DNA of 41,349 bases from a virus (taxonomy: Duplodnaviria > Caudoviricetes): IMG/VR virus record IMGVR_UViG_3300045831_000017, positions 1-41,349 of that record; one strand, given 5' to 3'. A model generated the notes under the pieces. The model saw nothing but the letters and a program-made list of their open reading frames with translations. It was not told where the DNA came from and did no database searches. Both the position numbers and the translations under genes were made by a program. This document shows positions 1-41,349 of the stretch, in pieces (position 1 is the stretch's first letter; every line of letters begins with the position of its first letter).

Positions 1-127
1 CGTGAAACTGCCATGCGCGTAGTTACACGCCTGGGTTTCAGCGGAACAGGCGGTTCTTGCGTCCGTGTCCACGTTGATGTTTCACATGGTTTCCGACACA
101 CTTACCGGTATGACTAGTGACGGACAG
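1..127. repeat. Terminal direct repeat, copy 1 (circular-assembly overlap)
   Basis: Bases 1-127 are identical to 41223-41349. 127 matches a common assembler k-mer size, so the genome is circular or complete with 41,222 bp unique. Confidence 0.95.
74..102 (+). promoter_or_regulatory. Putative sigma-A promoter for a leaderless repressor mRNA
   Basis: TTGATG (74-79), 17 nt spacer, CACACT (97-102), then ATG at 110 with no SD. The ATGTTTCA operator-like motif overlaps the -35. Confidence 0.5.
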
Positions 128-886
128 CGCATAGCAGCTCGGCGAGAGCACCTTGGGATGACCCAATCCGAGCTCGCAGACGCCGCTGGCGTGTCGGCGC
201 GGACGATCCACAACTTGGAGCGAGACAAGACCTGGCCGCAGAAGCCGAACCGCAACCGAGTTGAGCACGCGCTCGGCTGGGCGCCGGGTTCCCTCGAGCA
301 GATCCGCGACGGCGGCGACCCCACTCCCCTATCTGCCAAGCTCTCGGACGGGATCTTCCCGCACACTATCGAGGAGCATCTAGCGCACACAGAGCAGCAG
401 CATTCACCCGCAGGTGTGTCCAAGACTGTCTCGGATCTAGGTAAGCAGGGGCACAGCGCCGCCACGATCCATCCCGACAGGGCGATCGCCGCAGTCCAAG
501 GAGCATTGCGGGCAGTCGGGAGCACCGGCTCAGATCACGTACCTGCTCCGACGCGAGTACTCGCCGCGATTGTGCTGGACGACATCGTCGCCCAGCTCGA
601 TGACGAGCACCGGGAGCAACTCGCCCTCTACGCGTTCCAACTCCTGGATCGCCAGCAGGCCGTCACTTTGGCTCACCCGCCAAACCGTGCCGACGAGTCC
701 GCGACGAGCTCGGACTCCTCCCGGCGTGACGGTGGACCGTCTGCGTCTGTGTCTGGTGGTGAGTCGCGCAAGGAGTTCCACACGGATCGGATGTCGGAGG
801 AGGAGCGGCGTGAGCTCGCGGCGACGGATGAGGTGTGGGGTGACTACGTGGAGTCGAAGCGTGTTCGTCCGGAGAGTGAGCTGTAG
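110..886 (+). CDS. Immunity repressor, XRE-family HTH with long C-terminal region
   Basis: N-terminal IAARREHLGMTQSELADAAGVSARTIHNLERDK is an XRE HTH. Divergent from a cro-like HTH gene. Start placed at ATG 110 rather than GTG 65. Confidence 0.85.
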   Translation: MTSDGQRIAARREHLGMTQSELADAAGVSARTIHNLERDKTWPQKPNRNRVEHALGWAPGSLEQIRDGGDPTPLSAKLSDGIFPHTIEEHLAHTEQQHSPAGVSKTVSDLGKQGHSAATIHPDRAIAAVQGALRAVGSTGSDHVPAPTRVLAAIVLDDIVAQLDDEHREQLALYAFQLLDRQQAVTLAHPPNRADESATSSDSSRRDGGPSASVSGGESRKEFHTDRMSEEERRELAATDEVWGDYVESKRVRPESEL

Positions 887-1413
887 TGCTGCCCGAGCTG
901 GTCGGCCGGTTCGGGGTGCTTCCGGTCGGGGTGCATCGTGCGACGATGGCTGAGGTGAAGGACTTGTTCGTCGACCGGGCGCCGGAGTCCACTCAGCGTC
1001 GGCGGCGGTGGATCTTCGAGGCGCTGGAGCTGCATATGCAGGTGGTGTTCCACGCGTTGCAGGGCGAGCCAGTTCGGGTGTGGATAGACGGTGGTTTCAC
1101 GACTCACAAGTCTTGGAAGCCGGAAGACGTTGATGTGGTCTATCTGACGTCGTTCGACGGAGTCCGCAAGCTCAGTCATGATCGTGGACTGCCGCTATGG
1201 ACGTTGGCGGATGTGAAGGCTCTGTCAGGTAGAAAGCCAGTTGAGACCGAGAAGTTGCACCCCATGGCTGGGCTTCTGGATGGCTATGCTGACAAGGACA
1301 ACGATCTGCGCCGGGAGTACTGGAGCCGTAAGTTCCGGACCTTCAAAGGGCAGGACGGCCGGCGGGTTGATGGTGTAGAGAAGGGTTTTGTGGAGGTGAT
1401 CCTCGATGACTGA
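886..1413 (+). CDS. DUF6932-like, Pol-beta-type nucleotidyltransferase-fold protein
   Basis: LPVGVHRAT N-terminal motif and WIDGGFTTHK..PEDVDVV (G[GS]..DxD NTase signature). GTG overlaps the repressor TAG. Confidence 0.65.
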   Translation: MLPELVGRFGVLPVGVHRATMAEVKDLFVDRAPESTQRRRRWIFEALELHMQVVFHALQGEPVRVWIDGGFTTHKSWKPEDVDVVYLTSFDGVRKLSHDRGLPLWTLADVKALSGRKPVETEKLHPMAGLLDGYADKDNDLRREYWSRKFRTFKGQDGRRVDGVEKGFVEVILDD

Positions 1414-2479
1414 GCACATCGATTACTCGGCCATGAGTGACGAGGATCTGCTACGCGCAGTCGTCGCTGACGCACTGCAGCACCCAGAGACCGCGGACTT
1501 CGAACTCGGGCAGATCTACGCGGGAACAGTGCACGGTGATCCTGAGCAGGAGGCACTGTGGGCAGAGCTCACTGGTCCAGAGAACGCGCAGGTTGACATC
1601 CACCTTGATGGTGAGGCCGTCCACGGTCATTCCGTGGATGCCAAGATCGTCGTCGATCTGATCAGCGGGATAGCGAAGTCCGCGAAGACCACCGCCGAGG
1701 GTCGGATGAAGGAAATCCGGGAGAAGCAGTCCGACCGGAAGAAGGGCGGCAAGGCTTCTCTGGAGGCAGGCGGTGGGCGCCCGGTGCGCGTCGCCGCGAT
1801 GTCGCCGGGCAGTTTCGAGTTCGTCCTCGAGGCGCAACCGCCGGCGGCGCCCGAAAAGTCGACCGAAGGACAGATTCAGCAGGACGGTGGCGTGTATCAG
1901 CCGAGCCTGGATGACACTGCGCTGACAGATGTCGTCGACGCCCTGTTCTCCGATGGGTTGGATGGATCTCTGGACAAGCTTCCAGCCGGAGCGAAGAAGG
2001 CCCTGTACCCCGCGGTGAAGGCACTCTTGACCCCGGACCTGGAAGTAACGTCGCAACTGGTCCAGCGCAACCTGGCGCCAGTCCGCAGGGTCAAGCGCCA
2101 AGCCAATGCGATGGCGCTGAAGGCCCAGCTTGAGCAGGACCACGCTGAGATCCGGACGATCGAGCGGATCGTGAAGTTCGACGGGTACAAGCAGAGCGAA
2201 GACATCGTCTACCTGTTCATCGACAGTGAGAAGAAGTCCCGGAAGGTCACGGTCGAGAACGCTGAGGTACTCGCCTCGCTACGGGGCTGGTCTGCGGAAT
2301 CGCCCGATGAACTCTGGGTCGAGGTCTCGGTGTTGCTGAAGGTGGTCACCTCCGTCAAAAAGAAGACCGAGACCTCCCTCACGTTGACCTATGCCGACAA
2401 GGCCGAGAAACCCGAGACCCAGGGCGATCAGCTCACTCTCGATGAGATAATCGCCGAGCTCACACCGGCCGGCGAGTAG
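1406..2479 (+). CDS. Hypothetical protein coupled to the NTase gene (candidate defence partner)
   Basis: 357-aa ORF with normal protein composition. Start overlaps the upstream stop (ATGACTGA) and has a GGAGG SD. Confidence 0.75.
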   Translation: MTEHIDYSAMSDEDLLRAVVADALQHPETADFELGQIYAGTVHGDPEQEALWAELTGPENAQVDIHLDGEAVHGHSVDAKIVVDLISGIAKSAKTTAEGRMKEIREKQSDRKKGGKASLEAGGGRPVRVAAMSPGSFEFVLEAQPPAAPEKSTEGQIQQDGGVYQPSLDDTALTDVVDALFSDGLDGSLDKLPAGAKKALYPAVKALLTPDLEVTSQLVQRNLAPVRRVKRQANAMALKAQLEQDHAEIRTIERIVKFDGYKQSEDIVYLFIDSEKKSRKVTVENAEVLASLRGWSAESPDELWVEVSVLLKVVTSVKKKTETSLTLTYADKAEKPETQGDQLTLDEIIAELTPAGE

Positions 2480-2512
2480 TCGTCGTCCCCCACTACGAAA
2501 GATCACACGACC

Positions 2513-3328
2513 ATGACCGCTCACAAGACCCTGGCCGCCGGCGCGGTGGCTGCCCTGGCACTGTCACTCGCTGCGTGCGGTGGGGATGATGACGCCGACA
2601 ACAGCCCTGACAACGAGACCTCATCAGCCACGGAATCAGCTGGTGCCGACGACGGGAACCTCGGGTTCACCGAGTTGCAGTTCGGCGACACCTTCACGTT
2701 CAAGGGCGATGACGACAACCCTGCCGATGTGGACCTCCGGGTCGACGACATCAGCGTCAGCAGCGGGTGCCACGACGGTCACGCCTCTTACTCGGACACC
2801 CCTGAGGACCCAGGTTCCACGTTCGTGAAGATCACCGGCGACATGGATGTGAAGTCCAATTCGTGGAACGACAGCTTCTACATCACCGTGGGTGAATGGG
2901 TCGCGGTCGATGCAGACGGGTATTCCCTCGAGATCGCTCCGGCACTGACCTGCAATACGGAACAGATCAACACGTGGTCCAACCCTCTGGACGCCGGGCA
3001 GAAGCGTCACGCCGTCGAGGAGTTCGAGGTGAAGGGCGTCCCGGTGCAGTGGGGTGTGAAGCCGATTCGGTCCGAGGAAGGCTGGGGGTGGGGTCTGCCT
3101 GAGGCCGCGGATGCTCCGGCAGCTTCCGGCGCTCCCGATCCGACGTCGGCGGCACCTGAGGCCCCCGCTAATGCGCCGGCGCCCGTGGCGGGTGTTCCCG
3201 TCCCGGACCCGGATGTGCCCGGGGCGAACCAGCCCCAGCCCGGCGAGTCCTCCGTCTGGTACGACGAGGACGGGAACGTCACCGGTGGCATGAATGTCGA
3301 CGAGAACGGGAACGTCACCTACTACTAG
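2513..3328 (+). CDS. Lipoprotein (candidate superinfection-exclusion or surface protein)
   Basis: Signal peptide with lipobox LSLAAC, acidic linker, beta-rich domain and Pro/Ala-rich tail. Lies in the lysogeny operon. Confidence 0.8.
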   Translation: MTAHKTLAAGAVAALALSLAACGGDDDADNSPDNETSSATESAGADDGNLGFTELQFGDTFTFKGDDDNPADVDLRVDDISVSSGCHDGHASYSDTPEDPGSTFVKITGDMDVKSNSWNDSFYITVGEWVAVDADGYSLEIAPALTCNTEQINTWSNPLDAGQKRHAVEEFEVKGVPVQWGVKPIRSEEGWGWGLPEAADAPAASGAPDPTSAAPEAPANAPAPVAGVPVPDPDVPGANQPQPGESSVWYDEDGNVTGGMNVDENGNVTYY

Positions 3329-3335
3329 TCGAAGA

Positions 3336-3365
3336 GCCCCCACCGTGCAGGAACACAGTGGGGGC
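3336..3365. terminator. Stem-loop between lipoprotein and integrase
   Basis: GCCCCCACCGTG-caggaa-CACAGTGGGGGC inverted repeat. Confidence 0.55.
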
Positions 3366-3406
3366 CGATGTGTCTACGCAGCAGCAGACAAGGAGAACGA
3401 TAGCGC

Positions 3407-4609
3407 ATGAGCGTCCAGCGCCGCCCGAAGCAGGGCAAGGACAGTGCAGGGGTCGTCCGGTGGGTCGTGCGGTACCGCGACCGGGCAGGCAAGGAGCACA
3501 GCAAGACGTTCTCGTCTGCCGACTACAAGAAGCCGGCAGAAGCCGCGAAATCCTTCGACGCGACGATGCGAGACCAACTGCGCCGCGGCACGTGGATCGA
3601 CCCCGACGACGGGAAGAAGACCGTCCGCGAGGTCACCGAAGTGTGGGTCGAGACCGCGGTGAAGGCAGGGACGAAGGACACCCGCAGGCATCTGCTCGCC
3701 AACCTCGGCGACCTGGCCGACATAACCCTAGGCGCACTGCGCCCCTCGCACGTGACCACGTGGGTCAGTGTGCTGCGCACCGGACGCCCGTGGGCGAAAG
3801 GCCGGCCACTGTCCGACGCGACCATCCGCGTCCGCCTCGGCCAGCTCCAGTCCGTAATGCAGATCGCCGTCGACGACGACATGCTCGCCAAGAACCCCGT
3901 CCGCGTCGCCCGGCGCGGCCTGGGCAGTCAGCTGCGTTCGGTGGATGAGCGTGAGGTGCCGTCGGTGGAGCAGATCAACCGGCTGATCGAGACGGCCAGG
4001 ACAGGTGGCAGGGTTCCCGGAGTTGAAGGGCACGGGTCGACGCTTGCGCCGGCGGAGTGGCTGGCCCAGGTCCTGATCATCTCCTCGGAGACCGGGCTGC
4101 GTATCGGCGAGGTTGCCGGGCTGATCGGTGATGACGTGGATCTGGATGCCGGACTGCTGCATGTGCAGCGGCAGTGCCCGTACCGGGTGGATGAGCTCAC
4201 GGGGTTGAAGTCCGAGGCGTCCGACCGGTTCGTGCCGATCTCGGCGGCGCTGGTCCGGGATCTTCGTCGGTGGATGCGCGGGCCGGAGGACCGGGTGGTC
4301 GCAGGGCCGAAGGGCCATGGGGTGTCGTCGCCTACCATCACGACGGCAGTGGCGAAGTGCCGGAAGATCGCCGGGGTGCCCGACACGATCAGTGCACACG
4401 GGACGCGGCACTTCTTCGCCACCTCCCTGCTGGCGGCCGGCGAGCCGCTGCAGACCGTCTCCTCGCTGCTCGGTCACGACTCGATCAGCACGACCGGAGC
4501 GGTCTACAGCCACTTCCTGCCGGACCATCTGGAGGCATCGCGGGCCGCGGTGAAATCTCTTGCGGGATCGTTGCGGGATGGACGGGGCGAGCTGAGGGTG
4601 GTGGGCTAG
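3407..4609 (+). CDS. int: Tyrosine integrase
   Basis: N-terminal arm-binding region (WVVRYRD..GKEHSKTF). Catalytic motifs TGLRIGE, HGTRH, LLGH and YSH. Confidence 0.95.
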   Translation: MSVQRRPKQGKDSAGVVRWVVRYRDRAGKEHSKTFSSADYKKPAEAAKSFDATMRDQLRRGTWIDPDDGKKTVREVTEVWVETAVKAGTKDTRRHLLANLGDLADITLGALRPSHVTTWVSVLRTGRPWAKGRPLSDATIRVRLGQLQSVMQIAVDDDMLAKNPVRVARRGLGSQLRSVDEREVPSVEQINRLIETARTGGRVPGVEGHGSTLAPAEWLAQVLIISSETGLRIGEVAGLIGDDVDLDAGLLHVQRQCPYRVDELTGLKSEASDRFVPISAALVRDLRRWMRGPEDRVVAGPKGHGVSSPTITTAVAKCRKIAGVPDTISAHGTRHFFATSLLAAGEPLQTVSSLLGHDSISTTGAVYSHFLPDHLEASRAAVKSLAGSLRDGRGELRVVG

Positions 4610-4906
4610 GTGTCCGGACACACGATGATGGCCGCACAGGAGCCGCTGACGGTGCTAGAGCCGAAGCGGTGGCGTGCTGACCAGCAAGAACACGAGCAGT
4701 CGGCGGATGCCCTCACCGCCGCGCACCGTGCCCGTCGGTCGCGTGGTGAGCGGCACCCGGTGTGGGACTTCATGTTCACCTACTACCCGGGCACCTGAGT
4801 AATCGAACAGGGGAAACGCCGTGTTGCTGGTCACGGCGTTGCGTGTTCGACGTGTCCGACGTGTCCGACGTGCTCTGTGGAACCTGCTGCGGGATGGATG
4901 CGGGAT
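4561..4906. mobile_element. attP region with paired integrase arm-type sites
   Basis: TGCGGGAT pairs at 4561/4572 and 4888/4899, both with 11-bp period, flank a host-gene-like segment. Tandem GTGTYCGAC x3 lies at 4843-4869 and a 9-bp inverted repeat at 4815-4840. Confidence 0.75.
4610..4798 (+). pseudogene. 5' fragment of a conserved actinobacterial host gene (often annotated 3-methyladenine DNA glycosylase), inside attP
   Basis: W...QEHEQSADALTAAHRARRSRGERHPVWDFMFTYYP resembles the family's N-terminal HPVxDFxFTYY motif (recalled). The ORF stops three codons after YY. Confidence 0.65.
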
Positions 4907-4917
4907 GGCGGGGCATG

Positions 4918-4953
4918 AAGAAAGCCCCCACCGTCGCGGGGACGGTGGGGGCT
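4918..4953 (-). terminator. Intrinsic terminator for the leftward late/lysis transcript
   Basis: 13-bp stem AGCCCCCACCGTC/GACGGTGGGGGCT followed on the minus strand by TTCTT. Confidence 0.75.
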
Positions 4954-5054
4954 AGTGGGGGCGGGGAGCTGCGACGCGACGCCGGGGCTTGGGATAAGGG
5001 GACCCCGGTGGGCGCTCGACCCGGATCTGAGCCTACAGGCTCCCCGGATCCACG

Positions 5055-5420
5055 TCAGGCGATCTCGTCGCCGAGATCCTCCACAAGCCGGGGATCTGCC
5101 CGCGGCCACTTCGCCCGGTCCGGGTGCCGGTCTCGCCAGTCCCGGACATGGCGGCGGTACAGCCGACGCAGGAGATCCAGCCCGTCGACCTTGTCGAGCA
5201 GCTCCGCCACCCTGGCGTCGGTCTTATCCAGGCGGGTCCGCAGCTCGGCGAGCTCGTGGTCCTGGCGCTCGGTCACGCCCCGCCACGAGTCCACCGCGGT
5301 CTTCTCCTTCTCTGACCGGCTCGTGGCCAGCGCCACGACGATGCCTCCGCCGGCGGTGATCACGGCGACGAGGATCGTCCCGATGAGCCACCCGAGCCAC
5401 GGAGTGTCGGTGGGCATCAT
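5055..5420 (-). CDS. Lysis-cassette membrane protein (one TM plus coiled coil)
   Basis: N-terminal hydrophobic helix then heptad-rich region. Overlaps the upstream gene at ATGA. Confidence 0.75.
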   Translation of the reverse strand: MMPTDTPWLGWLIGTILVAVITAGGGIVVALATSRSEKEKTAVDSWRGVTERQDHELAELRTRLDKTDARVAELLDKVDGLDLLRRLYRRHVRDWRDRHPDRAKWPRADPRLVEDLGDEIA

Positions 5421-5842
5421 GAACCTCGATTCTTCATCATCGGTACCGGCACCAGGCTGAACCGAGAGGCAATGAGGTACGCCACCAGCGCGAAGGTCGT
5501 CGCCGTGATGTACCCGGAATCGCTGTCACCGGCGACCCACGCCCAGAGATATATCCCTGCCCAGAGCACCGGGACCACGGCAGCCCAGGTGACCGCGAGA
5601 ATGCGATGATCTCCCCTCACCGCGAGAGTGATCAGGGCGACCCCCGTGGCAGCCCAAACGATGGCCCACACCAACATAGGCAGGTAGGTCTCCACCGCCG
5701 GCATCCGCGGCCTGGACGCCGCCACGGGAGGGCTGTACCAGACAGCCGTCACCAGAGCGAAGACTCCGAGGACGAGGAGAGTCTGCCGGTCACCCCTCAG
5801 CCAGCGGTCGATTCGGTCGGGCAGCGATGACATCGGGATCAC
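5417..5842 (-). CDS. Lysis-cassette membrane protein (about 4 TM, holin-like)
   Basis: Four hydrophobic segments, downstream of endolysin and holin. Confidence 0.75.
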   Translation of the reverse strand: MIPMSSLPDRIDRWLRGDRQTLLVLGVFALVTAVWYSPPVAASRPRMPAVETYLPMLVWAIVWAATGVALITLAVRGDHRILAVTWAAVVPVLWAGIYLWAWVAGDSDSGYITATTFALVAYLIASRFSLVPVPMMKNRGS

Positions 5843-6303
5843 CTCCCGTAGACGTAGTCGTCTCCCGGCGCGTCGACCGGGGTGCTGGTCTGCTCGACTG
5901 TCGGGGTGGTCTCGTGGGTGCCGGTCTCCCCGCGCTCCTCGGCTCGGATGGCGGCGACGACGGCCTGGCCGATCTGGTCCGTGCCGGGAATGCGGGACAG
6001 TGCGTCGCGCACGGCGTCCTCGAGGTGGTCCTGCAGGGTGGTGGCGGTGCCCGCGATCATCGCGGCCTCGGCGTCTGCGTCGGTCGCCGTGGAGTCAGAT
6101 CCGGAGTGGGTCTTCGTCGCGGCGAGCGCGGGGGCGAGGACGCCGAGGAGGATCGGGAGCCACTGATCGACCTGTCCGAGGATGTCGTCGGCTTTCACGT
6201 CCGAGAGGACGCCGACCCAGCCGAGGACGCCGATGATGACAGCTGCGAGGCCGTAGGCGATGCGACGGACCTGCCAGGCTTCGGGCTTCTTCTTGATGGC
6301 CAT
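5839..6303 (-). CDS. Holin
   Basis: Two N-terminal TM helices and a charged tail, immediately after the endolysin. Confidence 0.7.
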   Translation of the reverse strand: MAIKKKPEAWQVRRIAYGLAAVIIGVLGWVGVLSDVKADDILGQVDQWLPILLGVLAPALAATKTHSGSDSTATDADAEAAMIAGTATTLQDHLEDAVRDALSRIPGTDQIGQAVVAAIRAEERGETGTHETTPTVEQTSTPVDAPGDDYVYGR

Positions 6304-6306
6304 GGC

Positions 6307-7689
6307 CTACTTCTCCTTCGTGTCGTGGCAGCCGGGTACGCCGAGCTTCTCCCCGATCGCGCCGAGGAGGTCGGTGCGGGTCCGGTCGCCGGTCTGGGTC
6401 CAGCCACCGTAGGGGCCGGCGATGTTGGCGTCTCCCATGTCCTGGGCGGACAGGGCCATGAGCATGGCGCGGCAGTCGGCGGTGTTGTCGCGGATCTGGG
6501 TGAGCAGTGCGCGGTCTTCGGGGGTCATATCGTCCTCTCCTTCGGAGGTGTCGGTGGCCCAGGCGGACGCCCAGGCGTATTCGCGGGGCGGGATCATGGT
6601 GGCGAACTGGTTGAACGTCACCCAGGAGCCGTGCGGTGCGAAGCCGGAGTCGGCGAGCCAGACGTGGCGGACGCCGACGGCATCGCGGGCGTAGCCCATG
6701 ACCGCGAGGTAGTGCATGACGAAGCCCCCGCCGTAGCGGAGGCTTTCGGTGCTGGTGTAGCTGGCTTTCGGATAGTTGGAGGGCGGCACCCAGATGTTCG
6801 CCGCGACGCCGACGCCACCGTTGACAGAGGCGACGATGCGAGACCAGAGGGTCTCCTTCTCCGCTGGCTTCGGCGGGTCATTCGGCATGGAGCCGGTCTT
6901 CCACTCGCCGCCGATGCGGGCGTTGAGGACCCGGGCGAGCTGCACCACCCCGTTCGTACCGTTGACCGTGGTCCCCAGTTCCTTGGCGAGGACGGACTCA
7001 CTGACCATCTGCCCAGTGCGGGCCTGGATGATCGTCTGCGTCGTCGCGGGGCCGCACCAGTAGTAGGTGTCCTGGCCGATCTCGGCGCGGGAGTAGTCGA
7101 GGCGCTTCTCGACAGTTGTCACGGTGGTCTCCTTCCCGGGGAGTAGTCGCTCCCCCAGTGCCTTGCATCGAGCGAGGCGTGCCCGTCTGTCGGCGAGTCC
7201 GTTGGTGCCGCCGTTGATGCTGCGGGTGACCGCATTGAGATCGTCAGCGTCTGCCTGGCTGTTCAGGTTCGGTCTGGCGACCACCCAGTACCAGGACGCG
7301 GCGAGGAAACCCCACTTCGGGTCCTGGCGGACGAGCTCCGGGTGGGCCTCGAAGTCGAGGTTGGTGTGCCCCTGCGACTGCGCCCACTGGGTGAAGTTGC
7401 GGAAGTTCGCTCGGCCGGTCAGCTGAATCGGGCCGGAGCCCTTGAACCGCACCCCGTCACCCGGCTGTGTGTTGCCGAGATCAGCGCGACCCTCGTAGGC
7501 TGCGCCGCTGGCGATCTCCTCCATGTACTGCAGGCCTGCACTCTCGTGGCCGACCTGCGCGCACCAGTGCGCAGCACGGAGCGGGGTGGTGATGCTCGCC
7601 GCCCGCATGGCGCCCTCCATGCCGGGCAGCATCTCGGTGGCGCGGGCCAGTGAGCAACCCATGGCGGTGGACAGCGTCTGAGCGTCCAT
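6307..7689 (-). CDS. Endolysin (GH19 glycoside hydrolase plus C39-like peptidase)
   Basis: GH19 motifs AQVGHES, LGNTQPGDG.RFKGSGPIQLTG and INGGTNG. C-terminal QDTYYWCGPA...HY...ADS peptidase triad. AAGGAGG SD before ATG 7689. Confidence 0.9.
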   Translation of the reverse strand: MDAQTLSTAMGCSLARATEMLPGMEGAMRAASITTPLRAAHWCAQVGHESAGLQYMEEIASGAAYEGRADLGNTQPGDGVRFKGSGPIQLTGRANFRNFTQWAQSQGHTNLDFEAHPELVRQDPKWGFLAASWYWVVARPNLNSQADADDLNAVTRSINGGTNGLADRRARLARCKALGERLLPGKETTVTTVEKRLDYSRAEIGQDTYYWCGPATTQTIIQARTGQMVSESVLAKELGTTVNGTNGVVQLARVLNARIGGEWKTGSMPNDPPKPAEKETLWSRIVASVNGGVGVAANIWVPPSNYPKASYTSTESLRYGGGFVMHYLAVMGYARDAVGVRHVWLADSGFAPHGSWVTFNQFATMIPPREYAWASAWATDTSEGEDDMTPEDRALLTQIRDNTADCRAMLMALSAQDMGDANIAGPYGGWTQTGDRTRTDLLGAIGEKLGVPGCHDTKEK

Positions 7690-7921
7690 GTGTGCCTCCT
7701 TTGAGTATGGAAACCCCCGTCGCCGGTGTGGTGCGGGGGTAGTGGTTATGTGCTGGTGGGAAAGCATTTATATTGTTCACCGGGGGTAATGATCACAGTG
7801 GTATCACGGTCTCGTAACGCTCCGGTCACGACGTGCGATGTTCCTCGTGACGGAAGCACAATGCCTCCGACATCCACATCCAGTGCAGGGCGACTCCTGC
7901 CTAACCGAGAGGGATCATCAC

Positions 7922-8020
7922 ATGATCGACATCATCTCCACCTTCGCCACCGCCATCGTCAACCTCGTCTCCGACGGCATCAAGGGCTTCGTCGACGCTG
8001 TCGCCGGCATCTTCGCCTAA
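7922..8020 (+). CDS. 32-aa amphipathic peptide (stand-alone moron)
   Basis: MIDIISTFATAIVNLVSDGIKGFVDAVAGIFA. Codons end mostly in C, a GAGAGGGA SD precedes it, a hairpin follows it, and it is opposite to the flanking genes. Confidence 0.75.
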   Translation: MIDIISTFATAIVNLVSDGIKGFVDAVAGIFA

Positions 8021-8031
8021 GACTCGCTGAC

Positions 8032-8070
8032 GAGACCCCGTCGTCGCCCGCTGGGCGGCACGGGGTTTCT
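8032..8070. terminator. Probably bidirectional terminator between the peptide gene and tail genes
   Basis: GAGACCCCGT-CGTCGCCC-gct-GGGCGGC-ACGGGGTTTC hairpin. Confidence 0.7.
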
Positions 8071-8140
8071 CCATGCCCTCTGCCGTCCCGGAATCCCCCT
8101 TATCTCGCATGCGCGACGGGCTGGTTCACGGCTGGCCTGG

Positions 8141-8545
8141 CTAGGTGATCGGGTCGGTTTCCAGGTAGTACAAAGTGCCTACGATGGTGGCCTTGGATGA
8201 CGAAGCATTGCCGGCCCAGGTGAGGTTCACGACTCCCGAAGAACCGGTGTCCACGTCGCGCGCCTGCACCCCCAGAATGTTTGTGGTGAACGAACCATTA
8301 CTTCCGAGTCCAAATGACGCGGCTCGACCGTAAGCGCCGGTGTCACCCACCGTTAGGGTGGAGTTATTCGCGGATGCGGAAATGGTGTAGTCGAGTTTGA
8401 AAAGTCCGACCTTACCTGCGGTGACAGTGTTCGAGAATAGGGTTACCGGGGGCTGCCCGGACAGGACGCGGGAGGGTAGTGAAATAGGTGTCCATTTGAG
8501 ACTGTCGCCCCCTAGTTTTCCGACGAGTTGTGTTGTGATAGCCAT
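8141..8545 (-). CDS. Small minor tail or receptor-binding-associated protein
   Basis: Beta-rich Ser/Gly/Thr composition, directly follows the fibre gene, visibly more AT-rich codon usage. Confidence 0.65.
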   Translation of the reverse strand: MAITTQLVGKLGGDSLKWTPISLPSRVLSGQPPVTLFSNTVTAGKVGLFKLDYTISASANNSTLTVGDTGAYGRAASFGLGSNGSFTTNILGVQARDVDTGSSGVVNLTWAGNASSSKATIVGTLYYLETDPIT

Positions 8546-8547
8546 GA

Positions 8548-9984
8548 TTAGACCCCCGTGATCCTATGAAGCTCCATCAACGACTCGTCCAGCCAGTAGT
8601 CCCCCGCGACGGCGCCAGGGATGGTTGCTGGCGGAGCCCCGTCGCCGGAGAAGAACGCGGGTCTCGCCATCACTACCTCTTCTAGTGCACTCACGTCTGC
8701 CACAGTCGCCCGGGTCGCCACCTGCCCGTCGACGTAGCTCTTCGTTGCCGCATGCGTCGCACCAGTCGGCGTGGCCACCGAAGTGGTCCCGTCCGCTCCC
8801 CGTCGAACGATACTGCCCGGGGTGGCTTGGTAGGTCGCTGAGTCGACTTCGTCGACGGTGTCCTGCAGACCACTGACTTCTCCGATCTGGTGTGTGTGAT
8901 TCAGCGGCGCTTTTCCTGCGAGCCCCGGGACTGTCGGAGACTCCGCCGACCCTCCGAGATCGCCAGACAGCTTCACCTTGCCCTTGATCGTGGTGGTTGC
9001 ATCCGGGACACCGGAAGCCACGACCTCCGCCGCACTTTCAGCACTCAGTCGGGACTTCTCAGCAGAGTCCGCGGACTCCCCCGCCGACGTTGCAGAGGCC
9101 GAAGCCGCCGCTTGAGCATCCGACTTAATGCCCTGTAGTTCCTGCCGGACATCATCGGCCGCGTTCGTGGCCGCGTCCTGCGCCTGTGAGCAGGAATCTG
9201 CGGCGTGTCCCGCGTACTCCTGGGACGCGTCGCGGGCGGTCTCCGCTGCGATCCGAGCTGTGACCGCGTCGTTCTTCGCTGCGATTGCGTTCGACCTGGC
9301 TGTCCATGCGGTGTCGTTGTAGGACCGGCTCGTGTTCGCACACTGCTCGGAGTAAGCCGCCCGCTCCTCCGAGCTGGCGGCTGAGTCCGCGGATGCTGAT
9401 GCCGAGGTCGCGGCATCAGTGGCTGACCCAGCTGCAGCGTCACGAGCGGTCTGGGTCTCGTTGAGGAGGCCACGAGCCGTGTTCTCGTGATCTCCCGCGA
9501 CAGTCGCCGAGGCGGATGACGCGGCGGCCGATGCCGCGGAATCCGCGGCAGACGCGTCCGCTGCTGCGGCGGATGCTGCAGATGCGGACTCCGCATCAAG
9601 GACCCGCTGTGCCGAGCCGACGATAGCGGCAGCCGCCTCAGCACGGTTGGCTTCCTGCGTCGCCCGGGTCGCCGCTGCCTGCGCGGCGAGGATGACCGGC
9701 TCCGGGTAGTCGATCGAATCCTGCATGAGGGACGTGACCTCGACGGGCCCCTCATCTGGGACGACAATGTCCCACTCAGCGAAGACGCTGCCGGCTTCAA
9801 CGCGGAGTCGAGCAGGTCCGGGAATGGCCTCAGCGCTGAACGCCGAGTCCTCGAGCGGTGTGTCCGCCCAGTCCGCGAGGACCAGGACGTTGTCGACGGG
9901 CCGATGGTAGCGGGCAGCGAGCCAGACCGTGCCGTCGAGCTTCGCGCCGAGCTGGTTGCTGATTTCACCGTTGATGACGGTCAT
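8548..9984 (-). CDS. Tail fibre or minor tail protein
   Basis: Long Ala/Ser coiled coil, DATTTIKGKVKLSGDLGG motif and HTHQIGEVSGLQD fibre repeat. Confidence 0.8.
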   Translation of the reverse strand: MTVINGEISNQLGAKLDGTVWLAARYHRPVDNVLVLADWADTPLEDSAFSAEAIPGPARLRVEAGSVFAEWDIVVPDEGPVEVTSLMQDSIDYPEPVILAAQAAATRATQEANRAEAAAAIVGSAQRVLDAESASAASAAAADASAADSAASAAASSASATVAGDHENTARGLLNETQTARDAAAGSATDAATSASASADSAASSEERAAYSEQCANTSRSYNDTAWTARSNAIAAKNDAVTARIAAETARDASQEYAGHAADSCSQAQDAATNAADDVRQELQGIKSDAQAAASASATSAGESADSAEKSRLSAESAAEVVASGVPDATTTIKGKVKLSGDLGGSAESPTVPGLAGKAPLNHTHQIGEVSGLQDTVDEVDSATYQATPGSIVRRGADGTTSVATPTGATHAATKSYVDGQVATRATVADVSALEEVVMARPAFFSGDGAPPATIPGAVAGDYWLDESLMELHRITGV

Positions 9985-9994
9985 CTCAGTCCTC

Positions 9995-10717
9995 CTATTG
10001 CGTCTCGTCCGGGACAGTATCCTGTCCCTTGTTGGTCAACCGGCTGTCCTGCTTCACGACGGCCATCCAGGCATTCCTGGCACCGCCGTCCCACCACCGC
10101 CACCGGCCCGACCACGCTCGCACCCGGATCCAGCACCCGGCCTCAGGTATGACGACGGGAAACGTGCCGCCGAGAGACGTGTAATCTGCTCCACCCGGGG
10201 TGTCAAAGACGACGTCGCGGATAACGTTGCCGGTGGGTCCGAGGATGGTCACATAGATCGCGGACAAGTTTCCGCCCGTGTAGCCCGTGGACCGTGCATG
10301 AGCCTGCACAAACACAAGCCACAAACCCTCTTCGTCAAAGACGATGTTCCTGCCCGTCTCGACGTGCGCCCCCTTCGTCGGGCCGAGCGCACTCTCGTAA
10401 GGTAGGTACCGGTCATTAGAGGACAGAACATTCCACTCGCTGTTGATGTTGAGGCTCTGGTAGGCAGCACAGTATCCGCGGACGCCGTCGAGGAGGTCAT
10501 AGCGATCGGCCAGGGCGAGCTGCCCGTCACTGATCTCACCGAGCGCCCCGTCCTGGCCCTTGAAAAGGCCGGCGACGGCGTCCGCGATGCCGCGGAAGAT
10601 GTTCTGCGCGATGGTGCCGACGTTGGAGAGCATGATGTTGGCCAGCCCGCTGATGGTCGGCTTGATGTCCTCGAGACGGCCCGGCTGGTTCGGCTGGTAC
10701 AGGTCAGGGCTGGTCAT
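9995..10717 (-). CDS. Minor tail protein
   Basis: Start MTSPDLYQ at 10717 overlaps the upstream stop. Position in the tail module. Confidence 0.75.
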   Translation of the reverse strand: MTSPDLYQPNQPGRLEDIKPTISGLANIMLSNVGTIAQNIFRGIADAVAGLFKGQDGALGEISDGQLALADRYDLLDGVRGYCAAYQSLNINSEWNVLSSNDRYLPYESALGPTKGAHVETGRNIVFDEEGLWLVFVQAHARSTGYTGGNLSAIYVTILGPTGNVIRDVVFDTPGGADYTSLGGTFPVVIPEAGCWIRVRAWSGRWRWWDGGARNAWMAVVKQDSRLTNKGQDTVPDETQ

Positions 10718-11061
10718 TCTGATTCTCCTGTCTTCGGCGGGATGATGCCGGCGAAGATGTCGCTTATGACGTCCGTGGACTGTCGAGCGAAATTCTCCAT
10801 TGTGAGGTCCCGCCACTTGCCGGGATTGAGGTAATGCTCCTGCCCGGTTGCCGGAGGCTCCCACATCCGGGATGGCTCAGCGACGATTCCGACCCCGCAG
10901 TACGCCAGGTGAGTGGCGATCGCGTCAGCGAGTTCAGTCGGCACCGGATACGCGCGGGCATCATCGAGGTCCGCCGAGGCCGGGATGTCCTTGAGGAAGT
11001 CGCGGAGCTGCCCGGCGCGGTCTTGAGGGTTGGCGGTGGTGTCTTGGTTGGGGGTGGTCAT
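10714..11061 (-). CDS. Minor tail protein (mycobacteriophage gene 29 / DUF2744-like)
   Basis: Size, position after the large minor tail gene, and the IATHLAYCGV..WEPP..LNPGKW pattern. Confidence 0.65.
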   Translation of the reverse strand: MTTPNQDTTANPQDRAGQLRDFLKDIPASADLDDARAYPVPTELADAIATHLAYCGVGIVAEPSRMWEPPATGQEHYLNPGKWRDLTMENFARQSTDVISDIFAGIIPPKTGESE

Positions 11062-12740
11062 GCTTCTACCTCCAGTGCTTGCAGGATTTTGCCGACTGAT
11101 TCGAAGGAGCGGAGCAGGCGGGCTTCGGGAAGTTCGCGGGCGGGGTCCGCGCCGAGGGAGATGTCGACCTCGACATCAGTGGTGCGGGACCAGGAGTGCT
11201 TCACGGCGTGAATGCGGTTGATCCAGTAGCGGGTGCCGAACTGGAACGCGCCACGGCTGCCGAGGGTAAAGTCCCTTCCGTAGCGGTAGGGCTGTCCGTC
11301 GACGATGGGGACGGAGTGTGCGGCGCTGGCCGCGGTCTCGAGCATGCCGGTGCGCCGGGCCTGCAGTGCGGACAGGGAGAAGCCGTTGGAGCCGGAGGTG
11401 ACCCAGTGCTCGGGGCGTCCGAAGCGGCCCATCTTGGAGCGTCGGCGTGGGCTGGTCTGCGAGGAGAAGGCGAGGGCGACGTCGGTGATCTGTGATTCGA
11501 AGACGCCGATGCCGAGTCCGGGGTTGCCGATCAGGGCGCCGAGCCAGCCGAGAGCGGCGTTCGCGGCGAGCTTCGCTGCGCTGTTCATCCAGTCCGGGGA
11601 CTTGCCACCCTGCGCGAGGGCCCAAGCGGTGGGGCGGGTGAAGTTGATCTCTGAGCCAGGCATGAGGTCCAGGCGCTCGGAAGGGTCGCCGGAGTTGGTC
11701 GCGGGGATCGGTGAGTGCCAGATCGGGATGTCCTCGGTGACCCTGTCGACGAGGTCGTCGCCGGGGCTGCTGGGGTCGAGGATGGACCAGATGTCGTCGA
11801 GCCCGTCGTTGGTGACCTCTTTCCCCCACTTCAGCAGGCCGTCGAGCATGGTGCCGGTGACGTTGACAGCTCCGGACTGCTCGATGACGTCGACGAGGAC
11901 GGTGGGTTTGTAGAGGGTCATGTGGTCAGGGGCCGGCTGGGGGTCTCCGGGCATCCAGCGCCACACTTTCAGTTTGAGCTGTGCGTCTTCGAGCGTGGGG
12001 CCGATGAGGTCGGAAGCGAGGGCGAAGCGGGAGGCGAGGCAACACCACTCGGTGGTGTCGTGCAGGAGGTCGGCTCCGGGGAGGACCATCACCGGCCATC
12101 TGTCGATGTTGGAGCGGATGAAGAATCGTGAGGCCCACTGGTCGGCGTCGAAGAGGTTGTCCGGGAGGGTCCACAGGCCGTCGAAGAGGCGGCGGAAGTT
12201 GGCCAGGAGATAGTTCTTGATGACCCAGGCTGACGGTCCGGCGAGGATCATAGACTTTGGCCACTGCAGGGCTGCCGGGGCGATGGGGTTGGACCAGCAG
12301 ACGAGGGACTTGATGAAGATCCAGTCGTGGACCAGTTCCCAGGTGACCTGGATGTCCCCGTCGTCGGAGACGGAGACCTTGACGTTGTCGACGATGCCGG
12401 ACCAGCGGGTCTCATCGGCGGGGACCAGGCCGGTGGCGTCCGGGTAGTCGATGATGACGGAAAAGACCTGCTCGACGTCGAGGTCGAAGATGGACCAGCC
12501 TGCAAGGTGATGGTCGACCGGCAGGACGATGGTGGCGTCGCCGGCGTCATTGAGGAGCAGCTCGGCGGAGCCGGAGTCCTCCCCCTCTAGGATGTCGCGG
12601 ACCTCGCCGTCCGGGTCGAGGACGGTGATGACGGGGCGGTCGAGGGAGGATCGTGCTGCATTGGCCAGGACGGTCTGTGCGTGGTCGTAGACGCCGGTCA
12701 GGGGGTTGTGTTCGAGGGTGCTCACCATCCGCGCTTCCAC
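11058..12740 (-). CDS. Minor tail protein (baseplate hub, Gp37-like)
   Basis: Motifs LNDAG, RWSG, GGKSPDW and DGQPYRYGRDFTLG typical of the actinophage gene two after the tape measure. Start may be GTG 12725. Confidence 0.85.
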   Translation of the reverse strand: MEARMVSTLEHNPLTGVYDHAQTVLANAARSSLDRPVITVLDPDGEVRDILEGEDSGSAELLLNDAGDATIVLPVDHHLAGWSIFDLDVEQVFSVIIDYPDATGLVPADETRWSGIVDNVKVSVSDDGDIQVTWELVHDWIFIKSLVCWSNPIAPAALQWPKSMILAGPSAWVIKNYLLANFRRLFDGLWTLPDNLFDADQWASRFFIRSNIDRWPVMVLPGADLLHDTTEWCCLASRFALASDLIGPTLEDAQLKLKVWRWMPGDPQPAPDHMTLYKPTVLVDVIEQSGAVNVTGTMLDGLLKWGKEVTNDGLDDIWSILDPSSPGDDLVDRVTEDIPIWHSPIPATNSGDPSERLDLMPGSEINFTRPTAWALAQGGKSPDWMNSAAKLAANAALGWLGALIGNPGLGIGVFESQITDVALAFSSQTSPRRRSKMGRFGRPEHWVTSGSNGFSLSALQARRTGMLETAASAAHSVPIVDGQPYRYGRDFTLGSRGAFQFGTRYWINRIHAVKHSWSRTTDVEVDISLGADPARELPEARLLRSFESVGKILQALEVEA

Positions 12741-13543
12741 CTCCTCTCAGTGATGATCTGCAGGGCACCGGTGCCAGTGACGGTGACCTTGGTCGGTGGG
12801 GTGTGCGGCGGCAAGGGCTGAGTGAAACGCTGTCCGGCGAGTAGCGGGTAGCCCGGGGTGCCGTCGGCGTAGGTGACCTTCTCCACACCGGGAAGGGTGC
12901 GGACGACGATGGGCTGGGTGGCCTGCTTGAGCGCGACAGTGTCTCCGCTAACGCCGTCCGGGAAGGTCCACTGCCCCGCCTCGGCGACGAAAGTGGGCCA
13001 CGCCGGAAGGTCAGTGGGGTTCGACAGGACCACGGTGGTCTCCCCCTCGCACTCCCAGTCGGTGGTGTCGGTGTGGCCGTGGGCATCGACGTCACACGCC
13101 ACGAGGGTCATCTCCATGGTGACGATGCCACGGCGCCGGGGATCCACGGCGAGGTCGACTTCGATGTCCTCTCGGGTGCGGACATCGAACCAGCGGGCGG
13201 AGTCGTCGGTGATGACCCACAGGCGGCCGTCCTGCTCCATGGACCAGGACCGGTCCCAACGTCGCTCTACGACCGGCAGCGGATCGTCCGCGGTGGCGGT
13301 GAGGTGGACAGTGAGGTCGATGACCCGCTCGTCAACCTTCACTGTGCCCGGGGTCGAGCCCCGCTGACGGGCCGAGGACCGGGTCCGCAACGTCGACGGC
13401 GGATCGAGAATGCCCTTGGCCGTCTCGATCCACGCGCCCTCCTGCCGCGCCCCGGCGCCGTGAAGCACCCAACGCGACCCGTCGACGCCGATCCAGATGA
13501 TCCTCAGATCGGAGCGGCGGCGGGCGATGAACAGGTCATTCAC
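12722..13543 (-). CDS. Distal tail protein
   Basis: WIGVDGSRW.L N-terminus and NPTDLPAWP motif, first gene after the tape measure. Confidence 0.8.
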   Translation of the reverse strand: MNDLFIARRRSDLRIIWIGVDGSRWVLHGAGARQEGAWIETAKGILDPPSTLRTRSSARQRGSTPGTVKVDERVIDLTVHLTATADDPLPVVERRWDRSWSMEQDGRLWVITDDSARWFDVRTREDIEVDLAVDPRRRGIVTMEMTLVACDVDAHGHTDTTDWECEGETTVVLSNPTDLPAWPTFVAEAGQWTFPDGVSGDTVALKQATQPIVVRTLPGVEKVTYADGTPGYPLLAGQRFTQPLPPHTPPTKVTVTGTGALQIITERRWKRGW

Positions 13544-13564
13544 TGCTGTCTCCCTTCATTGATG

Positions 13565-16500
13565 TCACAGGCCCCGGCGCGCGCGTCCGCGAGAGCGGTC
13601 ACGGCGGGCCATCTTCCGGTCGATCTCGGCAGCAACCTTCTCGTTGCCGGTGTCGACGTAGATGGTGGTGTGGTCGCCGCCTGCCCCGTCCGCGGTGAGG
13701 CGGGCGAGGTCGGGCAGTTGGGTGTAGACGAGCTCGTCGAAGGCGTCTGTCTGGCGGGGACTGAGGACGCGCTCGGGTCGGATCGTCTTCTTGGCCATCA
13801 GGCCGACGCCGGGCGCGATGCCGCCGCGGTCGTACCATCCGTTGGCCTCCCAGAACTGGCGGGCGACGGAGGGGTTGGCCTGGTAGCGGTCGGTGATGTA
13901 GCGGGCGCCGGCCTTGCCTTGGACGGCGGGGTCGGTGGAGCGGTCGGGCAGGTATTCCTGCAGGGTTCCGCTGGACGGGTTGAACTGGAACAGGCCGAAC
14001 GCACCCGAGGACGGGTTGGTGGCGTCGATCTTCCAGGAGGATTCCTTGTTGATGATCCAGTCGGCGTCGGTCCACTTCTGTCCGGTCCAGCCCTTGTTGG
14101 CGAAGATCGCCTGGACGGTGCCTTTGACGGTGCCGTCGCCGCCGGTGGCGGTGGCGGAGTCGTCGAGGTCGGGCATCGGGTCGAGCTGGATGGTCACCGG
14201 TTTGAGTTCGGTGCCGGTGGACGTTTCGGTCATGGCGACGGCCTCGGTGGTGTCGACGCTGGCGGCTGCGGTGGTGTCCGCGGCGACAGCGGAGACGGTG
14301 TCGGAGGTTGCCTGGGTGTCGGTCTTCTTCTTTCGTCCCTGCTCGTCGACCAGGGTCGGGTCCTTGAGGTTGGTTCCCTTGAGGCCGAAGAGTCCGAGGA
14401 ACTCCTTGGCGATGGAGTTCCCGGCGGTGCCTGCGATCTGCTGTCCAACGAGGTCCCAGCGGGTCGGCTCGATGTCCTTCTCGCGCCATTCGGGGTCCAC
14501 CTCATCGGAGGATGAGAGGCCGATGGTGCGGGCGAAGCCCTGGATGAGGGACACGTCGTCGTCGGACAGGGTGGTGGCCTTGCGGCCGTGGACTACAGCG
14601 TCGGAGACGGAGCCCACAAGGTCGGTGACCTTGCGGAGCTGCTCCCAGTTGAGGATCGCTTCGGGTCCGCCGGTGTGGTTGGTGACCAGGGACGTGCCCT
14701 GGGGCAGCCAGCCGCCCCGGTCGCGGAAGATACCGGTGATCGTGGATACTGCGCCGCCGACGAAGTCCTTGGCCTTGTTGTACGCGCCGCCGAGGAGTCC
14801 GCCGAGGTCCTCGATCTTGTCGAAGATCCAGTCGATGATCTTGTCCTTGGACGAGCTCATCGCCTTCGGCGGGATGTTGAACCACTCCGGCGGCGGGGTG
14901 CCGACGTGAGAGGCGAACATGTCCTTGATCGGGTCCAGGAGTTTGTCGAAGATCTCCTTGACCTTGTCGCGCAGGATGGACTTCTTCTGCTCCGGGGACG
15001 GGCCGCCGGCGGACTCGAATGCGCCGTCCGCGCCGATCGCCAAGTGGTAGTTGCCACTGCGCCACTGGCCGTCGTCGGCTCCGGCGGCGGGGCCGCCGTA
15101 GGCGACGTTGCCGTGGGCGCCGCCGGACTCGACGTTGACTGCGCCGAAGGAGCCGACGGGGCCGAGGGTGCCGGCTGTGTGTCCCATCTGTCCGCCGGAC
15201 TGCGGGCCACCGGTCATGCCGATGGACATGCCCGGTCCGAGTCCGCCCTCCCACCGCTGGTTGCCGGCGGAGACGGAGCTGGACTGGGATGCCGGGAATG
15301 CCGGGGTTGCCCAGTGGCCAGCGTTCGGCTCAGCCCCGACGATGACCGAGGCGATCGCGGACATGTAACCACTGCAGTCGCCGCCGTTGGGCCACTGCGA
15401 GCCGGTCAGGTAGGGGCGTCCGTTCATGGACGCGGCCCACCGATGGCCACGCTCAAGCTGAGACTCCCACTCGGGGCGGACTTCACCGCCGTCGGCGTGA
15501 GCCTGCAGGCCGTCCTTGAACTGCTGCAGCGGGCGGTTGTCCCGGCGATTGGGGCGACGGTCCTCGGAGAAGACCTTGCCAGAGTCCCAGGTGAAGGACT
15601 GGCCGGAGTCCAGGAGGTGGCGCATGGCGTAGACCGTGGAGTGCCCACCAGCGTGGTCGACCTCGCGGGCGGTCATCATATGCTCGCCGTTGGAGCCCCA
15701 CATCAGGACATCGTCGGAAGTCCCGGTGCCGGGTCCTGCGATTCGGCCACCGGTGGCGTGCTCCGGGATGGTGGAGAGCTCACTGGCCTCATCGAGCCCG
15801 GGGATGAACTTGGCCACCGTGTTCCAGGCCTTGAGGATTCCGCCGTTGTAGACCGTCGTGATCATGAAGTTGATCGGCTTGGCGAGGTAACCGCGCAGCT
15901 TCTCCCACACGCCCTTGATGCCGTCGACGATGGTGGAGAAGAAGTCCTTCACCGACGACAGGGCGTTCTTGAGCGTGTCGAAGGCTGGCTTGATGACGTT
16001 GTCGATCACCCAGCGGATGCCGTCGCCGAGGGCGTCCCACACCGGCTTGATGACCGAGTCCCAGATCATGCGGAAGAAGTCACCGACCGCCTGGAGCGCG
16101 GCCTTGAGCGCATTCCACGTCGGCTGGATGACGTTGGTCCACACGAACTGGATTCCCGTGCCGAGAGCGTTCCACGCGGGCTGGATCACGGAGGTCCAGA
16201 CCGCGCTGAACACTGTGCCGACGAAGTTCCACGCTGCGGTGATCGCGTTCCACACGGGCTGCAGAACGTTGGTCCACATCCACTGGGCGGCAATGCACAG
16301 GGCGTCCCACACCGGCTTGATGATGGAGTTCCACGCGAAGCTGATGACCGTGGACAGGTTGTTCCACGCCATGGGGATGAACTGGGTGAAGATCGGCATG
16401 AGGATCGTTTCCCACATCCACGTCGCGGCAGCAGACAGGGCGTCCCAGGCGGGCTTGATCAGCCCGCTCCATGCGGCACTGATGCCCGCGGACAGGAGGT

Positions 16501-18376
16501 TCCAGGCGATGAGCAGCGGGGCGAGGATCAGCGTGCCGATGACGCCGAGGGTCGTGGACACGACGGTCCACAGCACGTCAAGGACCGGCTTGAGCACGGA
16601 GTTCCAGATGATCTGGATGCCCCGGAAGCAGGCTCCGACGGCGTCGCCGAGGGCGGAGACGACCGTCTTGAGGCCGTCCCAGATCGGGGCGAAGACGTCC
16701 TTGAGCCAGGACCAGACGTTCTTGAGGACGTCCATGAAGGACGCCCAGATCCGCTTACCGGTCTCGGTCTTCGTGAAGAACAGGACCAGGGCGGCGACCA
16801 CGGCCACGACAGCGGTGATGATCGCACCTATCGGATTAGCCGCGATGGCCAGCCCCAGCATCTTGAACCCAGTGGCAGCGAGCTTGAGCACGGAGAACAG
16901 GCCCTTGAAGATCCCGCCGAGGCTCAGAATCCCCTTGCCCAGCCCCGCGACGCCCGGCGCGGTCTTGGCTGCGATTCCTCCGAAGCCCTTGACGGCGGAC
17001 ATGATGCCGCCGCCGGAGGTGATCATGGCGCGGGCGGACTTGAACGCGGTGCCGAGGCCGGAGACCTCCTTGGCGACCTTGCCGACCGGCCCGACGACCA
17101 TGTTGAGGGACTTCATGCCGACGAAGGCGAGGACGAGTTTCTCGACGATGCCCTGGTTCTCCGACATCCAGTGCGCGAGATCCTCGAGCAGGGGCACGAG
17201 GATGTCGGCGACGACCGGGGCGAGGGCGGCCATAGCCCCGGTGATGGAGACCACCGCCGCCTTCATCCCGGCTTCGCCAAGGGAGGCGGTGATCTGGCCG
17301 ATGGCGGGCATGGCGTCAGCGATGGCCTGGCCGATGGTGCCGACTGAGGCACCGAGGCGGCCCATGACCCCGTCGATGTCGCCACCGGACAGGGCGGTGG
17401 TGAACTTCTCGACCTCTTCGCGGAGGTCGAAGAAGAAGTCGATGATTTTGGAGTCTTCTTCGATGCCCAGTGGGCCCCAGGTTTTCGGGTCGAAGTCTCC
17501 GGTCTGGAAGATCTCGATCGCACCCTTGGTGACGTTGGTCAGGGTGTCGATCTTTTCGGTGATGCCGCCGATGATTCCCGGGGCGGCGGTGAAGGCTGGT
17601 TTGAGGATTGCTTCGCCGAGGCGTCCGAGAGCTGCGCCGGCGTTGTCCATGGCTCCGGAGAAGGTGTTGCCGGCCTTGAGGGCTGCTCCGCCCATTCCGG
17701 CTTCCATGGCGTTCTGGAAGGTTGCGAAGTCGATTTCGCCGGAGGAGGCGAGGTTGGTGACCTCTTCGGCGGTCTTTCCCATCTCCTCGGCGAGGAGCTG
17801 GACGACGGGGATGCCCTGGTCACTGAGTTGGGCGATGACGTCGCCCTGGATCTTGTTGCTGGTGGCGACCTTGTTGAAGATCGAGCCCATCGAAGACATG
17901 TCGGTGCCTGCGATGGAGGCTGCGTCACCGACGAGCTTGAGTGTGCGCTGCAGGTCCTGGCCAGGCTTGACCCCGGCTGCGACGGTGGCAGCCGCGACGG
18001 TGGCGGCGTCACCGAGGCCGTAGGCGGTCCCCTTGACCGAGGCCATGGCATCGTCCATGATCGCCGAGACATCCTCGGCGGAGTTCCCGAGACCGGAGAG
18101 CTTCGCGGTGGCCTGGTCGATGGCGTTGAGCCGGTCGAAGCCCTTCTTGATCGCGGTGCCGAGGGTGCCGGCGACCGCGCCGCCGACGCCGATGGCCGCG
18201 CCCTTCATGGCCTTGCCGACGCCGGACATCAGCTTGGAGCCGATGCCGCTGCCGGTCTTGGTCATGGAGGACTCGACCCCGGCGAATGCCTTGTTGACTC
18301 CCGGCGCGATCTTGGAGGTCTCCGGGATGATGGAGATGTAGCCTACGGCGAGTTCGTTGCCGGTCTTGGCTGCCAT
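13565..18376 (-). CDS. Tape measure protein with C-terminal peptidoglycan-hydrolase domains
   Basis: 1603 aa. ELAVGYISI N-terminus and Trp-periodic repeats (KPVWDAL). GGDCSG...GHTAG (NlpC/P60-like) and KESSW..ATNPSSGAFGLFQ (lysozyme/SLT-like). Confidence 0.95.
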   Translation of the reverse strand: MAAKTGNELAVGYISIIPETSKIAPGVNKAFAGVESSMTKTGSGIGSKLMSGVGKAMKGAAIGVGGAVAGTLGTAIKKGFDRLNAIDQATAKLSGLGNSAEDVSAIMDDAMASVKGTAYGLGDAATVAAATVAAGVKPGQDLQRTLKLVGDAASIAGTDMSSMGSIFNKVATSNKIQGDVIAQLSDQGIPVVQLLAEEMGKTAEEVTNLASSGEIDFATFQNAMEAGMGGAALKAGNTFSGAMDNAGAALGRLGEAILKPAFTAAPGIIGGITEKIDTLTNVTKGAIEIFQTGDFDPKTWGPLGIEEDSKIIDFFFDLREEVEKFTTALSGGDIDGVMGRLGASVGTIGQAIADAMPAIGQITASLGEAGMKAAVVSITGAMAALAPVVADILVPLLEDLAHWMSENQGIVEKLVLAFVGMKSLNMVVGPVGKVAKEVSGLGTAFKSARAMITSGGGIMSAVKGFGGIAAKTAPGVAGLGKGILSLGGIFKGLFSVLKLAATGFKMLGLAIAANPIGAIITAVVAVVAALVLFFTKTETGKRIWASFMDVLKNVWSWLKDVFAPIWDGLKTVVSALGDAVGACFRGIQIIWNSVLKPVLDVLWTVVSTTLGVIGTLILAPLLIAWNLLSAGISAAWSGLIKPAWDALSAAATWMWETILMPIFTQFIPMAWNNLSTVISFAWNSIIKPVWDALCIAAQWMWTNVLQPVWNAITAAWNFVGTVFSAVWTSVIQPAWNALGTGIQFVWTNVIQPTWNALKAALQAVGDFFRMIWDSVIKPVWDALGDGIRWVIDNVIKPAFDTLKNALSSVKDFFSTIVDGIKGVWEKLRGYLAKPINFMITTVYNGGILKAWNTVAKFIPGLDEASELSTIPEHATGGRIAGPGTGTSDDVLMWGSNGEHMMTAREVDHAGGHSTVYAMRHLLDSGQSFTWDSGKVFSEDRRPNRRDNRPLQQFKDGLQAHADGGEVRPEWESQLERGHRWAASMNGRPYLTGSQWPNGGDCSGYMSAIASVIVGAEPNAGHWATPAFPASQSSSVSAGNQRWEGGLGPGMSIGMTGGPQSGGQMGHTAGTLGPVGSFGAVNVESGGAHGNVAYGGPAAGADDGQWRSGNYHLAIGADGAFESAGGPSPEQKKSILRDKVKEIFDKLLDPIKDMFASHVGTPPPEWFNIPPKAMSSSKDKIIDWIFDKIEDLGGLLGGAYNKAKDFVGGAVSTITGIFRDRGGWLPQGTSLVTNHTGGPEAILNWEQLRKVTDLVGSVSDAVVHGRKATTLSDDDVSLIQGFARTIGLSSSDEVDPEWREKDIEPTRWDLVGQQIAGTAGNSIAKEFLGLFGLKGTNLKDPTLVDEQGRKKKTDTQATSDTVSAVAADTTAAASVDTTEAVAMTETSTGTELKPVTIQLDPMPDLDDSATATGGDGTVKGTVQAIFANKGWTGQKWTDADWIINKESSWKIDATNPSSGAFGLFQFNPSSGTLQEYLPDRSTDPAVQGKAGARYITDRYQANPSVARQFWEANGWYDRGGIAPGVGLMAKKTIRPERVLSPRQTDAFDELVYTQLPDLARLTADGAGGDHTTIYVDTGNEKVAAEIDRKMARRDRSRGRARRGL

Positions 18377-18400
18377 GGTGGTCCTCCTGCGGGGTCGGGG

Positions 18401-19095
18401 TTAGGCGGGGATGAGGCTGGCGTCCCATCCGAGCCAGTCGGCGATGTCGGCGATGGGGGCGGCTTCGCCTACGTAGCGGCCGGATTGTCCGATGTCGGGG
18501 TTGATGGTTTCCGGTTCGGCGTCGTGGGCCTTGGGGCGTGGGTAGGGTTCGGGTTTCTCTGCGGTTTTGTCCATGGCGCGCTGCCAGTTGGCTCCGGCGA
18601 GGACGTCGAAGATGTCGGCGAGGATGCCGGTGTTGCGGTTCCAGCCGGAGAAGTCCGGCTCGGTGGCGCGTATGAGTGCGGAGTCGATGTCGGACTCCGT
18701 GACGATGACGTAGAGGTCCCTCCAGTTGAGTCGGTCGGTGCCGTCGCACAGCCAGCGCAGGCGTAGGCCCTCACCGATCAGGTCTCGCTCGACGGCCCGG
18801 CAGGTGTCCGGGTCGTCGAGGAGGTCTAGGAGGCCGAGGATTCCCCCACGGAGGTGTCGCCCTCCGGGCCGGTCTGCCATGCGACCATGAAGTCCTGGAA
18901 CTCGCCCATGGGGAGGTTGTCGATCTGGTCGAGGGTGGCTTCGTCGGCGACCTTCTCGAGCATCTCCCAGCCGAGCTCCTCCTGGGACTTGGAGCGGTTA
19001 CGGCGGAGCCATCCGGCGGTGAGTGCGTCGCGGATCCAGGGGATGGTGATGTCGGCGCCGGTGGCCTCGGAGTGGTAGTGGAACTTCTCGAGCAT
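18401..19095 (-). CDS. Tail assembly chaperone, long (GT) form via -1 frameshift
   Basis: In-frame G GGG GAA at 18841-18847 links the G frame to the -1 ORF ending at 18401, the canonical arrangement before the tape measure. Confidence 0.85.
18826..19095 (-). CDS. Tail assembly chaperone, short (G) form
   Basis: MLEKFHYH start after AAAGGA SD, 89 aa ending ...SVGESSAS. Confidence 0.85.
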   Translation of the reverse strand: MLEKFHYHSEATGADITIPWIRDALTAGWLRRNRSKSQEELGWEMLEKVADEATLDQIDNLPMGEFQDFMVAWQTGPEGDTSVGESSAS

Positions 19096-19162
19096 GACGG
19101 GGTCCTTTCTGGGACGGGGTCTTGGGTGGAAGAGGGGACGGGGTCGGTGGTGAAGCTGGGTT

Positions 19163-19198
19163 GGGCCCGGGGTGACCCCGTCGAGAGTCCCCGGGCCC
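19163..19198. terminator. GC-rich hairpin after the fibre gene
   Basis: GGGCCCGGGG (19163-19172) pairs with CCCCGGGCCC (19189-19198). Confidence 0.55.
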
Positions 19199-19204
19199 GC
19201 GCTG

Positions 19205-19636
19205 TTACTCCCCGGAGGGCGCTTCGAGCGCGTCGATGCGGGCGAGGGCGGCGGCGAAGTCTTCGGTGGAGACCTTGCCGTTGAGTGCGTCCTGCAGGCC
19301 GGTGACGTTGGCCACAGTGTGGGTGTGGTTGCCGGCGGCTGCGGTGGTCCCGGTGGTGCCGAGTGCGAGATTGCTGGTGCCTGCGCCGATGGCGGAGCGT
19401 GCCGCGGTGGCGTCGGACGCCTTGAGCACGTTCTTGCCGACCGTGGTGGCACCGGAGAGGGTGTCCGCGGTCGGGGCGGCGGGGATGTCGTCGGGATCAG
19501 CCTTTCCGTCGGCAGTGGACTGCGCGGCGGCGGCGGCATCGTGAGCGGACTTGATGCCCTGCTCGATCTTGTTGAGGTTGTCGGCCTCCAGATCGGGGGC
19601 GGAGTCGTTTGCCCAGGCGGTGGGTTCGTATGCCAT
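19205..19636 (-). CDS. Small fibre or decoration protein between tail tube and chaperone genes
   Basis: MAYEPTAW...LEADNLNKIEQGI N-terminus, AARSAIGAGTSNLALG and HTHTVANVTGLQDALNGK fibre repeats, C-terminal coil. AGGAGG SD. Confidence 0.8.
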   Translation of the reverse strand: MAYEPTAWANDSAPDLEADNLNKIEQGIKSAHDAAAAAQSTADGKADPDDIPAAPTADTLSGATTVGKNVLKASDATAARSAIGAGTSNLALGTTGTTAAAGNHTHTVANVTGLQDALNGKVSTEDFAAALARIDALEAPSGE

Positions 19637-19689
19637 GTTGTGTCCTCCTCAGAGGCTCAGGGAGTGGTGGACGGGTGAAGCCCCGGAGA

Positions 19690-19742
19690 CGGGTGCAGCC
19701 CCTTGCGGGGCCGCAGGCCTACGGGGTCGGGGTTTCCCCCGA
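19690..19742 (-). repeat. 53-bp frameshift cassette, copy at the 3' end of the major tail gene
   Basis: Identical to 22103-22155. Contains GGGGGAA, the stop codon and a GCAA-tetraloop hairpin. Confidence 0.95.
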
Positions 19743-20363
19743 GTCATCACCGCCATCGCCGTCGGCGGGTGCTTCGGCGTCGGGGCGGTAGATGTACTGG
19801 TAGAGCTTGTTCGTGTCGTCGTCCGGGAAGCACTCGAAGGTGACCTCGTACTGGATAACGCCGGAGCGGACGAAGTTGACGTCGCCGACCTCGGTGGCCT
19901 GGGCGTCCGGGGCGAACAGGCGGATGCGGGACTCGGCCGCACCCTTGATCTCGGCGTCGAGAGCACGGTGCGGGAGCTCGTCGGCGTTGTCGACGACGGT
20001 GATGTTCTTCCCGTCGGCGGAGATGATGACGTTGTTGTCACCGGCGATGATCTTGAGGACCTCGGCGTTGGCCGACTCCATGAAGGTCAGCTTGAGGGTG
20101 ACGGAGTGGTCGGACTGCACGATGACGACGGTGTCGCCGTTCCAGTCCTTGATCTTCTCGGTGGAGCGGTCGACGGTCTTGGAGATGCCGTCCTCGGTGA
20201 TGTAGCCGCCGGGCTTGAGGTCCAGGCGGGTCTGGAGCTCGGAGATGGCCTCCTCGGCGTCCTTCGGGTAGTTGGCGATGGCCGGGGCGGCGGGGCCGAT
20301 CAGCATTCCGCCGGCGGCCTTAACGTCGGGTGCACCGACGAGAACATTGGCGCGGTTGCGCAT
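19719..20363 (-). CDS. Major tail (tube) protein, with predicted -1 extended form ending at 19657
   Basis: NVLVGAP, GYITEDG and KIKDWNGDTV motifs of actinophage tail tubes. Confidence 0.92.
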   Translation of the reverse strand: MRNRANVLVGAPDVKAAGGMLIGPAAPAIANYPKDAEEAISELQTRLDLKPGGYITEDGISKTVDRSTEKIKDWNGDTVVIVQSDHSVTLKLTFMESANAEVLKIIAGDNNVIISADGKNITVVDNADELPHRALDAEIKGAAESRIRLFAPDAQATEVGDVNFVRSGVIQYEVTFECFPDDDTNKLYQYIYRPDAEAPADGDGGDDSGETPTP

Positions 20364-20420
20364 TGGTTTCTCCCTTTCGTGGAGACGGGGTATGGGAAAG
20401 GCCCTGGCCTGACCGGAGGG

Positions 20421-20780
20421 TCAGAGCAGGGCCTGGGTGAGCGTCCCGATGAACTGCCATCGGGTCACGTCTGGGGTGTCAGGGTCGGGAAAGTCGACGG
20501 GGCCGGAGTCCTCAGACCAGCCGAGGACCCGGTCATCGATCACGTCGAGCTCAAAGCAGAGTTCGCGGATGACGTCGATGAGGTCGACGGTCTCGTCGAG
20601 AGTCTGCCCGTAGACCTGGATGAAGACGGTGGTCACGTCGGTGACCGGAGTGGTGCGCCGTGGCGCGGCCTGGTCCACGCGGACGAAGAGGTCCGGTCGT
20701 GGTCGGGGCACCTTGTGCACCACCTGGGCGGGCACGTTGTCCCGCAGGACGGCCATGACGATCTGCTGGGCTGTGGGCAC
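20421..20780 (-). CDS. Tail terminator protein
   Basis: GTG start (PTAQQIV) after a GGAGGG SD. VPRPRPDLFVRV and PDPDTPDVTRWQ motifs, directly upstream of the tail tube gene. Confidence 0.75.
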   Translation of the reverse strand: MPTAQQIVMAVLRDNVPAQVVHKVPRPRPDLFVRVDQAAPRRTTPVTDVTTVFIQVYGQTLDETVDLIDVIRELCFELDVIDDRVLGWSEDSGPVDFPDPDTPDVTRWQFIGTLTQALL

Positions 20781-20812
20781 AGTCCCTCCCCTCCCCCGGC
20801 GTGTAGACCTGC

Positions 20813-21061
20813 TCAGCCCAGCTTGCGAGCAGACAGGACCTTGACCAGGGTGTTGTTCTTCTGGTTGTCGCGGTACGCCTTGTACGTGTCTGGGATGACG
20901 ATCGTCCGGTACCGGGTCTTGCCCTGTACCGAGCTGATCGTGTACCCGGATCCGCACTCGACGGCGATGGAGTCGGCCTCGGCGTCGACGGCGGAAATGA
21001 CACCGGGTGACCGGCGGATCGCCTCGAACGCCTTGGGGTTCCACTGGAGTTTCGGGGCCAT
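20813..21061 (-). CDS. Tail-completion or neck protein (HK97 gp10-like position)
   Basis: MAPKLQWNPKAFEAIRRSP...NNTLVKVL, with typical size and synteny. Confidence 0.7.
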   Translation of the reverse strand: MAPKLQWNPKAFEAIRRSPGVISAVDAEADSIAVECGSGYTISSVQGKTRYRTIVIPDTYKAYRDNQKNNTLVKVLSARKLG

Positions 21062-21063
21062 GG

Positions 21064-21252
21064 TCAGCCCCGGTCCTTGACGATCTCGAACTCCGCCCAC
21101 GCCCCCGGCGCGTAGCCGGCGAGCGTGCTGGTGCCCTGAGCGTCGGCGAAGATGACGAGGCATCCGTCGACGATCTCGCAGGCGTTGGTGGGGTGTTCGG
21201 TGATGACGGCCTCGCCAGTGTCGTCGAGGACGCCGTGGGTGATGCGGATCAT
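21064..21252 (-). CDS. Small hypothetical protein in the head-tail module
   Basis: 62 aa (MIRITHG...AGYAPGAWAEFE), start overlapping the upstream stop with a GGAGG SD. Confidence 0.65.
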   Translation of the reverse strand: MIRITHGVLDDTGEAVITEHPTNACEIVDGCLVIFADAQGTSTLAGYAPGAWAEFEIVKDRG

Positions 21253-21596
21253 CAGCCCTCCGTTCTGGTTGCGATGACGACGACGAGACCCGGATCGAAG
21301 AACGGGTTGTTGGCGAAGTCCTGGTCGTTGCCCTTCACCTTCCACGGTGTCGGGTCCCCCGGTGTCCTGATCTCGCCGCCCGGGCCGGGGTCGTCGTCGG
21401 GGGCGCAGTAGACAGTGAGCGTGTCGATCGTCCGCAGGAGGGAGTCGCCCACGACTTCCTGGGTCGGGGAGACTGCCCACCCGAACACGAGGACTTCCTG
21501 CCACGGGCCGAAGCCCATGACGGGGTCACCGTTTCGGTCGGTGCCGGTGCGGGTCCAGGAGCGGACCTCGACCGGGCGGGTCAGCGGGTAGGCCAT
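21252..21596 (-). CDS. Head-to-tail stopper
   Basis: DRNGDP, WKVKG and NPFF.PG motifs plus synteny. Confidence 0.75.
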   Translation of the reverse strand: MAYPLTRPVEVRSWTRTGTDRNGDPVMGFGPWQEVLVFGWAVSPTQEVVGDSLLRTIDTLTVYCAPDDDPGPGGEIRTPGDPTPWKVKGNDQDFANNPFFDPGLVVVIATRTEG

Positions 21597-22057
21597 CAGA
21601 CCCCCTCTCCCGGCGCGGTGCCGGGCGGTCCGTTGACCCAGGCGTGGTCCAGCGGGTGCCCGGTGCGGTTGGGCTTTGCGGTCATGTCGAAGCCGGTGTG
21701 CTTCTTCGCGCCGCCGGAGAGCATCGCCCGGTGAGCCGGGGTCAGTTCCATGGACTGCGCGAGAGTCTCGGTGCCGTAGGTCGTGGACTCGGTGAAGACG
21801 CCGGCGGTGCGACTGGCCTGCCGGACTGCTTCCGGGTTCCGCAGGGCCGTGCTGACGAGCTGCACTTCGACGTAGACGACCCTGGTGTGCCAGGTGCCGT
21901 CCGTGTCGTCGGTGAGCTGATCAGTGAGCTTCGGATACTCAGAGAGGATCAGTGTCTCCGCATCGTCCAGCCAGAGCTGGATGACGTCGTCTGCGGGCAG
22001 GGCGGAGGTGGACAGCCAGCGGTCGCGGACGTCCGCTGGTGTCGCGTAGGTGGTCAC
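21596..22057 (-). CDS. Head-to-tail adaptor (Gp19/Gp15/Gp42-like)
   Basis: YATPADV..RW, LDDAE and LRNPE motifs, directly after the capsid gene. Confidence 0.85.
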   Translation of the reverse strand: MTTYATPADVRDRWLSTSALPADDVIQLWLDDAETLILSEYPKLTDQLTDDTDGTWHTRVVYVEVQLVSTALRNPEAVRQASRTAGVFTESTTYGTETLAQSMELTPAHRAMLSGGAKKHTGFDMTAKPNRTGHPLDHAWVNGPPGTAPGEGV

Positions 22058-22102
22058 AGAGTCACCTCCCTACGTGGTTGTGCGCGGATGCAGCCCCGTA
22101 GC

Positions 22103-22155
22103 CGGGTGCAGCCCCTTGCGGGGCCGCAGGCCTACGGGGTCGGGGTTTCCCCCGA
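22103..22155 (-). repeat. 53-bp frameshift cassette, copy at the 3' end of the major capsid gene
   Basis: Identical to 19690-19742. Confidence 0.95.
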
Positions 22156-23094
22156 ACCACCAGCCGGGAGAAGGAGTCCGGCCGGGTAGACGCGGTCCTT
22201 CTTCCGGCCGACGCGGGTGACCGGCGCGGCGCACTGCCAGCCGACCCGCATGACCACGCGCAACGCCTTCGAATCCTGCTGCATCAGGTTCAGGACGACC
22301 TTGCCCTCGGCGTCGGAGATGACGCCCTCGGAGAAGAGGTCGTAGGTGATGTCCTGGCGGACGCCGACGACGAACTTGGACCAGTCGAGGGCCATGAGCT
22401 TCGCCTTTTCGCCGTCGAAGCCGCCGGTGGCGTCCTCGTTGATCGGCTTGCCGTACAGGGTGTCCGGCTGGCCGAGGGCGTGGGACGGGCCGTAGATCGC
22501 GTCGCCGTTGGCGGAGCGCTGTCCGATCAGTTCCCAGCCGAGGCCCGGCTCGGAGACGAAGCCGTTGATGTTGTAGCCCTGCTTGGAGACCAGGCCCGCG
22601 AGGTTGGCGACGTCGACGCCGAGGTCTGCGCCGGTACCGGCAGTGACGGTGTTGCCAGCGGCGGTGGCTGCGGTGAAGACGTCGTCGGGCCAGGAGTCCG
22701 GCTTGTCGACGCCGAAGAGGGTGGCCTCGTCGATCTTCTGGCCGAAGGCCTCGGCGACGAGCGGCTTGATCTCGTCCCAGAGGGGCACCTGGGCGTCGGC
22801 GATGAGAGCGTCCGGGATCGGGACGATGACCGCGAGCTCCTCGGCGGTCATGGTGATCCCGTTCCAGGTTGCACCGGAGGTCTGCTTGAGACCGGTGTCG
22901 CCGTTGACCCAGTAGGCGTCCGGGAGGGAGGCGAGGACGGGCTGCTTGGACTTGGCGGAGCTCATCGGCACCCGGCGGGCGTTGGTGAGCATGATGGAGT
23001 CCTTCGGAGCCTCGGCGAGGATCTCCTTGGACACCTGGTCGGGAAGGTGGGCGTCGGAGACGTCCGCCCGTCCGAGGATGTTGTTGAACGGCAT
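22132..23094 (-). CDS. Major capsid protein (HK97 fold), with predicted -1 extended form ending at 22070
   Basis: AYWV, EELAVIVP and NLMQQD..ALRV.MRVGW motifs, following the scaffold gene. Confidence 0.95.
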   Translation of the reverse strand: MPFNNILGRADVSDAHLPDQVSKEILAEAPKDSIMLTNARRVPMSSAKSKQPVLASLPDAYWVNGDTGLKQTSGATWNGITMTAEELAVIVPIPDALIADAQVPLWDEIKPLVAEAFGQKIDEATLFGVDKPDSWPDDVFTAATAAGNTVTAGTGADLGVDVANLAGLVSKQGYNINGFVSEPGLGWELIGQRSANGDAIYGPSHALGQPDTLYGKPINEDATGGFDGEKAKLMALDWSKFVVGVRQDITYDLFSEGVISDAEGKVVLNLMQQDSKALRVVMRVGWQCAAPVTRVGRKKDRVYPAGLLLPAGGSGETPTP

Positions 23095-23151
23095 GGTCGG
23101 TTCCTTTCAGTTGCCGTGAACGGTTGTGGTCGGCTGTGTGGTCCGGTCGGC

Positions 23152-23736
23152 TCAGCGGGTGCTGAGCGCGTCGCGGATCCAGTCGCCGGAGGGGGTGGAC
23201 CCGTTCCCGCGTCCCTCACCGGGGACTCGCGGGGCGGTATTGGTCGGAGCAGCAGCCTTGGTGGCCTCGGTAATGGCCTCGGCGAGCTTGGTCGCGTGTG
23301 CGGCGAGTTCGTCCTCGGAAGTGCCTGCGAGCAGGTCCGGGTCGAGGTGGTGCTCAGCGGCGATTCGCGTACGCGCACCGTCGAGCTTCTGGGCGGCGAG
23401 TTCGGACTCGAGGCGGGCGATGCGCTCGGCGGAGCGCTGCTCGTCGGTCTTCTTCGCATCCTCGAGCTCGTCGTACTTCGAGGCTTTCGCCTTGAGCTCG
23501 TCGTAGCCGGCGAACTTGGACCGCTCCCGGGCCAGACGGGCCTCGATGATGCGGTCCAAGTCCTCCTGGGACTCCGGCGGGGTGTACGAGGACTTCCCGT
23601 CGGAGTCCTGGCCCTCCTTTCCAGATGCGCCGGCGCCTGCGTTGTCGGCATTGGGTTCTGCGGTCTTCGCGGACTCGCTGGCTGTCTCAGCGGACTGTGC
23701 GGCGGCTGCGGCGGTGCCGGGATTGATGTCTCCCAT
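23152..23736 (-). CDS. Scaffolding protein
   Basis: SQEDLDRIIEARLARERSKFAGYDELKAKA coiled coil and LLAGTSEDEL..HA motif. Start at ATG 23736. Confidence 0.85.
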   Translation of the reverse strand: MGDINPGTAAAAAQSAETASESAKTAEPNADNAGAGASGKEGQDSDGKSSYTPPESQEDLDRIIEARLARERSKFAGYDELKAKASKYDELEDAKKTDEQRSAERIARLESELAAQKLDGARTRIAAEHHLDPDLLAGTSEDELAAHATKLAEAITEATKAAAPTNTAPRVPGEGRGNGSTPSGDWIRDALSTR

Positions 23737-23909
23737 GGTGCTGCTCCCTTCCTCGAGGCTGTGCCCCGGGTGGTGATCGTGCGGTTGTCCGCCACGGTGT
23801 CCGTGGCGTGTGGGTGTCCACCCCGGTTCTTCCGCGCACAGCAGACGACGCCCGGCGCGGCCGGTGGGCCGCGGGGCGTCGTCTGGGGTGTTCGGTTGTT
23901 GGGGTGTTG

Positions 23910-23987
23910 TTCTCCTCCCGGGGATCGAACCCGGGTCACCGACCATGGGATGGGGGTCGGGGTCCTTACCTGCTGGACGAGAGGAAA
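23910..23987 (-). ncRNA. tRNA-like element or pseudo-tRNA with a 12-nt anticodon loop
   Basis: TTTCCTC TC GTCC-AGCAGGTAA-GGAC C CCGAC-CCCCATCCCATG-GTCGG TGAC CCGGG-TTCGATC-CCCGG GAGGAGA A. All four stems pair. No encoded CCA. Confidence 0.7.
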
Positions 23988-24054
23988 GCCTGGACGCGGT
24001 GTCCGGGTACAAGTGAACCCCCGGGCCCGGTGCGTTGGGCGAGGGGGTTGGTGA

Positions 24055-24372
24055 TCATGCTGTTGCCTGGCGTGCTTCGAGAAGAGCTTCGAGGTCGATC
24101 TTCGGTTCCATGGCTGCGAAGGCCCGGAGGTTGTCCTGCGTTAACTCGTCTTCGGGGTACTCGGGGTCCGGATCGTCAAGGTCCCCGTCGTCTACGAAGA
24201 CTCGGATGAACTGTTCCTTCATCGCCGAGTCGACTACTGCGCGGGTCTCGACCAGATCGTCAAGGAGGATGTCGAAGACTCTCTCCTCGATGGGGATACG
24301 CCCGAAGATGGCCGGTGGTACGGCGGTCGCGGCAATCTGCTCCGCAAGTGCTAGGGGGTCAGTCTCCGTCAT
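24055..24372 (-). CDS. Putative immunity protein for the MuF-EndoU toxin
   Basis: 105-aa acidic protein whose ATG overlaps the toxin stop (ATGA), with a GGAGG SD. Confidence 0.6.
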   Translation of the reverse strand: MTETDPLALAEQIAATAVPPAIFGRIPIEERVFDILLDDLVETRAVVDSAMKEQFIRVFVDDGDLDDPDPEYPEDELTQDNLRAFAAMEPKIDLEALLEARQATA

Positions 24373-25649
24373 GTCGCCTCCTCGGGCCATCCTCGTTCTT
24401 CTACGTCGCCATTCGGCAGTACCACCTTAACTCCATCACCTCGTCGGGGGAAGGCGCTTGTTACGCGATAGTCGTTGCCACTGTTCTTCTTGGCGCCACC
24501 GCACTGCACGACGAGTTCGATTGTTCCTCCAGCAGGTGATGGAACGGTCGCGAACACCCAGTATCCCCACTTCCCGTTCTTCTGGATGACTTCAGGGTCA
24601 GCGAGGACTCGGGCGATTCCGTCTTCTCCATTGAGCCATTCCGCAAGCTCCTGGTCGGTCATATCGGGGAAGAACGTCTTTCCGTCCGGCAGTAGTTTCC
24701 CCGTGCCGTTTCGGACCTCTGTGGCGATAGGCGGAATCTGTTGTGCAATATGGCCGCCGGTGATCAGTTTTGTCTTCTTGGCTACCTTGTACGAGGTCAG
24801 GTGCCTCATGTCCAGGGCGGTGTCTATCTTCCCTGCATCCCGAGAGGCAAGGAACATGTCACGGTCGCGCACCTTCTTCCGTTTGCCGGCGATGTGGGCC
24901 TCCCAGACCTTCGCCTGGCCGGGAAGCGGTCCGTTGTCATCCCAGGTGACGTCATACCACTCGTCTTGGAGGTCCTTGACGATCTGCGGAAGGTCCGCGT
25001 CCGAGAAGCTCTCCCGCGCGGTGCAGGAGCAGTGATCGTGGTACTTCTGGCCCTCCGCCCGCTGCCCGGTGGTGAACCGATGCCCGCCGGATGCTGCCGG
25101 ATTTCGGGTGTGCGAGACCCTCGCATCACCCTTTCTCGTGTACCCGCCACCGGTGGTCAGCACCGACGACTTCGTGTACACCGCTCCCCTGCTGGCGAGC
25201 ATGAGGCAGAACGCGCACGCGTTCGCCCCCGGCACGCGCACATACCGACTGCCGGCGGCGGCGGTGGACTCCCACACGGTCTCCCTCGCGGGCTGACGCA
25301 CCAGACGACCCAGCGGCCCGGCCATCACCCGCGCAGCGGCGGGGATGTTGCCCTCGGCCTTGTTCACCGCCCAGGACGCCGAGGAGGAGACCTGAGCGAC
25401 GTTGACCGGATCCGCGGGCACCGGGGCAGGCAGCTGGTCCTGCCCGGCGTCCATCCGCCCGGTGTCCAACGCCCACAGAGCCGAGGACACTGCCACGGTG
25501 CCGTAACGGCGGGTGATCTCCGCGCAGACAGCCTGGAACGCCTCCGGGGACATGTCCGGGTTGGCGTCCACCGCCTTAAACAGAGTGTCGGTGGCCAGCA
25601 CCACTGTCTTGTCGAGGTGCTGGGCATGCGTGTTCCAGGGGTCGGCCAC
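24369..25649 (-). CDS. MuF-like minor head (capsid maturation) protein with C-terminal EndoU-like nuclease domain
   Basis: N-terminal YVRVP...ACAFCLMLASRG.VY and YHDHCSC. C-terminal RHL...GGH...GKTFFP...SAFP pattern of bacterial EndoU. Confidence 0.8.
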   Translation of the reverse strand: MADPWNTHAQHLDKTVVLATDTLFKAVDANPDMSPEAFQAVCAEITRRYGTVAVSSALWALDTGRMDAGQDQLPAPVPADPVNVAQVSSSASWAVNKAEGNIPAAARVMAGPLGRLVRQPARETVWESTAAAGSRYVRVPGANACAFCLMLASRGAVYTKSSVLTTGGGYTRKGDARVSHTRNPAASGGHRFTTGQRAEGQKYHDHCSCTARESFSDADLPQIVKDLQDEWYDVTWDDNGPLPGQAKVWEAHIAGKRKKVRDRDMFLASRDAGKIDTALDMRHLTSYKVAKKTKLITGGHIAQQIPPIATEVRNGTGKLLPDGKTFFPDMTDQELAEWLNGEDGIARVLADPEVIQKNGKWGYWVFATVPSPAGGTIELVVQCGGAKKNSGNDYRVTSAFPRRGDGVKVVLPNGDVEERGWPEEAT

Positions 25650-25680
25650 CGGTGACCACCCCCTTCATAGTGCTGTCGGG

Positions 25681-27135
25681 CTACTGCTGGATCGCCGGTG
25701 CGCCCTCGTCGGCAACGGCGTCGGTCGCCTCGGGCGCTGCGGCCTGGGTGCCGCCGAGGAGCTGGTCGAGCAAGTCGCTGCCCTGGTTCTTGAGGGCGTC
25801 TACCTTGAGTCGGCTGATCGTCACCGGGTCCAGGCCGAGCTGCTCCCAGGTGACCTCGGACTGGGCGGGGTACACCCCGGCCTGCACCAGTGTCATCACC
25901 GACTGTGCGTCGGCAGCCTTCGTCGGGGTCGACGGGTCCCGCCACTTCGCCTGCAGGCGCCCCAGACGCTCGTCGGCGACACCGTCGCGGGCGTGCTGGG
26001 CCAGTCGCATGACCTCGCACCAGCCGGAGCCGTAGACCATCTGGGCACGCTCGGCGACCTTCACCAGCTCTGCCTCGTTGGCGCGGATCGCGTCCGCCGA
26101 GGACGGGTTGTCCTGGATGATGCCCAGGGAGTCCGGTGGGATCGAGGTCTCACCTGCAACCAGCATGGCGATCGCGCGGAGTTGCTCGATGTGCGGCTGA
26201 GGGGACGCTGCGGAGAACGTGCCCATACTCGGGGCGTTGCCGTCCTCGTCGCGGCCCAGGACGAGCAGTCGGTTGAGGTAGGTCAGGAACGTGTCCTCGT
26301 CGAAATCCTCGGCCAGCGCGCCGGAGACCCAGCGCTGCGGGAAGCTGAAGAACTCCGCGGTGCCCTCCATGCGGATCACGGTGCGCGCCGCGGCGTCCGT
26401 GAAGTTCATCAGCGGGCGGGTGATCCGACTCATGCCGTAGCGCTTGTCCAGGCGGGGCCGGTGGGCCAGCATCACCATCGGCACGACCCCGAGCGTGTGA
26501 GGCTGGCGGACGACGGCGTAGCCGTTGCCCTCGCGCCAGATCGTGACGACGCGGTCGGCCATCCACAGGTTCAGCTCCGGGGACTCGATGCCGTCGATGC
26601 CCTCGTTGATGGTCATGCCTGCCACGATCCGGCGGGAGCGCTGCGACCACAGGGCCGAGCCCTCCGTCGCCGCGCGGGTCTGCACGACCACCGGGGGTTC
26701 CCCTTCCGTCTCGTCCCCGGCGGTGACTGTGGCGAAGGCGACGCCGTGGATCATGCTGGCGATGTGCGCCTGCGAGGACTCCACGATCAGCTGGTTGCCG
26801 TCGATGATCTGCGCCAGCGAGTCGTCGGCCTCCGCCTGATCCGGCATGACGAAGCCCTGGAGGTCCAGCCGATTGTCGAGCACCTCGACAGCCTTGGCCG
26901 GCCAGCCGATCACGCTCTCAAGCTTCCCGAGTTGCGGGGGCATCGCCATGCCGAGCAGCCCGGCGCGACGCAGGGAGCGTTCGCCGTCGTAGTAGAGGGT
27001 GCGCAGGTAGTTTCGGGAGCGGTTGGCCTCCCAGCGTCGCATGAGCTGGACCAGGAGGCGGGTTTCCTCCGGCAGGAGGCCAGGGGCGTTGGTGAAGGTG
27101 GCCAAGGAGGTCAGGGAGGAGCCGGTGGCGGTCAC
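25681..27135 (-). CDS. Portal protein (SPP1 gp6-like)
   Basis: YYDG, VIGWPAKAV, G.SRIT, EFFSFPQR and NPSSADAI motifs. GTG start overlaps the TerL stop. Confidence 0.92.
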   Translation of the reverse strand: MTATGSSLTSLATFTNAPGLLPEETRLLVQLMRRWEANRSRNYLRTLYYDGERSLRRAGLLGMAMPPQLGKLESVIGWPAKAVEVLDNRLDLQGFVMPDQAEADDSLAQIIDGNQLIVESSQAHIASMIHGVAFATVTAGDETEGEPPVVVQTRAATEGSALWSQRSRRIVAGMTINEGIDGIESPELNLWMADRVVTIWREGNGYAVVRQPHTLGVVPMVMLAHRPRLDKRYGMSRITRPLMNFTDAAARTVIRMEGTAEFFSFPQRWVSGALAEDFDEDTFLTYLNRLLVLGRDEDGNAPSMGTFSAASPQPHIEQLRAIAMLVAGETSIPPDSLGIIQDNPSSADAIRANEAELVKVAERAQMVYGSGWCEVMRLAQHARDGVADERLGRLQAKWRDPSTPTKAADAQSVMTLVQAGVYPAQSEVTWEQLGLDPVTISRLKVDALKNQGSDLLDQLLGGTQAAAPEATDAVADEGAPAIQQ

Positions 27136-28886
27136 TTGATCCTCCTTGCTCCGCGGTTGCGGGTGGTCTTGACTTTGGGGTTGAGCAGGGCGAGTTGGCG
27201 GCCCATGCGGGCGCCGACCATGGTGACGGCGTAGTCGACGAGGTCGTTGGAGCTGCGGTTGATCTTGCCGAGTCCGATGCCCCACTGGTTGGGGCGGCGG
27301 CGGGCGTTGTGGACGTGGTTGCGGAGCATCGGGGCGCCGTCGTGGGTGAGGGTGTGCTCTTCCTCGATGTCGAGGGCGGTCTGCATCGCGGCCTCGGTGA
27401 ACAGCTTGTTGCGCTTCACCGCGCCGGAGGTCGAGAGCCGCATGTCGAACAGGACACTGTGGCCGCCGGCGCCGGGGGTGGCCCAGACCTTGAGCTTCTT
27501 CTGGAAGTCGCGGTGCCACTGGTCGATCATGGGCCGCCAGTACAGGGCCTCGGTGTCGTCGTCGGTGGCCGGGGACGGGTCCACGCCGAACCAGACGACG
27601 TCGTAGAAGTCGAAGGCCTCCCGGACGACAGCGTCGACGACCTCGCGGGGTGCGAGCCAGCCCTTGCCGCGTTCGCCGTGAGGCTTACGCCAGCCGCCGA
27701 GGCTGAGGACGTGGCCGTCGGAGAGCCTGCAGGCCGACAGTGTCGTGGCGTCGCCGGACTTGGAGCAGTCGAGGAACATGGCGATCTTCTCCCCTTCCTC
27801 GACGGTGATGTCGGGTTGTGCGCAGTCGTCGAAGGCTCGTGGGTCGACCCAGGCGTCCTCGGCGGCCGCGAGTCCGTTGAGGTAGAAGCGGATGGTCTCT
27901 GCGGGGCTGGTGCGGGAGTCCAGGGCCTCGGAGAGCAGGCGGTCGATGTCGGCCCAGGGGGCGTCCATGTAGGCCTGCTCGATGCCGTGACGCATCGAGA
28001 CGGGGTCGCCGGGGTTGGTGGTCGGGTCGGCCTCGGTTGAGTCGTAGAGCATGTCCCGCAGCGGCTCAGGGCGCATCTGCTGGATCTGCCACTCGTCGAA
28101 GGACTTCTCTGCGACGGAGTCCATGCCGGGACTGTGGGCGTTGGTGAGCTCCAGGACGCGGGCCTGGATGCTGGCCGGAGACTTACCGGCGTTGCGGCGG
28201 GCGGTGTCCGCGGTCTTCTCGCCGCCGGACGCCGCGGTCATGTGGTGGGACTCGTTGAGGAAGACCGCGGTGGGCGGGTCGCCCTCCATGGACTTCTCCG
28301 AGGCGGTGAGCAGCTCGATGCGGCAGCCGCCAGGCATGACCGTGCGGGTCTGGCCGACGTCGATGTTCAGCGAGTGGACCAGGTCCGCACTGAACATGCT
28401 GTTGACCATGCGCATCAGCTTCGACGCCTGGTTCAGCGAGTTCGCGGCGAGCTGCACCAGCGACATACGCCGCCGGCGTCCGAGGATCATCCCGTCTACG
28501 ATCCGGTCGAACTGCACCGGGCCGCAGAACTCGATGATCGCCAGGGCCGCGGCGAACGGGTCCTTGCCGGTGCCCTTGGCCCCGCGCTTGACCCCCGTGC
28601 GGTACAGCCACCGGCCCGTGTCGGGGTCGATGGCGTACCAGAGGTGGACGAAGCGGGCCTGCCCCGGGGTGAAGCGCCACGGCTTGCCCGAGTTCGGCTC
28701 TACGAGGTTGCGGTGAGCCCACACGATGATGTGCGGCCCCAGCGACGGCGGCAGCTCGGCAAGCCGAGATGGGTCCGAGTACGGCAGCGAGGGGTCACCA
28801 GGCCACGGCAGCGTGGTCCACGCTCCGGTGTCCGGGTCCACCCGGTAACCGGGCATGAGCATCGCTGGTGCAGCCGGTGCGGTCAT
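27132..28886 (-). CDS. terL: Terminase large subunit
   Basis: Walker A RGAKGTGKDP, Walker B-like VFLNESHH, nuclease FLDCSKSGDAT and C-terminal VDYAV. Confidence 0.95.
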   Translation of the reverse strand: MTAPAAPAMLMPGYRVDPDTGAWTTLPWPGDPSLPYSDPSRLAELPPSLGPHIIVWAHRNLVEPNSGKPWRFTPGQARFVHLWYAIDPDTGRWLYRTGVKRGAKGTGKDPFAAALAIIEFCGPVQFDRIVDGMILGRRRRMSLVQLAANSLNQASKLMRMVNSMFSADLVHSLNIDVGQTRTVMPGGCRIELLTASEKSMEGDPPTAVFLNESHHMTAASGGEKTADTARRNAGKSPASIQARVLELTNAHSPGMDSVAEKSFDEWQIQQMRPEPLRDMLYDSTEADPTTNPGDPVSMRHGIEQAYMDAPWADIDRLLSEALDSRTSPAETIRFYLNGLAAAEDAWVDPRAFDDCAQPDITVEEGEKIAMFLDCSKSGDATTLSACRLSDGHVLSLGGWRKPHGERGKGWLAPREVVDAVVREAFDFYDVVWFGVDPSPATDDDTEALYWRPMIDQWHRDFQKKLKVWATPGAGGHSVLFDMRLSTSGAVKRNKLFTEAAMQTALDIEEEHTLTHDGAPMLRNHVHNARRRPNQWGIGLGKINRSSNDLVDYAVTMVGARMGRQLALLNPKVKTTRNRGARRIK

Positions 28887-29308
28887 CCGTACAGCCCCCT
28901 CATCGCCTCAATGTCGGTGACAGTCGCCTCCGTCCCCTCGTCAGCGCCCTCGGCCGCGTGCTGCAGCTCAATGCGGGCACGCCGCCGGTCCGGCTCGGTG
29001 AACATAAGCTTCGCCATCATCTTGTCGATCTCTGCCAACTGCCCGGCGCGCAGTGGAGCGTCGTCGGCGTGGTTGAGCATCTTGGAGAGCTGGTCCATGG
29101 TCAGGCGGGCGTACTCCCAGTCGGACTGCTGCCAGAACGCGGTCTGGCCGGAGTCCTTGAGGGAGCGGTAGAGCCGCTTGGCCGTAGTGTGCCAAGCCCG
29201 GTCCTCGGCGGGGCGCTTGGCAGGGATCGCGGCGCCGATCTTCGTGATGACGTCGGGCTTGTTGCGGCGGACGCGGTCTGCGTCGCGCTTCGGCATGGGG
29301 CCGGGCAC
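28883..29308 (-). CDS. terS: Terminase small subunit
   Basis: PGPMPKR...RRNK, SGQ..FWQQSDW and DRRRARIEL motifs, directly before TerL. Confidence 0.85.
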   Translation of the reverse strand: MPGPMPKRDADRVRRNKPDVITKIGAAIPAKRPAEDRAWHTTAKRLYRSLKDSGQTAFWQQSDWEYARLTMDQLSKMLNHADDAPLRAGQLAEIDKMMAKLMFTEPDRRRARIELQHAAEGADEGTEATVTDIEAMRGLYG

Positions 29309-29326
29309 GGCGACCTCCTTCCGGGG

Positions 29327-29905
29327 TCAGGGCAGGGTGTCGATCGCCTCCTGGAGGTCGGCGAGGATGACGGGGCAGTTGGGGACGGGGTTGCCGGTGA
29401 CGGTGATGAAGCGACCGGCGGCGTAGACCTCGACGCGGTGGCCTCGGAAGCGGCGGATGCAGGCTCCGGTGTGCTGTGCGCGGCCCCAGAGGTGCAGCCC
29501 GTCTCCGGAGGGGCTGACCTCGGCCCAGGTGCCCGGGAAGTGCCGCAGGAGGGCGCGGGCCCAGGGCTGCGGTCGCCCGGCGCGGTCTAGGCAGTGGTCG
29601 ATGTCGATGCAGACGATGCCGTCGCCGTTGAGGACGAAGCCGCGGCGGTCGGCGTCCTGGACGTCTTCGACGGGTCGCCAGTTCGTGGGGCGGTGGGCGT
29701 TGATGGCGTGGCCGCGCGGGTTGACGGGGACCTTGTTGCCGTCGCGGTCTGCCCAGCGGATCCAGCGGGGTGTGCGGTCGAGGGCGTCGGGGAGCTGCTT
29801 GCGGTGCCGGCATGCGGCGGTGCGGCAGCGGCCGGAGCAGTAGCGGGCGGTTCGTCCGCGACTGCCGGCACTTTGCAGGGGGCTGTCACACCAGGCGCAT
29901 TTCAT
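29327..29905 (-). CDS. Zn-finger plus stand-alone prim-pol (AEP, NrS-1-like primase domain) protein
   Basis: CxxC...YCSGRCR N-terminus, then CIDIDHC, EVSPSGDGLHLW and VEVY..GRFITVTG. Possibly leaderless, with TAGGCT 6 nt upstream. Confidence 0.8.
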   Translation of the reverse strand: MKCAWCDSPLQSAGSRGRTARYCSGRCRTAACRHRKQLPDALDRTPRWIRWADRDGNKVPVNPRGHAINAHRPTNWRPVEDVQDADRRGFVLNGDGIVCIDIDHCLDRAGRPQPWARALLRHFPGTWAEVSPSGDGLHLWGRAQHTGACIRRFRGHRVEVYAAGRFITVTGNPVPNCPVILADLQEAIDTLP

Positions 29906-30113
29906 GGTTCCAGCCTACCCCGACTGTAACGTATTACCTAGTCTGACCTGCTATAACGTGTGTTCTATTGGGCGGATCATCGGAGAGCGCCTGTGCCGAG
30001 CAGGGCACCAAAAACGGTCCCGTACAGGGCGAAAGGCGCTCAGATGGACGATGAGGGCGATACATGATCTGACCTGGTAAAAACCCTGGAACCCGTACAC
30101 AGTTGGAGGCCCT

Positions 30114-30123
30114 ATGCCGTCCG
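30114..30123 (-). other. Candidate cos 3'-overhang CGGACGGCAT
   Basis: Intergenic between HNH and the packaging genes, after a GGGGTGGG..CCCCCCACCCC tract and before TGTGTACGGGT. Resembles recalled actinophage 10-11 nt cos overhangs. Confidence 0.5.
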
Positions 30124-30227
30124 GCCCTCAGATCGAGGGGGTGGGGGGATTCCCACCCCGGTGGGTCCGAGGAAGAATCGGGCTCCTGTCATCGCCTGTG
30201 CAACTCAGGGCAAATTCTCCAAGGCGG

Positions 30228-30590
30228 TCAGCCGCGGCCCATGGCACGGCCCCAGGCTCCCCAGTCCACCGGACCGTCGGCGCCGGAGGTCGGGTGGGCC
30301 ATCGGCGGGCGCTTCCGCGACTGCTTCGCCCGGGCCCGCTGTGCCTCCTCCTGCGTCTTCGCCTCGTGGCAGGGATCGCAGGTGGACTGGAGGTTGCTGA
30401 GCTCGTCTCCCCCACCCTCGGACACCGGGATGATGTGATCGACCTGGGTCGCCTCCACCTCACAGTCCGGACCCCCGATCAGGCAGGTGTGCCCGTCCCT
30501 GCGGAGGACCCGGCGTCGAAGCTTGTGCGGCACACCCCGCGACCGAGGGCCTGTGGAGCGGCTGCGGTACTGACCCGTCATCGTGATCAC
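30228..30590 (-). CDS. HNH endonuclease (packaging-associated)
   Basis: VLRRDGHTC...ATQVDHIIP..GG.D..NLQSTCDPCHEAKT. Confidence 0.92.
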   Translation of the reverse strand: MITMTGQYRSRSTGPRSRGVPHKLRRRVLRRDGHTCLIGGPDCEVEATQVDHIIPVSEGGGDELSNLQSTCDPCHEAKTQEEAQRARAKQSRKRPPMAHPTSGADGPVDWGAWGRAMGRG

Positions 30591-30617
30591 CTCATCGACA
30601 CGTCGTGAGCAACGAGA

Positions 30618-30649
30618 GAACCCCGAACCACTGTCGCGGTTCGAGGTTC
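30618..30649 (-). terminator. Hairpin upstream of the HNH gene
   Basis: GAACCCCGAACC/GGTTCGAGGTTC stem with pyrimidine tail on the minus strand. Confidence 0.5.
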
Positions 30650-30712
30650 AGTGCTCGCCTGAGGCGAAGCCTACCACGTCTGGTGGCGGATGCAGGTCAG
30701 AGCGTTCCACCA

Positions 30713-31441
30713 TCACTGCACCCGACGCACCGACGCCAGTCGCTCCTCCATCCCCCGAGCATGAGCCACCGTGTCCTCCAGCGAACAGGACACCGAGCCG
30801 TCGGGATGAGGCATCGACCGGATGGCCCCAGCCTTCGCCCACTCCCCCACGGTCCTTCGACCCACGGGCCACCCCAGGATGGCAGCAGCCTTCGACACCT
30901 CCGAGGGATTGCCCCACATGCCACGCCCCGGGGGCGGTGGGTCTACCGGGGCCGGGGGCTCAGCCCCGGGGGCCTGGGCACCAGCACCCCCCGGGCCTAC
31001 CTCGGAGGGGGTGGGGCCCTTCGCAGACAGGGGCGGGTCCACCAGATCGGCCACCCTCCTCGCCTGCTGCCCGACGACCACCGCCGCGTCCGCCGCCTGC
31101 TCGTGTCCAGCCACATCCTCGACATGGTCCAGCAACCAACCCGCCAGCTCCGACACCGACACGGGACCAGGACGCCGACGACGAGGAGCCGCCAACCCGC
31201 CGGCACTGCACACCGCGCCCACGATCTGCTTCAACAGCAGCCAGCACTCATGCTCCACCGCGAACGGATGCTCACGCACCGGAGACCTCGGCCCCGGCAC
31301 TGACGCGCACACACCAGCATTCGACCCGGACGCCGCCACCGACGGGACCACCAGATCACCCAGCCTCGGCCCCAGACGCACCAACACCTGCAGATCCCGG
31401 ACCAGGACCTCACGCTCTGCCTCACCCAGCACAGAGATCAC
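30713..31441 (-). CDS. Hypothetical protein with C-terminal HTH-like domain (possible late regulator)
   Basis: Last early gene. C-terminal EVSKAAAILG..VGRRTVGEWAKAGAI resembles a MerR/Xis-type HTH. Confidence 0.6.
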   Translation of the reverse strand: MISVLGEAEREVLVRDLQVLVRLGPRLGDLVVPSVAASGSNAGVCASVPGPRSPVREHPFAVEHECWLLLKQIVGAVCSAGGLAAPRRRRPGPVSVSELAGWLLDHVEDVAGHEQAADAAVVVGQQARRVADLVDPPLSAKGPTPSEVGPGGAGAQAPGAEPPAPVDPPPPGRGMWGNPSEVSKAAAILGWPVGRRTVGEWAKAGAIRSMPHPDGSVSCSLEDTVAHARGMEERLASVRRVQ

Positions 31442-32697
31442 CTACCCTTCTTCTTCCCTCGACGCCTGTGTCTCTTCTTCTTCGGACCGCACTTCTCACC
31501 GTCAGCAGAAACGTCACCGCCCCCTACCTCACCGTTACCGACACGCACCGTCCCGTCCCGTCCCGACCCGTATAATCCGGATCCTGCACACTCGCGACCT
31601 GCCGGATCTGACTTTTTCGGCAGGTCGATCTTCTCCGCAGGTCGGACACTGTTTCGCTGTCGGGGAGACTGCTGGCTCGCTGATCGACCGGACGCACCTC
31701 GACCGCCATTGCTGGCAGGAGATGCAGACCCGGGATCCGCGGTGGCCGCGTCGTCACCCGTCGCGGGCACGGTGGTCTCTTCGGTGGCGACGCCGTCGAT
31801 GCCGTCCCGCTCCACCTGGCTGGCGGAGGTCGTCATCTTGGGGTCAGCGACACCGAGGTGCGCCGGCATCGGGGGAACCTGCTGAGAATCAAGCCCGTGG
31901 CCGTTCGCGCCGATGGCATCGGCGTTCGTCTCGACGGGCGACTCGATCAGCAGTTCCCCCGGCACAGGCACGTGAGACTCGTGTCCGGGCGGAACAGATC
32001 CGAACGGGACGTACTTGTCCCGCTTCGGCGGAAGCTTCTGGACGCCGTTGTCACGGGCCCAGGTGGAGTTGTTGATCCACTCGATGGTGGTCTTGTCGAA
32101 GTACGGGGGCACAGGCTTCGGCAGCAGCGGGACGCGCGTGTCGGCGTCCTGGTCGTTGCCGCGCTTGGCATTGCACTCCCCGCAGCACACGACCAGCGTG
32201 TCGACCGTGGCCGCCTGGCCCGGTTCACGATGGTCGTAGGTGCCGGCCAGCTTGCCCTTGCGGGCAGTCCACTTCACGACCTTGCCGCAGTAGCGGCAGG
32301 CGTCACCATCTCGCAGACGGACAGGGATGATCAGCGCGGGGTTACCGTTGTCCTGCTTGCGCTGACGCTCCCAGTTGATCTCCTCCTCGGTCTTCATGTG
32401 GAGGAACTCGGGGTCTTCGATAATCTTCCACCCACGGACGCCGTTCATGTCCACGACCTCCATGAGGCCAGCCTGGACGCAGGCGTCAGTGAGGACACCG
32501 AGACGGTCGCCCGCGAGGGTGTAGGCCGTTCCGATGTCCAGGACATAGTCCGTGATGAAGTTGGCCGACTGCGTCGCAGAGCGCCACAGGAAGCCAGCCA
32601 CCTCGTTGACGAGGCGACTATCGAAGTTCGCGTTGGCGACCACGGAGAGCAGCTTCGGGTACATCGCCGCGTCGTCGCCACTCCTCAGCCAAGGCAT
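31438..32697 (-). CDS. Replication-initiator-like protein with central HNH domain
   Basis: MPWLRSGDD..YPKL N-terminus, RDGDACRYCG...TYDH...LVVCCGECNAKRG, low-complexity basic tail. Confidence 0.7.
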   Translation of the reverse strand: MPWLRSGDDAAMYPKLLSVVANANFDSRLVNEVAGFLWRSATQSANFITDYVLDIGTAYTLAGDRLGVLTDACVQAGLMEVVDMNGVRGWKIIEDPEFLHMKTEEEINWERQRKQDNGNPALIIPVRLRDGDACRYCGKVVKWTARKGKLAGTYDHREPGQAATVDTLVVCCGECNAKRGNDQDADTRVPLLPKPVPPYFDKTTIEWINNSTWARDNGVQKLPPKRDKYVPFGSVPPGHESHVPVPGELLIESPVETNADAIGANGHGLDSQQVPPMPAHLGVADPKMTTSASQVERDGIDGVATEETTVPATGDDAATADPGSASPASNGGRGASGRSASQQSPRQRNSVRPAEKIDLPKKSDPAGRECAGSGLYGSGRDGTVRVGNGEVGGGDVSADGEKCGPKKKRHRRRGKKKGR

Positions 32698-32858
32698 GCG
32701 CTACCACTCCCGGATCGGGCGAGCGTGCCTGGCCGAGGGGGGGCCGGGCGTGTCATCGAAGTCACTGTCGTTCTCCTGGTCGTCATGGTCGGTGAGGTTG
32801 GCCCGGTCGGTTCCCGGCGCGGTGGCCGGCGGTTCGCGGGGCCGGTGGTGATGGTTGG

Positions 32859-33044
32859 TCAACTGATGATCACGACCTTTGTTCGGGAGGTGACTTCCGT
32901 GTCGGAGATGTGGGCTTCTTCTCTGGCGAGGACGCTTCGGATCGGGAGGTCGGAGAATTCGATTCGGACTGCGGCTTCTGCGAAGCCCATGTCTGCTACC
33001 TGCTGCAGGCGGGAGATGAGCTGGTTGACGGTGAGTGCGGTCAC
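32859..33044 (-). CDS. Hypothetical protein
   Basis: GTG start overlapping the upstream stop (GTGA), 61 aa beginning TALTVNQLISRLQQ. Confidence 0.6.
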   Translation of the reverse strand: MTALTVNQLISRLQQVADMGFAEAAVRIEFSDLPIRSVLAREEAHISDTEVTSRTKVVIIS

Positions 33045-33934
33045 TTCTGGTCTTCCTTCGGCTGGTAGAGGACAGTGACGGATCGCTCCATCCGGATGAC
33101 CTGGCTGGATGAGTAGCCTTGTGCAGTGATGTCGAGCCATTCGTCGTAGCTGTCCCGCTGGTATACGTCAGGGTTCTTGTCATCGGCGCTGAGGATGACG
33201 GAGCGGAACGGCAGTGCGTCTAGTTCTTCCACGCTGTTGACGGTGCGGGGTGCTGGGACCAGCCTGCGGAGGAGAGTAATGGCGTCGTCGTCCAGGACCA
33301 GTGGCGCCGAACTGAATGATCCAACACACCACCTGTCGAGAGTGCGGAACGCAGGTCCGTGCAGCACGTTGATCCCGCCCTCGATGTTCTTTGTGTACGC
33401 GGAGACCCACCATGCCTCACCCGAGGGCACGTCGGCGGGGTCTTGCACGAGCCACGGCTGTCCGGCAGGCACGTCGGCGGGGTTGGTGCTTTCTGCGTTG
33501 CTTTCTGCACCTTTCTGCACGTCGGGGAGGACGACGGTGTCGCGGGGGACGCCGTGCAGTTTCATGAGCTGCTGCTGGCGGGCGACCTGGGTGGTGAGCC
33601 TGCCCACCTCGACGCGTAACGTCTCGACGGTCTCAAGGTGATCCGCTTCGGAGGCCATGGCTTCGTCGCGGTTCTGCTCGATCTGCTCGACGCAGTCTGC
33701 AAGGTTGAGCAGTTCGTGCCTCCCGGTACCCACGACGCCTGTGTAGTGCTTGTCTGCCCATGCCCGGATCTCGTCAGCGAGGGTGGGGGCGGCGGGTTCG
33801 GGGAAAATGGCGCGGAGGTCTCGCAGCCACTCTTGGGGGCTGCCGGTGTACCGGGGCTCGTTGTTCACGGCCCCCTTCATCTGGTCGAGGACGCGCTGCA
33901 CTTCGCGCTCCTGGGCTTCGGTGATGTCAGTCAC
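33041..33934 (-). CDS. Hypothetical mosaic early protein
   Basis: 297 aa, coupled on both sides, with an internal duplicated PADVPxG motif. Confidence 0.75.
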   Translation of the reverse strand: MTDITEAQEREVQRVLDQMKGAVNNEPRYTGSPQEWLRDLRAIFPEPAAPTLADEIRAWADKHYTGVVGTGRHELLNLADCVEQIEQNRDEAMASEADHLETVETLRVEVGRLTTQVARQQQLMKLHGVPRDTVVLPDVQKGAESNAESTNPADVPAGQPWLVQDPADVPSGEAWWVSAYTKNIEGGINVLHGPAFRTLDRWCVGSFSSAPLVLDDDAITLLRRLVPAPRTVNSVEELDALPFRSVILSADDKNPDVYQRDSYDEWLDITAQGYSSSQVIRMERSVTVLYQPKEDQK

Positions 33935-34157
33935 TGTCGACCTCCTGAGCCTTGATCTCGACGAGGGTGGCGAGCTCTGTTACTGCGATCATCATCAGAT
34001 CTGCGATTGCGCACAGGGCCGCGACCTGCGTCTGCTGCATGTACTTGTCCCGGACCCTGGACGGTTTGTCCTTTCCCCACGGGTCGATCTCGTTGAGTTC
34101 CTCGAGGTGGTTGACGAGCTCTTCGGTCATCTTCATCCTGCAACGGTCCTTGGTCAC
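33927..34157 (-). CDS. Hypothetical protein
   Basis: 76 aa with overlapping start and stop to its neighbours. Confidence 0.65.
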   Translation of the reverse strand: MTKDRCRMKMTEELVNHLEELNEIDPWGKDKPSRVRDKYMQQTQVAALCAIADLMMIAVTELATLVEIKAQEVDSD

Positions 34158-34540
34158 GGTTCTTCCACTTCCTTCTGTGCGGCCTGTCGGTCGGCGGCGT
34201 CCGCGGCGGCGAGCAGGTGCGCAGCCTGGATGCGGGCGGCAGTGGTGGTGAGCCAGGACGCCTCGTACATCAGGTGGAAGATCGTGACGCCACCGCTCTC
34301 GACGGCGACGTCGAGGGTGTCGTCGTCTCTCCCGGGTCCGTTACGGGTCCAGCGTGGGTTGCCGTTCAGGTCGGTGGTGTCCGACGGGACGGACCGGTCA
34401 GTGCCGAGGCGCAGTCCGGCGGCAGTCGCTCGGGTCATGAAGTCCCCGGCCATGGACATGGCCTCGGTGGGCCCGATGCCCATGTCGACGAAGATCTGCT
34501 CTACGAGCTCCACCGGGGTGGTGGCGATGGTGGCGGTCAT
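34154..34540 (-). CDS. Hypothetical protein
   Basis: MTATIATTP start overlapping the upstream stop (ATGA). Confidence 0.7.
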   Translation of the reverse strand: MTATIATTPVELVEQIFVDMGIGPTEAMSMAGDFMTRATAAGLRLGTDRSVPSDTTDLNGNPRWTRNGPGRDDDTLDVAVESGGVTIFHLMYEASWLTTTAARIQAAHLLAAADAADRQAAQKEVEEP

Positions 34541-35073
34541 GCTGCTGTTCCTTCCGGGTGGGTCTTCCCCCGGTGGTTTCCGGGGCGGGGTGGGGTGGCG
34601 TACTGGTCGAGGGTTCCGGCGGTCTTCGCCCGGGAGTAGCAGCGGGCGCACAGTCCGCGGCACTGGACGACGACGTGGCCTTCGGGGATGACCGGGGCTC
34701 CGATGCCGGTGTGCCTCGGGTGCATCGGCTGGTGGCACATGGCGCACTCGGTGGTCCGGTCCTCCTCCGAGGGCTGGCCCCACTGTCGGGCGGCCATGAC
34801 GCCGGTGACGCGGCACCCGGCGTCCTCGAAGGCCTTGAGCTGCTTCTCGCACTCGGCCAGGATCGGGCAGGTCTTGCAGAGGCGGACGGCCTTGCGCATC
34901 TTCTCCCAGCGGTCCTGTCGGGCTGCCTTGCTGGCGACGTGCATGTCGCACCACTCCCCCGACCAGATCCGGGGGTCACTGGTGGTGCACACGCCGCCGC
35001 GGAGGTCCGTGTCCCCGAGGATGGACTTCACGATGTCCGGGTCGATGATCCTGCCTGCGCTTCCTCCTGGCAT
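34537..35073 (-). CDS. WhiB-family transcription factor with extra C-terminal Cys-rich domain
   Basis: C...CKTCPILAEC and GVMAA (WhiB turn motif variant), then CAMC...GLCARCY. Confidence 0.75.
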   Translation of the reverse strand: MPGGSAGRIIDPDIVKSILGDTDLRGGVCTTSDPRIWSGEWCDMHVASKAARQDRWEKMRKAVRLCKTCPILAECEKQLKAFEDAGCRVTGVMAARQWGQPSEEDRTTECAMCHQPMHPRHTGIGAPVIPEGHVVVQCRGLCARCYSRAKTAGTLDQYATPPRPGNHRGKTHPEGTAA

Positions 35074-35879
35074 CAGAACACCCCGTTCTTCGGGGCGGTG
35101 AACGTGACCACGTTCGTGCCGGCGCTCGCGCCGGTCTCGATGGTCATCGACTCCCCCGGTTCCAGGGTGCTGCCGAGAGTTTCCACCGCGGCGTCGGGCA
35201 GCTTCGCCCCGGGCCGGAACTCGTCCGGGATGACGCTGATGATCCGGGCGGACACACCCAGGGCGATCAGGTGGTGCGTCTCGGTCGCGGCGAAGAACAG
35301 ATCGGCCTTGTTGAAGATCGCGGCCGCCTTCTCGGCGGCAGCGGTGACCGACTGGCTGATCGGGGGGATCTTGCCCTTCTCCCGGATCAGCGCCGGCCAC
35401 ACCTCGGCCACGACCTGCGGCACGTCCGGGGCGGTCTCCTGCATCGCCCTCCTGTCCCAGTTGTGGTTCAGGCCGTCGATCAGGCCGGAGGCGTCGACGG
35501 TGCGGATCTTCGACTCGTCAGCCGTGATCCGCATCTGTGCCTCCCCGTCAGGGTTCGACCCGTAGATGGAGACGAGCTGGGCGACCTGGTCCACGGTGAG
35601 GTCGATGACCCCGGCGTCGGACCATGCGCCCTCGACGAGGGCGGCGGAGGTGATGAACATCGCCAGCGGCGTCGCCGCGGTGATGATCATCCGGTCATCG
35701 TGCGGCTGCAGACGGACGCTGGTGTAACTGTCGCCCTCGTCCTTGGGGTTGGTGAACAGACGCGCGGCGCGGATGCCACGGATCAGCGGCAGCGAGCGGA
35801 CCATGACGTCCACGCCGAGGCGGTTGTCGCCCGGCTCGACCGGGCGGATGGTCGTGGCGTGTGCAGATCGGATGGTCAT
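35073..35879 (-). CDS. Hypothetical protein, possible sliding-clamp-like fold
   Basis: 268 aa. SVRLQPHDDRMIITAAT resembles the beta-clamp strand motif, but the match is weak. Confidence 0.6.
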   Translation of the reverse strand: MTIRSAHATTIRPVEPGDNRLGVDVMVRSLPLIRGIRAARLFTNPKDEGDSYTSVRLQPHDDRMIITAATPLAMFITSAALVEGAWSDAGVIDLTVDQVAQLVSIYGSNPDGEAQMRITADESKIRTVDASGLIDGLNHNWDRRAMQETAPDVPQVVAEVWPALIREKGKIPPISQSVTAAAEKAAAIFNKADLFFAATETHHLIALGVSARIISVIPDEFRPGAKLPDAAVETLGSTLEPGESMTIETGASAGTNVVTFTAPKNGVF

Positions 35880-36037
35880 TGCTGGTCTCCTTTCTGGGGG
35901 TCTGGGGGAAGGTCTTCGAGGGTGAGCTGACCGGGGAGGTCCGGCGGGGTGGACCGGGGCGAGGCGACCCAGTGGTGGATCTGTGCGCGTCTCTCCGGGG
36001 TGAGCGCCGCCCACCAGGCGTCGGCGTCGTCTCCCAC
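35876..36037 (-). CDS. 53-aa hypothetical protein, not in the ORF track
   Basis: MGDDADAWWAALTPERRAQIHHWV...PGQLTLEDL...QQ. Fills the gap exactly and its stop overlaps the next ATG. Confidence 0.65.
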   Translation of the reverse strand: MGDDADAWWAALTPERRAQIHHWVASPRSTPPDLPGQLTLEDLPPDPQKGDQQ

Positions 36038-36040
36038 GGG

Positions 36041-36277
36041 TCAGCGCTCCGCCAGGGTGCCGAGGGCACCGACGCGGGACCAGGGCCAGCGTGGGGTGCC
36101 ATTGCCCCCGTCGTTGAGAGAGACGGACTTCCTGTTGAGCTTCGAGAAGATCTTCTCGACCTGGCCGCTGTTGGAGCGGACGTGGGTGACGCCGAGGCGA
36201 TCGGCTTCGGCCTGAATCCGCTCGAGCGGGGGGTTCGGGTTGGCTCCGTTGATGATCAGGGGGATGAACTCGGCCAT
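36041..36277 (-). CDS. Hypothetical protein
   Basis: 78 aa with AAGGAGG SD. Confidence 0.65.
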   Translation of the reverse strand: MAEFIPLIINGANPNPPLERIQAEADRLGVTHVRSNSGQVEKIFSKLNRKSVSLNDGGNGTPRWPWSRVGALGTLAER

Positions 36278-36279
36278 GA

Positions 36280-36696
36280 TCAGGCCTCCTTACGGTGCTT
36301 CGGGGCGGTCTTGTCGGCGCCGGGGTCCTCGGGCGGGATGGAGCCCAGGACCATGACCGGGGTGGCGGCGATGGCGTCCAGCCACTCCTCGACGGGCATG
36401 CCGCGGACATCGTCGATGTCCTCGAACTCGGCGGCACCGCGGTCCACGGTGGTGTCGTCGACGGGGACCAGGTCCACCGACTCGTCCGGATCCGGGACAG
36501 GCTGTGGGCCGACGGTGCGGTGGAGCACGTCGACCTCGGCGGCCAGGGCGTGCACATCATCGAGGGCGGCTTCGGCGTCCTCCCGGGCAATGCGGGCGTC
36601 CGAGGACGCGGCGACGGCCAGACACCAGGCCCACACGGCGGCGGCTAGAGCGAGGGACGAGACGATCAGGAAGTAGGCGGTGGTTGCGGTGGTCAT
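36280..36696 (-). CDS. Membrane-anchored hypothetical protein
   Basis: N-terminal TM helix, coiled coil, acidic tail. Confidence 0.7.
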   Translation of the reverse strand: MTTATTAYFLIVSSLALAAAVWAWCLAVAASSDARIAREDAEAALDDVHALAAEVDVLHRTVGPQPVPDPDESVDLVPVDDTTVDRGAAEFEDIDDVRGMPVEEWLDAIAATPVMVLGSIPPEDPGADKTAPKHRKEA

Positions 36697-36884
36697 CGGG
36701 GACTCCTCGGGGTAGATCCCGGGCCAGGGGCCGGGCGGTTGTCGTAGGGGTGGGGGTATTCAGGGCGGGTGGACGCCAGAAGGGCCCGGAGGTGGGCCAG
36801 GACAGCGAGAGCCCGGCGGGGCGGTGACTGTCGGCGGACAGGCTGAGGCCGGAACATCGGCCGGCGAGAGGACGAGGGGGTCAC
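36693..36884 (-). CDS. Small basic hypothetical protein
   Basis: Start and stop both overlap the neighbouring genes. Confidence 0.5.
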   Translation of the reverse strand: MTPSSSRRPMFRPQPVRRQSPPRRALAVLAHLRALLASTRPEYPHPYDNRPAPGPGSTPRSPR

Positions 36885-37141
36885 AGATACTTCTCCCAGT
36901 TCGCGGCCCGGTCGACGGAGATCATGCGGGCCGCCGAGCGGCCACGCGGGGTGACCTCACCCGACCGCGAGACCAGGCCCTTGTGGACCAGGGACTGCCG
37001 GACCCGGTCCACGAGGTCCGCCCAATCGAGGTTCCCGTCCTTGAGCTCGACCAGGGCGTCCTTGTGCCCGGGGCTCATGCGTCGGACGACGTCCTCGACG
37101 GTGAGGGCGGAGTAGTCCACGGGAGTTCGTGAGCTCATCAT
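36881..37141 (-). CDS. Hypothetical protein, winged-helix-like
   Basis: MMSSRTP start after AAAGGA. RQSLVHKGLV...VTPRG wing motif. Confidence 0.65.
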   Translation of the reverse strand: MMSSRTPVDYSALTVEDVVRRMSPGHKDALVELKDGNLDWADLVDRVRQSLVHKGLVSRSGEVTPRGRSAARMISVDRAANWEKYL

Positions 37142-37362
37142 GCTGCGAGTCCTTTCTCGACTCCGATGCCGGCGATGCGGGCGATACGGGCACCGATCTC
37201 CTCGGCAGCGGCACGGCGGTCCTCGCCGGCGCCGTACTCCTCGGAGAGGCGGACGACTGCACTGACGAGAACTGCGATGGCGGCATTCTCCAGGTCGTCC
37301 TCGGTGCAGGAGATCGCGACCTGGACACCCTCGTTGGTGACGATGGCGGCGACAGTGCGCAT
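37138..37362 (-). CDS. Hypothetical protein
   Basis: 74 aa, coupled on both sides. Confidence 0.65.
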   Translation of the reverse strand: MRTVAAIVTNEGVQVAISCTEDDLENAAIAVLVSAVVRLSEEYGAGEDRRAAAEEIGARIARIAGIGVEKGLAA

Positions 37363-37973
37363 CAGAACCCGTCCTCTCGCGCTGCAGCCCGGGCAGCGAG
37401 CCGCTCGGCCAATCTCTCCCGGCGCTTCTCTGCGCGTGCCTCTGCACGGGCCACCCGCGCCTCGCGCTCGTCCCAGGCCTCCTGCTCCTCGCGGGCGACC
37501 TGCTCCGGGTCGACCTCAGGGGTCGGCGTGGGGGTCGGCGCGGGCGCCGGGGCCGGGTCAACCGGTTCGTCCGGATCCTCGACGAGGGCAGGTGAGGCAG
37601 TCGGGGCCGTGTCCTGCTCGTGCTCTGCGGCGACCGAGGCGACCAAGGCCTCGTCATCATCACCGGCGTCCGCCGGCAACGCGAGATAGTCCGCCAGGTC
37701 CGTCGCGGCGGTCCGAGCGGAGTCCCCGACGATCTCGACGAATTCCTGGGCCGTCAGCGGCGCGTCGTCCGCGCACTCCTCGTCGACCTTCTGCATCCAC
37801 TCGGCGCAGGACATGCCGCGCAGTGGCGCCCACTCGAGTTCGGTCTCGGCCAACTCCATGACCTTGTCCGCGATGATCTGGGCCCGGTCGCGGGCGAGCT
37901 GCTGGAGGACCAGCGGCGGCCAGCCTAGGGCGGCGAGCTCCTTGTCGGTGATGTGCGGGTTCACGGTGTTCAT
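37362..37973 (-). CDS. Hypothetical protein
   Basis: 203 aa, acidic, with PA/PT linker and C-terminal coil. Confidence 0.7.
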   Translation of the reverse strand: MNTVNPHITDKELAALGWPPLVLQQLARDRAQIIADKVMELAETELEWAPLRGMSCAEWMQKVDEECADDAPLTAQEFVEIVGDSARTAATDLADYLALPADAGDDDEALVASVAAEHEQDTAPTASPALVEDPDEPVDPAPAPAPTPTPTPEVDPEQVAREEQEAWDEREARVARAEARAEKRRERLAERLAARAAAREDGF

Positions 37974-38311
37974 CGGTGCACCGCCGACGACTGGAACAGG
38001 GTGCCGGCCACGGCGACGAGGACGGTGACGAGGACCAGGTCCCCGGCCATGCCGAGGCCACGGTGGACGTTGACGATGACGAGGGCGGCGAAGATCGTGG
38101 CCAGGATGACGCAGGCCGCGGTGAAGATCATCCCTTCGACGTAGCCCAGGCCGCTTCGACGACTGCTGGTGTCCTCATCGCCGTAGAAGTCGCCGGACGG
38201 GGTGTCCGGGCGGACCGGCGGCATCGGGCGGGTCTCGGGGTGGGTGGCGTGCCGGGGGCGGTGGCGGTCAGCGGCGCTTCCACTTCGCTGGTGGCGGGGC
38301 TGGGTGGTCAT
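37970..38311 (-). CDS. Membrane protein (2 TM)
   Basis: MTTQPRH start after AAGGA, two C-terminal hydrophobic helices. Confidence 0.65.
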   Translation of the reverse strand: MTTQPRHQRSGSAADRHRPRHATHPETRPMPPVRPDTPSGDFYGDEDTSSRRSGLGYVEGMIFTAACVILATIFAALVIVNVHRGLGMAGDLVLVTVLVAVAGTLFQSSAVHR

Positions 38312-38630
38312 GGCGGGGTCCTTCTGGTGTGGGGTAGGTCGTGCTGCTGACGGTGCGGCGGGTGCCTGTCGCGTCCTCGAGGTAGTCGAGAAGGGCAGCG
38401 AGCTTCTTCTGTGTCTCGGGTGACTGGATATCGGACGTCGCGTGGCGTCGGAGTGCCCCGACGTGGACGAGGAGCCCGTTCTGTCGGCGGCGGAGGGTCT
38501 TGTGGTCGACCGGGTCGCGGAAGCTGCTCGGCATGAGCCAGCAGACGTCGGCGTAGTCGACCCAGAGTCCGCCCGGTTCATCGGCACTCACCCCGATCAG
38601 GCGTCCGTTCCAGAGGAGTCGTCGGAACAT
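38268..38630 (-). CDS. Hypothetical protein, degenerate BRO-N-like
   Basis: WNGRLIGV...GLWVDYADVC resembles the BRO-N start. GGAGGA SD. Confidence 0.55.
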   Translation of the reverse strand: MFRRLLWNGRLIGVSADEPGGLWVDYADVCWLMPSSFRDPVDHKTLRRRQNGLLVHVGALRRHATSDIQSPETQKKLAALLDYLEDATGTRRTVSSTTYPTPEGPRHDHPAPPPAKWKRR

Positions 38631-38922
38631 CGTCGGTGTCCTCCTCGCGTGGCTCGTTGGCCTCGGTGCGGGACAGCGCGGCGGCGAGCGTGTCTGAGAG
38701 GATCACTCCTCGGGCGCGGGCGTCGGTGTCCTGCCGAGCCTGGGCGATGTCAGCGCGCAGACCACGCTCCTGGTCGGCCGTGAGGACACCGGAGGCGCTG
38801 GCGACGAGAGTGTCAGCCCACCGCAGAAAGTGCCTTCCCGTCGGGGCGTTGAGGAAGTGGGTGATCATGTCGTTGACGGTGGTGCGGACCTCGTGGGCCC
38901 GGTCCTCGGTCCAGCTCCTCAT
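38578..38922 (-). CDS. Hypothetical protein
   Basis: MRSWTEDRAHEV start overlapping the upstream stop. Confidence 0.65.
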   Translation of the reverse strand: MRSWTEDRAHEVRTTVNDMITHFLNAPTGRHFLRWADTLVASASGVLTADQERGLRADIAQARQDTDARARGVILSDTLAAALSRTEANEPREEDTDDVPTTPLERTPDRGECR

Positions 38923-39143
38923 GCTGCTGCTTCCTCGGTGTTGGTTGACGCCGGCGGGAATGCGGCGTCGACGTAGGCCTTCGGCCAGACCCACGTCCGC
39001 CCGGAACGGAAGGGGCGGAGGGTGTCGTCGAATCGGCCGGCGCGGGCGCCCTCGGCGAGGTTGGAGGGAGACAGACTGGTGATCATCGAGACTTCCTCCG
39101 TTTTGTAGGCCCGGCATTCGGGCGGGATGCTGGTATCGTTCAT
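38919..39143 (-). CDS. Excisionase-like (MerR/Xis HTH) protein
   Basis: YKTEEVSMITSLS...ARAG...RSGRTWVWP winged-HTH pattern. Confidence 0.65.
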   Translation of the reverse strand: MNDTSIPPECRAYKTEEVSMITSLSPSNLAEGARAGRFDDTLRPFRSGRTWVWPKAYVDAAFPPASTNTEEAAA

Positions 39144-39447
39144 GTGGCCTTCCTCTTCGAAGTCACTGCTCGTCGTCCTGTTGCACCAGGCGGCGGGCTT
39201 TTTCTGTCGGTGGGGGCGGAGCAGCTGGCACCTCTGGGGGTTAAGGAGTCCCCTGTCATGGGCCGGGTCCACCTGACGAGTTGGTCCGGTCCGACCTGAG
39301 GGGCGGATGCTGCTTTGACGGCGAGATCCTCGAGACCGTCGTTCACTCCGCGCCCTGTGGACCACTCCGCTCGCGACGGCGGTGCCGGCCTACGCCGGTG
39401 TGGTCCGGGTCGTGCCACTTCCCCATGGCGCGACCAGGGGATGCCTG

Positions 39448-39837
39448 CTATCCGATCCGGCCGTAGATCGCGTCGGCCCACTCGCCACCCGGCATTGAAG
39501 GCTCGACCGGCGTCCCGTTCGGGTGGATCGTGTGATGCAGCTCCGCGACCACGGGTACCTCCTCGCCTTCTTCGCCCGGTTCTGAGGTGGCATACAGCTC
39601 CATTCGGTTGATCTGCACACCGTTGCTGTAGACCCCGCGAGCGCCGCAGCGGATAGCCTCCTGCCGAATCGTGTCCCGAAGGGCATCGATGTTCGCCATG
39701 ACGCCTTCCATGTCGATGCACGCTTCCTCCGGGCACTCGGCCAGGAAACCGAGCTGCTCATTGAGGAAGCCCAGGAAGTCGGACTGATACAGGTAGGTCA
39801 GGTAGTCGGCGGCGGTGTAGTCAGTGCGGACGCTCAT
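39448..39837 (-). CDS. Hypothetical protein
   Basis: 129 aa, coupled to the antirepressor stop. Confidence 0.7.
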   Translation of the reverse strand: MSVRTDYTAADYLTYLYQSDFLGFLNEQLGFLAECPEEACIDMEGVMANIDALRDTIRQEAIRCGARGVYSNGVQINRMELYATSEPGEEGEEVPVVAELHHTIHPNGTPVEPSMPGGEWADAIYGRIG

Positions 39838-40667
39838 GCTCCCAGCTCCTTGAGTTCCTCATTTGTGATGAGCACGAGGCCGGTGCTGTGCTCGTTGGGG
39901 GTCAGCCCTTCCTTGATTAGGGCGTCGCGGAAGGCGATCTCGGCGTCCGGCTTCACCCGGGTCTGTAGCCTCTGCCGGCCTCCGTAGGTGCCTTCGCCGT
40001 GCTGGTAGAGGATTCCGTTGGCCTTGCGGAGCGGGGACATGTGGTTCGGCCCCTCCTTCGGTGACCCGTCTGGGTACTTCCTCCACCCGCGCTCGTCCTT
40101 GATCCAGTGCTTCTCGTAGAGGTGTGCGAAGAAGGTCATCTTCGGGACACTGGTGAAGTACTTTCCGCGGAAGTCGGAGATCTTCAATCCGTCACCGGCC
40201 TCAGTCGCCCGCTTCCACTTGTCGAGGGCTGCGTTCTTCCGCTCGATCTCCTCCCTGCGCGTCCGCTCCGCCTTGAGGTTGGTGGCGAGCTGGATGATGG
40301 TGTCTGGGTCGGTGAGGATCTGCTCGGTCTTCTCCGGGGTGAGGTAGCCACCGTGCTGCCGGATCGCGGGGAGTACCTCGCGGGTGACCCAGCGTCGGAA
40401 CTCGACGGCCTCCGGCTTGTCGCTACGGAGGATGACCTCATACATGCCCGCCTCGTCCACGACGGTGACGTTGGGGTTCCCTCGATTACCGTCCGTCAGG
40501 CGGACGGTATTCACGCTCTCCGGGTCGAGTCGCGCCCGGACGTTGCGAGGGTTGGCGATCTCCAGGACGGTGCAGAGGTCGGTGAGGACGAAGCGGGGCT
40601 CGCCGTCCGCGGCGGTGATCACGCGGACCAGGTGACCATGGAAGTCGAACGGGGTGATCGCGCTCAT
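39834..40667 (-). CDS. Antirepressor (BRO-N plus KilA-C-like)
   Basis: FDFHGHLVRV..GEPRFV..DLC, RSDKPEAVEFRRWVT.EVLPAIR.HGGY and LTDPDTIIQLA. Confidence 0.9.
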   Translation of the reverse strand: MSAITPFDFHGHLVRVITAADGEPRFVLTDLCTVLEIANPRNVRARLDPESVNTVRLTDGNRGNPNVTVVDEAGMYEVILRSDKPEAVEFRRWVTREVLPAIRQHGGYLTPEKTEQILTDPDTIIQLATNLKAERTRREEIERKNAALDKWKRATEAGDGLKISDFRGKYFTSVPKMTFFAHLYEKHWIKDERGWRKYPDGSPKEGPNHMSPLRKANGILYQHGEGTYGGRQRLQTRVKPDAEIAFRDALIKEGLTPNEHSTGLVLITNEELKELGA

Positions 40668-40765
40668 GCCGTCACCTGCTCTTCGACTGCGAAGCGGTCG
40701 GCGTCGGCCTCCCACTTGGCTGCTATCGTGCGCAGACCGACGGCGATGTCGTAGTTCTCAGTCAT
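40664..40765 (-). CDS. 33-aa hypothetical protein, not in the ORF track
   Basis: MTENYDIAVGLRTIAAKWEADADRFAVEEQVTA, with ATGA overlaps at both ends. Confidence 0.6.
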   Translation of the reverse strand: MTENYDIAVGLRTIAAKWEADADRFAVEEQVTA

Positions 40766-41115
40766 GACGCTGCTCCTGCTGTGACTCGTGTCCACCGGAT
40801 GGTCCGGCGGTGTTTGGGGTCCCGGTAGTCAATGTCCGCGATGACGTCTTCTCCTTCTTGCGGCCACATGATGGCGATCTGGGGCACAGACAGTGCCTCA
40901 GCAATCCGAGCGAGGAGGACGTTCGAAATCCGTCTACGGCCTGCCTCAACGTTGGACATCTGCGGTCGAGACACCCCGACTGCATTCGCCAGTTCGTCTA
41001 CGGAGGCCCCGCTCTTCTCCCGGATCGCCCGGATGGTCGCCCCCATACGGACAAGCTCGTCGTCCGGCCTCGGTGTCGGCGACTGCTTGCGGGGGGTTCC
41101 CGTCTTGCTAGCCAT
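40762..41115 (-). CDS. Cro-like XRE HTH regulator
   Basis: IRAIREKSGASVDELANAVGVSRPQMSNVEAGRR, divergent from the repressor. Confidence 0.85.
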   Translation of the reverse strand: MASKTGTPRKQSPTPRPDDELVRMGATIRAIREKSGASVDELANAVGVSRPQMSNVEAGRRRISNVLLARIAEALSVPQIAIMWPQEGEDVIADIDYRDPKHRRTIRWTRVTAGAAS

Positions 41116-41145
41116 AGTCAGCTCCCGTCGTTTCGTTCTAGCAAG

Positions 41146-41175
41146 ACCGTACCCGAACGACTTGAAACATGTCAA
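41146..41175 (-). promoter_or_regulatory. Early lytic promoter driving cro
   Basis: TTGACA, 18 nt spacer, TACGGT on the minus strand. ATGTTTCA overlaps the -35. Confidence 0.6.
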
Positions 41176-41222
41176 CGGATCGACATGAAACATAGTAGGC
41201 TAGAGTGCATATCCGCAGGTCG

Positions 41223-41349
41223 CGTGAAACTGCCATGCGCGTAGTTACACGCCTGGGTTTCAGCGGAACAGGCGGTTCTTGCGTCCGTGTCCACGTTGAT
41301 GTTTCACATGGTTTCCGACACACTTACCGGTATGACTAGTGACGGACAG
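41223..41349. repeat. Terminal direct repeat, copy 2
   Basis: Identical to 1-127. Confidence 0.95.

Follow-up and report, generated by a model that had tools for sequence, protein, structure and literature searches.

A predicted -1 frameshift cassette shared by capsid and tail-tube genes, and a candidate fiber partner for its repeat tag, in a temperate siphophage

We analyzed a phage DNA stretch of 41,349 nucleotides (hereafter the window), a whole-looking record of a temperate siphophage with direct terminal repeats and a GC content of 66%. In this phage, a -1 frameshift at the heptamer G GGG GAA would add a short repeat tag to a minority of the capsid and tail-tube subunits, and the tag would dock the N-terminal domain of a fiber; comparison across phage sequences makes this combined reading fairly probable. 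With regard to its components, production of the tag peptide is very probable, and docking of the tag to the fiber encoded at 19205-19636 is probable. The initial annotation of the window had proposed a docking tag, and this fiber gene, which it did not name, is its likely partner. Frameshift-extended capsid and tail proteins are already known; what is new here is the putative linear three-repeat tag combined with a candidate dedicated partner gene.

The cassette on the capsid and tail-tube genes

The structural genes form a minus-strand operon encoding terminase, portal, protease, scaffold, capsid, head-tail connectors, tail tube, a 143-aa “head fiber protein”, tail chaperones, and tape measure. 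The relevant features are as follows.

22132..23094, minus strand: major capsid protein gene, 320 aa, C-terminus SGETPTP followed by TAG (phrog_10, E = 2.3e-45; Pfam Phage_capsid)
22147..22153, minus strand: slippery heptamer G GGG GAA, capsid copy (identical to the chaperone heptamer)
22103..22155, minus strand: 53-bp block holding slip site, 0-frame stop, and hairpin, capsid copy, identical to the tail copy (sequence identity)
22091..22139, minus strand: stem-loop beginning 7 nt past the heptamer, capsid copy, predicted stimulator (RNA structure prediction)
22070..22153, minus strand: -1 frame, capsid copy, GGNPDPVGLRPRKGLHPATGLHPRTTT and stop; predicted long form of 341 aa, +21 aa, about +2.2 kDa (sequence)
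19719..20363, minus strand: tail tube (major tail) gene, 214 aa, C-terminus SGETPTP followed by TAG (phrog_117, E = 8.1e-39; Pfam Phage_TTP_17)
19734..19740, minus strand: slippery heptamer G GGG GAA, tail copy (sequence)
19690..19742, minus strand: 53-bp block, tail copy, identical to the capsid copy (sequence identity)
19657..19740, minus strand: -1 frame, tail copy, GGNPDPVGLRPRKGLHPSPGLHPSTTP and stop; predicted long form of 235 aa, +21 aa, about +2.1 kDa (sequence)
19205..19636, minus strand: fiber gene, 143 aa (“head fiber protein”), likely tag partner (phrog_5711, E = 1.4e-21; co-occurrence)
19517..19636, minus strand: N-terminal “anchor” domain of the fiber, consensus MAYxPTxWxN...PxIxAxxLNxIExGI (sole copy in the window)
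18841..18847, minus strand: tail-assembly-chaperone slip site G GGG GAA, an internal reference with the same heptamer (sequence)

In both the capsid and tail-tube genes, an in-frame G GGG GAA lies five codons ahead of the TAG stop codon. The initial annotation had reported that both genes end in SGETPTP-TAG within an identical 53-bp block, and the identity is exact at 19690-19742 and 22103-22155 on the minus strand. The -1 frames also read as it had claimed, GGNPDPVGLRPRKGLHPSPGLHPSTTP with a stop ending at 19657 and GGNPDPVGLRPRKGLHPATGLHPRTTT with a stop ending at 22070, which leaves 20 and 12 nt, respectively, to the next start codon. Equally borne out was its remark that the heptamer is that of the tail chaperone, where G GGG GAA is in frame at 18847-18841. 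The predicted -1 extension comprises 26 residues (net +21) and is not a folded Ig-like or FN3 domain; the peptides predicted for this phage are GLHPATGLHPR and GLHPSPGLHPSTTP.

The repeated block is not an assembly artefact, because contigs of four public sequencing runs agree with the cassette sequence without a differing letter and one of them spans the tail copy. In two public runs, the 53-mer assembled as a separate contig with over twice the depth of its flanks.

The initial annotation had further argued for selection on the -1 frame from synonymous differences between the two copies. The differences exist: nine codons differ in the -1 frame, comprising four synonymous changes, one stop swap, and four replacements. 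However, the argument is weak on its own, because four of nine differences are synonymous in the -1 frame compared with three of nine in the 0 frame (and none of eight in the third frame). Among seven close copies, third positions accounted for 9 of 20 variable columns. The strong evidence for the predicted -1 frame comes from distant phages and not from the two window copies.

Conservation of the -1 frame, slip sites, and RNA structure

Close relatives retain both cassettes. In the tail copy shared by loci L002 and L143, the DNA has been rewritten and is one codon longer, and it still encodes GLRPRAGLHPTVGLHP. We scanned IMG/VR with a frame-blind pattern, namely GGGGGAA followed by three LxP at a period of 6, and obtained 70 loci with 29 distinct matches. 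Eleven of these 29 lay at the end of a gene longer than 200 codons; the initial annotation had suggested looking for this heptamer with a -1-frame repeat at capsid and tail-tube gene ends, and all 11 gene-end matches had the repeat in the -1 frame. They fell into three families, that of the window, L105, and L107. The L105 family carries the tag on both capsid and tail tube, and its capsid gave no tblastn alignment to the window capsid. The L107 family carries it on the tail tube only, and this tail tube gave no tblastn alignment to that of the window. A pattern of the GGGGGAA class applied to genome contigs (21 of 64 parts) returned 121 loci, none of which had a -1-frame motif at a gene end.

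To compare recoding signals, we used 38 capsid and tail ends with a -1 tag, which were listed by hand with near-duplicates omitted. Their slip sites comprised 13 C CCT-stop, 12 G GGG GAA, 6 G GGA AAM, 3 C CCG GAA, and 4 others. Any of the four named sites was present in 34 of the 38 tagged ends, compared with 2 of 91 control ends (26 duplicates and one truncated end dropped). Locus L403 has A AAA GAA in place of the G GGG GAA of its relative L390, a replacement that fits a homopolymer slip in the P site. Taken with the conservation of the frame in three families and the in-frame occurrences of the motif described below, these slip sites favor the earlier proposal that a -1 shift would add a short peptide of period 6 to both subunits.

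Alternatively, transcriptional slippage on the G run or some different route might produce the long form, or the tag might be used only in part; docking would be unchanged in either case. The slip site does hold a run of five G, and some phages seem to reach the tag by readthrough, since the motif lies directly past TGA in two ends, the L343 tail tube and the L402 capsid. However, the slip sites fall into classes phased with the codons (C CCT-stop, G GGA AAM, and C CCG GAA), long homopolymers are missing from most of them, and the chaperone shift relies on the identical heptamer. No inserted letter was present in the contigs of three RNA-labelled runs, a weak point because contigs drop rare variants. 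We therefore regard such a route as very unlikely and retain a ribosomal -1 shift as the preferred reading.

A stem beginning 7 nt past the heptamer and enclosing a 9-bp GCAA hairpin had also been described, and it is present at both sites. Its z-scores were -2.75 and -2.68 when dinucleotide shuffles served as the reference, and -3.9 and -4.4 when the shuffles were synonymous for the -1 peptide. Signals for -1 frameshifting have a 3' RNA structure 5-9 nt past the slip site, and the window stem at 7 nt falls within this spacing. In eight of nine cassettes, the hairpin z-score was below -2.6 against synonymous shuffles. The hairpin was absent from the L107 cassette (z = -0.3, synonymous shuffles) and is not universal among tagged cassettes; in the L105 type it sits in a shifted register. 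Covariation in the hairpin is thin, with two pairs changed on both sides.

These hairpins also bear on the alternative that the block is an RNA or DNA element only, such as a terminator, a processing site, or a recombination scar, with the -1 peptide as a by-product. A stable GNRA-type hairpin after both stops is consistent with that view, as is the weak synonymy between the two window copies. However, neither cassette has a U-tract terminator, no terminator-like site was found on the coding strand of 18700-23300, and an Rfam search gave no cassette match at the gathering level; the intrinsic-terminator and Rfam-type readings of the hairpin were rejected on these grounds. The initial annotation had considered that relatives might keep the hairpin and not the -1 frame. 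The peptide survives the DNA rewriting in L002 and L143 and occurs without the hairpin in L107. In addition, other proteins carry the tag peptide in frame, an example being LRPRKGLFPRKGLYP of low-GC phages. A purely nucleic-acid role for the block is highly improbable on this evidence.

Co-occurrence of the tag and the anchor domain

We examined the fiber gene and its N-terminal domain as a possible partner of the tag. The window fiber matched the phrog_5711 profile (“head fiber protein”) over residues 1-126 (E = 1.4e-21), and the fiber and its N-domain also matched the N-terminus of phrog_2012 (“minor tail protein”). The anchor domain comprises about 40 residues, and in all three families found by the DNA pattern alone it is encoded in the gene after the tail tube. 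It is N-terminal, but stands behind an SGNH-like part in L082 and L105. A monomer model of the domain consisted of an extended arm (residues 1-17) and one helix (18-45), with a pLDDT of 87. Many domain proteins run on into collagen repeats (PF01391). Collagen repeats form trimers, and from their presence in its homologues we infer that the window fiber would be a trimer.

Searches with the domain alone covered 503 GenBank phage records and 5258 representative proteins, and neighboring gene ends were then inspected. Among 106 domain loci, 52 of them distinct by domain sequence, the motif lay within 300 nt upstream in 29 of the 52, compared with 7 of 3000 background windows. It was found anywhere on the same strand in 44 of the 52 and on the other strand in 10, and 8 of the 52 had no motif in the stretch examined. 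At loci without the domain, likewise found by capsid or tail-tube homology, the motif occurred in none of 66 capsid ends and none of 25 tail ends in any frame, a control set in which 29 of 91 loci are too short to show the fiber gene. Loci with the domain that were found by capsid or tail-tube homology had the motif in four of four capsid ends and four of four tail ends, these four being near-identical phages. The fiber gene is also missing from the closest cassette-free relative (92% for the capsid and 82% for the tail tube).

The two elements also matched by subtype. Among 47 distinct loci with both, acidic PD[LI][DE]A domains occurred with basic GL(R/H/Y)P tags in 10 of 10 cases and other domains in 0 of 37, the classes having been drawn after the data were seen, the searches seeded from two subfamily alignments, and the lineages being related. 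This pairing spans phages of 38-69% GC, and in the low-GC phages LRPRKGLFPRKGLYP is in frame about 4 kb from the domain, with matching subtype. Such counts show that the tag and the domain, as predicted from sequence, travel together; they do not give the number of origins, because the classes are post hoc and the lineages related. Because this co-travel extends across many unrelated phages, the tag is likely to be a fiber hook.

A frameshift could be real and the tag employed otherwise, in cell-surface binding, as a modification site, or with another virion or assembly partner, the fiber gene being merely co-mobile. Co-transfer could explain part of the link, because the two usually adjoin (within 300 nt in 29 of 52). 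Known extensions are also thought to act alone, as the available part of PMC8718954 describes for the FN3 domain of SPP1. However, the link holds, with matching subtypes, where the tag is at least 2.4 kb away on the capsid gene and where a minor tail gene carries it in frame at a distance of about 4 kb, and the window contains no other copy of the anchor domain. Based on these data, we consider a use unrelated to the fiber unlikely, and docking to the fiber is the reading we prefer.

Beyond the window, (xx[YFH]Pxx)3 recurred at gene ends neighboring domain genes, in genes named capsid or major tail by PHROGs (54 proteins scanned). C-terminal, in-frame copies of the motif were present in phrog_779 proteins (L347, L355, L357, and L373), which correspond to Mask gp11 (deposited under the name “major capsid pentamer protein”), and minor tail or baseplate proteins also carried it in frame. 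Motif matches in the +1 frame were dismissed, since the overlaps read as spurious frames or as genes that are neither capsid nor tail tube.

Cultured phages showed several arrangements. Pumpkin, a cluster E mycobacteriophage, has a -1 tag on both capsid and tail, with predicted peptides VPGSTTYPGENTFP and VPGSNTFPGTALFP, respectively. Mask carries the tag in frame on the pentamer protein and in the -1 frame on the tail, with none on the hexamer protein. The Gordonia phage Kita has a -1 tag on the tail and none on the capsid, and Proteus phage RS51pmB has one on the capsid. In Wee, the motif is in frame 1.5 kb upstream of gp24. The domain itself is found in Kita gp13, Pumpkin gp20, Mask gp18 (“capsid decoration protein”), and Wee gp24; the deposited records examined give neither a frameshift annotation for the capsid or tail gene nor an attachment site. 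The anchor domain is also present in Ruminococcus phage phiRg507T2_2, where G GGG GAA precedes -1 tails on both genes, and because these tails carry a repeat of the VGxGK/VGxAK type, the anchor domain family is not tied to one motif. A tblastn search of the peptide against GenBank phages gave five weak matches, only one of which, Dulem virus 35, was relevant, and the same search with the whole window fiber gave no matches.

Proposed docking and relation to known systems

In the mechanism we propose, a Gly codon would occupy the P site and the ribosome would slip one base back on GGGG with GAA waiting in the A site, the GAA and the hairpin slowing the ribosome and aiding the slip. A minority of subunits would then receive a 26-residue tail made of a flexible acidic linker and three GL(R/H)P repeats. 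One tag would hold one fiber trimer by its N-domain, with one repeat per fiber subunit, a stoichiometry suggested by the repeat count of three and the collagen-bearing homologues. The shift rate would set the number of fibers per virion, and a single fiber gene could decorate both head and tail while leaving the lattice uncrowded. In other phages, stop readthrough appears to keep the copy number equally low, as does in-frame fusion of the tag to a minor tail protein or to the pentamer protein found only at vertices.

More broadly, the balance tilts toward a widespread tag-and-anchor system of tailed phages, in which (xx[YFH]Pxx)3 would grip a trimeric fiber through its 40-residue N-domain (5258 representative proteins), with matched subtypes on the two sides. 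The capsid, tail tube, pentamer, or minor tail protein would act as the carrier, and fiber number would be set by a -1 frameshift, stop readthrough, or a low-copy subunit. Swapping of the part behind the anchor (collagen, fiber repeats, or an SGNH-like enzyme) would change what is displayed.

Structural comparisons were also made. Complex predictions of three copies of window fiber residues 1-50 with the 31-residue -1 peptide of L143 gave 0.07 and 0.05 against a mark of 0.32, with no controls folded, and count neither for nor against docking. PDB searches returned nothing significant for the tag, for the pentamer protein, or for the anchor domain, and Foldseek and VIA-align gave no clear fold for that domain; the best Z was 4.5, which is not above background. 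The fiber had a weak match to the Bxb1-type “tail collar fibers gp4” (9d93, E = 0.005). Among 142 further domain proteins, no clear natural fusion of tag and domain was found, and one had a weak motif in the same chain as the domain.

The initial annotation had noted that frameshifts extend capsid or tail proteins in T7, SPP1, and Listeria and Lactobacillus phages, often with Ig-like domains, and the available parts of PMC5009743 and PMC8718954 agree. The former lists Lactobacillus phage A2 and Listeria phages A118, A500, and PSA, as well as T3 and T7, as having frameshift-extended capsid or major tail proteins; it describes the extensions as Ig-like domains, noting that of T7 as not Ig-like. 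The predicted system resembles this group in that the slip site is near the gene end and the alternative frame is open past the normal stop and conserved. As in A2, A118, A500, and PSA, so far as described there, a shift close to the 3' end would yield a second, longer product from both the capsid and the tail-shaft gene, and Pro-codon-before-stop slip sites occur, there as CCC_UGA with a +1 shift. Unlike that group as described there, the phage studied here has a predicted 26-residue linear three-repeat extension, the same cassette on both genes, and a putative dedicated partner gene.

In SPP1, a frameshift sets a 3:1 ratio of short to long tail-tube protein (gp17.1 and gp17.1*), and the FN3 domain added in this way is proposed to contact the cell wall directly, according to the available part of PMC8718954. 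A frameshift would likewise set the ratio of short to long tail-tube subunits here, whereas a docked fiber is proposed in place of an FN3 domain described there without one. GGGGGAA is the common chaperone motif of SEA-PHAGES phages (available part of PMC10885494), and the lambda-type G/GT chaperone shift uses the same heptamer, at 18847-18841 in this phage (available parts of PMC5009743 and PMC10885494). That shift, as described in these parts, joins two chaperone frames absent from the virion, whereas here the heptamer would be reused on structural genes. No description of a short repeat tag or a tag-anchor pair was found in the partial body of main-text literature searched, and the available text of PMC13252515, the Jabs preprint (10.64898/2026.07.24.740622), PMC12796354, PMC13033339, and PMC4351075 does not describe the repeat tag.

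If the tag-and-anchor reading is correct, it would explain how “head fibers” or side fibers attach in the many phages for which no anchor is evident in the solved or annotated capsid and tail proteins, and it would give recoding a structural job, namely to determine how many attachment sites a lattice offers. It would also imply unannotated recoding in the capsid and tail genes of the cultured phages Pumpkin, Mask, Kita, and Proteus phage RS51pmB. Sparse, unsymmetrical fibers would be averaged out in cryo-EM, which may be why such a system was missed.

Finally, the closest named homologue of the window fiber came from Corynebacterium variabile (83%), and on the basis of this match a corynebacterium is the likely host.

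Placement of the tag and of the anchor domain in other phages

In Ruminococcus phage phiRg507T2_2 (locus L336), both the capsid and the major tail genes end in GGG GAA TAG (at 4910 and 7247), and the -1 tails of these genes, which adjoin a collagen fibre bearing the anchor domain, carry a repeat unlike that of the window, LVGRGKVGKAKAGKAK. In another phage locus, L372, the gene for the anchor-domain protein itself (2345-2989) has the tag in the -1 frame at its 3' end, an arrangement that could allow branched fibres. In low-GC phages (L308, L314, L316, L318 and L337), a minor tail protein of 600 aa contains, close to its N-terminus and in frame, either one or two GL(R/H/Y)P triplets resembling those of the window. 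The capsid gene of phage locus L058 ends in G GGG GAA TAA followed by a long open -1 frame of at least 67 codons; this is probably a classic domain-adding frameshift.

Two relatives (L082:6719-8167 and L105:6323-7828) encode, in place of the fibre gene, a protein of 480-500 aa in which an SGNH/GDSL-like part lies N-terminal to the same anchor domain as in the window fibre. A GTG just upstream of that domain might give rise to a second, short product. The anchor domain is also matched in GenBank by Gordonia phage Rabbitrun gp24 (H148), annotated as "lysophospholipase L1-like esterase".

Genome ends, lifestyle and head maturation protein

The following genes of the window are considered here:
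65-886, repressor
3407-4609, integrase
24369-25649, head maturation protein (protease profile match)

The window has an exact direct terminal repeat of 127 nt (1-127 = 41223-41349). Taken with the integrase and the repressor, this repeat suggests that the genome is circular and the phage temperate. Protease profiles cover only about residues 17-286 of the head maturation protein, and its C-terminal ~140 residues form an extra domain beyond these matches.

Occurrence in public sequencing runs

Among the matches listed, positions 19200-23100, from the fibre gene through the capsid gene, were present in 24 "ant metagenome" runs (2025), possibly from one campaign. Three of the four runs examined also contained a second, related phage, which has short pieces of the cassette and of the fibre start in common with the window.
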